A stretch of DNA of 64,000 bases from an uncultured delta proteobacterium (GCA_963745035.1 CAVUVW010000027.1:288001-352000); one strand, 5' to 3'. Counted from the first letter of the stretch, positions 1 to 64,000 are shown. The notes: a model not told the origin generated them from the letters alone. Numbers and translations are program-made.

Positions 1-1245
1 GAGCACGAATATCACGTGGATCACTTTGAAGACCGTTTCATCGTGCGCACCAACGAGGGCGCAAAGAACTTTCGCCTGATGGCGACGCCGGTGGATCGAC
101 CGGAGCGCGAGCATTGGCAAGAGCTCGTCGGCCATCGCGACGACGTTTACCTCGGCGATTTCGAGCTGTTTCGCGATCATCTGGTGCTGGAGGAGCGGGC
201 GCGCGGGCTCACCCAGATCCGGATCATCCCCTGGTCGGGCGGCGCCGATCATGATCTGGCATTCGCCGAGCCGGCGTATCGCGCCAATCTGAATGTCAAT
301 TTGCAGTTTGACACGGCGACGGTGCGCTTCGAGTACACGTCGATGAAGACGCCGCCGTCGATCTACGATTACGACATGACGGCGCGGCAAAAAACCTTGC
401 TTAAGCAGGAAGAGGTCCTCGGCGGTTTTGATCCCGACAATTACGTTACCGAGCGCCTCTACGCTCCCGCGCCGGACGGTACCCTGATTCCGCTATCTCT
501 GCTTTATCGCAGGGACACGAGCCGAAGCGGTGACAATCCGCTCCTGCTCTACGGCTACGGCTCCTACGGCGCCAGCATCGATGCGGCGTTTTCCTCGCCG
601 CGGCTGAGCCTGGTCGATCGCGGCTTTGTCTACGTTATCGCGCACGTTCGCGGCGGCCAGGAGATGGGCCGGCGCTGGTACGACGACGGCAAGCTGCTAA
701 AAAAGAAGAATACGTTCACCGATTTTATCGCCGCGGCGGAATTTCTCATTCGCGAAAATTTCACCAGGCCGGAAAAATTGTTCGCCCTGGGGCGGAGCGC
801 CGGCGGGCTCCTCATGGGCGCGGTCGCCAACCTGCGCCCGGATCTTTTCGCCGGCATCGTCGCCGAAGTGCCGTTCGTCGACGTGGTGACGACCATGCTC
901 GATGCGTCGATCCCGCTCACGACCGGCGAGTACGATGAGTGGGGCGATCCCAATCAAAAAGAATTTTACGACTACATGCTGTCCTATTCGCCCTACGACA
1001 ACGTCGAGCGCAAGGCGTATCCGGCGATGCTGATCACCGGCGGCTTGCACGATTCTCAAGTGCAGTATTGGGAGCCGGCGAAGTGGGCGGCGAAGTTGCG
1101 CGAACGTAAAACCGACAACCGCCGCATCCTGCTCAAAACCAACATGGAGGCCGGGCACGGCGGCGCCTCGGGGCGTTTCCGCCGCCATCGCGAAACCGCG
1201 TTCTCCTATCTTTTCTTGCTCGATCTGGCGGGAATCAAAGAATAA
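1..1245 (+). CDS. ptrB: Oligopeptidase B / S9 prolyl oligopeptidase family (5' partial)
   Basis: YGYGSYG, HVRGG, catalytic GRSAGG, Asp in HDSQV and His in AGHGG motifs; the frame is open to the window edge. Confidence 0.9.
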   Translation, partial: EHEYHVDHFEDRFIVRTNEGAKNFRLMATPVDRPEREHWQELVGHRDDVYLGDFELFRDHLVLEERARGLTQIRIIPWSGGADHDLAFAEPAYRANLNVNLQFDTATVRFEYTSMKTPPSIYDYDMTARQKTLLKQEEVLGGFDPDNYVTERLYAPAPDGTLIPLSLLYRRDTSRSGDNPLLLYGYGSYGASIDAAFSSPRLSLVDRGFVYVIAHVRGGQEMGRRWYDDGKLLKKKNTFTDFIAAAEFLIRENFTRPEKLFALGRSAGGLLMGAVANLRPDLFAGIVAEVPFVDVVTTMLDASIPLTTGEYDEWGDPNQKEFYDYMLSYSPYDNVERKAYPAMLITGGLHDSQVQYWEPAKWAAKLRERKTDNRRILLKTNMEAGHGGASGRFRRHRETAFSYLFLLDLAGIKE

Positions 1246-1346
1246 GCGCCGGACGCGCGCCTTTCTTCGGCGTCGAAATCTGGATCCGCGCAAATCGGCG
1301 CTGTGCCCGCTCGGCTGAATGCGCGCGCCGACACGCAAACCGGGGG

Positions 1347-2675
1347 CTACGCTTTGCGCTCGCGCTTCTTCTCGTGCCAGAGCTTTAAACGCTGGCGGAT
1401 TTCCGCTTCGTACCCGGAATCGTCCGGCGCGTAGTAGCGCCGGCCGGCAAGCTCGTCGGGCAGGTGTTGTTGATCGACCACGTGATTATCGAAATCGTGG
1501 GCGTACTGATAGTCTTTGCCATAGCCGAGATCCCGCATCAGTCCGGTCGGCGCGTTGCGCAAATGGAGCGGCACCGGCAGCGCGCCCCGTTCCTGCACGT
1601 CTTGCGCGGCCGCCAGCATGGCTTTGTAGGAGGCGTTCGATTTTGGCGCGCTGGCCAGATACGTCACGGCTTGGGCCATGGGAATTCTTCCTTCGGGCAG
1701 GCCGACAAAATGCACCGCGTCCTTGGCCGCGACCGCGACTTGGAGGGCTTGAGGATCGGCGTTGCCGATGTCCTCGGCGGCGAAGATCACCATGCGCCGG
1801 ACGATGAACAGCGGATCCTCCCCGGCCTCGATCATGCGCATCATCCAGTAGAGCGCGGCGTCGGGGTCGCTGCCGCGCATGCTCTTGATGAACGCGGAAA
1901 TGACGTTGTAGTGCTCCTCGCCGGCCTTGTCGTAGCGCAGCGCGCGGCTTTGCAGCGCCTCCTGGATCTGCGCCAGGCCGATCTCTTCCCGTCCTTCGCT
2001 CTCGGCCAGCGACGCGGCATTTTCCAGGGCGTTCAGAGCGACGCGGCAGTCTCCCTGGGATTGCCCGATCAGAAAGTCTCGGCCCTCGGCGGACAGCCGG
2101 AGGCGCGACTTTCCCAGACCGCGTTTTTCGTCGCGCAGCGCGCGGTCGACGATCTTTCCCACGTCGGCCGGCGAGAGAGTTTTCAGCACCAGCACCTGGC
2201 AGCGTGAAAGCAGCGGCGAGATCACTTCGAAGGACGGATTCTCCGTCGTCGCGCCGATCAAAACCAGGGTGCCGCGCTCCACATGGGGCAAAAAATTGTC
2301 CTGCTGGGCCTTGTTGAAGTGATGAATCTCGTCGACGAAAAGCACCGTGGGCTGGCCGGCGCGCTGGAGCTGCTCGGCTTCCTGGACGATTCTCTTGAGG
2401 TCCTTGACCCCGGAAGTCACCGCGGAAAAATTTACCGAGACGGCGTTGGCGGATTTGGCGATGAGCCGCGCCAGCGTGGTCTTACCGCTGCCCGGCGGGC
2501 CCCAAAATATCAGCGAGCGGAGCTTGCCGGCGCTCAGCATTCCGCTCAAGAGCTTGCCGGGGCCGAGCAGGTGCTCCTGGCCGACGAACTCGTCGAGACT
2601 CGCCGGACGCATTCGTTCAGCCAGCGGCTGCGCGGAGGTCCGCGGTTGGGACGGCGGCGCTTCGAAGAGGTCCAT
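1347..2675 (-). CDS. rarA: Replication-associated recombination protein A (RarA/MgsA AAA+ ATPase)
   Basis: PLAERMRP, Walker A GPPGSGKTT, FVDEIHHFNKAQQD, KSMRGSDPDAA, HLRNAPT. Confidence 0.95.
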   Translation of the reverse strand: MDLFEAPPSQPRTSAQPLAERMRPASLDEFVGQEHLLGPGKLLSGMLSAGKLRSLIFWGPPGSGKTTLARLIAKSANAVSVNFSAVTSGVKDLKRIVQEAEQLQRAGQPTVLFVDEIHHFNKAQQDNFLPHVERGTLVLIGATTENPSFEVISPLLSRCQVLVLKTLSPADVGKIVDRALRDEKRGLGKSRLRLSAEGRDFLIGQSQGDCRVALNALENAASLAESEGREEIGLAQIQEALQSRALRYDKAGEEHYNVISAFIKSMRGSDPDAALYWMMRMIEAGEDPLFIVRRMVIFAAEDIGNADPQALQVAVAAKDAVHFVGLPEGRIPMAQAVTYLASAPKSNASYKAMLAAAQDVQERGALPVPLHLRNAPTGLMRDLGYGKDYQYAHDFDNHVVDQQHLPDELAGRRYYAPDDSGYEAEIRQRLKLWHEKKRERKA

Positions 2676-2793
2676 GCGGTCATGCTAACACAGCTTGGCG
2701 GAAGCGCGACAGGGCGCTTGATTGCGGCTTTCGTTATACCGCCCGGGATGCTATCCTACGGCGGTTTATACGCCGATTTTACGAGCCGAGACT

Positions 2794-3153
2794 ATGAACG
2801 ACAAAGAGAACCCGTCATTTATCCAGGGCGCGACGCCGCGCACGGTGCTGTTCGCGAACTCGTCGATCTCTGGCAAGCTCAGCTACAACCTGCCGGTCAA
2901 GATCGACGGCCACTTCACCGGCGAGATCAAATCGACCGAGCTTCTTGTGATCGGCGCCAACGCGCAGGTCGACGCCCATATTTCGGCGCGCCAAGTCCAT
3001 CTGGAGGGCCGGCTCGTCGGGTCGGTGCAGTCGATGGGTTGTTTTGAATTGCTGCCGGGAGGCTATTTCAAGGGAGAAGCGCGCGTCGGCGAACTGAAAG
3101 TTCACCCGGGCGCAACCTTCGATGGCAATGGAAACGTCTTGGGAGCGGGCTAG
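2794..3153 (+). CDS. Bactofilin / polymer-forming cytoskeletal protein
   Basis: Beta-helix pattern (ISGKL..VKIDGHFTGEI..LVIGANAQVDAHI..GATFDG); ATG at 2794 chosen as start. Confidence 0.8.
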   Translation: MNDKENPSFIQGATPRTVLFANSSISGKLSYNLPVKIDGHFTGEIKSTELLVIGANAQVDAHISARQVHLEGRLVGSVQSMGCFELLPGGYFKGEARVGELKVHPGATFDGNGNVLGAG

Positions 3154-3171
3154 ACGGGGGCGATGATCCGG

Positions 3172-3516
3172 TTAACGATCATCGCCGTAGAGACGGGCCG
3201 CCTTACCTGAGCGCTCGCGCAGATAGTAGAGCTTGGCACGCCGGACCCTGCCGCGGGAAACCACTTCCACCCGGTCGATGCGCGGCGAGTGAATCGGAAA
3301 TATTCTCTCCACGCCGACGCCATAGGAGATCTTGCGCACGGTGAACATCGCGCGGCTGCCGGTGCCCGACATGCCGATGACGATGCCCTCGAAGATCTGG
3401 GTCCGTTCCTTTTCGCCTTCGACGATCTTGACGTGAACTCGCACCGTCTCCCCCGGCCGCAGTGCCGGCGGCTGCTGTTTGGCTTGTTGGGCTTCGAGTT
3501 GGCCGACGATATCCAT
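3172..3516 (-). CDS. rplS: 50S ribosomal protein L19
   Basis: [29 protein letters not shown]. Confidence 0.97.
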
Positions 3517-3528
3517 AATCCACCCCTA

Positions 3529-4815
3529 TTAACTCCGCTGTCCTAACAGACGATCGAAAATGATCGCCGCGGCCGATCGCACCGAAAGGTGATTATAATC
3601 GCCGCCTCCCTCGATGGCCTCAAGAACGTAGTCGGATTGTAAAAGTATAGTTTCGGTTAAGCCCCACCCGGTGCCGAAAAGGAGGAGAAAGGGCCGAGTT
3701 TCTCTGTGTAGCATGTCTCGGAGCGCAGTGAAAGAGGCGCGGTTTTCTCCGCGCCGCGCCGAAGTCGCGACAACGATCGGTTTTTCTCCGGTTTCGCGTT
3801 CGATGGCGATGATCGCGTCGTCGAGGCTGTCGCAGATCCGCGCCAGGGCGAGCGCTTCCTTGCGCGTGGCGTTGTATTGGCTGCCGTAGCCGCTCTCCCA
3901 GTGTTCGACGATCTTGAGCGCGAGCTTTTGCAAAGCCTTGACCGGCGTGACGACAAAGAACCCGGCCAAGCCGTAGGTGCAACCCGAGCGCGCGATATCG
4001 TGAATGTCCATGTTGGTCACGGCCGTGGTGACGATCTGGCCGTTCTTGTCATAGACCGGATGATGCAGCAGCGCGACATACACCGGGGCGAGAGCGTTCT
4101 TGTCGCCGGGTCGCGCCGCCGCTGGTTCCTGGGTTCTCGCGTACAAGTCCGGGCGGCGCTCGCGCGTGCGCGCGAGACTCTGTTCCCGGCGCCATTGCCG
4201 AACTCGCGCGTGGTCGCCGGAAAGCAAAACTTCGGGCACCTTGAGGCCGCGAAAGTCCTCCGGCCTGGTGTATTGCGGATATTCGAGCAGCCCTTCGGCG
4301 AACGACTCTTCCAGGGCGGAGTTTTCGTTTCCCAGAACGCCGGGAACGAGCCGCGCCACGGCGTCGACCACCGCGTTGGCCGCGGGCTCGCCGCCGCTCA
4401 AGGTGTAGTCGCCGACCGAGATTTCCTCATCGACAAATTCCTTGACCCGCTCATCGATGCCTTCATAGCGGCCGCACACGAGCACGATATTCTGCTCCCG
4501 AGCGAGGCGGCGCGCGGTCTCCTGAGTAAATACTTTTCCCTGGGGGGTCAGCAGAATCACCCGAGCGCTCGGCGCCCGGCTGCGCGCCTGCTCGATAGCC
4601 GCGACCAGCGGCTCGGGCTTCATCACCATGCCTTGGCCGCCGCCGTAAGGATAATCGTCGGTCACGCGATGACGGTCGATTGCGTAATCGCGCGGATCGA
4701 TTTTGTGGAAACCGATAAGCCCCTTTTCCTGGGCCTTTTTCAAGATGCTGTGGCCGAGGAAAGAATCGAACATGCCGGGAAAAATCGTAATCAGGGTGAA
4801 GCTCAGCATCGGCAT
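3529..4815 (-). CDS. trmD: tRNA (guanine37-N1)-methyltransferase TrmD fused to a C-terminal SPOUT RNA methyltransferase (DUF2168-like) domain
   Basis: [38 protein letters not shown]; C-terminal [36 protein letters not shown]. Confidence 0.93.
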
Positions 4816-4838
4816 TCAACGGTCGAAGAGGGCGACGA

Positions 4839-5354
4839 TCAGAGGTCCAATAAGCCGTCGGGTGGATCGATAATCACTCTGCCGGCGGTGAAGTCGACCT
4901 TGTCGATCAATTCTTTGACAGCGGGAATCAGATGCTCTCGACCGGTCCCCTGGACCACGTAAAGCTCGCCTCCGGGAGTCGGCAGGGTGGCGGAGATGAC
5001 TCCGACGCGCTCGCCGGTTACGGAGAAAACTTCGAAGCCGACGACCTGATAGTGATAGTATTCGCCCGGTCCCAGGCTGACGAGCGCTGTCTCGGCGACT
5101 AGCAGCGTGGAGCCGACCCACAGCGCCGCCGCGTCGATGCCGTCGACATCTTTGAGCTTCAGGAGCCATTGATGGCGGTGCGGCCGGCTCGCTTCGATCA
5201 CGCGTGCCGCGGGTTCGGCGCCGTTTTTTTTCAGGAGAACTTCGACCCCGGCCGCGAGGGTCGCGGTTTGACGATTGAAAGGATTGAGCTTTAGCCAGCC
5301 GCCGAGGCCGTGGGTCGTGACGATTTCACCGAGGGGAACGAACGGCTCAGCCAT
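4839..5354 (-). CDS. rimM: Ribosome maturation factor RimM
   Basis: HGLGGWLK, GEYYHYQVVG, EHLIPAV; position between khpA and trmD. Confidence 0.92.
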   Translation of the reverse strand: MAEPFVPLGEIVTTHGLGGWLKLNPFNRQTATLAAGVEVLLKKNGAEPAARVIEASRPHRHQWLLKLKDVDGIDAAALWVGSTLLVAETALVSLGPGEYYHYQVVGFEVFSVTGERVGVISATLPTPGGELYVVQGTGREHLIPAVKELIDKVDFTAGRVIIDPPDGLLDL

Positions 5355-5374
5355 CGGCGCACGCACGCATGGCG

Positions 5375-5611
5375 CTATTTCTCTTCGAAGATTTCCAGGA
5401 CGACTCTGCGGTTGTCGACGGCGGCCGCGGCGTTGACCAGCGCGCGGATGGACTTGGCGGTGCGCCCCTGCTTGCCGATAATCCGTCCGAGATCCTCCCT
5501 GGCGACCTTGAGCTGTAGCACCGAGGCGCCGTTCTCGGTGGTTTCCGTGATCTCGACCGCGCCCGGATTGGTCGCCAGAGCCTTCGCCAAGTATTGAACC
5601 AGATCCTTCAT
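5375..5611 (-). CDS. khpA: KH-domain RNA-binding protein KhpA
   Basis: DLGRIIGKQGRTAKSIR; conserved rpsP-KH-rimM synteny. Confidence 0.9.
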   Translation of the reverse strand: MKDLVQYLAKALATNPGAVEITETTENGASVLQLKVAREDLGRIIGKQGRTAKSIRALVNAAAAVDNRRVVLEIFEEK

Positions 5612-5621
5612 GAACGGATCT

Positions 5622-5867
5622 CTAGCCGGCCTTGGGCTCTTTCTTGATCAATTCGGAGACTGTCTGGGAAGGCTTGGCGCCTTTTTTAATCCATGCTTCG
5701 ATCTTGTCGCGCTCCAGTTTGACGCCGCCGGTTTTCGCCCGGGGATCGTAAGTCCCCACCTGCTCGATGTAGCGGCCGTCGCGCGGATAGCGCCGGTCGC
5801 TCACGACGATGCGGTAAAAGGGCTTCTTTTTCGCCCCATGCCGGCTCATTCGAATGGTTACGCTCAT
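5622..5867 (-). CDS. rpsP: 30S ribosomal protein S16
   Basis: [27 protein letters not shown]. Confidence 0.97.
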
Positions 5868-5944
5868 GCTTCTCTTTCCTTTGCTTTTCAGGGCGCGGAA
5901 AAGACCCTGACTTCCTTGGCGCGCGCTGGGAACATTGTTTGAGG

Positions 5945-7285
5945 TTAATGAAAAGGGTTGGGCATCCGACCGAGCAGCGAACGCATGCCGCCTTTGCTGA
6001 CCTTCTGCATCATTTTTTTCATTTCCAAAAACTGCTTCATCAGGCGATTGATATCGGTCACGGTCGTACCGCTTCCCTGGGCGATGCGGCGGCGCCGGCT
6101 GCCGTTCAGGATCGCCGGATTGCGCCGCTCCTGAAGCGTCATCGAGTTGATGATCGCCTCGACCCGCTTGAGCTCTTGCTCGGCCTTTTCCGAGTCGACT
6201 TGGGTGGCCAGCTTCTTGCCGCCGGGAATCATCTCGAGCAGGTTGCCGACCGGCCCCATGCGCTTGATCTGCTGGAGCTGGAGCTGAAACTCTTCCAAGG
6301 TGAATTGCTGCTTCTGAAAGGCCTGCTGCAGACGCGCAGCCTCTTTTTGTTCGACGTTCTGCTGAACCTTGTCGATCAACGAAAGCACGTCGCCCATGCC
6401 AAGAATCCGCGACGCCAGCCGGTCGGGATAAAACGGCTCGAGGGCATCGAGCTTTTCGCCGATGCCGGAGAACAGGATCGGCTTGCCGACCATTTGCCGA
6501 ATCGAGAGCGCGGCGCCGCCGCGGGCATCGCCGTCGAGCTTGGTGAGAATCACGCCCGCCAGGCCGAGCTTCCCGTCAAATCCCATGGCCTGGTTGACGG
6601 CATCCTGCCCGGTCATCGAATCGGCCACGAACAAAATCTGGTGCGGCCGGACCGACTCTTTGATCGCCGCCAGCTCCTGCATCAATTCCTCGTCGATGTG
6701 CAGCCGTCCCGCGGTGTCGATCAGCAGCACGTCGCAAAATCGTTGCTTCGCTTCCTGCAAGGCGCGCTGGCAAATCACCACCGGAGAAGTTTCCGGGTTG
6801 GAGTCGTAGACCGGAACCTGGAGCTCGGCGCCGAGGATTTTTAGCTGCTCGATGGCGGCGGGTCGATAGATATCCGCGGGCACCAGATACGGCGCGCGCT
6901 TTTTATCCTTTTTCAAATAACGGGCGAGCTTCGCCAGGGTCGTAGTCTTACCCGAGCCCTGCAAGCCGACGAGCATGATCACGACCGGCGGCGCCGTCTT
7001 GAGATCGAGGTCGCGATACTCGCCGCCGAGCAGCTCGACCATCTCGTCACGGACGATCTTGATAAATTGCTGTTCGGGGGTGAGGCTGCGGAAAACCTCC
7101 TGGCCCATCGATTTAGCTTTGACCGCTTCGAGGAAGTTTTTGACGACCTGGACATGGACGTCGGCTTCCAAGAGCGCCAAGCGCACGTCGCGCAGCGCAT
7201 CATCGATATTGGTCTCGCTGATCTTGCCCTGGCCGCGCAGCCGCTTGAAGGTCAGCTCGAGCTTGTCGGTTAGCGATTCGAACAT
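5945..7285 (-). CDS. ffh: Signal recognition particle protein Ffh
   Basis: [30 protein letters not shown], Met-rich M domain. Confidence 0.97.
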
Positions 7286-7375
7286 GTAGAAAGAAGCTAA
7301 ATTACGATATTTTCAAGGAAAAGTTTCAGAGCAAAGTAATATGAAAATATTTCTCGAGTCAAGGAAAGACGAGAA

Positions 7376-7419
7376 CAAAAAGGCCCGTTACGCAGGGCTT
7401 AAGCGCGCGTAGCGGGCCC
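7376..7419 (-). terminator. Intrinsic terminator of groESL
   Basis: Minus strand GGCCCGCTACGC...GCGTAACGGGCC hairpin followed by TTTTTG. Confidence 0.75.
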
Positions 7420-7448
7420 GATACCGTGCGATCGAATCAGAGCGCGGC

Positions 7449-9433
<1,985 letters not shown>

Positions 9434-9532
9434 TTCCTGCCTCCTTTCGAGATCCGACTAGATTAATGATTTTAAGGATTTGGCTTGGCTTATCGTAGGC
9501 GAGAAAAGCCGGTTTAAACCCAAACCGCGATG

Positions 9533-9561
9533 AATCTAAGCATCGCGTTTTTCCATGTCAA
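9533..9561 (-). promoter_or_regulatory. Sigma70-type promoter of groESL
   Basis: TTGACA-17 nt-TAGATT on the minus strand. Confidence 0.65.
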
Positions 9562-9612
9562 GCTTTTTTGTATGATTTCACGCGGTCCGGCGGCGTCCGG
9601 CGCTGCCGGACG

Positions 9613-9888
9613 CTATTTGCGTTGCTTGCGCGCCTCCTCCTCGAAATATTTTCGGTACAGAATGTCCCATTCACGGCTGCCGGACGGCACGGGCCGCGAC
9701 AGCGACGCTATTTTCCGCCGGACGATCTCATCGATGTGATCATCGCGTTGAAAAAAATCACGCAGCGCGAGCTTGGTCTCCGCCAGGGAGCGGCCTTCGT
9801 TGGGAAACTCGCCGAGCTTGGCTTTACGCAATCCGTCCAACACGAGATGGGCCAGATGCGAGATGCGGTTTTCCGACAAACGGTTCAT
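9613..9888 (-). CDS. DUF507 family protein
   Basis: RLSENRISHLA..VRRKIASLSRPVPSGSREWDILYRKYFEEE; tandem pair. Confidence 0.75.
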   Translation of the reverse strand: MNRLSENRISHLAHLVLDGLRKAKLGEFPNEGRSLAETKLALRDFFQRDDHIDEIVRRKIASLSRPVPSGSREWDILYRKYFEEEARKQRK

Positions 9889-10160
9889 AGAATGAAGCCC
9901 TTTTTCGCCGCGAGTTTTTGCTTGGCGAGCAGATACATTTTGTAGGAATCCATGTCCCGCGTCGCCCGGGCATGAGCGGCGAGCATCTTGCGCGCTTCTT
10001 CTTCGATCGCCTCCTCTTCGGCGAAATTATGCGCGATGATCTCGGCGATTTTCTTTTTGATCAGCGCGCCGTCGGCCTTGGCGACCATCAGTTCCTTGGC
10101 CCGGTAGGTCGAGACCAACAGCTCCCCCAGCTTCTCAAGCTCTTCCGGCCTGATTTTCAT
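9885..10160 (-). CDS. DUF507 family protein
   Basis: MKIRPEELEKL..IEEEARKML..KQKLAAKKGFIL; overlaps the next gene by 4 nt. Confidence 0.72.
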   Translation of the reverse strand: MKIRPEELEKLGELLVSTYRAKELMVAKADGALIKKKIAEIIAHNFAEEEAIEEEARKMLAAHARATRDMDSYKMYLLAKQKLAAKKGFIL

Positions 10161-10163
10161 CGG

Positions 10164-10450
10164 CTGTGAAAATCCTGTGGATAACTCTCCGTGAATCGGT
10201 GCGACAACCGGCAAAATTGTGGGGCACTTTTTTTCTATCTGGCCTCATGAACGATGTCAAACCGGCCCGGTAATCGGCCGGCGAAAACCTTGAAGGATGA
10301 AAAATCTTGTGCTGACAGGGCTTTTTTGCGAAGATACAGATCTTCGACACTTTCATGAAAGCCCCCATCCCGAGTTATTCACAGGATAGTAGAGTTCGCC
10401 GCTGCCGCCGCGTCGCGAGGCCTGTGGAGAAGTGGCGTGGCTGTGCATAA
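10164..10450. promoter_or_regulatory. Cluster of DnaA boxes
   Basis: TGTGGATAA 10176-10184, TTATTCACA 10375-10383 and TGTGCATAA 10442-10450 match TTWTNCACA; TGTGGAGAA 10423-10431 has one mismatch. Confidence 0.6.
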
Positions 10451-11346
10451 GCCCCGGCGGCTTGGCCCCGGCGCCCGCATCGGCGTGATCGCGCCGGCGG
10501 GCTCAGTCGAGCGCGGCCTGGTCGAGGCCGGGATGGACGCGCTCCGCGCCGAAGGCTTCGCGGTTGAAGCCGGGTCAAACTTATTCACCGCCGACGGCTA
10601 TCTCGCCGGGAAAGCCGAGGCGCGCGCGCGTGATTTAACCGATTTTTTTCGCCGATCGGACATCGACGCGATCTTTTGCGCGCGCGGAGGATTCGGCTCG
10701 GCTCAGTTGCTGCCGCACCTGAGCTTGGAGCTGGGCCGCTATCCGAAAATTTTTTTGGGTTACAGCGACGTGACGATTCTGCTCAATTGGCTGCGGCAGT
10801 TCTGCGGCATGGTCACCTTTCACGCGCCGATGGTCGCCATGGACATGGCGCGCGGCCTCAGTGACGCCACCAAGCGCCACCTATGGCCGCTGCTCAGGGG
10901 AGAGATGGCCGGATGGAAGATCGATCTCGGCGAAGCGATCCGACCGGGACAGGCGGAGTCGGAGATTATGGGCGGCTGCCTTTCCCTTCTCGTGACCACC
11001 CTTGGCACGCCCCATGAAATCCGATACGCGCGGGAAGCTGCTCTTCCTGGAAGACGTGGGCGAGAAGCCTTATCGGGTCGAGCGTATGTTGACCCATCTC
11101 AAAATGGCGGGAAAACTGGACGGGCCGGCGGGAGTGCTCTTGGGCGATTTTACCGATTGCGACGGCGACGGCCCCCGGGGAATTCGCGAGGTCGTTCATG
11201 AACTTTTTCGCGACGCGCCTTACCCCGTGGTCATGGGAATGAGGGCTGGGCACGGTCCGGAAAACCTTGCGTTGCCGTTCGGCGTCAAGATGCGACTGAA
11301 CGGAGACGCAACGAGTCTGACCATGCTCGAAGCGCCGGTCCTGTGA
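10437..11346 (+). CDS. ldcA: LD-carboxypeptidase (S66 family), frameshift near 11020
   Basis: IGVIAPAG, ARGGFG, GYSDVT, then LLFLEDVGE..GHG in the next frame. Confidence 0.87.
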
Positions 11347-11477
11347 AACCGGTGCCCGGCACACTGAAGCGTTTGACTCCTCCAGAGTCGCGCCGCGGCG
11401 GGCAGAGTGTTCTGAGGTTACTGCGAACGATGAATAATCCGAGTTAGGCGGTTGTCTGCTCGTCCATCGGCAAGAGC

Positions 11478-12605
11478 ATGGATTTTCAATCGGTTGAAAG
11501 CGCTTTTCAGCGCGCCGTCACCGAGGGAGTGTTTCCCGGTGCGGTGGTGTTGGTGGGCCATGACGACAAGCTGGTTTACGAGCGGGCATTCGGCTGTCGA
11601 TCCCTGGAGCCGCGCGAGGCGGCCATGGAGATCGACACGATTTTCGATCTCGCCTCTTTGACCAAGCCGGTGGCGACAACGACTGCTTTCATGCTGCTGG
11701 TCAAGGAAAAAAAGCTCCGCATCGACGACCTGATCACCAGGGTGATTCCGATGTTCGGCGTGTTAGGCAAGAATCTCACTACATTTCGGCACCTGCTCAA
11801 TCATTCTTCCGGCCTGCCGGCCTGGAAAGGGTATTTTGAAGAAATTATCCGAAACGAGAAGGGCGGAAGACTCCATTTCGTCTCGAGCCGGGCGGCCAAG
11901 ACTTATGTCTACGAGCAGATTTATCGCGAGAAGCCGTTAAGCGCGCCGGGCGCCCGGTGTCTGTACAGTGATCTGGGCTTCATGATTCTGGGCGAGGCCA
12001 TCGAAGTTCTTACCGGCAATACGCTCGACCGCTTTTGCCAGGACAAGATTTTCAAGCCCCTGGGCCTGCGCGCCACGGGCTTTGTCGATTTGACGCAGCT
12101 CCGGACGCGCCGCCTTCACCCGGTGGAGGAGATGATCGCGCCGACGGAAAACTGTCCTTGGCGAAAAAAAATCCTGTGCGGCGAAGTGCACGACGACAAC
12201 GCCTACGCCATGGGCGGCGTGGCGGGACACGCCGGGCTTTTCTCTTCGGCTCGCGACGTGCACCAGTTTGTGCTGCGCATGGGCGAGTGTTTGCGCGGCA
12301 AAAGCGATTTCCTGCCGCAAGCGCTGGTGCAAGAATTCCTCAAGAAGGATGAGACTCCTGGGCACGGCAATTTTGCGCTGGGCTGGGATACGCCGTCGGC
12401 GGATGGCTCGGCCAGCGGGCGTCTTTTTTCCTCCCGCTCGGTTGGCCACCTCGGGTTTACCGGCTGCTCGCTTTGGTGGGATCTCGAAAAAAATTGCCAC
12501 GTCATTCTGCTCACCAACCGGGTTCATCCCTCGCGCAAGAACGAGAAGATCAAGGAATTCCGGCCCTTTATTCACGACGAAATCATGAAAGCGCTGTTTC
12601 CATGA
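11478..12605 (+). CDS. Serine hydrolase, beta-lactamase family
   Basis: FDLASLTKP (SxxK), LLNHSSGL, YSDLGF, GEVHDDNA, GHLGFTG. Confidence 0.88.
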   Translation: MDFQSVESAFQRAVTEGVFPGAVVLVGHDDKLVYERAFGCRSLEPREAAMEIDTIFDLASLTKPVATTTAFMLLVKEKKLRIDDLITRVIPMFGVLGKNLTTFRHLLNHSSGLPAWKGYFEEIIRNEKGGRLHFVSSRAAKTYVYEQIYREKPLSAPGARCLYSDLGFMILGEAIEVLTGNTLDRFCQDKIFKPLGLRATGFVDLTQLRTRRLHPVEEMIAPTENCPWRKKILCGEVHDDNAYAMGGVAGHAGLFSSARDVHQFVLRMGECLRGKSDFLPQALVQEFLKKDETPGHGNFALGWDTPSADGSASGRLFSSRSVGHLGFTGCSLWWDLEKNCHVILLTNRVHPSRKNEKIKEFRPFIHDEIMKALFP

Positions 12606-14023
12606 ACGAGACGCCGCCGGCGGGCAGCCACATTCACTTGATCGCGATCTGCGGCGTGGGCATGGCGTCGCTGGCGGGCCTGCTGCAAGCGCGCGGCTAT
12701 CGAGTTACGGGCTCCGACCAGAACATTTATCCGCCCATGAGCACCTATCTGGCGAGCATCGGCATCGACGTCTTGCCGGGTTTTCGACAGGAGCATCTTG
12801 CGCCCCGACCCGATCTGGTAATCGTCGGCAATGCCGTCCCTCGCACCAATCCTGAAGCGCAGACGATGCTCGAAGCGGAGATTTCGCATATTTCCTTTCC
12901 CCAGGCGCTGGGCCAGTTTTTGATCGGCCAGCGCTCTTCGCTCGTCGTCGCCGGCACCCACGGCAAGACCACTACCACGGCGCTGGCCGCGTGGGTGTTT
13001 GCCTGCGCGGGACTCGATCCGGGGTTCTTCGTCGGCGGCGTGCCGATTAACTTCGCCAGCGGCTGGCGCGTGGGCGCGGGCAATTACGTGGTCGTCGAAG
13101 GCGACGAGTACGACAGCGCCTTTTTTGACAAGGGACCGAAGTTTCTCCACTACCGGCCGCAGAGCGTGATCCTCACCAGCGTCGAATTCGACCACGCGGA
13201 TATTTACCGCGATCTCGATCACGTGAAGAGCGCGTTTCTTCGGCTGATGGACATCATCCCCGAGGACGGCACGCTGGTGGTTTGCGGCGATGATCCGGCG
13301 GCGCGGGAAATCGCCGCGACGGCGCGCTGCCGGCTGGTTACCTATGGCGAGGCCGCGGATGCCGACTGGCATCCCGTCAATATCGAGTTTCGCGCCGGCC
13401 GCGCCTTTTTCGAGCCGTGTTTCCGCGGAAAGTCCGAGGGACGCCTGGAGGCGGCGGTGCTGGGACGGCACAACGTCAAAAACTCCCTCGCGGTATACGC
13501 TCTCGGCCGGGCGTTGGGCATCGAGCGGGAGAGATTGCTCGAAGGTTTCCGCACCTTCGCGGGGGTGAAACGACGCCAGGAAATCCGCGGCGAGCAGCGC
13601 GGTATTTTAGTGATCGACGACTTCGCCCATCATCCGACCGCGGTGCGGGAGACGATCGCGGCGATTCGCGCGGGCTACGCCGGCCGCAAAATCTGGGCGG
13701 TCTTCGAGCCCCGCAGCAATACCAGCAAACGCAGCCTCTTCGAGGAGGAGTTCGCCGCCGCCTTGGCGCTTGCCGACCAGGTTGTGATCGCGCCGGTCTT
13801 TCAGCCCGAAAAGATAGCCGACGGGGAGCGCCTGTCGGTCGATAGCGTCGTCGAGCGGATCAGCCGGCTCTGCGGCGATGAGCGCGCCCGGAAGGCCGGC
13901 GGCGCGGCGGAAATTGCCGCCATGATTGGGCGCGATGCGCGTGCCGGGGACATTGTGTTGGTGATGTCCAACGGCGGTTTCGACAACGTGCATGACAAGA
14001 TTCTAAGCGCGCTAGCGGGTTAG
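12602..14023 (+). CDS. mpl: Murein peptide ligase Mpl
   Basis: HIHLIAICGVGMASLA, GSDQNIYPPMST, GTHGKTTTT, EGDEYDSAFFDKGPKF, DDFAHHPTA, EPRSNT, MSNGGF. Confidence 0.92.
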   Translation: MNETPPAGSHIHLIAICGVGMASLAGLLQARGYRVTGSDQNIYPPMSTYLASIGIDVLPGFRQEHLAPRPDLVIVGNAVPRTNPEAQTMLEAEISHISFPQALGQFLIGQRSSLVVAGTHGKTTTTALAAWVFACAGLDPGFFVGGVPINFASGWRVGAGNYVVVEGDEYDSAFFDKGPKFLHYRPQSVILTSVEFDHADIYRDLDHVKSAFLRLMDIIPEDGTLVVCGDDPAAREIAATARCRLVTYGEAADADWHPVNIEFRAGRAFFEPCFRGKSEGRLEAAVLGRHNVKNSLAVYALGRALGIERERLLEGFRTFAGVKRRQEIRGEQRGILVIDDFAHHPTAVRETIAAIRAGYAGRKIWAVFEPRSNTSKRSLFEEEFAAALALADQVVIAPVFQPEKIADGERLSVDSVVERISRLCGDERARKAGGAAEIAAMIGRDARAGDIVLVMSNGGFDNVHDKILSALAG

Positions 14024-14257
14024 GTACTGGCGGGCACACTCACGGCTGCAAAAAAAGCGGCCCGACTGGCCCACGGCGTCCGATCTGGGGATGTAGCTCT
14101 GGCATTGCGGGTCGAACACCATGTCTTCTCCGGCGGGTTCGGGTTTAAGCCTGCCGGAGGCGCCGGATTTGCCGCGTACGATCGATCTGATCGCCGTGAA
14201 AATCACGTAGAAAATCAAAAAGACAAAGGCGAGGCGGATCAGCACCATATCGGTCAC
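14012..14257 (-). CDS. Small membrane protein with C-terminal TRASH/YHS-like Cys motif
   Basis: N-terminal TM helix; EDMVFDPQCQSYIP..FFCSREC. Confidence 0.7.
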   Translation of the reverse strand: MTDMVLIRLAFVFLIFYVIFTAIRSIVRGKSGASGRLKPEPAGEDMVFDPQCQSYIPRSDAVGQSGRFFCSRECARQYLTR

Positions 14258-14272
14258 CGTAGCGCGATTCGG

Positions 14273-14776
14273 CTACGCGTGGTAGAGGTGGATTTTTTTT
14301 TCGTCTTTGACGTTGATCAGCAGCTCGCAAATCGTCACGCCCAGCTCGGGGTGGATAACCTGCGGCGCGATTTCGCTCAGGGGGATCAAAACAAATTTTC
14401 GGCTCGGCATCTCCGGATGGGGAATCCGCAAATTCTTCTTTTTCACGACCGCCGCGTCGTAGAGGAGAATGTCCAGATCGATGACGCGCGCGCCCCAGCG
14501 CTTTTTGACCTTTTTTCGGCCCATGGCGCGCTCGATATTCTTGAACTTCTTAAGCAGCATGTCGGGCTTGAATTTGGTCTCGATCTCGACGGCGCCGTTG
14601 ACGTACCAGTCCTTGGCGTCGCCCAAAGGCTCGCTCTCGTAAAGCGACGATTCTTTGATCACCCTGGTGTCGGGCAATTTGGTGAGCCGGTCGACGGCTT
14701 CCAAAAAGTTCTCCTTTTTGTTTCCCACGTTGGAACCGATCCCGACGTAGACCTGATGGGCTATCGTGTTTGCCAT
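14273..14776 (-). CDS. folK: 2-amino-4-hydroxy-6-hydroxymethyldihydropteridine diphosphokinase
   Basis: YVGIGSNVG, SSLYESEP, RWGARVIDLDIL, IPHPEM..RKFVLIPL. Confidence 0.93.
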   Translation of the reverse strand: MANTIAHQVYVGIGSNVGNKKENFLEAVDRLTKLPDTRVIKESSLYESEPLGDAKDWYVNGAVEIETKFKPDMLLKKFKNIERAMGRKKVKKRWGARVIDLDILLYDAAVVKKKNLRIPHPEMPSRKFVLIPLSEIAPQVIHPELGVTICELLINVKDEKKIHLYHA

Positions 14777-14798
14777 GCCGCCGTTTGGGGAAGGAATG

Positions 14799-15971
14799 TT
14801 ACAGCTTGACCTTGCGAATCCTTTCCGCAACCTCCCGCAGTCGTTCTTTGTCGACGCAAACCGTAAAGCGAACATAGCCTTCGCCGGCGTCGCCGAAGCC
14901 GTTGCCGGGCGTGGTTACGACTCCGGCTTCGTCGAGCAGTTTGGCGGTGAAATCGGCGGAGGAAAGTCCCTTGGGACAGGTGACCCACACGTAAAAAGTT
15001 GCGCGCGGTTTTTCGCATTCCAGGCCGACGGCGCGCAGCCCATCGACCAGGATGTCGCGCCGCTCCTGATAGATCTTGCGCGACGGCTCGACGATCGCAT
15101 CGCCCAAACGCAGCGCTTCGATCCCCGCTTCCTGCACCGCCTGGAATATTCCCGAATCCAAATTGGATTTGGCTTGGGCCAGGCCCGCGACGATATCCGG
15201 ATTTCCCACCGCCATGCCGATGCGCCAGCCCGTCATATTGAAGGTCTTGGAAAGCGAATGAAATTCGATGCCCACGTCGCGCGCGCCGTCCACTTCGAAA
15301 AAGCTCATGGGCCGATAGCCGTCATAGCCCATTTCGGTGTAGGCGGCGTCATGGCAGACGATCACGTTGTGCTTATTGGCGAAATCGACGACGCGTTGAT
15401 AGAAGCTCGCGTCCGCGACCGCCGCCGTGGGATTGTTGGGATAATTGATCCAGAGAAGCTTGGCCCGGGCAGCAACGTCGTTGGGAATCGCGTCCAGATC
15501 GGGCAAAAAGTGATTTTCCTTCTTGAGCGCCAGGAAGTAATTTTTGCCGCCGTTGAAGGCGGTGCCGATGTGGTAGACCGGATAGCAGGGGCTCGATACC
15601 AGCACCACGTCGCCGGGATCGACGAAAGCGACGGCCATGTTGCCGATGCCTTCTTTGGACCCGATCAGGGAGGTGACCTCCTTTTCCGAGTCGAGCTTGA
15701 CGTTGAACCGGGTCTGGTACCACTTTGCCACCGCATCGCGAAATTCTGCCATACCCGAGCTGCTGGGATAGCGGTGATTGACCGGCCGGCTGGCGCTTTC
15801 CATCAGTTTTTCAACCACCTGCGTGGGGGTCGGGATGTCGGGATCGCCGATCCCCAGATCGATCAAATCTACGCCGCGGGCTAACGCGGCGCGCTTGCGG
15901 CGGTCGATCTCTGCGAAAAGATAGGGGGGTAACTCTTTGATTCGTCGGGCTTTACTTACAGTGACAGGCAA
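14799..15971 (-). CDS. dapL: LL-diaminopimelate aminotransferase (class I/II PLP)
   Basis: LPPYLFAEID, IGSKEGI, NYPNNPT, EFHSLSKTFNMTGWRIG. Confidence 0.85.
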   Translation of the reverse strand: MPVTVSKARRIKELPPYLFAEIDRRKRAALARGVDLIDLGIGDPDIPTPTQVVEKLMESASRPVNHRYPSSSGMAEFRDAVAKWYQTRFNVKLDSEKEVTSLIGSKEGIGNMAVAFVDPGDVVLVSSPCYPVYHIGTAFNGGKNYFLALKKENHFLPDLDAIPNDVAARAKLLWINYPNNPTAAVADASFYQRVVDFANKHNVIVCHDAAYTEMGYDGYRPMSFFEVDGARDVGIEFHSLSKTFNMTGWRIGMAVGNPDIVAGLAQAKSNLDSGIFQAVQEAGIEALRLGDAIVEPSRKIYQERRDILVDGLRAVGLECEKPRATFYVWVTCPKGLSSADFTAKLLDEAGVVTTPGNGFGDAGEGYVRFTVCVDKERLREVAERIRKVKL

Positions 15972-16082
15972 ATTTACATTTCCTCCGTGGCAAAATCGCC
16001 ACGGTTGTACCTGTTTTTTTGCTTTTTGACAACTGTCGATTCAGGCCGCATGGTAAGCTTTGCTTGGGAAGTGGGCACAACA

Positions 16083-16568
16083 ATGGACGTGATAGTCGAT
16101 GGATACAACCTGATCGGCGCCGAACGGGGCCTTGGAGAAGCGCTCGAACCGAAACGAAATTGGCTCGTGCAGCGGCTATCAGCTTATCGAAAAATCAAGC
16201 AGTTCAATCTGACGGTGGTGTTCGATGGTTGGCGCTCCGGGGCTGTCGAAGAGAATCTGCAAATCAAGGACGGCGTTTCGGTCGTGTATTCGCGGCTTGG
16301 CGAGAAAGCCGACGCGGTGATCATCCGCCTCGCCCGTGCAAAGGGCAGCGGATCAGTCGTGATCACCTCGGACCGAGAAATTCAAAAAGCCGTCGAGCGT
16401 TTCGGCGCAGTCGCAGTGTTCTCGGACGAGTTCAGCCGAATTTTGCGCAGCGTTGACGGCGGCAACGCAGGGGAGCTTGATGAGGACGGGTTCGATCATC
16501 TGGACTCACATCGCGGCTCCAAATCAGAACGGCGCCGCAAGGAAAAGCTCAGAAAGCTTCGGCTGTGA
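16083..16568 (+). CDS. NYN/YacP-like PIN-domain protein
   Basis: IVDGYNLI, VVFDG, EKADAVI, VITSDREI. Confidence 0.85.
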   Translation: MDVIVDGYNLIGAERGLGEALEPKRNWLVQRLSAYRKIKQFNLTVVFDGWRSGAVEENLQIKDGVSVVYSRLGEKADAVIIRLARAKGSGSVVITSDREIQKAVERFGAVAVFSDEFSRILRSVDGGNAGELDEDGFDHLDSHRGSKSERRRKEKLRKLRL

Positions 16569-16661
16569 ACAAATCGCCTGGCAAGGGCGGAGAATCAGCG
16601 TAACAACGAGGAGCAGGGCGCGGATCGATTGCACCGAGGCAGGCAGGTGACATCGGCTCGC

Positions 16662-17393
16662 TTAGTTTTTTTCCGGTTTATCGACCTCGGTCAAAAGGCC
16701 GTTGAGAAAGATCAGCACCGAGCCGTCTTTATAGAACCAGTGTTCTTCGTCGACTTTGGTAGGCGCGCGCAGCCTGGTAATGCGCATCGGCGGGCCGAGA
16801 ACCTGTTTTACCTCGCCGGTGTTCAGCCCGGGCATGGGCTGCTTGCGGATCGCGGCGTCTTTGACCGCGGCGGACCAGGGTTGGGATTGTATCCAGGCGA
16901 TACGTTCTTTTTCCTCGCTGGTTTGCTTTTCTTTTTTTCCTTTTTCTTCGGCGCGCGGATCGAGCGCGAGAATCGTCAAATTGAGCGCCTCATGAAAAGC
17001 TTCGGGCCGAATGTAGCCCACGTTGCCCGACTCGAACCTGACCGCGTAATACGGATTTTTTTTGGCTCGGCCGGCAAGATCGGTGATCACGAAGGAATCC
17101 GCGGGATTGGGCCGAATACTGGCGGCGCCGGGGGCGGGGGAGCTGAGAAACTCGGGCAGCCGTTCATCGGACGGACTTAGCCAGAAAGTTTTGCCGACCC
17201 GCGCGGCCAGCGCGTCGAGCTGCTTTTCCGTGTAATGATGGGAGGCGCGCGCGCCAGCCGGCGCCGAGAGCAGCAGCATGAAAACCAGCATACAACAGCG
17301 CGCGATCGCTCCTACGCCGTCGTAACGTCGACGATAGCCCGTCGGCGGCATCGGCGCCTGCTTATGCCCTCTCTGCGATTCTGATACGCTCAT
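16662..17393 (-). CDS. Hypothetical exported protein (true start uncertain)
   Basis: Signal-peptide-like MLVFMLLLSAPAGARA; C-terminal GLNTGEVKQVLGPP..EEHWFY motif resembling SmpA/BamE-like folds. Confidence 0.55.
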   Translation of the reverse strand: MSVSESQRGHKQAPMPPTGYRRRYDGVGAIARCCMLVFMLLLSAPAGARASHHYTEKQLDALAARVGKTFWLSPSDERLPEFLSSPAPGAASIRPNPADSFVITDLAGRAKKNPYYAVRFESGNVGYIRPEAFHEALNLTILALDPRAEEKGKKEKQTSEEKERIAWIQSQPWSAAVKDAAIRKQPMPGLNTGEVKQVLGPPMRITRLRAPTKVDEEHWFYKDGSVLIFLNGLLTEVDKPEKN

Positions 17394-17455
17394 GGAAATG
17401 AGTCCAACGAATGTGCGCGCTTCGGTTACGTCTAAATTTAGACGTCAGACGATGG

Positions 17456-17484
17456 AAAAAGAAAAAGGGCCGATGGAGCCCTTC
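17456..17484 (-). terminator. Intrinsic terminator after tRNA-Met
   Basis: Minus strand AAGGGC-TCCATCG-GCCCTT followed by a T-run. Confidence 0.75.
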
Positions 17485-17488
17485 AATT

Positions 17489-17565
17489 TGGTTGCGGGGC
17501 CGGGATTTGAACCCGGGACCTCAAGGTTATGAGCCTTGCGAGCTACCAGACTGCTCCACCCCGCG
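17489..17565 (-). tRNA. tRNA-fMet (initiator, CAT anticodon)
   Basis: CGCGGGG acceptor stem with C1:A72 mismatch, anticodon loop CTCATAA, GGTTCAAATCC T-arm, encoded CCA; 77 nt. Confidence 0.95.
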
Positions 17566-17625
17566 CCATGAGTTGGAAGTAATCTTCTACCGCGCGTGTT
17601 GCGCGGAGTCAAGGTAGGGATCGCG

Positions 17626-18063
17626 ATGACCGGGAAATTTCGTAATCCGCTTCTCACCGTCGATATCATTATCGAGCTCTCCGACGGCATCGTGTTGATC
17701 GAGCGAAAAAATCCGCCGCACGGTTGGGCGTTGCCGGGTGGATTCGTCGATTACGGCGAGAGCGTCGAAAGCGCCGCGGTGCGCGAAGCCAAAGAAGAAA
17801 CTTCTCTCGAAGTCGTTTTGACCGAGCAGTTCTACACCTATTCCGACCCGGCGCGGGACGCGCGCCATCACACGGTGTCGACGGTTTTCATCGCCACCGC
17901 CCAAGGCGTTCCGCGGGGCGCCGACGATGCCAAGGCGGCGAGCGCGTTTCAGGAAGATTTTCTTCCGGCGCCGCTCGTCTTCGACCACGCGAAGATCCTG
18001 CGAGATTATTTCTTATTCAAGAAGACCGGCCGGCGGCCGAGACCCGAGCGCTCCGGCGGCTAA
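17626..18063 (+). CDS. NUDIX hydrolase
   Basis: Nudix box [28 protein letters not shown]. Confidence 0.92.
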
Positions 18064-19256
18064 CTCAGCTTTCCAACCGCGTCGCGAATTCGCGCCATGC
18101 CTTTTTCGATGTCTTCGAGCGAGGTCGCGTAGGAGAAGCGGATGTGCTCGTGGGAGCCGAAGTCTTCGCCCGGCACGGCGGCGACTTTGGCTTCTTCGAG
18201 GAGATAGTCGGCGATGTCGCAGGGCGAAGCGAGCTTTTTTCCTCGCCCGGTCTTGTTCAGAAGTTTTCCGACGTTGGGAAATACGTAGAATGCACCCTCG
18301 GGGTTCCGACAGCTGATCCCGTCGATGGCGTTCAGCCGCTCGACGATGACGTCGCGTCTCTTTTGAAATTCTCGCACCATAGCCGCGACGGTATCTTGCG
18401 GGCCGCGAATCGCTTCGAGAGCGGCCGCCTGGGCGATGGAGGTGGGATTGGACGTGCTCTGACTTTGAATTTTGCCGGCGGCAGCGATCACATCGCTCGG
18501 ACCGAGCGCATAGCCGATGCGCCAGCCGGTCATCGCATAGCTCTTCGACACGCCGTTGACGATGATCGTGCGGTCACGCAAAGCGGGAGAGAGAGTCAAA
18601 ATATTATGAACCTCGAAGCCGTCATAAACGATTTGTTCGTAAATGTCGTCGGCGAGAATCAGACAGTCGTGCTTTTCCAGCACGGCGGCGAGGGCGAGCA
18701 GCTCTTCGCGGTTGTAACATGCGCCGGTCGGATTGCACGGGCTGTTTAGAAAAAACACCCGGGTGCGAGGTGTCAGCGCAGCGGCGAGCTGCTCTGGACT
18801 GATGCGAAACCCAGCGGATTCCGCAGACGGAATGAGCCTCGGAACTCCTCCGGCCAATAAAGCCATGTCCGCGTAGCTCACCCAGTAGGGGGCGGGGATG
18901 ACGACCTCGTCTCCCGGATTCACGACCGCCTGTAAAATATTGTAGAGCGAATGCTTCGCGCCGCAGCTTACCAGCACGTCTTCCTTGCGGTAGCTCAAAT
19001 CGTGCGTCCGGCGATAGCTGTCGGCGATCGCTTCGCGCAGAGGCTCGATGCCTTTGACGTCGGTATATTTCGTCATGCCCTTGCGCAGGGCCTCGACTGC
19101 CGCGAGCTTGATATGCTCGGGAGTATCGAAATCGGGCTCGCCGGCGGAAAAGTTGACCACGTCGACGCCTTCGGCGCGGAGCTTGCCTGCCTTGGCGGCG
19201 ATCGCCAACGTCACTGAAGGCTTGATCAGCTTGGTTCTTTCGGCCAGTTGAGTCAT
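18060..19256 (-). CDS. Aspartate aminotransferase-like PLP aminotransferase (class I/II)
   Basis: [40 protein letters not shown]. Confidence 0.9.
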
Positions 19257-19269
19257 GCGGATGAAACCC

Positions 19270-19764
19270 TTATCGCCGGAACTTCTCTTTGAGTTTTTTT
19301 AAGACGTTATTGGGCACCAAACCGGAAACGTCGCCGCCCAGGCTGACGACTTCCTTCACCAGCCGGGAGCTGGTGTAAAATTCCGATTCGCCGGTCATCA
19401 TGAACAGGGTTTCGAGCTGGGGCTTCAGCCGATGATTCATCAGCGCCATCTGAAACTCGTATTCAAAATCCGACACGGCGCGCAGGCCGCGAATGATCAC
19501 GGTGGAGCGCTTGCGCTCGGCATAATCCACCAGCAAGCCTTGAAACGAATCCGCTTCCGCCCGGCCTTTCATGTCCGAGAACACTTCGTTGATCATCCGC
19601 AGGCGCTCTTCGACGGAAAACAGCGAGTGGTCCTTGTCGGGGTTGGTGGCGATCGCGACGATGACTTTGTCGAAGACGCGGAGGGTGCGTTTGACGAGAT
19701 CGACGTGGCCGTTGGTGATCGGGTCGAACGATCCCGGGTAAATCGCGACGTTACTAAGGGTCAT
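19270..19764 (-). CDS. coaD: Phosphopantetheine adenylyltransferase
   Basis: YPGSFDPITNGH, RGLRAVSDFEYE. Confidence 0.96.
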   Translation of the reverse strand: MTLSNVAIYPGSFDPITNGHVDLVKRTLRVFDKVIVAIATNPDKDHSLFSVEERLRMINEVFSDMKGRAEADSFQGLLVDYAERKRSTVIIRGLRAVSDFEYEFQMALMNHRLKPQLETLFMMTGESEFYTSSRLVKEVVSLGGDVSGLVPNNVLKKLKEKFRR

Positions 19765-20348
19765 GTCCTTCTATCCTCGGGAGTTGAATGGATCGCAGTG
19801 GGAGCTTCGTAGAATGATAGCCGAGTATCACCATAACGGCGCTGATCGTGCAACCGGAGCGGCCCATACTCCGGGCTTACCGCCTCACGCGCGCTGTGCT
19901 CGATGACCAACGTTCCCGGAGCGCGCAATAAAGCGCATCGACCGATGAGCTCGAGGGACCGGCCGGCGAGTTGCTCATCGTAAGGCGGATCGAGAAAGAT
20001 GTAATCGAAGCTGTCGCGCCGGCGCGCCAAGGACTTGAGCGCGCGCGCCACCGGCGCGGTCCAGACTTCGGTTTGCGCGGCGAAGCCCAGACGCCGTAGA
20101 TTTTCCCTAATGGTCGCCGCCGAGCGCGGCGAAAAGTCGATCAAGACCGCGTGAGCGGCGCCGCGACTTAGCGCTTCGATGCTCAGATTGCCGCTTCCGG
20201 CAAACAAGTCGAGCACCCGCGCGCCGGAAAAATCGCGGGGCAAAATATTGAACAAGGACTCCTTGACCCGGTCGGCCGTCGGCCGGACCGCTTGTCCTTT
20301 GGGTGCCCGCAGGCGGCGCCCTTTTGCTGCTCCTCCGATAACGCGCAC
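19761..20348 (-). CDS. rsmD: 16S rRNA m2G966 methyltransferase RsmD
   Basis: MRVIGG..KGRRL, RPTADRVKESLFN, LDLFAGSG, FLDPPY. Confidence 0.93.
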   Translation of the reverse strand: MRVIGGAAKGRRLRAPKGQAVRPTADRVKESLFNILPRDFSGARVLDLFAGSGNLSIEALSRGAAHAVLIDFSPRSAATIRENLRRLGFAAQTEVWTAPVARALKSLARRRDSFDYIFLDPPYDEQLAGRSLELIGRCALLRAPGTLVIEHSAREAVSPEYGPLRLHDQRRYGDTRLSFYEAPTAIHSTPEDRRT

Positions 20349-20603
20349 TCAGTTTACCTCTCTGCGCCGGCGCCGATCCGCAAATGATCGTTGCCGGGGC
20401 GGCTCATTCACGCCGTCCGCGCCGAGAACGCGCGGGAAAGAATCCACGCAGGCTGCGCCGGCGCGCGCCAAGTCGATGCGATTGACGGCGGCCGCCTTCA
20501 ATTTGACGATGACGTCGTCTTCGCGCCGCAACGCCGGCTCGTCGCCGTCTTCATAGCGCAATTGGTCGACGCCGCCATAGGCGTGAATCCGTACCGCTTT
20601 CAA
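20349..20603 (-). pseudogene. N-terminal fragment of an MDR-family (quinone reductase / Zn-ADH-like) oxidoreductase
   Basis: TTG start, KAVRIHAYGGVDQLRYED..EDDVIVKLKAAAVNRIDL..FPRVLGADG, then unrelated sequence and a stop after ~84 codons. Confidence 0.65.
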
Positions 20604-20689
20604 GGAAAAGACCCGGAGGAATATAATTTTCGTAGCAGGACGCGCCGGGTGAGTCAAAGAACTCGCGGCACGCGCTGGGGATTGGCGTG

Positions 20690-21028
20690 CTAAGCCGAAA
20701 AGGATGTGCCGCAGCCGCAAGTGCCGGTGGCGTTGGGATTGGTAAACTTGAAGCCCCCGCCATACAGGCCGCCCACGAAATCGATCACCGTTCCGGCCAA
20801 ATAGGGGGCGCTGCCGTGATCGATGTAGATTCTTACGCCGTCGCGGTCGATCACCATATCGTCGGGGCGCTGCTGATTGTCGAAATCCAGTTTGTAGGAA
20901 TAGCCCGAACACCCGCCGTCGGCGACCGCGATGCGCAGCCCACAGTCCGCGCGTGGATTGCGCGCGATGAGCTTCTTGACCTGCTCTACCGCGCTTTCCG
21001 TCAGGGAAAGATCGAGATTTTGATCCAT
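20690..21028 (-). CDS. A-type Fe-S cluster carrier (IscA/ErpA/HesB)
   Basis: GGCSGYSY and NPNATGTCGCGTSF. Confidence 0.92.
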   Translation of the reverse strand: MDQNLDLSLTESAVEQVKKLIARNPRADCGLRIAVADGGCSGYSYKLDFDNQQRPDDMVIDRDGVRIYIDHGSAPYLAGTVIDFVGGLYGGGFKFTNPNATGTCGCGTSFSA

Positions 21029-21110
21029 AAAAATACCGCCTCGCTATTGAAAGCGTATTGCTCGATGGCCGACAAGTCAAGCGCGCGGTCCGAGGCTTGG
21101 GCAGCGCAGG

Positions 21111-22037
21111 TCAGCTTTCGAACAATGCGCGGGCGAAGTCTTCGGCATCGAAGGGCTGCAGATCTTCCACCTCTTCGCCGACGCCGACGTACTTGACCGG
21201 CACACCCAGCTCTTCTTGGATGCCGAGGATAACGCCGCCCTTGGCGGTGCCGTCGAGCTTGGTGAGGACGATGCCCGTGATATCAGCGGATTCCTTGAAG
21301 ACGCGCGCTTGCTGGAGGCCGTTTTGGCCGGTGGTGGCGTCCAGCACCAGCAGCGTCTCATGCGGCGCATCGGGCTGTTCGCGGGTGATCACCCGGCGGA
21401 TTTTCTTAAGCTCTTCGATCAAATGGATCTTGGTGTGGAGCCGGCCCGCCGTGTCGATCAGCAGCACGTCGACGCCGCGGCTTTTTGCTGCCTGCATGCC
21501 GTCGAATACCACCGCCGATGGGTCCGCGCCGGCCCGGTGTTTGATGACATCCACGCCGACGCGGCCGGCCCAGGCATCGAGCTGTTCGATCGCCGCGGCG
21601 CGAAATGTGTCGCCGGCGACCAGCAGGACTTTTTTGCCCGCGCCGCGATACTGGGCCGCGAGCTTGCCGATGGTGGTCGTTTTGCCGACGCCGTTGACGC
21701 CGAGAAAAATCACCACCCAGGGACGAGCCGACAAAGGCGCAAGCTTGGGCGCGCCGTCGCGGCTTTGCAGCATCTGCGCCATCGCCGTTTGTAGCCGCGC
21801 GGTCATCTCGTCGGCAAGATCGCCGTTGCCGTTGGGCGCGCGGCGGCGCAGCTCGTCCATCAGCTTGCGACTGGCGGCTACGCCGATATCCGCCGCGATC
21901 AGTGTCTCTTCCATCTGTGCCAGCGAATTCTCGTCCCAGCTCCGGTTCTGGAAAATCGCGCCGATCTTTTCCGTCCAGTCGTCCCGGCTTTTGGTCAAGC
22001 CCTGTTTCAAACGCTGAAAAAACGATCCGCCGCTCAT
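21111..22037 (-). CDS. ftsY: SRP receptor FtsY
   Basis: [43 protein letters not shown]. Confidence 0.96.
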
Positions 22038-22181
22038 GAGGAGGATACTGTTCGATGACGATTGCGGAGTCAACCGCGTGCGAGAAAATTCACGCGCCGG
22101 TCGGGAGCGGCGCGGTTATCCGCGATCTAAACGCGATCGCGGCGCAATTCCTCCGGAGCAAAGACAGCGACCGAGTTCTAC

Positions 22182-22249
22182 GAGGATAGAGATCGAGGAT
22201 GGAAGATCGTCTTTTTCGATCCTCGATCCTCCATCTTCAATCCTCGACC
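22182..22249. repeat. Inverted array of 7-mer units (GAGGATC/GATCCTC-like)
   Basis: GAGGATA-GAGATC-GAGGATG-GAAGATC facing GATCCTC-GATCCTC-CATCTTC-AATCCTC, directly after the smc stop codon. Confidence 0.65.
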
Positions 22250-25200
22250 CTAATGCATATAGACGGAGACGACCTTGGAAACTCCAGGCTCCGCCATGGT
22301 GATGCCGTAGAGCACTTCGGCGGCCTGCATGGTTTTCTTGTTGTGGGTGACGAGCACGAACTGCGAATGCTCGCTCAGCTCTTTGACCATCTCGGTGAAG
22401 CGGTCGAGGTTGGCGTCGTCGAGCGGCGCGTCGACCTCGTCGAGAAAGCAGAACGGGCTGGGCTTGGTGAGAAAAATGGCGAACAAGAGGCTCACGGCGG
22501 TGAGCGCTTTTTCGCCGCCCGAAAGCAGCGTAATCGATTGCAGCTTTTTGCCCGGCGGCTGCACGATGATGTCGACACCGGTTTCCAAAAAATCGTTCTC
22601 GTCGGTGAGCACGAGCTTGGCCTTGCCGCCGCGAAACAGCCGGGGAAAGATCGCTTCGAACTTTTCGTTGATGGCGTCGAAGCTTTCTTTGAAACGCAGG
22701 CGGCAGATCCGGTTGAGCTTGACGATAGTCTGCTGCAAGTCGGCGATGGCGCGCTCCAAATCCTCTTTCTGCCGGCTCATGAAGCCGAAGCGCTCGGTCA
22801 GCTCCTCGTACTCGCCGATGGCCGCGAGATTCACTTCGCCCATGCGCTCCAAGCGGCCGCGCAGATCGTCGATTGCGGCCGTGAGCTCGGCTTGGGACGG
22901 CGAATTCTCCGGGCAGGCGAGCGCTTCCAGCGCGACGTCGTATTTTTCTCGCAAATTGGCCGCCAGATGCTGCAACTCGAGGCGCTGCTCGGCGAGCGCC
23001 AACTGAATGCGGCTTTTGTCTTCCTGGCAAGCTTCCACTTGCGGGCGCAGTTCTTTGATGGTCTCGCCGATCTCGGCCAGACGCATGGAAATCTCGCGGT
23101 ATTTCCGCCGGTCGGCCTGGAGCCGCTCTTCCATCCGTTCGAGCGCGCCGCGATTGTCGTCGAGCGCCGCGCAGCACTGCGCCAAAGCTTGCTCGGTGTC
23201 GCGACGGCGCTGCTGGAAGTCGGCAATCTGACCCTGCCGCGCGGCGATTTCCCGAGCGGATTCTTCCTGGAGCTTGAGCCGGTCGGCCAGATTGGTGCGG
23301 GTGTTTTCGCGTTTTTCGCTCAGAGCCGCGTTGCGCACACGCGATTGCGTGACCGCGCCGTCGGCCGCCTGCAGCGATCCGCCAAGCTCTGCAAGCTCGG
23401 CCTGCTTTTGCGCCAGCGTCTGTTCGCGCGCGGCTTTTTCTTGCGCGCATGATTGCCCGCGCGCGCGGCAGCTTGCCGTTTCTTCATCGAGAAGCTCGAC
23501 GGCGGCGGTGAGATCGCTTTGTTCCTGGCCGAGGATGTGCGCGGTTTGCCCCAGCCGTTCGCACGCCTGAACGGCGGCGCGATGTTCGTGCTCCAAGCGC
23601 ACCTTTTCGAGCTCCAGCCGATGGATCTCGGCGCCGAGAACGACTTTTTTGGTTTCGGCTTGTTCGACTTCGTGCTTGAGTTTGTCGCCTTCCCGCTCTT
23701 CGCCGGAGAGCTGGGCTTCGCGCTCGGCGAGAACCGCGTTCAGCTCGCGAATGCGGCGGCGCTGCGCTAGAAAGCTCCCTTCGAGCGACGCGCCGCTGCC
23801 GCCGGTAACGGTGCCGACCTGATCGATAACTTCGCCTTCGGGCGTCACCAGGGTGCTGTGATAGCCGTTGCGGTTCCACAGCGACAGGCCCGCTTGCAGA
23901 TCTTGCACGAGCACCACGTCGGCGAGCAGATACTCGGCGATGTCGCGATAGCCGTCTTTGATGGAAATCATGTCCATCAGCGGCGCAATCACCTCGGTCT
24001 CTCCCAACGGCAGTTCATTGGTCGGTTTACGCGACTGTTCGAGGGGAATGAAGCTGCCGCGGCCCGACGCCTGGCTCTTGAGAAATTCGATCGCCTCCAG
24101 ACCTTCCTGGTGGCTCTTGACGATCACGTACTGGAGCCGGTCGCCGAGCACGGCGGTCAGCGCTTTTTCATAGTGCTCCGGCGCTTCCAGGACCTCGGCG
24201 ACCAGACCATGAATACCGTTGGGCGCCGCTTCCTGCTGCTTTTTGAGCATGATCGCGCGCACGCCCTCCTGGTAGCCTTCGTAGTTCTTTTGCAGCTCTT
24301 CGAAGGACAAGAGGCGCGAGCGGTTTTCCTGAATCTGTTCTTTGAGCGCGGCGATCTTGGCTTCCTGCTCTTCGCGGCTCCTGCTCAAGCTTTGCAGCGC
24401 CGCGCTCGCCTGAGCGGCCTCGATGGCGCGCTCGCGCGCCTGGCTCGGCGCAGGCGGTCAAGGCGCGAGCGCCCGCGCCTCGGGCTTCCTCGCAGGCGGC
24501 GAGCTCGGTCGAGACCTGGGCCAGCTCCTCGCGGCTACGCGCCAGCTCGGCAGAGATCTCTCCATGGCGCCGTTCTTTGGCGAGCGCCTCGTTGTTTAAA
24601 TTCGCAATCTGGTTGGCGGCGTCGATCAGCGCCGCCTTCTCCTGATCGACCTCGGTCTGGAGCGCGCGCATGCGCGCCTGCAGCGCCGCAAGCTCGCTTT
24701 CTTTGTCGCGCAGAAAGGACTCTTCGAAGAGCGAAAGCTGGATGAAGCTTTCCTTGGCGCTGTGGAGCTCGGCCACTTCCTGGGCGAGCATCTGGGTGCG
24801 CGCTTCAAGCTGGGCCAGTGCAGCGCGCGTTTCGCCCTCGGCCTGCTCCAGTTGAGCCAAATCCTTGTTGAGAAACTCGCGCCGCTGCTCGTCGCTCTGA
24901 ATCGCCGCGCGGCGCTGGTACACGTTTTCCTGCTGCGTGCCGAGCTCGCGCTCGGCTTCGAGCAAAGCCAGCCGGACCGATTCACTTTCCGCCTCTTGGC
25001 CGTGCAGCGAGGCGAGGCGCTCCGCCAAGCGATTCTCGACGCCGGCGAGCTCGCTTTCCTGGCGCGCGATTTCTCCTGTGAAGGCTTCGCGCTGCAAAAA
25101 ACTCCCGGCAAGTTCTTTTTCTTTGAGCTCGGCCTTGAGCGCGCGATAACGTTCGGCCTTCTTGGCCTGCAATTCCATGGACCGAATCTGGCGCTCGATC

Positions 25201-25799
25201 TCGCGCACGATGTCGTTCAGGCGCAAGAGGTTTTGCTGAGTGCGTTCGAGCTTCTTTTCGGCGACGATCTTGCGGCTCTTGTACTTGCTCGTGCCGGCGG
25301 CTTCTTCGATCAAGCCGCGCCGTTCCTCGGGTTTGGCATTGACCAGCTCATCGACTTTGCCCTGCTCGACGATCGAGTAGGCCTTGCTGCCGACGCCGGT
25401 TCCTAAAAAAAGCTCGACCACGTCTTTTAGCCGACAATTTACCTTGTTGATCGCATACTCCGATTCGCCGGAGCGAAACAGCCGTCGCGTTACCATGATC
25501 TCGCTGAAGTTGGCGTACTCGGCGGGACCGCGGCCGTCTTCGTTGTCAAAGATAATCGAGACTTCGGCCATGCCGGTGGCTGGCAGGCTGTCACTGCCGT
25601 TGAACACCACGTCTTCCATCTGATGGCCGCGCAGGTGCCGGGCGCTCTGCTCGCCCATCGCCCAACGCAGGGCGTCGACGATGTTGGACTTGCCGCAGCC
25701 GTTGGGTCCCACCACTGCGGTGATACCGGGGTTCATCTCCACGACGGTGCGCTGAGCAAAGGATTTGAAGCCGATCATCTCAAGGCGTTTTAAACGCAT
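22250..25799 (-). CDS. smc: Chromosome segregation protein SMC (frameshift near 24440)
   Basis: [18 protein letters not shown], hinge [28 protein letters not shown]; split over two ORFs. Confidence 0.95.
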
Positions 25800-25890
25800 A
25801 GAAGCTCTATATTATGGAACTTTTTGGCACTTCTGGGCGGCGATTTGCTCCCCATACTTCCACAGGTGAACCGAGCTGTCAAGGACAAAA

Positions 25891-25937
25891 TCACAATATG
25901 CGGGGGAGTAGAAATTGGCTACCGCAAGATATGGGCT
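25891..25937. promoter_or_regulatory. Putative tandem NrdR boxes upstream of smc
   Basis: TCACAATATGCGGGGG and CCGCAAGATATGGGCT, 31 bp apart, resemble acaCwAtATaTwGtgt. Confidence 0.45.
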
Positions 25938-26038
25938 GAGGCGTCTGATGCGCCGAGCCAGCACGACCAGAGCCCCTTTTGTCCGGCTCTTATGTCCCCG
26001 GCAACCCCGCCGGTGACTGCCGGATGGCAGTTATAAAA

Positions 26039-26671
26039 CTACATTTCAAGAAGCTCGGTGTTCCAGTAGGACACGTCGACGGTGTTGAGGAAGGGCATCC
26101 ACTCTTTGTAGCGCGACATGCTGAAGGTTTCCTGCATGAACGGCGTCCATTGCGGCTTTAGCGGCCTGCGCACGAGCGGCATGCTCGCCTGAATGGGCGT
26201 CCTGCCGCCTTTGCGCCGATTGCAAACATGGCAGGAGCATACGACGTTTTCCCAGGTCGAAGTGCCGCCTTGCGAGCGCGGGATGACATGATCCAGGTTG
26301 AGTTCCTGGCGCGGCAGGCGGCGGCCGCAGTATTGGCACGTGCACTTGTCGCGCGCGTAGATGTTGTACCGGCTGAAGCGCACTTGGCGTTTGGGCACGC
26401 GGTCATAGCTCACCAGTAAAATCACGCGCGGCACCCGGATTACGCGATTGACCAGTCCAATGGTCTCGTCGTGGGCGGAGAGCGAGAGATCGCTCCAGCT
26501 CTCAAAGTCGAAAGTCTGGTATTGTTCGTTGACCGCCTTGGCGATTCCCTGGTAGAGCAGCACAAAGCCGCGGCGCACGGAAGTGACGTGGATCGGCAGA
26601 TAGGAGCGATTGAGGATCAGGACTTTGGTGTTGAGGATACCGTACGCGGGCACTGTGGCCGGATAACTCAT
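26039..26671 (-). CDS. HNH endonuclease (stand-alone McrA-like family)
   Basis: VLILNRSYLP, RDKCTCQYCG, LDHVIPRSQGG..WENVVCSCHVCNRRKG. Confidence 0.9.
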   Translation of the reverse strand: MSYPATVPAYGILNTKVLILNRSYLPIHVTSVRRGFVLLYQGIAKAVNEQYQTFDFESWSDLSLSAHDETIGLVNRVIRVPRVILLVSYDRVPKRQVRFSRYNIYARDKCTCQYCGRRLPRQELNLDHVIPRSQGGTSTWENVVCSCHVCNRRKGGRTPIQASMPLVRRPLKPQWTPFMQETFSMSRYKEWMPFLNTVDVSYWNTELLEM

Positions 26672-26907
26672 AGGCTTTCAATACTTTTTCTTGGAATCCC
26701 GGGGGTCATGGGTACTTCCGTAAAAGTAGCGGGCCGCGCCGTGGTTGTCAATTCGCGCGGCAGCCCCGCGCGTCGCCCTTGCTTGAAGTGGATCATAAAT
26801 TCCACTATAAACACAGCTAATTCGTGCGTGTTTCCAGCGGCTCACCGCGCCACCCCGTGGCTCCTTCTCACATACTCCCGCCGTTTTAAGCCGAGTTTAG
26901 CGATTCT

Positions 26908-28419
26908 ATGAAGCAAGAAATTTATATAAGTTCGACGCCCCAAGAAAGCCGCATCGCCCTCATGGAGGACGGTCTGTTGGCCGAGTTTCTGATCGAGAGA
27001 AAGGAAGAGATGGGCGTCGCCGGAAATATTTACAAAGGCAAGGTGGCCCGGGTGCTGCCCGGCATGCAGGCTGCCTTCGTCGAAATAGGCATGGAAAAAG
27101 CCGGGTTTCTTCACGCGTCGGACTTTTCCAGTGAGCCCGAAGACGCGCAGCTGTTGACCGCGGGGGACGAGGTCGAGTTTGCCGAGCCGCCGCCGAGGCC
27201 GCAATCTTCGCGCCGTCTGCCGCTCGAAAAGCAAATCTCGCGAGGCGAAGAAGTTCTCGTTCAAGTCGCCAAAGATCCTCTCGGAACCAAAGGCGCAAGG
27301 GTGACCTCGCACGTGTCGCTGCCGGGCCGCTACATGGTCTTCATGCCGGGAACGAAGCACATCGGCATTTCCCGCCGGATCGAGAGCGAGGAGGAGCGCA
27401 AGCGGCTGAAAGAAATCGCCCAATCGTTGAGAAATGAAAGCGGCGGGTTTATCTTGCGCACCGCCTGCGAAGGGCGCAGCAAGCGCGAGCTGCAGCGCGA
27501 TCTCGCCTTTCTCACCCGGTTGTGGAAAGGCATCCAGAAGAAAGCTCAGAGCGCCGCCGCGCCGGCGCTGATTCATCAAGATCTCGATCTTATCACCCGG
27601 GCGATTCGGGATTTCTTCTCCAACGACACGGAGCGGGTGGTAATCGACTCGCCCAAGGACCACCGGCGTGTTCTCGATTTCGTACGCCACTTCATGCCGC
27701 GGCTGACCTCGAAGATCGTCGCCTATACCGCCAAGGAGCCGCTATTCGAGCAGCAAGGCATCGAGGAGAAAGTCGTCAAGGCTTTGGATCGCCGGGTTTG
27801 GCTGCGCTCGGGCGGTTATATCATCATCGAACGGACCGAAGCGCTCACCGCGGTGGACGTCAATACCGGCCGGTTCGTCGGCAAGCGCAGTCAGGAAGAG
27901 ACAATATTCAAAACCAATCTCGAGGCCACCCAGGAGGTCGTGCGCCAGCTGCGCCTGCGAAACGTCGGCGGGATCATCATCATCGATTTCATCGATATGG
28001 AAAAGGAGGGCAACCGGAAAAAGGTTTATGACGCCCTCAAAGAGGCGCTCAAAAAAGACAAGGCGCGCACCAACATTCTAAAAATCTCCGAGCTCGGGCT
28101 GGTCGAAATGACCCGCCAGCGCACGCGCGAGAGTCTGGAGAATCAGCTACTGCGCCCCTGCCCGCACTGCGACGGCCGGGGACGGATCAAATCCGCGGCG
28201 ACGGTCGCCTACGACGTTTTGCGCGCGATCAAGCGTCAGCAGGGGCAAATGGAAAACGGCAAAAATATCGTCATCCGTCTCCACCCCGACATCGCCAATT
28301 TTCTCTATGACGAGAAAAACAACAGCCTGGAAAATCTCGAGCGCGAGATCAACCACCGGATCATCATCAAGGCCAGCCACGAACTGCACCACGAGAAATA
28401 TGAAATCGCCGAGGCGTAG
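26908..28419 (+). CDS. rng: Ribonuclease G (Rne/Rng family)
   Basis: GNIYKGKV..VLPGMQAAFV, VDVNTG, LRLRNVGGIIIIDFIDM, GLVEMTRQR, CPHCDGRG. Confidence 0.93.
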   Translation: MKQEIYISSTPQESRIALMEDGLLAEFLIERKEEMGVAGNIYKGKVARVLPGMQAAFVEIGMEKAGFLHASDFSSEPEDAQLLTAGDEVEFAEPPPRPQSSRRLPLEKQISRGEEVLVQVAKDPLGTKGARVTSHVSLPGRYMVFMPGTKHIGISRRIESEEERKRLKEIAQSLRNESGGFILRTACEGRSKRELQRDLAFLTRLWKGIQKKAQSAAAPALIHQDLDLITRAIRDFFSNDTERVVIDSPKDHRRVLDFVRHFMPRLTSKIVAYTAKEPLFEQQGIEEKVVKALDRRVWLRSGGYIIIERTEALTAVDVNTGRFVGKRSQEETIFKTNLEATQEVVRQLRLRNVGGIIIIDFIDMEKEGNRKKVYDALKEALKKDKARTNILKISELGLVEMTRQRTRESLENQLLRPCPHCDGRGRIKSAATVAYDVLRAIKRQQGQMENGKNIVIRLHPDIANFLYDEKNNSLENLEREINHRIIIKASHELHHEKYEIAEA

Positions 28420-28421
28420 GC

Positions 28422-29069
28422 TCAACTCTTCGGCCATGCATGAATGTCGGCGTCGCGCCTGAGCTTCTTCGGATCGTAAGTTTCCCAGTGGGTGAACGCG
28501 GCCGAGCTGCGTCTTGGCTTGGCCTTGGGCCAGCTCCGCGCGTGGCCGATCGGCACCACCCACAGAAGGCGCAGCTCCGGCGGCACCTGAAACATTTCTC
28601 TTAGTTCCGGCTCGACTTCTTCGCGCACCGAGACCCAGACCGTGCCGAGATTCATGCTCGCCGCCGCGAGCATCATCTGCTGCACCGCGTTGGCGATGCT
28701 CGCCTGAAAAAGTTTCTCGCGATCGGCGGCTTGGCGGGTGGTCAAGTAAACCTGTTTGGTGCGCGCGTCGCCGCACACCACCACCAGCACGCTCACGTCG
28801 CCGACGTAGTCTTTCTTAAGCCCTTTGTAGTGGACCGGATCTTCGAGTTTTCGCTGCTTCCATTCGTTGGAGTAAATCTGGCGCACCCGGGTCATCTTCT
28901 TGCGATCGCGGGTGACGACGAATTCCCACGGCTGGGTGTTGGCGCCGGAAGGCGCCCAGCGCGCGGCTTCGAGAATCGCCTCCAGTTGTTTGTCCGATAC
29001 TTTGCCGGTTTTATAAACCCGCACGCTGCGGCGAGTGCGGATGATGCTCAACAGTTGGTCAGTTTTCAT
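28422..29069 (-). CDS. Nitroreductase family protein
   Basis: RRSVRVY, AARWAPSGANTQPWEF, NLGTVWV; GAGGA SD before ATG 29069. Confidence 0.88.
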   Translation of the reverse strand: MKTDQLLSIIRTRRSVRVYKTGKVSDKQLEAILEAARWAPSGANTQPWEFVVTRDRKKMTRVRQIYSNEWKQRKLEDPVHYKGLKKDYVGDVSVLVVVCGDARTKQVYLTTRQAADREKLFQASIANAVQQMMLAAASMNLGTVWVSVREEVEPELREMFQVPPELRLLWVVPIGHARSWPKAKPRRSSAAFTHWETYDPKKLRRDADIHAWPKS

Positions 29070-29375
29070 GACGATCTTCCTCATGTTCGTGTACGTTGAC
29101 CTGAGACAGGTGGCTTCTCTATAACAGCAACGCGTGGGCTCCTCCAACCGGTAAGGGTGTTTGTGCGCCGAAAACGCGTAATGAAGCGCACCAGCGATGC
29201 GGCCAAATTCCGGATCGAGAGCAAAGAGAGGGATCGGCAAAATAGCCGTTGACTCAAGTGGGGTGAATAGGTAGGTATGCTTTGGTTTTAATGCCTGACA
29301 TAGTCCACCTATTTCCCGATGGGTTAGATCGGAGGAAGGTCTGGTACTCTCTGACGCAAAGCGAGGCGAGCAGCG

Positions 29376-30530
<1,155 letters not shown>

Positions 30531-30557
30531 CCGTAGTTTTCTGCACGAGCTGCGAAT

Positions 30558-30648
30558 GATCCTCGCTACCGCTCGGAATGACAACTAAAATAAACCGTCT
30601 GTCATCTCGAACCCTCGAAATACTCAGGATAAACTCCGTGAGAGATCT
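30558..30648. repeat. REP-like palindromic element pair (GATCC..GGAATGACA / TGTCAT..AGATCT)
   Basis: Related units at 41304-41333 and 53201-53272. Confidence 0.6.
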
Positions 30649-30689
30649 TCCCAAAATGAAAACGACGCAGATTTCTGAGAGGATTGACG

Positions 30690-32433
30690 ATGGAAGCGGT
30701 ACTGAGAATGCCTCGCCAGTTCGTGATCCGCTTGCGCACATCGCCGCTCTTGTTGGCCCTGGCCGCGGCGCCGATGCTGGTCATTCTCATTCTGGTCGCG
30801 GCGCTCATCTGGATCAGCTTCCAGACCGGCGTCGTCGGGACGCCCAAGGCGATTTACACGGTAAAGAACTATCGCCGAGATTCTCGGCGATCCGTTCGTC
30901 CTCAAAGTCTTTTGGAATACGCTGATTTTTACTCTGGCTACGACTTTTACCGCGCTCGCCTTCGGGCTGCCGATCGCCTGGTTGACCGAGCGCACCACCA
31001 TGCCGGGTAAAGGTCTTGTCTATACGATTATGACCTTGGGACTCCTCATCCCGGGAATTTACACGGCGATGGGCTGGACGTTCATCGCCCACGTGCGCAT
31101 CGGGTTATCTGAATCGATGGCTCATGGACGTCATTCGCGCTCGAACAGGGACCGATCAATATCGCCACGCCGGTGGGCATGGGACTCGTGCAGGGGCTCA
31201 ATTTGACGGCGCTGGCATTCATTCTGACCGCGCAAATGTTTCGCGCCATGAATCCATCGCTCGAAGAGGCCGCCAAAATTCACGGCATGAGCTTTGCCGG
31301 CACCGTGCGAAGGATCACCTTGCCGCTGGCGTTCCCGGCAATTCTGGCGGCGTTCATCTACATGCTGACCATCGGAATCGCGACTTTTGACGTCCCGGCG
31401 ATCATCGGTCTCGGCAATCGCATCTACATGCTCAGCACCTACGTCTATTTGAAAGCCAATCCGCCGGACAGCGGTTTGCCGCAGCACGGCGTCACGGCCG
31501 CCTTGGGCACGGTGATGATTCTACTCGCGCTCCTGCTTACTTGGTGGTACAGCCAGGTGCTCAGGCAGGGTCATCGTTACGAAGTGATCACAGGCAAAGG
31601 TTACCGGCCTACTTTGATCCATATCGGCCGCTGGTCCGTGCTTGCCTGGGGACTGATCGCGCTCTATTTTCTCGCCACCAAATTGATTCCGCTCTTGCTG
31701 ATCGCCTACGCCGCCTTTACGCCGTACCTGGCGCCGCCGTCGTGGGAAATGCTGGGCAAGCTTTCGCTCGCCGGCTTTCATAACCTCAATTGGGATCTCT
31801 TCTGGCGCGGGCTTTACAACACCGTGCTGCTCGTGGTCACGGTGCCGCTCATCACGTTGGTACTGGCGTTCTGCATTTCCTGGCTGATCGTGCGCTCGCA
31901 CAGCCGCATGCGCTACGTCCTGGAATTCGGCGCGTTCCTGCCGCACGCGCTGCCGGAAGTAATCATGGCGATCGGCGCGCTGCTGCTGGCGCTGTTCGTT
32001 CTGCCCAAATTCATTCCACTCTACGGCTCGGTCTGGTTGATCGCCATCGTCTACGTGATTTCCCGACTTGCCTTCGCCACGCGCGCGCTCAACAGCTCGC
32101 TGTCTGCAGATCCACAAGGAGCTCGAAGAAGCCGCTTATACCGCCGGCTTGTCGCCGATCCGAACGTCATGGCGCATTCTCGTGCCGCTCCTTCGTCCGA
32201 CGCTTATGTCGGTATGGATCTGGTCAGCGATCCTGGTCTACCGCGAGCTTACCGTGGCGGTCTTTTTGATCAGCCAGGAAAGCATTACCTTGCCGGCGGT
32301 GATCTGGAGTTACTGGTTCTCCGGAGCGATCAACCAGGCGGCGGCGGTGACTTTGCTGATGACTCTCGTGCTCACGCCGCTGATTTTGATCTTTTGGTGG
32401 TTCGGCCGGCGCCAGCTCATGCCGGAATCCTAA
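30690..32433 (+). CDS. ABC transporter permease (FbpB-like, two EAA loops), several frameshifts
   Basis: MNPSLEEAAKIHG and IHKELEEAAYTAG motifs, many TM helices. Confidence 0.82.
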
Positions 32434-32514
32434 CGTTTGCAGAGATTACGCAATTGGCTCGTCTAAGCTTTGACGGAAGAAATTAACGGCCAGTCAAATC
32501 CGAAGGAGGATCCC

Positions 32515-33640
32515 ATGACTCATGATCGAAGGAAAAAGCTTGGGCTTTGCGCCGCGGTATTCTTCGCCGCCGGTCTATTCGCCATTCCGGCGAGCGACGC
32601 GCCGGCCGCGGAGAGCGCCAAAGCGCCGACTACCGCCGAGCTCGTCGCCAAGGCCAAGAAGGAAACCACCTTCAGAGCGCAGTGGGGCGCCGATACGCTC
32701 GACGGCGGGCCGGGCCTGCAGAAAATCATCGCCGCGATGAACAAAAAGTATGGACTCAATTTGCAGCCTTCGTTCACGCCCGGCGCGAACATGCAGGGGA
32801 TGATGGCCAAGATCACGCGCGAACTGGCCGCGGGCCAGCCGTCCAGCAGCGATGTCTATTTCGGCAACTCGCAATCGATGCTGCAAGCAATGGAAAACCA
32901 ACCGCTGATCCCGATGGATTGGCGCGCGCTGATCGAGCGCAAGTTCTTGCCCGAGCCGGGCTTTGATCCGGTGGTGAGCTGGAAACATCGGCGTCGCCAT
33001 GGCTTCCACCTTGGTCGGCGTCATCTACAACAGCAATTTGGTCAAGGGCAACGACATCCCGCGCAAGCTCGACGACTTGATGAACTCCAAGTGGAAGGGC
33101 AAGATCGCTTCGACGCCTTATGCCGCGGGTTTCAGAGAATTTGCCATGCCGGAGCTACTGGGCAAGGAGAAAGTCATCGAGTTCGTCAAGAAATACTCCA
33201 AGCATATTGCCGGCGTGATTCGCTGCGGTGAGATGGACCGGCTGACCAGCGGAGAGTTTCTCATGCTCGGGCTCGCCTGCGGCGATCAGGAAGTCAACAT
33301 CGCCGAGCGCAAGGGCATTCCGCTGGGTTACGCGATCATGGAAGATGCCACCATTTCCCATACCCGCTACGGCGCGGTGCCGAAGAATTCCCGGGCGCCC
33401 AATGCCGCGGCTCTGTTCGTCGCCTTCCTGCACACGCCGGAGGGCCAGAAGCTCATGTGGGATATCGACGGGCTCGATTTCCACCTTTACCCCGAGTCGA
33501 ACCAGAAAAAGAAGCTCGATGCGGCCAAAGCGAAAGGCGCCAAAGTCGTGATCAGCTCGCCGCAATGGCTCAACAAGAACAAGCACTACGACGACACGCA
33601 GAAAGAGCTGGAAAAGATTCTTCGCGGCGAGGTTAGCTGA
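32515..33640 (+). CDS. ABC extracellular solute-binding protein (frameshift near 32978)
   Basis: Signal peptide, ELVAKAKKE, YNSNLV..IPRKLDDL..KWKGKI, APNAAALFVAFLHTPEGQ. Confidence 0.82.
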
Positions 33641-33659
33641 TCAGCACGGCCACAAAAAC

Positions 33660-33689
33660 GTAGGGGCGGGTTTGAAACCCGCCCCTACA
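33660..33689. repeat. GTAG-family REP palindrome, copy 1
   Basis: GTAGGGGCGGGTTTGAAACCCGCCCCTACA, identical to 53309-53338. Confidence 0.85.
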
Positions 33690-33705
33690 TTTTCTTTCCG
33701 AAGGC

Positions 33706-33783
33706 CGTCATTCCCGCATGCTTTAAGCGGGAATCCAGGCGAATCCGGAACTGGCCCCCCGATAAAAACATTCGGGGGTGACG
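33706..33783. repeat. CGTC-family REP-like element
   Basis: CGTCATTCCCGC..GCGGGAATCC and CCCCCGA..TCGGGGGTGACG; related palindrome at 49543-49570. Confidence 0.7.
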
Positions 33784-33835
33784 CCTTTAGATGATTCTCA
33801 TCGTCTTCCACCCCGCAGCTTGCTGCGGGGTGGCG

Positions 33836-34345
33836 TCAGTGATACTCGGCGCCGGGTAGCGGATTCTGCACGGCTTCTTCGAGCGTGGTTGCGCGCTTCC
33901 ATTCGTTCGCCGGCCGGCTGCGGCCGTCGCTGCCGATCTGATCCATCGCGGCGTAGATCTCGATTTTGTACCCATCTGGATCGTAGAATTCGAGCCCGGG
34001 ATTGCCGCCGGGGCCGCGCCTTCCTTCATAGAAAATTGTCACGCCCTTGGATTTAAGGAAATCGCGGATTTTGAATAGTTCCGATACCGTGGCGACTTCC
34101 AATGCCATGTGGTCGAAGCCCACTTGGCCGCGCTTCGGCAGCTCGTTCTTTTCCGTCGCCTGGACTAGCGCTACCGTGTGGTGGTCGGTGCTGTTGCGGT
34201 AGAACATCATGCCGCCCTCGTTCTTGTCGGAAAACTTGAAGCCCATGATGTCGGTCCAAAATTTGCCGCTGCGCTCGATATCGCTGACGCTCAGCACTAC
34301 ATGGCCGATTTTTTTGATCTTGATGGGAGATTTTTCTTCCGCCAT
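33836..34345 (-). CDS. VOC family protein (single-domain, extradiol-dioxygenase-like)
   Basis: IGHVVL, DHHTVAL, DHMALEV, FYDPDGYKIEIY. Confidence 0.85.
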   Translation of the reverse strand: MAEEKSPIKIKKIGHVVLSVSDIERSGKFWTDIMGFKFSDKNEGGMMFYRNSTDHHTVALVQATEKNELPKRGQVGFDHMALEVATVSELFKIRDFLKSKGVTIFYEGRRGPGGNPGLEFYDPDGYKIEIYAAMDQIGSDGRSRPANEWKRATTLEEAVQNPLPGAEYH

Positions 34346-34456
34346 AGAAGGCTCCTTTCTGATTGAAAACTGCGCGAAATTGCCGCGCTGAAAGTAGGGG
34401 ATTTCTACCACGTACAAAGAATCAAGGCAAAGTCAAAATCACCGGCAAACGGCCGG

Positions 34457-34858
34457 CTATTTTCCTTGAAATTTCGAGACCAATTTGCGGCCGTACGAGC
34501 GCAAGGTGCTCGGATCCAACGAGCGCCGCTTGAGCATATCGAGCCGGATCATTTTCCACTGAATGCTCTTGGCGAGCGACCGCCGCTCGCCCTCGTCTTC
34601 GACATGCTTGAGCAGATCTTCGAGTATATGAATGTCTTTGCGCAATTCGACTTCGGGCGGCAGAACATGGGCGTTCTTGAGCACGTGATAGCTGATACGC
34701 AAATCCTCCGGCACCCAGCTCCAATCTTCCAGCTCAAGCGGCTTGCCCTTGCCAGGTAAGTTGTCGAAAGCGCCGGCCCGCTGCGCCTCCAGGATGCGCT
34801 GCTCGGCCAGGTTGTGCAGAAATGATACCGCGCCTGTGGGTTGTCTGGGTCTCTTCAT
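34457..34858 (-). CDS. DUF1992 domain protein
   Basis: AEQRILEAQRAGAFDNLPGKGKPL..LKNAHVLPPEVEL. Confidence 0.85.
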   Translation of the reverse strand: MKRPRQPTGAVSFLHNLAEQRILEAQRAGAFDNLPGKGKPLELEDWSWVPEDLRISYHVLKNAHVLPPEVELRKDIHILEDLLKHVEDEGERRSLAKSIQWKMIRLDMLKRRSLDPSTLRSYGRKLVSKFQGK

Positions 34859-34869
34859 TGTCCACTCTT

Positions 34870-34971
34870 GTTCAAAACGTTCAAGCCGTTCAATCTACTC
34901 TGTTCAAATGCCTCCCCCGCGATAGCGGTTGAGGACTGAGCGAAGCGGTTGAACGATTTGAACGGCTTAAA
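34870..34971. repeat. GTTCAA 9-mer repeat element, copy 1
   Basis: GTTCAAAAC-GTTCAAGCC-GTTCAA with inverted arm TTGAACGAT-TTGAACGGC. Confidence 0.8.
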
Positions 34972-34972
34972 G

Positions 34973-36200
34973 TCATGTTTTTATTTCTTCCGGCGGCCGG
35001 ACATGACGGAACATCAAATAAAAAGCCACGTCGTTGATCAATTGTAACCCGCCGCCGATGAACAAGGGAAGAGTGAGGGAAACGCTTTGCATCAAATAAG
35101 TAGAAATTGTCGGGCTTATGCCGAACGGGACGATGCGCGCGAGGCTCGTGACGCCGGCGGCGGAGCCGCGCTCATCCGCTTTGACCATTGCCATGGTGAA
35201 CGAAGCGCGCAGCGGGTTATCCATGTAGGCGAAGAAAGAGCGCACGATGAGCAGCGCCGCGGCCAAGCCCAGAGTCGGCGCCAAGCGGCAAGACCAAATA
35301 GATCACCGATGCCAGGGCATGGGAGAAAGCCATGGTTCTAACGACGCCGATCCTGCGCGCGATCACCGGCGCGCTGAGAAACGACAGAGCGGCAAGAAAA
35401 TAAGAGGCGAAAAAGATGATGCCGAGGGACTTGAGCTCGACCCCGAAGCGGAGAAAGAACCAGTAGGGCACCAGCGCCCCCGCCATGCCCGCGCCGAAAT
35501 TATCGACGACCGCCAGCGCGGACATCTTCGTGACGAAAACGCCGCTGCTCTTGGACATTTTCTTTTCACTCGTGCGCGGCTGGTGCTGCTCGCTTATGGC
35601 CCGATACACGAACAGCAACACCACGCTGAAAACGATGGTCAAAATGAAAAGCGGCTTGTACGACCCGATGTCGGTCCAGCCCCGATGCTCTTGAAGAAAC
35701 TGCGGCAGCCCGCTGGCAAGCGCGCCTAAGGAACCCGCAATGGACCCGACGCACGAGTTGATGGCGAAGATTTGGTTGCGATTATCGGGCCGGCACTTCT
35801 CCGCGAGCAAAGCTTCCTCCGCCGGGTTGAATGGACCGCCGCCCGATCCGCCGCCTCCGGATCCGCCGGCGCCGACGTTGGCGATGATCACCGAGGCGAG
35901 AATGAAGAAAAGGTCTGTAAAATAAACCAGGATGAGATTGGAGACGATCGTCAGGACGGCGAGCAGCATCAAAATGTTCCGGCGGCCGAAGCGGTCCGAC
36001 AGATAACCCCATACCGCGGTAAGCAGCGCGCCGCTCAGATAAGCGACGGTGAAAATGACGCCGATGGTGATCGTCGAATAGCCGAGCCGGTCGAGATAGA
36101 TGGCGAAGACGACGTTGAGATACGAGAACGCGAAGGCGCGGATGCCGCGCGCCGCCATCAACAGTTTGGCGTCACGGTGGAGGTCGCTAATCAATCCCAT
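34973..36200 (-). CDS. MFS transporter (frameshift near 35280)
   Basis: GYLSDRFGRR motif A, about 12 TM helices; paralog of the adjacent gene. Confidence 0.85.
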
Positions 36201-36202
36201 GC

Positions 36203-37459
36203 TTACGCGGTGACCGGTTGCGGTTTGGCTCCTTGCTCTTCGGGCGGCTTCACGTCGCGGAAGAGAAAATAAAAAATGCAGTCGTGGGTGAGCTGCAAGA
36301 AGCCGCCGATAAAGACGGGCACATTGAGAGTAAAAGCTTGCATGAGATAGGCGGACAGAGTCGGGCTGATGGCGACCGGCACATGGCGCGATAGCGTCGT
36401 GAAGCCGGCTGCGGCGCCGCGGTCCTCGGGGCGGACCACCCCCATGATGAACGAGCTGCGCAGCGGGTTGTCCATGTACGCGAGATAGGAGCGAATGATC
36501 GTCAGCGCGGCGGCGATATTAAACGTCGGCGCAAGCGGGAGGATGAGGTAGAGCGCCGATGCCAGCCCATGGGAAAACGCCATGGTGCGCACCACACCGA
36601 TGCGCCGCGCGATGAGCGGCGCCGTCAGGAAAGACATGGCGGCGAGAAAGTAAGAGAGAAAAAACATGAACCCCAACGACTTCAATTCCACTCCATAGCG
36701 AAGAAAAAACCAGTAGGAGATCAGCGGGCTGATGAGGCCGCCACCGAGATTGTCGATCATGCCGAGCAAAGACATCTTGAGTACGAATTTGTTGGCCTTG
36801 GTTACGAGCGGCTTTTTCTCGCGCTTCTTCGGCACGTGGTGCTCCTCGATGCGCGAATACGCGAAGATCAAAATAATACTGAAGAAGATCGTCAAGGCGA
36901 ACAGCGGCTTGTACGACGGGATGGCCTGCCATCCCCACGCTTCCTGCAGGTGCTGCGGCAAGCCGCTCAAGAGCGCGCCGAGCGCGCCCATCATCGAGCC
37001 GACAAACGCATTGGCGGAAAAAATCGCGTTACGATTCTCCGGCGAGCATTTCTCGGCGAGCAGCGCCTGTTCGACCGGACTCATCGGGCCGCCGCCTTGA
37101 CCGCCGGCGCCCGAGCCGCCCGCGCCGACATTGGCGATGATGACGGCTGCGATGATGAAGATCAGGTGGCTCGAGAAAATGTAGATCAAGTTGGAGACGA
37201 TCGTCAGAGCGGCGAGCAGGACAAGAATATTCTTGCGCCCGTAGCGATCCGAAAGATACCCCCATACCGCGGTCAAAACGGCGGCGCTGGCATAAGCGGT
37301 GGTGACGACGACACCGATGGTCACCGTCGAATAGCCGAGCTGGCTCAGGTAAATCGTAAAAACGACGCCCAGATAGGAGAACGCGAAGGCGCGCACGCCG
37401 CGCGAAATCATCAAGATGGCGGCGTCGCGCTGAAGCTCGGCGAAAGCCCGGCGAATCAT
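36203..37459 (-). CDS. MFS transporter
   Basis: GYLSDRYGRK motif A, about 12 TM helices, Gly-rich loop GAGGSGAGGQGGGP. Confidence 0.88.
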   Translation of the reverse strand: MIRRAFAELQRDAAILMISRGVRAFAFSYLGVVFTIYLSQLGYSTVTIGVVVTTAYASAAVLTAVWGYLSDRYGRKNILVLLAALTIVSNLIYIFSSHLIFIIAAVIIANVGAGGSGAGGQGGGPMSPVEQALLAEKCSPENRNAIFSANAFVGSMMGALGALLSGLPQHLQEAWGWQAIPSYKPLFALTIFFSIILIFAYSRIEEHHVPKKREKKPLVTKANKFVLKMSLLGMIDNLGGGLISPLISYWFFLRYGVELKSLGFMFFLSYFLAAMSFLTAPLIARRIGVVRTMAFSHGLASALYLILPLAPTFNIAAALTIIRSYLAYMDNPLRSSFIMGVVRPEDRGAAAGFTTLSRHVPVAISPTLSAYLMQAFTLNVPVFIGGFLQLTHDCIFYFLFRDVKPPEEQGAKPQPVTA

Positions 37460-38423
37460 CGCGCTATCGCCGAAGGTTTGAGGCTGCGCTCGAAATCGAG
37501 CTCGGTGCGGATGTCGATGGCATGAAGCGCGTCGTTCGCTTCTTCCAACGAGGCGCTTTGACGCACGGCTTGGGCCGGCCGCGAGAGCGTCTCGTACAAT
37601 TTCATCGGCGACATAAAGAAGGTGAGCGCCGTGAGCGGTGTCAATTTGAGAGTTCGGCTTCCGCCGCGAATGTTTTTCGTTCCGGTTGCGCCTCTAAAGC
37701 ATTGCAAAGGTATGGCGCTTGCTTCGGTCGGGACCGTTTTTACGACTTGCTCCAATTCGGCGGCGATTTTCGCGAGTGAGCGACCATGTGCCGAGCAAAC
37801 CGCCGGCGCCCGCCACCCGGGCCAGATGCGCCTTCGATCTCATCGACGGTAAGCTCGCCGTCGCTGCCATAGCCGAATACACCCCAGATTGTGCGCCAGC
37901 CGCGCCGCTCCAGTTCGGCCCATGCCGCGAGCATGATCGAATCCGCCAGTGGGCTCCGCAGTCCCGGCTCCCGGCCATCTGGCCAGCGAATCACCGCCGA
38001 CATCGATGCCGACCAACAGGTCAGCGTTCAATTCCTTCAGCGCGCTTTCCACCCATGGACAACACCCTTCACGCCGCCGTTGATATCGACGAGCAAAACC
38101 TCTTGCTCTATGACCGCTGCCATCCGCGATTCGGCGAAAAACGCGCCGGTGTCGGTTTGGCTCTCCGCGATTCGCCATCCAAGCGTAGGGATGAAGAACG
38201 CGCACATTCCGGACTTCGGCGAGTTTGCGTGGACCGGGCACTGCGATCGTATTCAGCGCGCTCCCACGAAACTCCGCCCAACGTGAATTGAAGATCTAGG
38301 AATTCGAGAAATCTCGCTGTCGCCAGGGCGCCGACAACGTCACCTCCGCCGCCTACGCCAACGACCAAGCGCGCGGGAGGAAGCGCGCAGTAAATCTTCA
38401 AGTGAAGCTGGCGTGGAAGTCAT
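37456..38423 (-). CDS. DUF1152 domain protein (multiple frameshifts)
   Basis: GVGGGGDVVG, LGGVSWER, VGIDVGGDSLA, LRSPLADSIML, GYGSDGEL and PTEAS in successive frames. Confidence 0.75.
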
Positions 38424-38980
38424 CGGGACAGGTGAGTATCCTGGCCCGGCACCGGGTTGGCGATCGCTTCTTCGAGCGAGCGCACGCCGTTCCATTCGCT
38501 GGCTGGACGCACGCGCCCGTCGCTGCCGACCTGGTCGACGCCCCAATAGATTTCCAGCGAATGATTGTCCGGATCGCGAAACTCGACGGCAATCTGGCAT
38601 CCGGCGCGCCGCCGCCCCTCGAAGTCGATTTTGGCGCCGCAGGCGCGCAAGCGATCGCGCGCGGCGATCACCTGGGCAAGAGTCGGTACTTCGAAGGCGA
38701 GATGGTGCAGCTCTCGATTGGCATGCTTACCGTCGCCCGCGCCGACCAGCGCCAGGCAATGATGATCCGTGCCGCAGCGCAAGAAAACCATGCCGCCTGG
38801 CATCATGTCTTCGGGATATACGTCGGAGACTTTAAAGCCCAGAATACGCGTGTAAAAATCTGTCGAGCGTTCAAGGTCGCTCACTTGTAAAACGACATGG
38901 CCAACTTTGGCGATATGAAAGTCCATGCCTGTCGGAGGCGTCATGCTTTTCAGCTTTTCAACATCGACGGACATCTCCAA
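38420..38980 (-). CDS. VOC family protein (paralog of 33836-34345)
   Basis: VGHVVL, DHHCLAL, HHLAFEV, FRDPDNHSLEIY. Confidence 0.85.
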   Translation of the reverse strand: MEMSVDVEKLKSMTPPTGMDFHIAKVGHVVLQVSDLERSTDFYTRILGFKVSDVYPEDMMPGGMVFLRCGTDHHCLALVGAGDGKHANRELHHLAFEVPTLAQVIAARDRLRACGAKIDFEGRRRAGCQIAVEFRDPDNHSLEIYWGVDQVGSDGRVRPASEWNGVRSLEEAIANPVPGQDTHLSR

Positions 38981-39214
38981 TTTCCTTTTTGATGTTTGAT
39001 TTGATTTGCTATACCACTTCCGTTCGGGATCTGCACATGGACGAGCGGATGATTTTCCCTGTCGGTCAAAATAGCGGTGTTGGATGGCTCAATCGGTCAG
39101 GCACCACACATAGTTGAGGCAACCCCACAGTATTGACGGGGAGAATCGGTACAGAGTAGTGTCGCGAGTCAGAAGGCGCGCTTTGTTGCTGTTGCAAGAC
39201 AGATGGAGGAACGC

Positions 39215-39460
39215 ATGGCAGTCTTAATTGTGGACTACCTGAAGGCTTTTGGCTGGGGCGTAGTAGGTGCCATGACAATGGCTGTGTCTCTCTGGCTTTT
39301 GCTCAAGGTCTTCACTTGGCTAACACCTATCGACGAATGGGAGGAGCTGCGGAAAGGTAACCTCGGGATTGCGATCATAATGGCTGCGGTCATTATAGGA
39401 TTCGCCATCGTCGTGGGCTCCATGGTCGCACCGCCCCCGATTGTGCCTGTTGCACCGTAG
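39215..39460 (+). CDS. DUF350 family small membrane protein
   Basis: Two TM helices around LTPIDEWEELRKGNLGIAI; GGAGG SD. Confidence 0.78.
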   Translation: MAVLIVDYLKAFGWGVVGAMTMAVSLWLLLKVFTWLTPIDEWEELRKGNLGIAIIMAAVIIGFAIVVGSMVAPPPIVPVAP

Positions 39461-39574
39461 CTTCTCAATGCATTCGTCTCAGAAACAACTCGGTAACTTT
39501 CGCTCGTGAAGAGCAGAGGATCGAGCCGGATCAGAACTTTTGATTCTTAAATGATCGCCCCTTCAGGACGTCAC

Positions 39575-40369
39575 TTAACGCGGGGACGCGGACATCAGAT
39601 GATTGGCTCGCAGGAATTCGATCACAAACTGGTCGAACGTTGCGGGATCTTCGATGTTGCACGCGTGGCCGGTCTTGGGAAGAACCTTGTGTACGGCTCC
39701 AGGAATCAAGGACGCGGTTTTCTTGCCGCCCGCAAGGGAATTGTCGTACTCGCCGTTGATCACCAAGGTGGGCGCTTTCATCGTCGCCAGCCGCGGCGTC
39801 ATATCGAGGCCGCCGCGGGCGCGGAAAATCTGGCCGATCGATTCCCCCGAAAGCCAAGGGTCGCGCTCGACGAAAGTATTGAGCAAATATTTTCCTAGTT
39901 TCGATTCGGCGAAATCGGGCGCTACTAAATCGCGCAGGTGCTGGACGTGATACTTCTCGACGCCGGTTCTGGTGTAGCCGTGGATGCGTTCGTCGATGGA
40001 ACCGCCGGGCCCGCTGCTGCCGCCGACTAGAATGAGCGCCTTGAACATTTCCGGATGATCGAGCCCGAGCAGGATCGCCATGCCCGAGCCGACGCTAACG
40101 CCGCCGAGTATCGCCTCGGTTACTTTTTCGTCTCGGCAAACGCCGAGAACGTCATCGGCCATGTCCTTCAGGCTGAATGGCGTTTCCGGTTTGTCGGAAC
40201 GGCCGTAGCCGCGAATATCGATAGCGATGACCTTGAAGTAGGTGGAAAAGTGCGCGATCTGGTACATCCACAAGTTATGATCGAACGGATTCGCGTGCAC
40301 CATGACGAAGGGGAAGCCTTCGCCTGACACTTCGTAGTAGATTTTAAGGCCGTTGGCGGTGGAATACAT
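39575..40369 (-). CDS. Alpha/beta fold hydrolase
   Basis: DIRGYGRS, GVSVG nucleophile elbow, GEYD, GHACNIE. Confidence 0.88.
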   Translation of the reverse strand: MYSTANGLKIYYEVSGEGFPFVMVHANPFDHNLWMYQIAHFSTYFKVIAIDIRGYGRSDKPETPFSLKDMADDVLGVCRDEKVTEAILGGVSVGSGMAILLGLDHPEMFKALILVGGSSGPGGSIDERIHGYTRTGVEKYHVQHLRDLVAPDFAESKLGKYLLNTFVERDPWLSGESIGQIFRARGGLDMTPRLATMKAPTLVINGEYDNSLAGGKKTASLIPGAVHKVLPKTGHACNIEDPATFDQFVIEFLRANHLMSASPR

Positions 40370-40375
40370 GGGATG

Positions 40376-40483
40376 CGTTCAAAACGTTCAAGCCGTTCAA
40401 CCGCTTCGCTCAGTTCAAACCGTCCGATCTCGGATTGTTTCCGGACGGCTTGAACCATTTGAACGTTTTGAACGGCTTGAACG
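40376..40483. repeat. GTTCAA 9-mer repeat element, copy 2 (long imperfect palindrome)
   Basis: CGTTCAAAA-CGTTCAAGC-CGTTCAACCGCTTCGCTCAGTTCAA ... TTGAACCAT-TTGAACGTT-TTGAACGGC-TTGAACG. Confidence 0.85.
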
Positions 40484-40486
40484 AGT

Positions 40487-41192
40487 TTAGTTCGATTTGC
40501 TCGGCCGCTCTTGTTTGATCTTTTCTTTGACCTCGTCGAGCTTCATGACGTCGCTGTACTTGTGATGCAGGTCGAAGAGGTTGACCTTGTGCGACAGGAT
40601 GCTGCGGTCAAAGACGCATTCTTCGACGATCGAGACGTGGTAGCCGAGCGAGTAGCCGTCGACGCAGCTCGCGCGTACGCAGCCGCTGGTGCTTTCGCCG
40701 CAGACGATCAAGCTGTCGACGCCGAGTTGGGTCAGATGGGCGACTAGAGGCGTGCCGAAGAAACCGCTGGCGCGTTCTTTGAAGATGACGACGTCACCTT
40801 GCTGAGGTTTAAACTCTTCCTTGATCTCGAATGCTTGCGGGTCGATCTTCACGCGCTGGCGATTGGTGGCGTAGATGGCGTCCGGTTTGGCTTCCTTGCG
40901 GGTCTCGGTGGTCGTGTAGAATATCGGAAGTTTTAGCGAGCGTGCCAAGCGCGAAGAGGTCCTCGGTCGGTTTGATCGCGTTGTGCGCATACACACCGCA
41001 GGAGCTTTTGTAGGTATCGACGAGCTCGTGGGGCTCCTTGGCGCCGCCTTCATACGCCAAGTTGTAGAGGTCGATGGCCAGAAGAGCGGGTCTTTGGCCG
41101 ATGTAAGTTTCGCGGTGGTAGGGCGTGTAAGTTTTTAGAATTTCCGGAGAGACGATGTCTTGCCAGCAGTGGTCTTCGAATCCAGCGGTCAT
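40487..41192 (-). CDS. Isochorismatase / cysteine hydrolase family (frameshift near 40950)
   Basis: PALLAIDL, KERASGFFGT, GESTSGCVRAS. Confidence 0.85.
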
Positions 41193-41465
41193 GATGATCT
41201 CCTTCGGTTCAAGTTATAGATAAACTCGCGGCTTGCGGTTCCCTTTCATCTACCTGGTACTGGAAGGAATTGTCAAGGAATCGCGGCGGGACGAAAGTCC
41301 AAGAAAGATTTCTCACGTTCGTTGGAAATGATAAATGGCCGATTGGTTAGCGCATTCTCGTCGCGCAGCGTGTACATGCGGCGGGATCGCAGGATTGACA
41401 CTAAGACGAGGCTCGATTAAATGGTGGCGACGATCGGCACTTCGGAATCCGAAAAGGGGGACGGT

Positions 41466-43181
41466 ATGTCAAAGAATAACCAGAGATCTAAAAGCGGTTC
41501 CCAATTGACCCGACGAGAGTTCATCAAGCTGGCAGGCGCATCCGCCGCTTCTGCAAGCGTCCTGTCTTGGAAACCGGTCTTTGCCGCCCAACCCGCGCGG
41601 AAGAGAATCATCATTCACGGCGAGCGCCAGGTGACCAGCCTCGGCTATCACAACCGGCGTGAGACGGAGCATGTCTCCATGGTGGACGCGGGTTTGGCAA
41701 CGCAAAATCCAGTGACTCTGGAACGTGTGCCGGTGCTCGCCGAGGAGCTGCCGTCGATCAAGAAGGGAACCTGGAAGGTCGACACCCAGAAAAAAACCAT
41801 GATCACGGTTTACAAGCTCCGGCCGAATCTGAAATGGCACGACGGCAAACCGTACACTTCGAAGGACTTCGAGTTCGGCTGGCAGATCGCCAAGCATCCA
41901 GAGTTTCCCATGCCCGACCGGCTCGTACCCGAAATGATTTCCAAGATCGAAACCCCCGACGATCGCACCATCGTTATCCACTGGAACGCTCTGTACAACG
42001 AAGCCTACGCGATCCAATACACTCATGTGCGTGCTTTTCCGAGACACCTCCTCCAGGATGCGTTCAGCGCGGGCGACATGAAGGCGTTCGCGAACTTGCC
42101 GTATTGGAACAAAAACTTTATCGGCGCGGGCGCATTCAAGGTCGTCGAATGGGAGGGCGGCAGCCGGATGGAACTCGAAGCGTTCAACGATTTTGCCTTG
42201 GGCCAGCCGAAAATCGACCGGATGACTTACAAAACGGTCGAAGACACCAACACCAACTTGGCGGCGGTGCTAGCCGGCGAGGTCGATTTTTGCATGCGCA
42301 GCACGATTTCCTTTGACGGCGCGGTGATCCTGCGCGAGCAGTGGGAAAAGCAGGGCAAAGGCAAAGTGCTCACCAGCCCGGCGTCCTGGACCTGGCTCAA
42401 CTTGAGTCGTGACAATCCGTGGTTCAGCGATGTTCGAATGCGCCGCGCTTTGCTCCATGCCATCGATCGTGACGCCATGACGCAAAACATATTCAAAGGG
42501 GAAAGAATCGTCTCACACATACCGCTCTCGCGGGTGCGCAAGAGCTACAAGAAGGCGCTAGCGACGGCATCGATCTACAAGTACGACCCGGAGCGGGCAA
42601 AAAAACTGTTGGCCGAGGCCGGGTGGAAACCGGGTGCGGACGGAGTGATGGCCAACGGAAAGGGCGAGCGCCTGGAATTCGAGTTTCGCTGCACCGCCGA
42701 GCGGCGCGATCATGAGCAGGCCCAGGCGATCATCGCAGACTACTGGAAAAAAATCGGCGTGCGCAGCAATGTCAAGAACATGCCGAATCGTTTGCTTAAC
42801 TCCGCCGAGAACCGCAGCCGCTGGCCGGGCGCTTTCATCGGCTCTCATAATGTCACCGTCGAGGAGTGGCAGGAGCGTTTTCACACCAAGAATATTCCCA
42901 CCGCAGAGAACAAGTATTCCCTAGAAAACGTTTCCGGCTGGAACGACCCGAAAAAGGACGCGATCCTGGACGAAATTAGTTCCATCGTAAGCCCGGAGCG
43001 GTCCGAGCAGCTGCAGGTAGAATATTGCAAGATGTTCAGCGATGCGCTGCCGCACTTGCCGTTGTTTTTCTCGCCGGAAGTCTTGGTCGTCAAAAGGGGC
43101 TTGACGGGCATCACGCCGCGCCAGGAAAGCGGCGGGCAGAACTCGAGCAGTTGGAACACGCACCAGTGGGATAAGACGTAA
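41466..43181 (+). CDS. Peptide/nickel ABC substrate-binding protein (family 5) with Tat signal
   Basis: LTRREFIK twin-arginine motif, KWHDGKPYTSKD, RRALLHAIDR, YDPERAKKLLAEAGW. Confidence 0.9.
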   Translation: MSKNNQRSKSGSQLTRREFIKLAGASAASASVLSWKPVFAAQPARKRIIIHGERQVTSLGYHNRRETEHVSMVDAGLATQNPVTLERVPVLAEELPSIKKGTWKVDTQKKTMITVYKLRPNLKWHDGKPYTSKDFEFGWQIAKHPEFPMPDRLVPEMISKIETPDDRTIVIHWNALYNEAYAIQYTHVRAFPRHLLQDAFSAGDMKAFANLPYWNKNFIGAGAFKVVEWEGGSRMELEAFNDFALGQPKIDRMTYKTVEDTNTNLAAVLAGEVDFCMRSTISFDGAVILREQWEKQGKGKVLTSPASWTWLNLSRDNPWFSDVRMRRALLHAIDRDAMTQNIFKGERIVSHIPLSRVRKSYKKALATASIYKYDPERAKKLLAEAGWKPGADGVMANGKGERLEFEFRCTAERRDHEQAQAIIADYWKKIGVRSNVKNMPNRLLNSAENRSRWPGAFIGSHNVTVEEWQERFHTKNIPTAENKYSLENVSGWNDPKKDAILDEISSIVSPERSEQLQVEYCKMFSDALPHLPLFFSPEVLVVKRGLTGITPRQESGGQNSSSWNTHQWDKT

Positions 43182-43190
43182 GAGAACGGC

Positions 43191-43228
43191 CGTTCAAATC
43201 GTTCAAGCCGTTCAATATGTTCGCTGCG
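43191..43228 (+). repeat. GTTCAA 9-mer repeat element, copy 3
   Basis: CGTTCAAAT-CGTTCAAGC-CGTTCAATA-TGTTCGCT. Confidence 0.75.
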
Positions 43229-43275
43229 GGTGATTACAGAACAAGCACGCAACGCTCGCTACGGAACCAACGGTC

Positions 43276-44248
43276 ATGTTGCTCTACGTTGTAAAACGGC
43301 TCTTTCAGATCCTTCCTCTGCTCCTGATCATTTCCGCGCTGATCTTTGCGCTGCTCTATATGATGCCGGGCGATCCGCTCTATCGGATGCTCGAAGGCAT
43401 TCCCAACCTGCGCGCGGAAGACTACGAGCGCCTGCGCAGGCTCTACGGCTTCGACGATCCGATTTATGTTCAGTACGGCAAATGGCTCTGGCAACTGCTC
43501 CAGCTCAATCCGGGCTATTCGCGCGAATACGGCCAGCCGGTGTTCGACATCATCTGGCCCGCGCTCAAAAACACATTGGTGTTGACGGTAACCGCGGTCG
43601 TAATCGGCAAGCTGATAGCGATTCTCCTGGGTGTCTTTTCGGCCGTGCGCCAATACTCCTTCGGTGATTACATTCTGACCGCGGTGACCTTCGTCGCTTA
43701 TTCCGTGCCAGCATTCTGGCTCGGACTCATGCTGATCATCCTTTTTTCGGTGAAGCTCGGTTGGCTGCCGACCTCAGGCATCGTCAACGCCGATCTCACG
43801 CCCGGCACTTGGGAGTATCTTGTCGACTGGATGAAGCATCTGATCTTGCCCGTAGCCGTCTTGGCGATTTCCGAGATCATTCAAGTGCAGCGCTTCATGC
43901 GCTCGAGCATGCTCGAAGTGCTGCGCCAGGACTATTTGACCACGGCGCGCGCCAAGGGACTTAGCGAGCGCGTGGTCGTCGGGCGCCATGCTTTGAAAAA
44001 CGCGTTGATTCCAGTGGTCACTATTATCGCCGTCACCATGCCAAGAGTGGTCGGCGGCTCCACCGTGGTCGAAACCGTTTTCGCCTATCCCGGCATGGGC
44101 CGGCTGCTATTTACGTCGATCATGGGCAATGACTTCGTGGTCGCGATGACCGTCGTCATGATCATCGCGATCACGGTGGTGTTCTTTAACCTGCTCGCGG
44201 ATATTCTTTATGGCTGGCTCGATCCCAAGAATTCGCTATCAAAGCTGA
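43276..44248 (+). CDS. Peptide ABC permease (OppB/DppB-like); extra base near 44225 hides the LDPRIRY end
   Basis: MPGDP, DYLTTARAKGL..HALKNALIP, ETVFAYPGMG. Confidence 0.9.
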
Positions 44249-44249
44249 A

Positions 44250-45122
44250 GTGCTCGATCTGCCGACGGCGCAGATCGGCTACTGGCGCGTTGTGTGGCGC
44301 CGCTTCAAGCGCCACCGGGTCGCCTACATTGGGTTTTTCTTCTTTCTCACCCTCCTTTTTCTCGTCATTGCCGGGCCGTATATGGCGCCTTACGAGCTCG
44401 ATCAGGTATCGCTTTCGGAGCGCATGCAAATGCCCTCGGCAAAGCATTGGCTGGGCACGGATGAATTGGGGCGCGATACCTGGGTGCGCATCATGCATGG
44501 CGGTAGAGTGTCGCTTGCAGTGGGCTTGATAGTGGGAATAAGCACCGTGATCTTGGGAGGTCTCATCGGCATTGTCGCTGGCTATATGGGCGGGGTGCTG
44601 GATAATGCTCTCATGCGCATCGTCGACACCATTTATACGATTCCGCGCATCGTCCTGCTTTTGGTGCTGTCAAAGTTGGCGGGACCGGGCTTGCTCAATA
44701 TCATCGTCATTCTCGTTGCGCTGGAGTGGACTAATGCGGCGCGGCTGGCGCGCAGCGCCGTGCTGTCGTTTCGCGAACAGGAATTCGTGCTCGCCGCGCA
44801 ATGCCTGGGTGCATCGCGTTGGCGTGTGATGCTGCGCCACTTGCTGCCCAATTCTCTCGCGCCGCTGATCGTTTCCGCCACGCTCGACGCCGGCGCCGCC
44901 ATCCGCGCCGAGACGACCTTGAGCTTTCTCGGTCTCGGTATTCAGCCGCCGACGCCCAGTTGGGGCAATTTGCTGACCAACGCGGCTACCAATATCTTTA
45001 TCGCCCCGCTGCAAGTGTTTCTTCCCGGCCTGTTTATTTTCTTCGCACTAATGAGTTTTAACCTGCTCGGCGATGCGCTGCGCGATGCCCTCGATCCGCG
45101 CCTAGCCGAGCGCGGCAGGTGA
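44250..45122 (+). CDS. Peptide ABC permease (OppC/DppC-like)
   Basis: HWLGTDELGRD, RHLLPN, LSFLGLG..PSWG, GDALRDALDP. Confidence 0.92.
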   Translation: MLDLPTAQIGYWRVVWRRFKRHRVAYIGFFFFLTLLFLVIAGPYMAPYELDQVSLSERMQMPSAKHWLGTDELGRDTWVRIMHGGRVSLAVGLIVGISTVILGGLIGIVAGYMGGVLDNALMRIVDTIYTIPRIVLLLVLSKLAGPGLLNIIVILVALEWTNAARLARSAVLSFREQEFVLAAQCLGASRWRVMLRHLLPNSLAPLIVSATLDAGAAIRAETTLSFLGLGIQPPTPSWGNLLTNAATNIFIAPLQVFLPGLFIFFALMSFNLLGDALRDALDPRLAERGR

Positions 45123-45395
45123 GAGCGGGCATCTGATTGACGTCGTTTATTCGCCGGCCCGGACGCCTTCGCGTTTCGTCACTCCTGAAAGTTTCTAGTT
45201 CCTATTTCCGCACCATCCATAACAGCAGCTTGTTCCATTTCTCGATGGTCTGGCGGGCTATGCGCCGACAGATCATGCTCCGGGTATCACCGCTTAAAGC
45301 CATACCAGTAGTGCGCTGCGCGGCCGGTGTTACTTGTTTGCACCGCTTTGGAATATCCGCTAGTTTCGATTGGTCTTTACTTCGCGGTTACAACG

Positions 45396-46685
45396 TTGGA
45401 ATCACGCAATCCCTCGACAGCTCCGGTGCATCTGCCTCCGATCAGCAAGAAAGTTGCCTTCGCGGCGTTGAAACATCCGAGCTTCGGCTGGTTTTTTGTC
45501 ACGACGATGCTGGCGATGATGGCGGACAACATCGAGCACGTGATCAGCTACTGGATATTGTTTCAGAAGTTTCAATCCCCGGTGCTTGCCGGCTTTGCCG
45601 TGATCAGCCACTGGACTCCGTTTCTCTTGCTCTCGGTTTATTTCGGCGGCCTGGCGGACCGCTATGACTGCCGCAAACTCATTCAAATCGCTCAGGTGAT
45701 GTATATGGCGGTGTCGGTGGCGTGGGCGGTGTTGTTCTTGACCGATGCCATCGAAGTCTGGCACGCGTGCGTCTTACTTATTATTCACGGCGTCGCCGGC
45801 GTGTTTTGGACGCCGGCCGAGCAATTGATCGTCCATGACATCGTCGGCTCGGAGGATTTGGCGAGCGCCGTGCGGCTCAACGCCACCAGCCGCCAGCTCG
45901 GGATTCTTTTCGGTCCGGCTGTCGGCGGCGGCTTGATGTTGTGGTTCGGCGCGCCGACGGGACTGTTCGTCAATGCCCTGATTTATGCGCCGCTGACGAT
46001 CTGGCTCATGCTCGTCCCTTATACAGGCCACACCCGTGAAGGCATGCCGCCGCGGCGCACGCTCCGTTGGCGCGACGCTTTCGACGTGCTTCGCGACATC
46101 GCCGATAACCGGCCGATCTTGACCATGATCACGCTCGGCGGTGCGGCTTCGCTCTTCGTCGGCAATGCATTTCATGCCAACATGCCGGAGTTTGCTCACG
46201 ACCTCGGCACCGAGAAAGCCGACTTCGCTTACAGCGCGCTGCTCGCGGCCAATGCGGCGGGATCGGTGTTCGGCGGGTTCGTGCTCGACGTCAAGGCGTG
46301 GGTGCCGCCCACGGTGCGCTCGGCCATCACCTGCGCGATTCTCTGGTGCGTCATCATGACCGTTTTTGCTTTCTCCAACAGCTACCCATTGTCTCTCATA
46401 CTTTTATTCGTCGCAGGAGCTTTGAACCTGGCATTTTATTCGATTGCGCAGACGATCGTGCAACTGGAGGCGCCGGTGAATCTGCGTGGGCGCCTCATTG
46501 GCTTGTTTTCCATGTCAGCCTATGGACTGCGCGCCTTTAGTGGCCTGACCGTCGGCGTGGTCGGCGGCCTCATCGGCATTCACTGGTCTCTGGCGTTGAG
46601 CTCGATGATTTTGCTCGCCGTCACCATCGTCTTATTTGCCTTCACCTCGCAAACCCGGAGCGGAGAAGAGTTGGAAAGAAATTAG
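45396..46685 (+). CDS. MFS transporter, tandem paralog 1 (start approximate)
   Basis: FAALKH, MMADNIEHVISYW, GGLADRYDCRK, LRGRLIGLF. Confidence 0.87.
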   Translation: MESRNPSTAPVHLPPISKKVAFAALKHPSFGWFFVTTMLAMMADNIEHVISYWILFQKFQSPVLAGFAVISHWTPFLLLSVYFGGLADRYDCRKLIQIAQVMYMAVSVAWAVLFLTDAIEVWHACVLLIIHGVAGVFWTPAEQLIVHDIVGSEDLASAVRLNATSRQLGILFGPAVGGGLMLWFGAPTGLFVNALIYAPLTIWLMLVPYTGHTREGMPPRRTLRWRDAFDVLRDIADNRPILTMITLGGAASLFVGNAFHANMPEFAHDLGTEKADFAYSALLAANAAGSVFGGFVLDVKAWVPPTVRSAITCAILWCVIMTVFAFSNSYPLSLILLFVAGALNLAFYSIAQTIVQLEAPVNLRGRLIGLFSMSAYGLRAFSGLTVGVVGGLIGIHWSLALSSMILLAVTIVLFAFTSQTRSGEELERN

Positions 46686-46790
46686 CGCGCTGTGGCTGCA
46701 AGGCGCGAGGCGTGATTGCCCGCTGGTTTGCGTCGCTTTTCAAGATTCGTTACTGTCGCTGATTAATCCCCAATGCGTTCGGAATAAATA

Positions 46791-48072
46791 TTGGCTTCCA
46801 GCGGTACGCAATCACATGCGGCATCTGTCGCAAGCAAGAAAGTCGCTTTTGCGGCGCTCCATCACAAGGATTTTCGTCTGTACTTCGTCGGCACCATGCT
46901 GGCGATGATGGCGGACAATATCGAACATGTGATCAGCTACTGGCTGCTCTATCAAAAATTTCAATCGCCGACTCTTGCCGGATTCGCCGTGCTGTCGCAC
47001 TGGACGCCGTTTCTTGCTGTTCTCCGTTTATTTCGGCGCGCTGGCGGACCGCTTCGACTGCCGCAAGGTCATCCAAGTCGCGCAAATCATGTACATGGGC
47101 GTGTCGGCGGCGTGGGCCTACTTGTTTTATACGGATACCATCGAAGTCTGGCATGCGTGCGTACTGCTCGTGGTTCACGGCATGGCCGGAGTGCTCTGGG
47201 GACCCGGGAGCCAACTGTTGATCCATGACATCGTCGGGACGGAACATCTTCAAAGCGCGGTGCGGCTCAATTCGACGAGCCGCCAGCTCGGGATTCTCTT
47301 CGGTCCGGCTGTCGGCGGCGGCATGATGCTTTTGCTCAGTCCATCGGCGGGCCTGCTGGTCAATACCTTGATTTATTTGCCGCTTACCATTTGGCTGCTG
47401 ACCGTGCCGTACACGGGGCATAGCCGCGAGGGTGCGCCGCCGGCGCGGCGGGCGCTCGGTTGGCGCGATGCAGTTGACGTCATCCGCGAAGTGTCCGGTA
47501 ACCGGCCGATCATCACCATGGTTGCGCTTGCCGGCTGCGTGTCATTTTTCGTCGGCACGGCGTTTCAAGCGACGATGCCCGAGTTCGCGCACGATCTGGG
47601 CACGGAGCAGGCGGACTTCGCATACAGCGCGCTACTGGCTGCCAACGCGGCGGGCGCGGTTTTCGGCGGCTTTCTTTTGGAGGGCCGCGGTTGGTTGCCG
47701 CCGCGGGTCAGCACGGCGATGGTCAGTGCGATTCTCTGGTGTTTGGCGATCGCCGCCTTTGCGGTTTCCACCAGCTACTATTTGTCTCTGGCGCTGCTTT
47801 TTCTTGCCGGCGTGTTGAACCTGACCTTTTCTTCGATGGGACAGACGATCGTGCAGCTTCTCTCACCGCCGCCGCTGCGCGGGCGTTTGATCGGATTGTT
47901 CTCCATGGCGAGCATGGGCCTCAAAGCCTTCAGCGGCGTCACCGTGGGCGTGCTTGGCGGTCTGATCGGCGTGCACTGGTCGCTGGCTGCCAGCGCGCTG
48001 GTGTTGCTCGCCGTCACGGTTGTTCTGTTCGCCTTCGCCATACCCGGTGAGAGGCGTGGGGAGTTCGGTTAG
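46791..48072 (+). CDS. MFS transporter, tandem paralog 2 (frameshift near 47010)
   Basis: Same motifs as paralog 1, split over two frames. Confidence 0.85.
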
Positions 48073-48118
48073 CGCGCCAGAGCTTCCTCCGATAACTTAC
48101 GTTCCACATCGATTCTTA

Positions 48119-49409
48119 ATGACTCTAAATCCAAGTCCGGTGAAGATCGATACGGCGCCGAAGCGGGAAAGAAACCTCGCGTTCGCGGCGCTGCACCATC
48201 GGGACTATCGCCGCTATTTTTTCGTCCATTTCTTCTCCACTATGGGCGACAATATCGAGCACGTCATCAGCTACTGGCTGCTGTTTCAGAAATTTCATTC
48301 GCCCGTGCTCGGCGGCTTTGCCGTCATCAGCCACTGGACGCCGTTCCTGTTTTTCGCCGTATATTTCGGTGCGCTCGCCGATCGGCACGATTGCCGCCGC
48401 ATCATCCAAGCTTCGCAGTTGCTCTACGCCTCCGTCTCGCTGACCTGGGGTATTCTGTTTCTCACGGACACGATCGAAATCTGGCACGCGTGCGTCTTGC
48501 TCGTCGTTGCACGGCATGGCGGGAGTGCTGGGCGGGCCGGGAGGCCAGCTGATCATCCACGACATCGTCGGCCGCGAGTATCTGCAGAGCGCGGTGCGGC
48601 TCAATTCCACGAGCCGGCATCTCGGAGTGCTCTTCGGTCCGGCAGTTGGCGGCGCGACCATGCTTCTATTCGGGGCGCCGGCGGGGCTCTTTCTCAATAC
48701 GCTGATGTTCCTGCCGGCGGTGATCTATATGTTCTTCTTGCCGTACACCGGTCATGGACGCGACGAGGGGATGAGCGCACGCGCGCCACGCCTGACGTTT
48801 CGAGGCGCGCTCCAACTCATGCGCGAGACATCGGCCAATCCGACGATTCTTTCCATGATCCTGCTCGGCGGTGCGACTTCGCTGCTGGTCGGAAATGCCT
48901 TTCAAGCGCAGATGCCCGAGTTCGCCCACGACTATGGGCATGACCAGCAAGACGTCGCGTACAGCATGCTGCTCGGCGCCAACGCCGCGGGCGCCGTCGT
49001 CGGGGGTTTGCTCCTCGAAGGCGGAGGATTGCTGAAAGCCAATCCGCGCAATGCGGCGATTTGCTCGATCCTGTGGTGCCTGCTCATCATCGCCTTCGCC
49101 GCATCGACAAGCTATCCGTTATCAGTCGCGCTGCTCTTCGGCGCGGGACTGCTCAATCTCGCTTTCTTGTCGATGGCGCAGACGTTGGTGCAGTTGCAAG
49201 CGCCGTCGCAGCTGCGCGGCCGGCTGATCGGCTTGTTCAATATGTCGAACAATGGTCTCAAGGCGTTCAGCGGCGTGACCGTCGGCGTCGTCGGCGGTCT
49301 GATCGGGATTCACTGGTCGCTGGCGTTGAGCGCGATGATCCTGCTCGCGGTCACGGTAGCGCTGTTTGCGTTCGTGATACCGGGGCGGAGGGAAAGCACC
49401 GCCAGCTAG
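48119..49409 (+). CDS. MFS transporter, tandem paralog 3 (frameshift near 48508)
   Basis: MGDNIEHVISYW, GALADRHDCRR, LRGRLIGLF. Confidence 0.85.
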
Positions 49410-49542
49410 AAGATGTGCGAAGCTGAAATTGGCGAAGCAAGGACGCGAAACAGATCGTTCACCACGAAGTGATTCATGAGCTACGCTCGTCACGGAGAAT
49501 GAAAATGCGGGGGGTTTTCCTCGGTATGTTTTTTTCACGATT

Positions 49543-49570
49543 CGTCATTCCCGCGTCCGCGGGTATGACG
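49543..49570. repeat. CGTC-family REP palindrome
   Basis: CGTCATTCCCGCG-TC-CGCGGGTATGACG. Confidence 0.7.
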
Positions 49571-49789
49571 GAAAGCTGCGGTTCCTTAGCATATTCGCGG
49601 TTCTTCACTCTATGGATCATCACGCACGATGTTTCCGAAGGAGAACGTGAAGGACACGAGAGAGTTTGAATTCAGTTTCGAAACTTCGCGTTCTTCGTGT
49701 GCTTCGTGGTTGATGGAATGGTCCGTAGGATTGTCGTTGCGTGAATTGCCGGTTCTTCCGACTGGCAGGCATTGTGCGCGTGGCGCGAA

Positions 49790-50768
49790 TCAACCCGCCG
49801 CGTGACGCTGCATCGCGTCTTTGTCCTTGCCGCGGCGAAATTCATTTTGCTTCAGAGAGTTGTAGCTTTGGAGCAATTGATTTTGTTCCGCCTCGCGAGA
49901 TGCCGAGCTGCGGCCGGCGCACTTTGGCCGTCTCGATCAATCCTTCATGCTGCAAAACCACTTTGATGCGCGCGACAGCTTCGACGATGGGTTCGCTGAA
50001 GACCAATTCTTTGACGGATTCCAACTCCCGCTGAATTTCAGCGGCTCGCTCGAAATCTCCGGAGCGGCCGGCCAGGTCTAACGCGCCCCATTTCTCCGTC
50101 GCGACGTTGGCGACGCCGATGAGCGCGCCGTCGGCGCCCATCTTGTAGCTTTCGGCGACGAAGCGGTCGTTGCCCGTCAAGACACGCATTTCGGCTTGGT
50201 CGCGCTCGAGCGCCTGGACCGTGTCGCGAAAAAGATTGATGTCGAAGGACGCTTCCTTGAAGGCGGCGACGTTCTCGAGCCGGGCGATGCGGCAGATGGT
50301 TGCGGGATCGTAGTAGTAGCTTTTGACCGGGATTTGAAACAACACTATGGGCAGCTTGGTTTCTTGCGCCAAATCCTCGAAGAAGCGTACCTTGAGATTG
50401 GGGTCGACCTGGCCCCACGCAAACAGCAAGGGCGGAAAGATCATCACGCCGTCGACCGGAATATTCTCAAGATCGCGCATCAGGCTGACGGCTTCGTCGG
50501 TCGATTGGGGCGCGATGGTGGCGATGTGAACCTTGCCGGCCTCGCGAGCTACCTTGCCGGAAATCTCGTACACGCGGCGCTTTTCTTCCAGGCTGAGGAC
50601 CGGGCTTTCACCGATGCGCGCGCAGGAGACCAGACCGGCGACACCGGGCAGGGATGCGAAGTGAGCGGTCAGACGCCGCAGACTTTCGACATCGACGGCG
50701 CCGGATTCATCAAATGGCGTCACATGAGGGATGAAAAGACCGCTGAAACGTTCGTGCAGCGTGGGCAT
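49790..50768 (-). CDS. Dihydrodipicolinate synthase / class I aldolase family (probable C-terminal frameshift near 49895)
   Basis: VTPFDESGAVD, GE..LSLEEK, Schiff-base Lys in AFKEAS, GADGALIG. Confidence 0.82.
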
Positions 50769-50886
50769 GAGTCCTCCGGTTACGTGGTTGAAAAGGGCGC
50801 AGGCATAAGTAGAACAGATTGAATTGACAGGTCAAGCCAGTGGACGAGTCAGGTGGTTTCCTTGCTGAGCTGAGTCGGAGAACATA

Positions 50887-52449
50887 ATGAACGTCGTCAT
50901 TTCAGGTGAAGAACTCGCGCGCCTCATGGCGTCCGATAAGCTTTACGCGGTCTTCGACGTGCGCGAGCGCGGCGAGTACAACGAATGTCAAATTCCCGGC
51001 ACCACTTCGCTGCCGCGGAGCCAAATCGAATTTCGCGTCGCTGAACTGGTGCCCGACACCAGCGTTCCGGTGGTCGTCTACGATGAAGGCGGTGCGCGCG
51101 CGCCGTTGGCCGCGACCACGTTGCTGCGCCTAGACTATGAAAACGTTTCGATACTCGACGGCGGCCTGGGCGCATGGCAAGGCGAAGGTCGGGCGACGGT
51201 GAGCGGCGTAAATGTGCCGAGCAAAGCTTTTGGCGAGCTAGTGCATCATGAGCGCGATATTCCCGACCTAACGGCGGAAGAACTCAAGACGCTCAGCGAC
51301 CGCGCGGCGGAGCTCGTCATTCTCGATGTCCGCACGCCGGAGGAGTACGGCAGGTTTTGCATTCCCGGCGGTATGAACGTGCCGGGCGGGGACCTCATTC
51401 TTTGGGCCGAAGAATTGAAGCAGCGCAAGGATACAAGCATCGTCGTCAACTGCGCCGGCCGCACGCGCAGCATCATCGGCGCGGCTGCGCTGCGCCGCTT
51501 GGGATTGACCAATGTCCGCGCGCTTCGAAACGGTACCATGGGCTGGGTACTGGCCGGCTTCGAACTGGAACAAAAGCCCAAAAGAAGCATGCCGGCGGCG
51601 CCCGGTGCGCGTGGTGGAGCTGCGATGGCGCTCGCCCGGCGCATAGCGGAGGAAGAAAAAATCTCGTGGCTTTCCTCTGAAAGTTTGGCGCATGTGGCTG
51701 AAACTAAAAGTATGAATTACGTCATCGACGTTCGTTCCGAACCCGAGTATGCCGCTGGGCACATCCCCGGATCGATTCATGTTCCTGGCGGCCAGGCGGT
51801 CCAGCGCGCCGATGATTTTATCGTGGTGAGAAACGCGCCGATTGTTTTCATCAGCAATGAAGGCGCGCGGGCGGTGATGGCTGCCTATTGGTACAAGGGA
51901 ATGGGTTTCGCGGACGTTGCCGTTTTAGATGGTGGCGTGCGCGCCTGGCGGGAGAATGGTGAGCGGATGGAGGTCGGAGCGCGCGAAGCTCAACCTGCCG
52001 GATTTGAAGCCGCGCGTCGGCAGGTCCGGGCTATCGACGCCCGCACCCTCAGCGAAAAAATGCGCGATGCATCGCCTCTGCTTCTCGACGTGGGATCAAG
52101 CCTCGACTTCGAATCCGCCCATTTGCCCGGCGCTCGATGGATCTCGCGCGGCTGGCTCGATCTCAAATTACCGGAAGTTTGCGCCGATCGAACGCAGCCG
52201 ATCCTGGTGACTTGCCCGGACGGACGGCAATCGACACTCGCGGCGAAGACACTTGGAGAACTGGGGTACACGGATGTCTCAGTTCTAGATGGTGGAACGC
52301 GCGCCTGGTCTGCGGCGGGATTTTCTACCGAGCAAGGCGTGGACGGCTGTTTGGTCGCGCGGAACGACGTGGTTTTGTCGCCTTCGATCCGCGGCACGAA
52401 GGAAGACATGCAGCGCTATTTGGACTGGGAATTGACGCTGCACAAGTAA
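50887..52449 (+). CDS. Four-domain rhodanese / sulfurtransferase
   Basis: Four DVR/DVG repeats, SGVNVPSKAFGE, active-site VNCAGRTRS, MQRYLDWE C-terminus. Confidence 0.88.
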   Translation: MNVVISGEELARLMASDKLYAVFDVRERGEYNECQIPGTTSLPRSQIEFRVAELVPDTSVPVVVYDEGGARAPLAATTLLRLDYENVSILDGGLGAWQGEGRATVSGVNVPSKAFGELVHHERDIPDLTAEELKTLSDRAAELVILDVRTPEEYGRFCIPGGMNVPGGDLILWAEELKQRKDTSIVVNCAGRTRSIIGAAALRRLGLTNVRALRNGTMGWVLAGFELEQKPKRSMPAAPGARGGAAMALARRIAEEEKISWLSSESLAHVAETKSMNYVIDVRSEPEYAAGHIPGSIHVPGGQAVQRADDFIVVRNAPIVFISNEGARAVMAAYWYKGMGFADVAVLDGGVRAWRENGERMEVGAREAQPAGFEAARRQVRAIDARTLSEKMRDASPLLLDVGSSLDFESAHLPGARWISRGWLDLKLPEVCADRTQPILVTCPDGRQSTLAAKTLGELGYTDVSVLDGGTRAWSAAGFSTEQGVDGCLVARNDVVLSPSIRGTKEDMQRYLDWELTLHK

Positions 52450-52568
52450 TTGTTGTTATCTGAGGCCATCGCGCAGTGGAAAACAGCCCTCACCTCTGTC
52501 CTCTCCCAGAGGGCGAGGAAGTAAGAGAGAAGTAAAGGCGACTACCAAAGTAAGTTAGCAGCTAACGC

Positions 52569-53135
52569 TCAACAGTTGTCGTACTTGGGGCTGGCAAAAG
52601 TCTTCACGGTTCTGGCGGCGGTGTCAAAGCGTAGGCGCGGCATGTCGGTGAGATCTTTGCCGTAAACGTGAATTTCCACTGTGTCGCGATCGGTGACGTT
52701 GTTCATTTCATGGATGTCATCGTTCGGCGCGACCAGGCAAGAAACCATTCCTGCTTTGTTCTTCAGCACGCCGATTGTTTCGAGATCGGCGTAGCCCTCT
52801 TTCGTGCCGTCGTCGCGGCGCCGGAAACGGGTTTCCTGGATCTCATTCTCGACAACGCCGACCATACCCCAGGTGTCGTGGTTGTGCGCTTTCGCGTTGT
52901 CGCCGGGACCCCAGACCACCGAAGAGATATTGAACAGCGGCGCGCGGTGCAGCATGTAGCGGCCGTAAGCGTTAGTCCCGCGCCTTCGGTATTTCGCGTC
53001 GATGCAGCCGGGTTGCCGGATGAGCTTGGCGAGCAGAGGCTTCGCCGCGGCGACGATTTTCTCCTGGGATGTTTCGCTTCGCGTGATCCGATCGAGATCG
53101 TCGATAAAATCTTGCAATGAGTAGTCAACGGCCAT
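52569..53135 (-). CDS. Cysteine dioxygenase family thiol dioxygenase
   Basis: VWGPGD..HNHDTWG, DIHEM.N, EIHVYG. Confidence 0.85.
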   Translation of the reverse strand: MAVDYSLQDFIDDLDRITRSETSQEKIVAAAKPLLAKLIRQPGCIDAKYRRRGTNAYGRYMLHRAPLFNISSVVWGPGDNAKAHNHDTWGMVGVVENEIQETRFRRRDDGTKEGYADLETIGVLKNKAGMVSCLVAPNDDIHEMNNVTDRDTVEIHVYGKDLTDMPRLRFDTAARTVKTFASPKYDNC

Positions 53136-53200
53136 TTCGAATTTCTTACCACGAAGATTCATGAGCTTATACTGGCCCACAGATGTTGAAAACGTCCGGA

Positions 53201-53272
53201 TAGATTCCTCACATCCGTTCGGAATGACAACACTACTAGACGCCTGTCATTCGAACGAAGTGAAAAATCTTT
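53201..53272. repeat. REP-like element pair (AGATTCCTCA..GGAATGACA / TGTCATTCG..AATCT)
   Basis: Same family as 30558-30648. Confidence 0.6.
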
Positions 53273-53308
53273 CTTACTGTCATTTTCCAGGAGACGCGGT
53301 GGTCAAAA

Positions 53309-53338
53309 GTAGGGGCGGGTTTGAAACCCGCCCCTACA
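53309..53338. repeat. GTAG-family REP palindrome, copy 2
   Basis: Identical 30-mer to 33660-33689. Confidence 0.85.
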
Positions 53339-53365
53339 ATTTCCTTCTGCTCTGCGATGAAAGTC

Positions 53366-54419
53366 TTACGCAGCTTGTTTTTGCACCCGCGGCAACTTTG
53401 AGGCGTCAATATTGTAGAGTCTCGACACGTTATCGCAGACCACCTTGCGCTGCGTTTCGGGTGGAAGGTGGCCGAGGTCGCGCTGAATGATTTTCAGCGA
53501 GTTGGGCCAGGTCGAGTTCGGATGCGGGAAATCGTTCGACCACATGATGTTGTCTTCGCCCCAGTATCTGAGATTCTCGCCGCAGACATGGTCGTTGAAA
53601 AAGCAGGCGTAGATCTGGTCTTTGACGAAGCTGCTCGGATTGCGCGTAATCGGCGGCGGGATTTTGTTTCTTGAAGCGATTGTAATAGTAGTCCCACTGC
53701 TGAAACATCCAGGGCATCCAGCCGCTTTCATTCTCCACCGACACGATTTTGAGCTTCGGGTATTTTTCCAGAATGCCGTAATGAATGATCTCGAAAAGCG
53801 CGTTGGCGATATCCATCAATTTGAGATTGACGCTGCCGCGATAGCGCTCCACGCCTTTGCGGTTCTTGTCTTTGTTGTAGCTGTGGCCGGTTAGAATATG
53901 CAGGCTCACTGGAGTGTCGAGATCCTGGCAAGCCGCCCAGAACTTGTCGTAGTGGTTCGAGCGGAAGGGCAGGTCAGCGTGAGGCGCCTGCCAGATGATC
54001 GCGCCTTTGAGTCCGGCTTTATGACAACGCTCCAATTCCTTGACGCCGTTGTCGATGTTGTAGACCGGAATGGCCGGTATGCCGATCAAGCGGTCGGTGT
54101 TGACGCTGCAGTAGTCGATCAGCCAGTCGTTGTAGGCGCGAAAGCAAGCTTCCTGAAGTCCGGCGTCGTCGATGGCGAAAAGATCGAGGCCCAAGGTCGG
54201 ATAGAGGACTTCCGCGCTGAGGCCGTCGGCTTCCATCTCTTTCATTCTCGCGTTCGGGTCCCAGCCGCCGGCGTGCTGCTGGAAGCCTTCGCCGACCTGA
54301 TGCGGCGGAAAGACCGGCGCCACGTCCCGGTATTTCTCCGCCACGCCTTTTTTCCAAAGATCCACGGGCTCCATGACGTGAGAGTCCGATGAAATGATGA
54401 GATCGCTTGCTATGGCCAT
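53366..54419 (-). CDS. Amidohydrolase family 2 protein (frameshift near 53655)
   Basis: ISSDSHVMEP, EVLYPT, AYNDWL, VSLH, MWSNDFPH. Confidence 0.87.
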
Positions 54420-54508
54420 TGGGTTGTCCTCCTATGTGAGGTGATGGTTAGAAACCATGAACTTTCATTCAACTTAGTCGAAGTTCGGCTGTTGTGTCAA
54501 TCCAGACT

Positions 54509-54579
54509 CACCGCAGAGCCGCGGAGTACGCCGAGATGAGATCTTCGAACTCTGCATGAGCTCTGAGTCTCTGCGGTGA
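54509..54579. repeat. Palindromic intergenic element (TCACCGCAGAG..CTCTGCGGTGA)
   Basis: 11-bp terminal inverted arms with internal 9-mer-like subrepeats. Confidence 0.6.
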
Positions 54580-54595
54580 AATGTCTTCTAACTGC

Positions 54596-55237
54596 TCATC
54601 CGGCTTTTCGCCAGACGGAGGCGAGCCAAGGTTGTTGGTCGCGCGGCAGACCGGGCGGACGGTAATAGTGTGTGATTTCCACAAATCCCGCCGTGATGAC
54701 CAGCTCGCGCCAAGTGTCCCAATCGTAGTAGCAGCCATAACGCTGGCCGTTCCAGCCTTCTTCATTCCCGCCGCGCGGGTTCGAGCTAAAGAGCACGCCG
54801 CCGGGCTTTAACGATGCCCACAACTCGCGGAGGACGCGCGGGAGCTCTTGGCCGGGCACGTGAAACAGTGACGCGTTGGCAAATATGCCGTCGAAGAATT
54901 CGTTCGGCAATTTGAGTTCCAGAAAGTCCTGAAGCCAGACCTCGCAGCCGCTGTAGGCGCGGGCCAATTCGACGAATCTTTCCGCGCCCTCGAGTCCGAT
55001 CGCTTCATGGCCCAAGTCGCGAAATATTTTCAGATCGCGGCCGGGGCCGCAGCCGAAGTCGAGTATTCGAAACGGACCCGGACCGCGTAGATGTAGATAT
55101 TGAAGCAGCGCATCCCGATTTTGACTCACATCATGGTCGCGCGTGCCTTCCCAAAAACTATCGGCATGCTCGTTGTAGTGCTCAAGAGTAACCGTCGAAG
55201 TACGGCGAAGATCGTCCGGTGATAGTGGTTTTGACAT
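54596..55237 (-). CDS. Class I SAM-dependent methyltransferase
   Basis: ILDFGCGPGRD, FDGIFANASLFHVP, LKPGG. Confidence 0.88.
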   Translation of the reverse strand: MSKPLSPDDLRRTSTVTLEHYNEHADSFWEGTRDHDVSQNRDALLQYLHLRGPGPFRILDFGCGPGRDLKIFRDLGHEAIGLEGAERFVELARAYSGCEVWLQDFLELKLPNEFFDGIFANASLFHVPGQELPRVLRELWASLKPGGVLFSSNPRGGNEEGWNGQRYGCYYDWDTWRELVITAGFVEITHYYRPPGLPRDQQPWLASVWRKAG

Positions 55238-55357
55238 CGAATGGTCTGCTTTCGCGTCATCATGGCAAGAGCCGCATGCCGATGCAATGAAACCCTTAGT
55301 GAGTTCCTGGAACACAGACGAGAAAAAGGAGAAGGAGACCGGGAGACGAGTGAGAGA

Positions 55358-56354
55358 TTAGCGGTTTTTCGGCATCACATCAGGGTTGAGGAGTTTCACC
55401 GGCTTGCCGTCGATGAAATCCAAAAGATTGTGGATCGCTTCGTCGTAGCGCTTGCTCAGGATCTCCGTCGTAGCGTAGCCGCGGTGCGACATGAGGATCG
55501 CGTTGTCGAAGCGGCGCAGGGGATGGTCCATGGGCAGCGGTTCGATGTCGAACACGTCCAAACCGACGCCGCCGAGCTTGCCATTCTTGAGCGCGTTGAT
55601 CATCGCCGCTTCCGAGACGATGGGGCCGCGCGCGGTGTTCACGAGCAGAACGCCGCGCTTCATCAGGGCGAATTCCTTATCGCCGATGATGCCGCGGGTT
55701 TGCGGCGTGGATTGAACATGAACGGTAAGAATGTCCGATTCCCTGAGCAACGTTTCGAAGGGGACGCATTCCGCGCCGACTTCGTCGGCTCTTTCCGGGG
55801 TCAACGAGGGCGAGTAGGCGATCACCCGGCTCTCGCCGAACGCGTTCATAATACGTGCGACTTCTTTGCCGATTCTGCCGAAGCCGAAAACGCCGACGGT
55901 TTTTCCCGCCAGGGTATTGCCCGGGATCGCCGGCCAGATTTCTTCGCGCATGCGCAAATTGACCTGGGGAATCTTACGCAATAGCGCCAGGATCAGCGCG
56001 ATGGTGAGCTCCATGGTCGACATGCCGTTGTCGGCGGGAGTGCCGGCAATCGCGATGCCGCGCCGGGTCGCATTGGCCAGGTCGAGATGCCGGCTGGTGC
56101 GGCCGGTCTGGGCGATGAATTTTAGCTTGGGCAGCCCGGCATATTCCTCTGTCGCTGAAAAAAGTGCGCTCGCGCATCAGCAACAGCGCGTCATATTCGC
56201 CCAGCTCGGCGACGATTTTTTCCGAGCTGTCGAGACGCTTCCGCAGAAGCGTCACGTCGGCGCGCTCTTTGAGCGCCTCATAGGCCGGCACGGTGTCGGC
56301 GATTTTTTCAAAGTCGTCCAGGATGGCGACGCGCAGTTTCTGAGTGCTCATCAT
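55358..56354 (-). CDS. D-2-hydroxyacid dehydrogenase family (frameshift near 56150)
   Basis: VAILDD, MRERT, GFGRIG, VNTARG, LDVFDIEP, SHRGY. Confidence 0.87.
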
Positions 56355-56367
56355 TGATCCCGCGGCA

Positions 56368-57048
56368 TTAGACGTGAGCGGTTACCTCCACTTCGCAAAA
56401 CTTTCCTTCGGAAGAGTAACCGTCAACGAAGCAGTACTCCATTTGCGGTATCTGCGCTTTGACTTGGCGCTGGAACAGGCTTTTTAGGTTCTCGATGGTT
56501 TGGCTGCGGTGTAGATAAAACGACACGCGCGCGACCTTGTCCCACGAGCTACCCGCGTCCGTCAACGAACCGTGAATGCGCGGCAGGATGTTATCCAACT
56601 GCGCCTCGAGGGTCGGCAGCACGGTGGTCACACCGGAAAGCACGACGACGTTTTCGTATGTGAGAAAACGGATCGGCACGATGGGTGGATCATATTCGAC
56701 GATGCGCTTCGCGATGCCCGCCTGAGCCGGGCGCATCGCGATCAGATCGACAGCGACCTTCGCCGACGAATCGAAATGGCCCGGCGCGATATAGCTCGAG
56801 CTCGCCGAGCGCGCTTTGCCCGACAAAATCTTCACGCGTTCATTGCTACCGAGATCGCGGCTTTGCCGGTCGCGTCCCCAGAGCCGGCTCCGCACGGTGT
56901 TCTCCAGAGACAAGCCGTGCGCGCGTAGTTCCTCGTCGAAGCGGCCGAAGAGCTCCTGAGCTTCGACCGTCGCATTTGCCGCGGGCCTGGCCTCGCCGCT
57001 GAGCTCGATGAATTCCTTTTCGAACCAAGTGAAGATGCGCTTGCGCAT
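56368..57048 (-). CDS. RidA/YjgF-like two-domain protein
   Basis: Two RidA-like repeats (GLSLENTVRSRLW; GSSWDKVARVSFY; CEVEVTA). Confidence 0.6.
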   Translation of the reverse strand: MRKRIFTWFEKEFIELSGEARPAANATVEAQELFGRFDEELRAHGLSLENTVRSRLWGRDRQSRDLGSNERVKILSGKARSASSSYIAPGHFDSSAKVAVDLIAMRPAQAGIAKRIVEYDPPIVPIRFLTYENVVVLSGVTTVLPTLEAQLDNILPRIHGSLTDAGSSWDKVARVSFYLHRSQTIENLKSLFQRQVKAQIPQMEYCFVDGYSSEGKFCEVEVTAHV

Positions 57049-57156
57049 AATTTTTCTCCAATGACGCGGGCGATCCTAGCGCAGCCGGTCGCCCGGATCA
57101 ACGGCCAGGGCAGTCGCACGCGCTCGCTTCGAGCGCAAGCCCCGCATACGCGCCGG

Positions 57157-57303
57157 CTATTTTCGGTAAAACATAAATAGAAAATCTTCAATCACTTTGA
57201 GGAGCGGCTTGCCAAGAAAGTACTCGGTAGCGAAACTGATGATGCCGAAGGCAACCAGGAGCAAGATCAGAAAAGAGAGTATCGCGCCAACTACGGACTT
57301 CAC
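57157..57303 (-). CDS. Unannotated 48-aa membrane protein
   Basis: GTG start after GGGGA; MKSVVGAILSFLILLLVAFGIISFATEYFLGKPLLKVIEDFLFMFYRK. Confidence 0.55.
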   Translation of the reverse strand: MKSVVGAILSFLILLLVAFGIISFATEYFLGKPLLKVIEDFLFMFYRK

Positions 57304-57421
57304 GGTCAATCATCCCCGAAGCCGCCAACAGTTTGCCAGTGTCGGAAGGGAAAGCGGCGGCTGTGATTCACTGCCAGCAGACGTCCAATCAATCGGAACG
57401 GTCCATCTTTCTCAAGCAAGA

Positions 57422-58978
57422 TCAATTCGCCGTTGCCGCGGCTGCGCAACAGGCGATTTGCGCCGACTTCGGCGCACCTTGCGCAGGCGCTTCCCACACG
57501 GTGCGCAGGTCCGGCGAATACGGATAACGAATGCCGTTTTCCTCGAGGATTTTCGCCGTCGCATCCATCAAGTCGGCGCGATTGAACACCATGGTCTCGT
57601 GGGTCAGCACGCCGGAGTTGGCGAATTTGAAACTGACCTGCTCGTCACGATTGTCTCGCAGGATCTCGACCAGGTGCTGCAGGTTCTGTACCTGAACGCC
57701 GTTGATTTCGCTGAGCACGGCGCGATTGGGATCATCGTAGCCCTGAGTAATGCGATGAGGAAACAGCGGCGAGGCGACGATGACCAGCTCTTCGCTTTCA
57801 AAAGTCGGCTTGTCGAAGCGCCGTGTCACCAATGGGCTCGGCCGCCGGCCCATGGACGGCGGGCGCTGGTTGCCGAGGCGCTCCAAATAATCCTGCGTGG
57901 TCTGTGAGAAAACGAACGGACCGAAAATGAAGTAGCGCGGCGTCTGGTTCATCAAATAAGGAATGACCAATTCCCGCTGCGTGCGCACCGGCAGCTTGAT
58001 TTCCGTGAGCCGACCGTCGCGGTAGATGGTCAGCGGCAGGAGGCCGTTCTTGGCGTATTTTTGCACGAGGTAGGACGAGGACAAGCGGAGATCGTAGCGC
58101 ACGGCGACTTTGCCGTCGCTGTCGATGGGCATATCGCCGATCTTGGTGACCACGTCCCATTCCTGCAGCGGATAGCTCGGTTCGCTCTTGTAGGGCTGGG
58201 CGATCATGACGCCGTTGACGCCTTTTGGCAGGCCCAGGCGCCTGCGCAGCGCTTCATTTTCCACGGTTTGAACCAGGTCAAAAACCTGCGGTTTGCCGTC
58301 GTAAACGCCGTCCGCGACGTCGTTCAAGAAGAGCTGGATCTCCTCGACGGGAATCAGGTAGCCTATGTTCTGCGCGTTTTGGATCAGGCTGAACACAAGT
58401 CCAACGAGCTTGCCGTCGGAGACCGCCGGACCGCCGCTGTTGCCGAAGTTGAGCGCCGCATCGACCTGAATGCGCAAGCCGGAGGACTGGTAGTAATAAT
58501 CCGTGTATTCGATGCGTGAGACGATTCCTTGGGTAACCGAGAGCTCGGTGCCGCCGGTCGGATAGCCGTACACGTTGACCGAGTCTTTGACCCGCGGCAG
58601 CTCCCCGGCAAAGGGCAGACTGCCGCGTTTTTCGAAGAACGATTCGTCGTCGAGCCGCAAAATAGCCAAGTCCATTCCCGGCGTAATCGCCTCGACCCGG
58701 GCGGGGATATAGCTCGCGGATTGATTTGGCTGCACGTAAATCTGGGTTGCATATTTGACGACGTGGGCATTGGTCAGGATGCGCCGGCCGTCGATGACCA
58801 CTCCCGAGCCCTTCACTTGTTGCGGGCTCATTCTTGCCCAGGGACGAAACAGGTCCGGACTGTGGTGTGTTGCGTGGATCTTGACGACGAGATCGCGAAT
58901 GGTGTCCTGAGCGTACAGTCCGTCGGTCAGAACAAGACAAAAGAATAGCACAAACAAGCCCGCGGCAATTCGGTGCAT
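57422..58978 (-). CDS. Trypsin-like serine protease with PDZ domains (HtrA/Deg2-like)
   Basis: Signal peptide, TNAHVV, DLAIL, QVDAALNFGNSGGP triad. Confidence 0.9.
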   Translation of the reverse strand: MHRIAAGLFVLFFCLVLTDGLYAQDTIRDLVVKIHATHHSPDLFRPWARMSPQQVKGSGVVIDGRRILTNAHVVKYATQIYVQPNQSASYIPARVEAITPGMDLAILRLDDESFFEKRGSLPFAGELPRVKDSVNVYGYPTGGTELSVTQGIVSRIEYTDYYYQSSGLRIQVDAALNFGNSGGPAVSDGKLVGLVFSLIQNAQNIGYLIPVEEIQLFLNDVADGVYDGKPQVFDLVQTVENEALRRRLGLPKGVNGVMIAQPYKSEPSYPLQEWDVVTKIGDMPIDSDGKVAVRYDLRLSSSYLVQKYAKNGLLPLTIYRDGRLTEIKLPVRTQRELVIPYLMNQTPRYFIFGPFVFSQTTQDYLERLGNQRPPSMGRRPSPLVTRRFDKPTFESEELVIVASPLFPHRITQGYDDPNRAVLSEINGVQVQNLQHLVEILRDNRDEQVSFKFANSGVLTHETMVFNRADLMDATAKILEENGIRYPYSPDLRTVWEAPAQGAPKSAQIACCAAAATAN

Positions 58979-59122
58979 GGCGTCTCCCTTGTTCGATGCG
59001 TTTCGCAAAACAGGCAGCATTATTATACAAAAAGGGTTCAAAGTTAAGGCCAATGAGTCGGCGGGAAAGCCGTCTTTGCCTGGCGCTCGGTGGTCTAGTA
59101 CATCGGGTGAACCTCATCCGCG

Positions 59123-59341
59123 ATGACACCCGAGACGATCGCCCTCCTTGCTTCGATTTCCTTCGCTTTATTTGCCGTTTACGGCTGGCTGGGCTTGCGT
59201 TCTTCAACGCCCCTCACCGCCACGATCGTTTCCCTGGCGGCGCGCACGATCACCCTCGGCACCGCGGTGGCGCTGAGCGGCGGCGTGCCCGAGTACGAGC
59301 TGGCGGCCATGACCGTGTTCGCGATCGCGTTGGGGAGATAA
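59123..59341 (+). pseudogene. Truncated EamA/DMT transporter fragment
   Basis: IALLASISFAL..GLRSSTPLTATIVSL; only about three TM helices before the stop. Confidence 0.6.
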
Positions 59342-59427
59342 TCGCTTGGGCAAGATCATACTTGACGACTTGAAGCGCTAAGGCGTATCGATAGCCGTGG
59401 AGACTTTGCAGTTATTTAGGAGGAGCC

Positions 59428-59736
59428 ATGTGGTATCTCGTTTTACGCCGGCCGGTGCAGCCGCGCGAAGAATGGACGGTGAGCTTGGATGAGCACCTCG
59501 TGTGGATGAAGCAGCAGCACGAGGCGGGAAGAATTCTTTTCTCCGGCCCGACAACGGACCGGAAGTACGGCGTCTACGTTATCCGCGCTCCCAGCAAAGA
59601 GGAAGCCGAAGGAATCGCGGCGACCGACCCGTACACGGCGGCCGGATTCGCCGCGTTCGAATTGCTCGAATGGGAGGTGCATCAGATCATGGGGGTCGGG
59701 CCGTTTACAGCGGCGGAAATGCGCGCGCACCGATAG
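59428..59736 (+). CDS. YciI family protein
   Basis: EHLVWM..GRILFSGP..A.SKEEAE..DPYT; AGGAG SD. Confidence 0.85.
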   Translation: MWYLVLRRPVQPREEWTVSLDEHLVWMKQQHEAGRILFSGPTTDRKYGVYVIRAPSKEEAEGIAATDPYTAAGFAAFELLEWEVHQIMGVGPFTAAEMRAHR

Positions 59737-59800
59737 CGGTGCGCATTCGCGATGCGAGAGAAGCCCCGAAAATTTTTTTTGCATGGGTCACAAAATCATC

Positions 59801-59829
59801 TTGACACGGACGATGGACGGCGTTACGAA
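59801..59829 (+). promoter_or_regulatory. Putative sigma70 promoter
   Basis: TTGACA-17 nt-TACGAA (imperfect -10). Confidence 0.45.
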
Positions 59830-59833
59830 TTGA

Positions 59834-60150
59834 GTAGCCCCAAACTCCCAAGGGGCGGGAAGAGCGAAAGGAGCAGGCTGTTGGCGCTCTTCTGGAAACG
59901 GAGGTTTTATGGCGGGAGAAGATAGTCCACCGGGCCATGTAGGCCCGCTGGCGGCGGGCGCGGGCAGTTCGATCGAGTTACCTGTCAGCCATCGAGCTGT
60001 GTGAATCAAGCCCTCAATCTCTGCGCCAAGTGGCGCGAACCCCAAGGCGGGGTCACTCAGCAGGTTGGGCTTCCTCAAAAGCAGACTCGACACCTCGGCG
60101 ACGGGAGGCAAAATCGGACCAAGCCGGCGTAGCACGAGCAAGCGGGCTGC
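59834..60150 (+). ncRNA. Candidate large structured non-coding RNA (unassigned)
   Basis: Ends can pair (GTAGCCC/GGGCTGC); at least seven helices, GAAA and GCGA tetraloops; flanked by a promoter-like sequence and a terminator; no convincing long ORF. Confidence 0.6.
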
Positions 60151-60195
60151 AGCGATAAAAATCAAATAAAACTTAACTGGCGCGATGGCGTCAAC

Positions 60196-60237
60196 AAACG
60201 GGCGGACCGGTAAAAGGCTCCGCCCGTTTTGTTTTTT
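60196..60237 (+). terminator. Intrinsic terminator (probably bidirectional)
   Basis: AAACGGGCGGA..TCCGCCCGTTT then TGTTTTTT on the + strand. Confidence 0.8.
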
Positions 60238-60247
60238 GGCGCTGCGA

Positions 60248-60961
60248 TCAGCCTTCGCGAAGAAGTTTTCCGTAGTTTTCGATGGGCGCTTTGATGCCGA
60301 GGGTGTTCATCACCCACCAGAGGGAGGCGGCCGTGCTCGAGACCACCGGTTTGCCGGTGTCGTCTTCGAGTTCCTGTACGTAGCCGACCGAGCGCCATCG
60401 GCCCTGGATCAACAGGCTGTCCACTTCCGGGTACGCTAGAAACAGATCGCGGGCGACTTTATACGAGGCGTAATCGGGCAGCTTTACTTGATCGACCGGT
60501 TTGGCGACTTCCAGTCCCTTGATGGCGAGCACTTTGAGACCGCCGTCTTCGTAGTATTTCTTCACGGCTTGGTTGATGGTTTCTTTGTACGCCGTGGCGA
60601 TCACCGTCGTGCGAACTTTCAAGTGCTTGAGGCCTTCGACGGTCGCGCTCATCGCGGTGCTGACCGGTAAGCCGACCTGGCGCGACAGCTTGGCGACGAC
60701 TTCCTGTTCGGCCGCATAGCCGCGTTGAGTGCCGAGAGTGATGCCGCCCATGAGAATCGCGTCGCATTCCTCGGCGGCGAAGATGCCGAGCCCGGCGCCG
60801 AGCGCGTCGATGGCCTTGTTGAATTCAGTTTCCGTGTGAGCCTGGACGTTCAAGCCGGAGGCTACCATGGTGAAGCCTTTGGGTAGGATCAAGTCCCAAT
60901 CCGACGGTGTTTCAAAAACCGACGGCGACAGATATCCGATACGCGCTTTCCAGCCAGACAA
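60248..60961 (-). CDS. Arylmalonate decarboxylase / maleate isomerase (Asp/Glu racemase) family protein
   Basis: WKARIGYLSPS, ATAY..IN, ELEDDTGKPVVSS..ASLW..GKLL. Confidence 0.75.
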   Translation of the reverse strand: MSGWKARIGYLSPSVFETPSDWDLILPKGFTMVASGLNVQAHTETEFNKAIDALGAGLGIFAAEECDAILMGGITLGTQRGYAAEQEVVAKLSRQVGLPVSTAMSATVEGLKHLKVRTTVIATAYKETINQAVKKYYEDGGLKVLAIKGLEVAKPVDQVKLPDYASYKVARDLFLAYPEVDSLLIQGRWRSVGYVQELEDDTGKPVVSSTAASLWWVMNTLGIKAPIENYGKLLREG

Positions 60962-61153
60962 GTGCTTTCTCCTTACAGTCGATATCTACGGCAGTCCGCT
61001 CTTCTTATCCCAATAGGCAATTCAAGAAAAGTCCCGCCCCCTCGCTGGGACTTTCGAAGCGTGATGTCTGCGGTCGAGAAACCGCTAGACATGGCGCTCG
61101 ATTCCAAGTTAAGGATTTTGGCCGGGTGACGAGTTCAATAGGAGGACTTGGCC

Positions 61154-62188
61154 ATGCGACTTTGGTATCGAAGCATCTTCACGCGGGGCAGACTCCCGGG
61201 GCGTTCGATTCGGCACACGTTGATCGTTCTATTGTTCGCGAGCGCGATCGTTTGTGTGACTCACGTCATTCCCGCCGCCGCTCAAACCGAGCTCAAGAAA
61301 CTGCGCATCAGCATGTCGAGCACCGGGATGCCGTCGATTCAACTCTTCATCGCCCGGGAAAAAGGTTTTTTCCGCGACGAGGGCTTCGATCCACAACTGA
61401 TCCGGATGAGCGCCAACGCGGCGATCGCCGCGGGCGTGGCCGGCGAGCTGGATGCGCTCGGCTCGGTGGGGAGCGCCGTGCGCGGGATCATGCGCGGCGC
61501 GCCGCTGCGTATCGTTTCGGTGGATTTGCGCCGGCCGATCTTCTGGCTGATCTCGCGTCCGGAATTTCGCACGGCGAAGGAGTTGAAGGGCAAGGTGCTC
61601 GGCATCGTGACCATCAACGGCAGCCAACATTCGGCGGCGCGCAAAATGCTCGCACTCCATGGCGTCGACGCGGACAAGGAGCTGACGTTTTCTCAGGTCG
61701 GCGACGAGGCGACCCAGCTTCAGGCTTTGATCAGCGGCTCGATTCAAGTGTCCGCGCTGACGCCGCCGTACGTGTTTCTGGCGCGCGACAAGTTCAAGAT
61801 GAACGTGCTGGAGAGCTCCATCGACAAATTTCCCAGCATCCAGCAGGGCGTCGGCGTGCAAGTGAAAACGTTACAAGACCAGCCGGACTGGCTGAGAAGA
61901 CTTCTGCGCGTAAAGGTGAAGGCCGCGCGCTTCTTCCATGAGAACGAGAAAGAGACGGCCGAGATTCTCGCGCGGGTGTGGAAGAGCGATCTGGCGACGG
62001 CGACCGAGTGGTACCGGCGCTGCAAGCCGGCGTTCACCGCCACGAGCATTCCCACCGACGACGAGATCAAGGAATTCCTCGCCGAAGAAGCCCAGGCGCT
62101 CAAGGTGACCGAGCCGGTGCCGGCGTCGCGAGTCTTCGATTTCAGTTTGCAAAGGGCTGTGAATAAGGAACTCGGGATCAAGGGATGA
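61154..62188 (+). CDS. ABC substrate-binding protein (NMT1/SsuA-like)
   Basis: Signal peptide, AREKGFFRDEG, ELKGKVLG, FDFSL..VNKELG. Confidence 0.85.
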   Translation: MRLWYRSIFTRGRLPGRSIRHTLIVLLFASAIVCVTHVIPAAAQTELKKLRISMSSTGMPSIQLFIAREKGFFRDEGFDPQLIRMSANAAIAAGVAGELDALGSVGSAVRGIMRGAPLRIVSVDLRRPIFWLISRPEFRTAKELKGKVLGIVTINGSQHSAARKMLALHGVDADKELTFSQVGDEATQLQALISGSIQVSALTPPYVFLARDKFKMNVLESSIDKFPSIQQGVGVQVKTLQDQPDWLRRLLRVKVKAARFFHENEKETAEILARVWKSDLATATEWYRRCKPAFTATSIPTDDEIKEFLAEEAQALKVTEPVPASRVFDFSLQRAVNKELGIKG

Positions 62189-62192
62189 TCGG

Positions 62193-62223
62193 TGTTCAAG
62201 TCGTTCAAAACGTTCAAGCCGTT
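62193..62223 (+). repeat. GTTCAA 9-mer repeat element, copy 4
   Basis: TGTTCAAGT-CGTTCAAAA-CGTTCAAGC-CGTT. Confidence 0.75.
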
Positions 62224-62318
62224 TGGTCGTGGCTATTAAATACGAGTTTCGGCTCGTTTATATCCGTTTCATTGGCACCCATGCCGAGTACGACAAAATC
62301 AAGGCAGAAGAGGTCTGA
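62220..62318 (+). pseudogene. higB: C-terminal remnant of a HigB toxin
   Basis: RLVVAIKYEFRLVYIRFIGTHAEYDKIKAEEV* is a typical HigB C-terminus; it ends 1 nt before the higA start. Confidence 0.78.
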
Positions 62319-62319
62319 C

Positions 62320-62670
62320 ATGACGATCAAACCGATCAAAACCGAACGGGACTATCAGAAAGCCCTCAAAGAAATTGAAAAGCTTTGGGACGCCAAGCCG
62401 AACACCGCAAAGGGCGACCGGTTGGAGGTGCTAGTCACCCTAGTCGAGGCCTATGAACAAAAGCATCACAGCATCGATCCTCCCGATCCGATCGAAGCCA
62501 TCAAGTTCCGCATGGAACAGCTTGATCTCAAGCCATCGGACCTGGCGGATATTCTCGGGGGCCGGAGTCGAGTATCGGAAATTCTCAACAAGAAAAGAAA
62601 ACTGACAGTTGAGATGATGCGCTCTTTGCGAAAACGTCTCGCTATCCCCGCCGATTCGCTACTTGCATGA
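62320..62670 (+). CDS. higA: HigA-type antitoxin (HTH)
   Basis: IKPIKTERDY..DRLEVLVTLVEAYE..PDPIEAIKFRMEQ..SRVSEILNKKRKLT. Confidence 0.88.
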   Translation: MTIKPIKTERDYQKALKEIEKLWDAKPNTAKGDRLEVLVTLVEAYEQKHHSIDPPDPIEAIKFRMEQLDLKPSDLADILGGRSRVSEILNKKRKLTVEMMRSLRKRLAIPADSLLA

Positions 62671-62680
62671 GAGGCACGGT

Positions 62681-62725
62681 TGTCCGCGTTGACGCCGCCG
62701 TACGTTTTTCTGGCCCGCGACAAGT
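62681..62725 (+). repeat. 45-bp direct repeat of 61749-61793
   Basis: 42/45 identical; encodes SALTPPYVFLARDK of the upstream binding-protein gene. Confidence 0.85.
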
Positions 62726-62798
62726 GATAAAAACCGCACAAAGTCATTATTAGTTAAAGTGATGCGAATAACCGGTCTCGCGATTTCCGGAGGGCTCC

Positions 62799-63782
62799 AT
62801 GAGAGCGAAAGCCATCGCCGCGTTGCTCGTTGTGGTCTTTGCTGGGCAGTGGTCCGATCCGGCCTTCGGCCAGTCACGAAAAAGATTGCGCTTGTCGCTG
62901 TCGTCGACCAATGTGGCGCTGCTGCCGACCTTCGCGGCGGTGGACAGGGGCATTTTCCGCGACGAAGGTTTCGATGTCGAGCTCATCCACATGGCGGCGA
63001 CGCTGGCGAGCACCGCGCTCATGACCGGCGATCTCGATTACAACGGCGCGGCCACCGGCGTGATCAGCGCGGCAGTGCAGGGCCGGCCCATGAAGGTTTT
63101 GAGTTTCACCGTGTCGCGGCCGCTGCTCTTCCTCATGAGCAAAAAGGATATCAAGGAGCCGCGCGATCTGCGCGGAAAGAGAGTCGCAGGCAGCACGCCG
63201 GGCGCGTCGGCGACCTTGCTGGCCGTACAGGCGCTGCGACAGTTGGGCCTGGAGCCCGGGCGGGACGTTTCGATATTGCCCATGGGCGGCGCCGCCTCCG
63301 GCCGTCTCGCGGTGCTGGAGTCGGGCGCGGTGGATGCCGCCTTGCTTTCGGTGCCGGAGAATATTCTCGCCCGCGAGAGAGGCTTCAACGAGCTATTGTT
63401 CGTCGGTGAAAGCATCGAGTTCGCGCAGGCGGGCCTCGGCACGACGGACAAGAGAATCAAGGAAAACCCAGACGAAGTCTATCGGGTGGTGCGAGCGCAG
63501 TTGCGCAGCGTCATGTTTCTGCTCGACAAGAGCCGCCAGAACGAGATCGTCGAAATGATCATGAAGCGTTGGAAGCTCGGCGATCGCAAGATGGCGGAGT
63601 CGATGTTTCAAGACCTTTCGCGGGTGCTGGCCAAAGACGCGATGGTCACCCAAGCTTCGATCCAGTCGCTCATCGACTCCGCGCGCGAGAGCGCCAAAGT
63701 GGCGCGGCCGATAAAAATCGAAGAAGTCGCCGATTTCCGTTTTCTCGAACGCGCCCGCAAAGAGCTCGGCTTCACGAAATAG
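62799..63782 (+). CDS. ABC substrate-binding protein (NMT1/SsuA-like)
   Basis: Signal peptide, RGIFRDEGFDVE, DLRGKRVA, ADFRFLERARKELG. Confidence 0.85.
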   Translation: MRAKAIAALLVVVFAGQWSDPAFGQSRKRLRLSLSSTNVALLPTFAAVDRGIFRDEGFDVELIHMAATLASTALMTGDLDYNGAATGVISAAVQGRPMKVLSFTVSRPLLFLMSKKDIKEPRDLRGKRVAGSTPGASATLLAVQALRQLGLEPGRDVSILPMGGAASGRLAVLESGAVDAALLSVPENILARERGFNELLFVGESIEFAQAGLGTTDKRIKENPDEVYRVVRAQLRSVMFLLDKSRQNEIVEMIMKRWKLGDRKMAESMFQDLSRVLAKDAMVTQASIQSLIDSARESAKVARPIKIEEVADFRFLERARKELGFTK

Positions 63783-63807
63783 CGCGCCGCTTCCACTGGG
63801 ATGTTTC

Positions 63808-63839
63808 CCTGTTGCCTGTTGCCCGTTGCCTATTGCCTG
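63808..63839. repeat. Tandem heptamer (CCTGTTG)n
   Basis: CCTGTTG-CCTGTTG-CCCGTTG-CCTATTG-CCTG between convergent genes. Confidence 0.7.
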
Positions 63840-63858
63840 ATGTGGCAGCCCGCTAGTT

Positions 63859-64000
63859 TCAGTCGCGGATGTCCTGCAGGAACCATTCAGTCGGAATCTC
63901 CCGTCCCAGGCCGGCGCGCTTGGCGAGCTCGTAGACTTTACCCGCTACGGCGTGGAACTGAGCGCCCTGCAGATTGCCGCGCTCGGAGTAGGTGATCTGA
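63859..64000 (-). CDS. Ornithine cyclodeaminase / mu-crystallin family, C-terminal part (partial)
   Basis: QITYSERGNLQGAQFHAVAGKVYELAKRAGLGREIPTEWFLQDIRD*. Confidence 0.7.
   Translation of the reverse strand, partial: QITYSERGNLQGAQFHAVAGKVYELAKRAGLGREIPTEWFLQDIRD

Follow-up and report, generated by a model that had tools for sequence, protein, structure and literature searches.

Several kinds of bacterial RNA combine a folded domain with a short open reading frame (ORF), or reach a comparable size without one. SgrS/SgrT and RNAIII/hld join an RNA effector to the mRNA of a small ORF in an independent, terminated unit, and their peptide, a functional product, has no fixed-distance coupling to the fold. 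OLE, ROOL, GOLLD and raiA are several hundred nucleotides long, multi-branched, strongly covarying, lineage-restricted and apparently abundant, and none of them, to our knowledge, is defined by a translated ORF. In the MgtL and MgtP leaders, the progress of the ribosome at proline codons, governed by EF-P, Pro-tRNA or Mg2+, selects the RNA structure, according to the portions of PMC12856214, PMC5299641 and PMC6460261 that deal with them. The portion of PMC12856214 on MgtL attributes pausing and ribosome destabilisation at low Mg2+ to proline together with acidic residues, and acidic, proline-containing sequences are defined as intrinsically destabilising in the abstract-level account of 10.1101/2021.02.02.429294. 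When EF-P is lacking, a pause occurs at PPG while the P site holds peptidyl-tRNA-Pro and the A site Gly-tRNA, as outlined in the relevant passage of PMC4140641, where PPD and PPN appear only among the pausing motifs.

Here we describe an RNA gene from an uncultured delta proteobacterium which shares features with each of these groups. Positions refer to the window, by which we mean the whole 64,000-nucleotide stretch of DNA that was analysed.

Results

The RNA occupies positions 59801-60237 (+), within a gap of ~500 bp between an upstream YCII-domain gene (yciI, 59428-59736, +) and a convergent Amdase-family gene (PF17645, 60248-60961, -); the gap, with yciI on one side and a convergent gene on the other, agrees with a preliminary description of this DNA. 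The promoter (59801-59829, +) consists of a -35 element, TTGACA (59801-59806), a 17-nt spacer and a -10-like TACGAA (59824-59829), immediately preceded by an A-rich stretch. These boxes, which had been pointed out before, fall in conserved columns of the alignment, and TTGAC is equally spaced in 27/27 homologous loci with enough upstream DNA, while two more loci end at a contig edge. From the position of the promoter we infer a transcription start near 59836. At the other end, an intrinsic terminator (60199-60237, +) comprises a stem (60199-60226) and a T-tract. A 3' hairpin with a U-tract had been recognised at this end, and it covaries: in A3, our full-length alignment of 26 sequences, 95.7% of its cells are paired and six of eight pairs show compensatory changes. 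With an A-tract 5' of the stem, the terminator looks bidirectional and common to the convergent Amdase-family gene. Neither signal of the RNA was detected by a consensus promoter/terminator scan, which we ascribe to the criteria of the scan and not to an absence of signals. Taken together, the predicted promoter and terminator show the RNA to be a stand-alone transcription unit. Its length is about 400 nt from promoter to T-tract, and the earlier estimate of ~320 nt is thus too short.

Upstream of yciI, a hydrophobic ORF of 72 aa (59123-59341, +) is similar to no more than the beginning of a membrane protein of ~250 aa (cluster F11) that relatives encode at this position, and may be a truncated remnant.

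The interior had been judged by eye to fold densely, and folding of the + strand is indeed better than that of dinucleotide shuffles (z -2.93; 0/100 shuffles fold as well). The - strand folds no better than its shuffles (z -1.08; 15/100 as good), and the numerous G-U pairs are compatible with the + strand only. A 125-aa ORF on the minus strand (59788-60165, cluster F16) was rejected as a candidate gene, with at least 90 aa open in just 5/28 loci and a fold at shuffle level on that strand. The proposed structure was evaluated in A3 against a control in which partners were slid by 1-3 columns, and against 500 shuffles. Paired cells amounted to 88.4%, versus 36-41% in the slid control; 39/63 pairs were compensatory, and 0/500 shuffles reached the observed values. 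Across the wider family, an alignment of 50 model matches (A5) gave 89.6% paired cells versus 24-41% when slid, with compensatory changes in 22/31 pairs. The elements supported by A3, all on the + strand, are two hairpins (P1 and P2), a long-range helix (LR1), a further hairpin and helix (Hc and Hd), a three-way junction with its two arms, a small 3' hairpin, and the terminator.

The 5' untranslated region (UTR) contains P1 (GCCCC/GGGGC, 59837-59856; 84.2% paired, 3/5 pairs compensatory) and P2 (GAAGAGCG/CGCTCTTC, 59859-59892, strands 59859-66/59885-92; 72.7% paired). The latter had already been drawn from the sequence alone, and compensatory changes in 8/8 pairs bear it out. These hairpins are not universal, P1 being missing from subfamilies with leaders of 12-30 nt. 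The loop of the 5' UTR hairpin carries a GC palindrome in 29/49 copies (GCGCGC 24, GTGCAC 2, CCGCGCGG 2, CGCGCG 1). Such a self-complementary loop, kept through GCGCGC-to-GUGCAC changes, could serve kissing-loop dimerisation or be a protein site. The window's own P2 loop (59866-59885) has lost the palindrome, which is present in relatives such as L038, L243 and L259. In the segment 59888-59908, the 3' strand of P2, CUCUU(C), can pair alternatively with the Shine-Dalgarno sequence GGAGG, after which comes UUUUAUG. The CUUC..GGAGG pairing before the ATG is the only 'terminator-like' site of the consensus scan (59889-59904), and is formed in 84.6% of cells with covariation absent; the CUCUU(C)/GGAGG pairing may constitute a translational on/off element.

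Further downstream, GCCCGC-TGGCG-GCGGGC forms hairpin H1 (59943-59959), which is near-invariant and paired in 98% (A3) and 97% (A5) of cells. As H1 never varies, it has no covariation support of its own. This GCCCGC/GCGGGC hairpin, rather than the CGGGCC/GGCCCG hairpin of the preliminary description, is the one found family-wide; the latter does not vary among close relatives, whereas distant ones have lost it (CGAAC). CGGGC/GCCCG (59931-47) and H1 share bases and are mutually exclusive in close relatives, and neither covaries. Directly after H1 and inside the mini-ORF described below (codons 18-19), the 5' strand of LR1 (59960-59965) pairs with 60123-60128. All four pairs assessed in this helix are compensatory (4/4; e.g. 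AU 10, GC 9, CG 2), and it closes the downstream three-way-junction domain. A long-range pairing proposed earlier had its 3' partner correctly placed at 60123-28, but the covarying 5' partner is 59960-65 and not 59946-52.

Within the 3' portion of the ORF lies Hc (TTCGAT/ATCGAG, 59968-59996, strands 59968-73/59991-96), paired in 84.6% of cells in A3, with mostly one-sided changes, and in 77.3% family-wide (A5). What had been seen as a 10-bp stem here retains six pairs (59968-73/59991-96) supported by covariation. Helix Hd (59997-60084; CTGT 59997-60000 with GCAG 60081-84) encloses the three-way junction, in which covariation backs the closing stem AAGCCC/GGGCTT (60008-13/60067-72) and both arms (60023-27/60032-36 and 60039-43/60049-53), as originally proposed. 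For Hd and the junction helices together (A5 helices 3-6), 18/19 pairs are compensatory, and the junction strands CCUCAA and AAGG are conserved. Inspection of 20 divergent loci by eye showed them to have the three-way junction (CCUCAAC ... AAGGAAGG), as well as the small 3' hairpin and the terminator. The 3' region also holds an invariant GCGGGC motif (60142-60147), identical to the 3' strand of H1 and with A3 columns G316-G318 invariant, followed by an A-rich linker (60155-77) and the small 3' hairpin, (T)GGCGC-GATG-GCGTC(A) (60178-60193; 94.2% paired, 4/6 pairs compensatory). Two other proposed elements are not supported: a closing helix, 59834-40/60144-50, covaries no more than shuffles do, and a GCGA-tetraloop stem at 60094-60105 is paired in 27.6% of cells.

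The gap was previously thought to contain no convincing protein gene. However, a 31-codon mini-ORF (MAGEDSPPGHVGPLAAGAGSSIELPVSHRAV, then TGA; 59909-60004, +) and its Shine-Dalgarno sequence, GGAGG (59900-59904, +), 4 nt 5' of the ATG, are conserved across homologues. Close homologues in the 26-sequence alignment share GGAGG, 4-9 nt, ATG and a frame of 29-32 codons. The Pro-Pro codons of the window's copy stand at 59927-32 (+) and are followed by Gly at 59933-35. We extended the comparison to 94 homologues, drawn from genomes other than three unpublished ones (see below): 49 model matches, and a second set of 45 comprising 40 of the remaining weaker order and class matches and five scan loci of the second-order family. 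An in-frame start ahead of CCN CCN is present in 94/94 (ATG 92, GTG 2) and a recognisable Shine-Dalgarno sequence in 93/94, the remaining copy (L291) having GGGGGU; in the first set, an out-of-frame Shine-Dalgarno sequence and ATG occurred in 0/49 and 1/49. No feature of the family is conserved more widely than the mini-ORF with its invariant in-frame Pro-Pro.

The conserved portion of the ORF consists of Met, 2-5 mostly acidic codons and Pro-Pro. In 46/49 copies the first Pro occupies codon 6 or 7; Asp or Glu is found between Met and Pro-Pro in 48/49 and makes up 71/215 residues there, Lys and Arg being almost absent. Pro-Pro is followed by G, D, E or N in 86/94 homologues (G 56, plus G in L291; D 20; E 6; N 4; C 4; K 2; I 1). 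Counted from the first base of the second Pro codon, H1 begins at +14 in 49/49 copies of the first set and, in the second, in 41/44 by pattern, the other three having the same register by eye. Every indel between the start and H1 is a multiple of three.

Across the wider family, Pro-Pro is encoded by nine synonymous codon pairs. This indicates selection at the level of amino acids, or at least of codon classes, and is an argument for translation. It bears directly on the possibility that the RNA is purely noncoding, the ORF being an untranslated by-product of conserved RNA sequence. Among close relatives such a reading is attractive, as TCCACCGGGC-N7-GCCCGC-N5-GCGGGC is near-invariant even at wobble positions. 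Family-wide, however, the synonymous variation of the Pro codons, a Shine-Dalgarno sequence and start in frame in 93-94 of 94 copies, and the confinement of indels to multiples of three make it highly improbable. With a conserved mini-ORF embedded in it, the RNA is not purely noncoding.

The constraint on the reading frame does not extend far. After codon ~17, frameshifts, an early stop or a lost stop occur in 5/26 aligned copies (plus L008 and L200); beyond H1 the ORFs are unrelated between subfamilies, total length varies from 8 to 62 aa, and stops are TGA in 31, TAA in 12 and TAG in 6 of 49 copies. Two copies (L240, L278; 8 aa) terminate right after Pro-Pro-Gly, and three copies of family f3 have short ORFs (12-30 aa), two of which stop inside H1. 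Codon 12 is NGC (G/S/C/R) and codon 14 CNN (L/P/Q/R), so the apparent peptide conservation in the H1 region reflects RNA constraint. These observations weigh on the proposal that the peptide itself is the product, the RNA being an mRNA for a small protein with an N-terminal motif (acidic, Pro-Pro-Gly) whose UTRs tune stability or translation. Conservation of the frame, Shine-Dalgarno sequence and start, and the retention of Pro-Pro through synonymous changes, would all be expected of such an mRNA. We nonetheless consider it quite unlikely, given the range of lengths, the unrelated C-terminal halves, the tolerated frameshifts, the variation of residues 12 and 14 as the stem dictates, the absence of any Pfam or NCBIfam match to the mini-ORF peptide, and the location of the most conserved, covarying part of the RNA outside the ORF.

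Two forms of recoding were also considered. Use of the TGA as selenocysteine or by read-through, the window's frame being open to 60169, was rejected because homologues use TAA or TAG (12 and 6 of 49) and post-stop indels are not multiples of three. For programmed frameshifting or hopping at Pro-Pro-Gly, a slippery sequence was absent, and a stop follows Gly in two copies only.

Homologues in related genomes, for which the preliminary description suggested a search, were found both by BLAST and by model scans. BLAST located the stretch in 21/61 related genomes, with a single copy in the window's own genome. A first model (R1) matched 31/90 genomes of the family and nothing else; it missed all divergent copies, including one adjoining the Amdase gene of G074 which we recognised by eye, and its 31/90 is therefore an undercount. 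A second model (R2), which includes the ORF hairpin, matched 81/123 genomes of the order (75/89 in family f1, 2/5 in f2 and 3/28 in f3) and 6/18 genomes of one family in another order of the class, but 0/114 genomes in 15 further families. A third (R3) gave one marginal match of 23.9 bits in 150 other genomes of the phylum sample. Strict scan filters mean that weak copies are undercounted in these figures, and the f3 matches, at 27-29 bits, turned out to be genuine. Two or three copies are present in some genomes. A DNA pattern scan of contigs yielded, among the 80 loci listed, 72 chance matches in GC-rich genomes and eight true, previously known loci; genomes carrying the eight are labelled 'Candidatus Binatia bacterium', 'Deltaproteobacteria bacterium' or similar. 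The unpublished genomes G005, G035 and G076 are included in the BLAST, R1, R2 and Amdase-orthologue tallies, and G005 also in A1, A2, R1 and the synteny count; A3-A5, the models R2 and R3 and the ORF tables were built without all three.

Of 28 close loci, 22 have the Amdase-family gene as an adjacent, convergent neighbour, while the upstream gene is variable (yciI in 12, dehydrogenase-like in 9). Seven genomes have Amdase orthologues of 80-88% identity without the RNA, the upstream gene ending 1-57 nt away. In four of these (G014, G003, G021, G002) a dehydrogenase-like gene stops 1-57 nt from the Amdase gene and in three (G106, G110, G107) yciI stops ~45 nt from it, the RNA being missing there. 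A functional tie to the Amdase-family neighbour, considered as a candidate, is weakened by these orthologues. Where same-genus genomes have no RNA beside the Amdase gene, a divergent copy is found at another site. The 20 divergent loci have no common neighbour gene: those found are unrelated (among them Metal_resist with tadA-like, pcm, aconitase, ThyX and TctC) and often convergent. The varied neighbours and the RNA-free Amdase loci indicate that the RNA is an independent gene and not the leader of any one gene.

The same evidence speaks to a role in cis, in which the RNA would be an MgtL-type leader or attenuator, acting through conditional read-through of the terminator into a downstream gene or as antisense to the Amdase-family gene. 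The frequency of the convergent Amdase neighbour despite a changing upstream gene, the co-directional tadA-like gene that follows divergent copies in one genus, and the CGGGC/GCCCG motifs in H1, 60142-47 and the terminator, which would permit alternative pairings, are all in keeping with it. It must contend, however, with 80-88% identical Amdase orthologues that do without the RNA, with 20 divergent copies lacking a common neighbour, several convergent with unrelated genes, with a strong, conserved and apparently bidirectional terminator, and with a distance of ~200 nt between ORF and terminator. We regard regulation in cis as very unlikely.

Some loci have peculiarities of their own. In the genus to which L233-L238 belong (G014, G003, G004, G019, G021, G022), the divergent copy is in every case flanked by a divergent Metal_resist-domain gene on one side and a co-directional tadA-like deaminase on the other; a cytidylate-kinase-like/BON gene follows the deaminase, and the T-tract of the terminator is weaker. 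In-frame stops were noted in the Amdase orthologues of G008:C21 (one TAA), G112:C14 (one TGA), G065:C2 (one TAG), G063:C476 (one TAA) and G108:C272 (two TAG), which may be pseudogenes or assembly errors. The G023 copy (L014/L046, G023:C648; L026/L028) diverges past ~60090, and contigs C648 and C14 have the 3' module at their ends, a pattern to be expected either from an assembly break or from an insertion in the RNA gene. Finally, the end of contig G100:C722 (L201) is a long perfect inverted repeat whose centre is the terminator that follows the Amdase gene; this is probably an assembly artefact.

Searches against Rfam 15 placed the RNA in no described family. At gathering scores, the sole match in the whole 64-kb window was a tRNA gene (17492-17565, -, 63.9 bits), with none at the RNA; for 59650-60350 at E up to 10, four chance-level matches scored 11-19 bits against cut-offs of 40-82. 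The class is thus absent from Rfam 15. That the RNA is not a tmRNA, RNase P RNA or SRP RNA, as argued from missing signatures, is upheld by the location of all three elsewhere in the same genome (tmRNA at C11:321993-322342, 188 bits; RNase P RNA, 312 bits; SRP RNA, 72 bits). The 6S model had no match genome-wide, a model which detects 6S in only 5/14 control genomes; the covarying fold is branched and holds an ORF, unlike the ~180-nt rod with a central bubble of 6S RNA. A literature search, with supplementary files outside its scope, found no paper describing such an RNA. The proposed designation of a stand-alone large noncoding RNA of an unnamed class therefore holds in that the RNA is stand-alone, structured and absent from Rfam 15, but it bears an ORF and is not simply noncoding.

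The stretch is also present in RNA libraries. In 19 RNA runs from 12 studies of soil and rhizosphere metatranscriptomes, 29-63% of sampled words of 59700-60400 were found, and these data sets include very small ones (3-44 million letters), some of them with no more than 3-17 million. Contigs from four runs of four studies, compared over 59300-61100, cover 59859-60205 with 99-100% identity; the Amdase gene and most of yciI are uncovered, and a single low-depth contig spans 59636-59876. Such assembled contigs speak to presence in RNA libraries, confined to the RNA, and not to strand, true ends or level, so that their termination at 60202-60205 in three studies is a weak hint only of the 3' end. 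As the flanking genes are uncovered, DNA carry-over does not explain the contigs. The proposed check against metatranscriptomes thus returned contigs from four studies confined to the RNA, which is apparently abundant in soil bacteria.

Discussion

We propose, with a probability of roughly 45%, that this gene produces a stand-alone, ~400-nt structured RNA which is also translated over its mini-ORF, and in which ORF and fold are mechanically coupled such that a pause at Pro-Pro gates the junction domain. The mini-ORF looks like a concentrated form of the pausing and destabilising sequences cited above, with a short acidic N-terminus followed by Pro-Pro-G/D/E/N. A hairpin starting ~11-14 nt from the P-site codon stands at the mRNA entrance of the ribosome. 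A ribosome would pause at Pro-Pro-X in the EF-P-dependent manner, the short acidic nascent chain possibly worsening the pause, and would then abut H1 while the downstream domain is still folded. On resuming elongation it would open H1 and, in most copies, LR1. Since elongation would unzip H1 and LR1, the folded and active fraction of the RNA would report elongation capacity at proline, whether set by the activity of EF-P, the supply of Pro-tRNA or Mg2+. Neighbouring genes are not shared, which is why the effector domain would be expected to work in trans or to influence the stability of the RNA itself. Pausing is here predicted from motifs studied in E. coli and Salmonella, and the K, C or I that follows Pro-Pro in 7/94 homologues runs counter to it.

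The main rival differs in what the pause is for. The mini-ORF may serve only to hold a ribosome near the 5' end and so shield a long-lived noncoding RNA against Rho or against decay that depends on the 5' end. The work would then be done by the three-way-junction domain, with nothing 'sensed'. Stalled-ribosome and Shine-Dalgarno-like 5' stabilisers are known in Bacillus, and a parked ribosome would account for conservation restricted to H1 and the ORF from its start through Pro-Pro. It would likewise suit the occurrence of RNA-only contigs in very small data sets. ORFs that end at or in H1, namely the two that end after Pro-Pro-Gly and, among the three of 12-30 aa, the two stopping within H1, cannot unzip LR1; parking fits such copies better than invasion of the fold. 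Parking, however, needs no specific residue after Pro-Pro, where G, D, E or N nevertheless prevails, and we hold it to be unlikely as an account of the family.

A bolder extension of gating by the Pro-Pro pause is that of a free-standing 'elongation sensor' RNA, whose fold (H1, LR1 and the junction) would be switched by the EF-P/proline pause and which would broadcast the elongation state in trans, as a new class of riboregulator or RNP scaffold. This is conceivable, though we think it doubtful. Such a sensor may dimerise to act, the contact being made by the palindromic GCGCGC/GUGCAC loop (29/49 copies).

Whichever mechanism applies, the RNA is a new lineage-wide family, found in 75/89 genomes of one uncultured soil-bacterial family as well as in a second order, at an abundance apparently sufficient for assembly from very small soil and rhizosphere metatranscriptomes. 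Its design brings together an N-terminus that is hard to translate, a fixed-distance hairpin and a long-range helix closing a junction, with no regulated gene attached. It may offer a compact natural system in which Pro-Pro/EF-P pausing is combined with an mRNA roadblock, and is a cautionary case against 'noncoding' labels for intergenic regions.

Comparison with known systems

Like tmRNA, the RNA is an apparently abundant, structured molecule of ~350-400 nt with a short ORF, whose peptide ends in Ala-Ala or Ala-Val in close relatives; unlike tmRNA, it has a Shine-Dalgarno GGAGG and an ATG, no tRNA-like ends and no model match. Type I toxin mRNAs (hok, aapA1), as characterised in the pertinent part of PMC6733600, are comparable in their ~300-400 nt, long-range pairing, ORF of ~30 codons and several copies, whereas the peptides of the present family are hydrophilic, variable (8-62 aa) and not conserved. 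In size, branching, covariation and restricted lineage the RNA resembles OLE, ROOL, GOLLD and raiA, but matches none of them.

With SgrS/SgrT and RNAIII/hld, the family shares an independent transcription unit with a terminator and a small ORF, and a promoter, terminator and translatable small ORF of its own, translation being predicted, would place it among dual-function small RNAs. It departs from them in that only a stall-type N-terminus is conserved, at a fixed distance from the fold. One trait of MgtL-type elements is present, in that a structured RNA contains a short ORF in which Pro codons directly follow one another. The RNA thus resembles the MgtL/MgtP leaders of Salmonella mgtA and mgtCBR in its very short Pro-codon ORF, and MgtL also in the acidic residues beside the Pro codons. 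An MgtL-type downstream regulated gene is absent: the window has a conserved terminator and a convergent neighbour, and none is shared among the 20 divergent loci. MgtL and MgtP are 5' leaders of the genes they control, whereas the present RNA has its own terminator and no conserved downstream gene; it also has a large covarying three-way-junction domain, and shares no sequence or Rfam similarity with them. By its design, it would extend translation-coupled RNA switching from leaders acting in cis to a stand-alone RNA.
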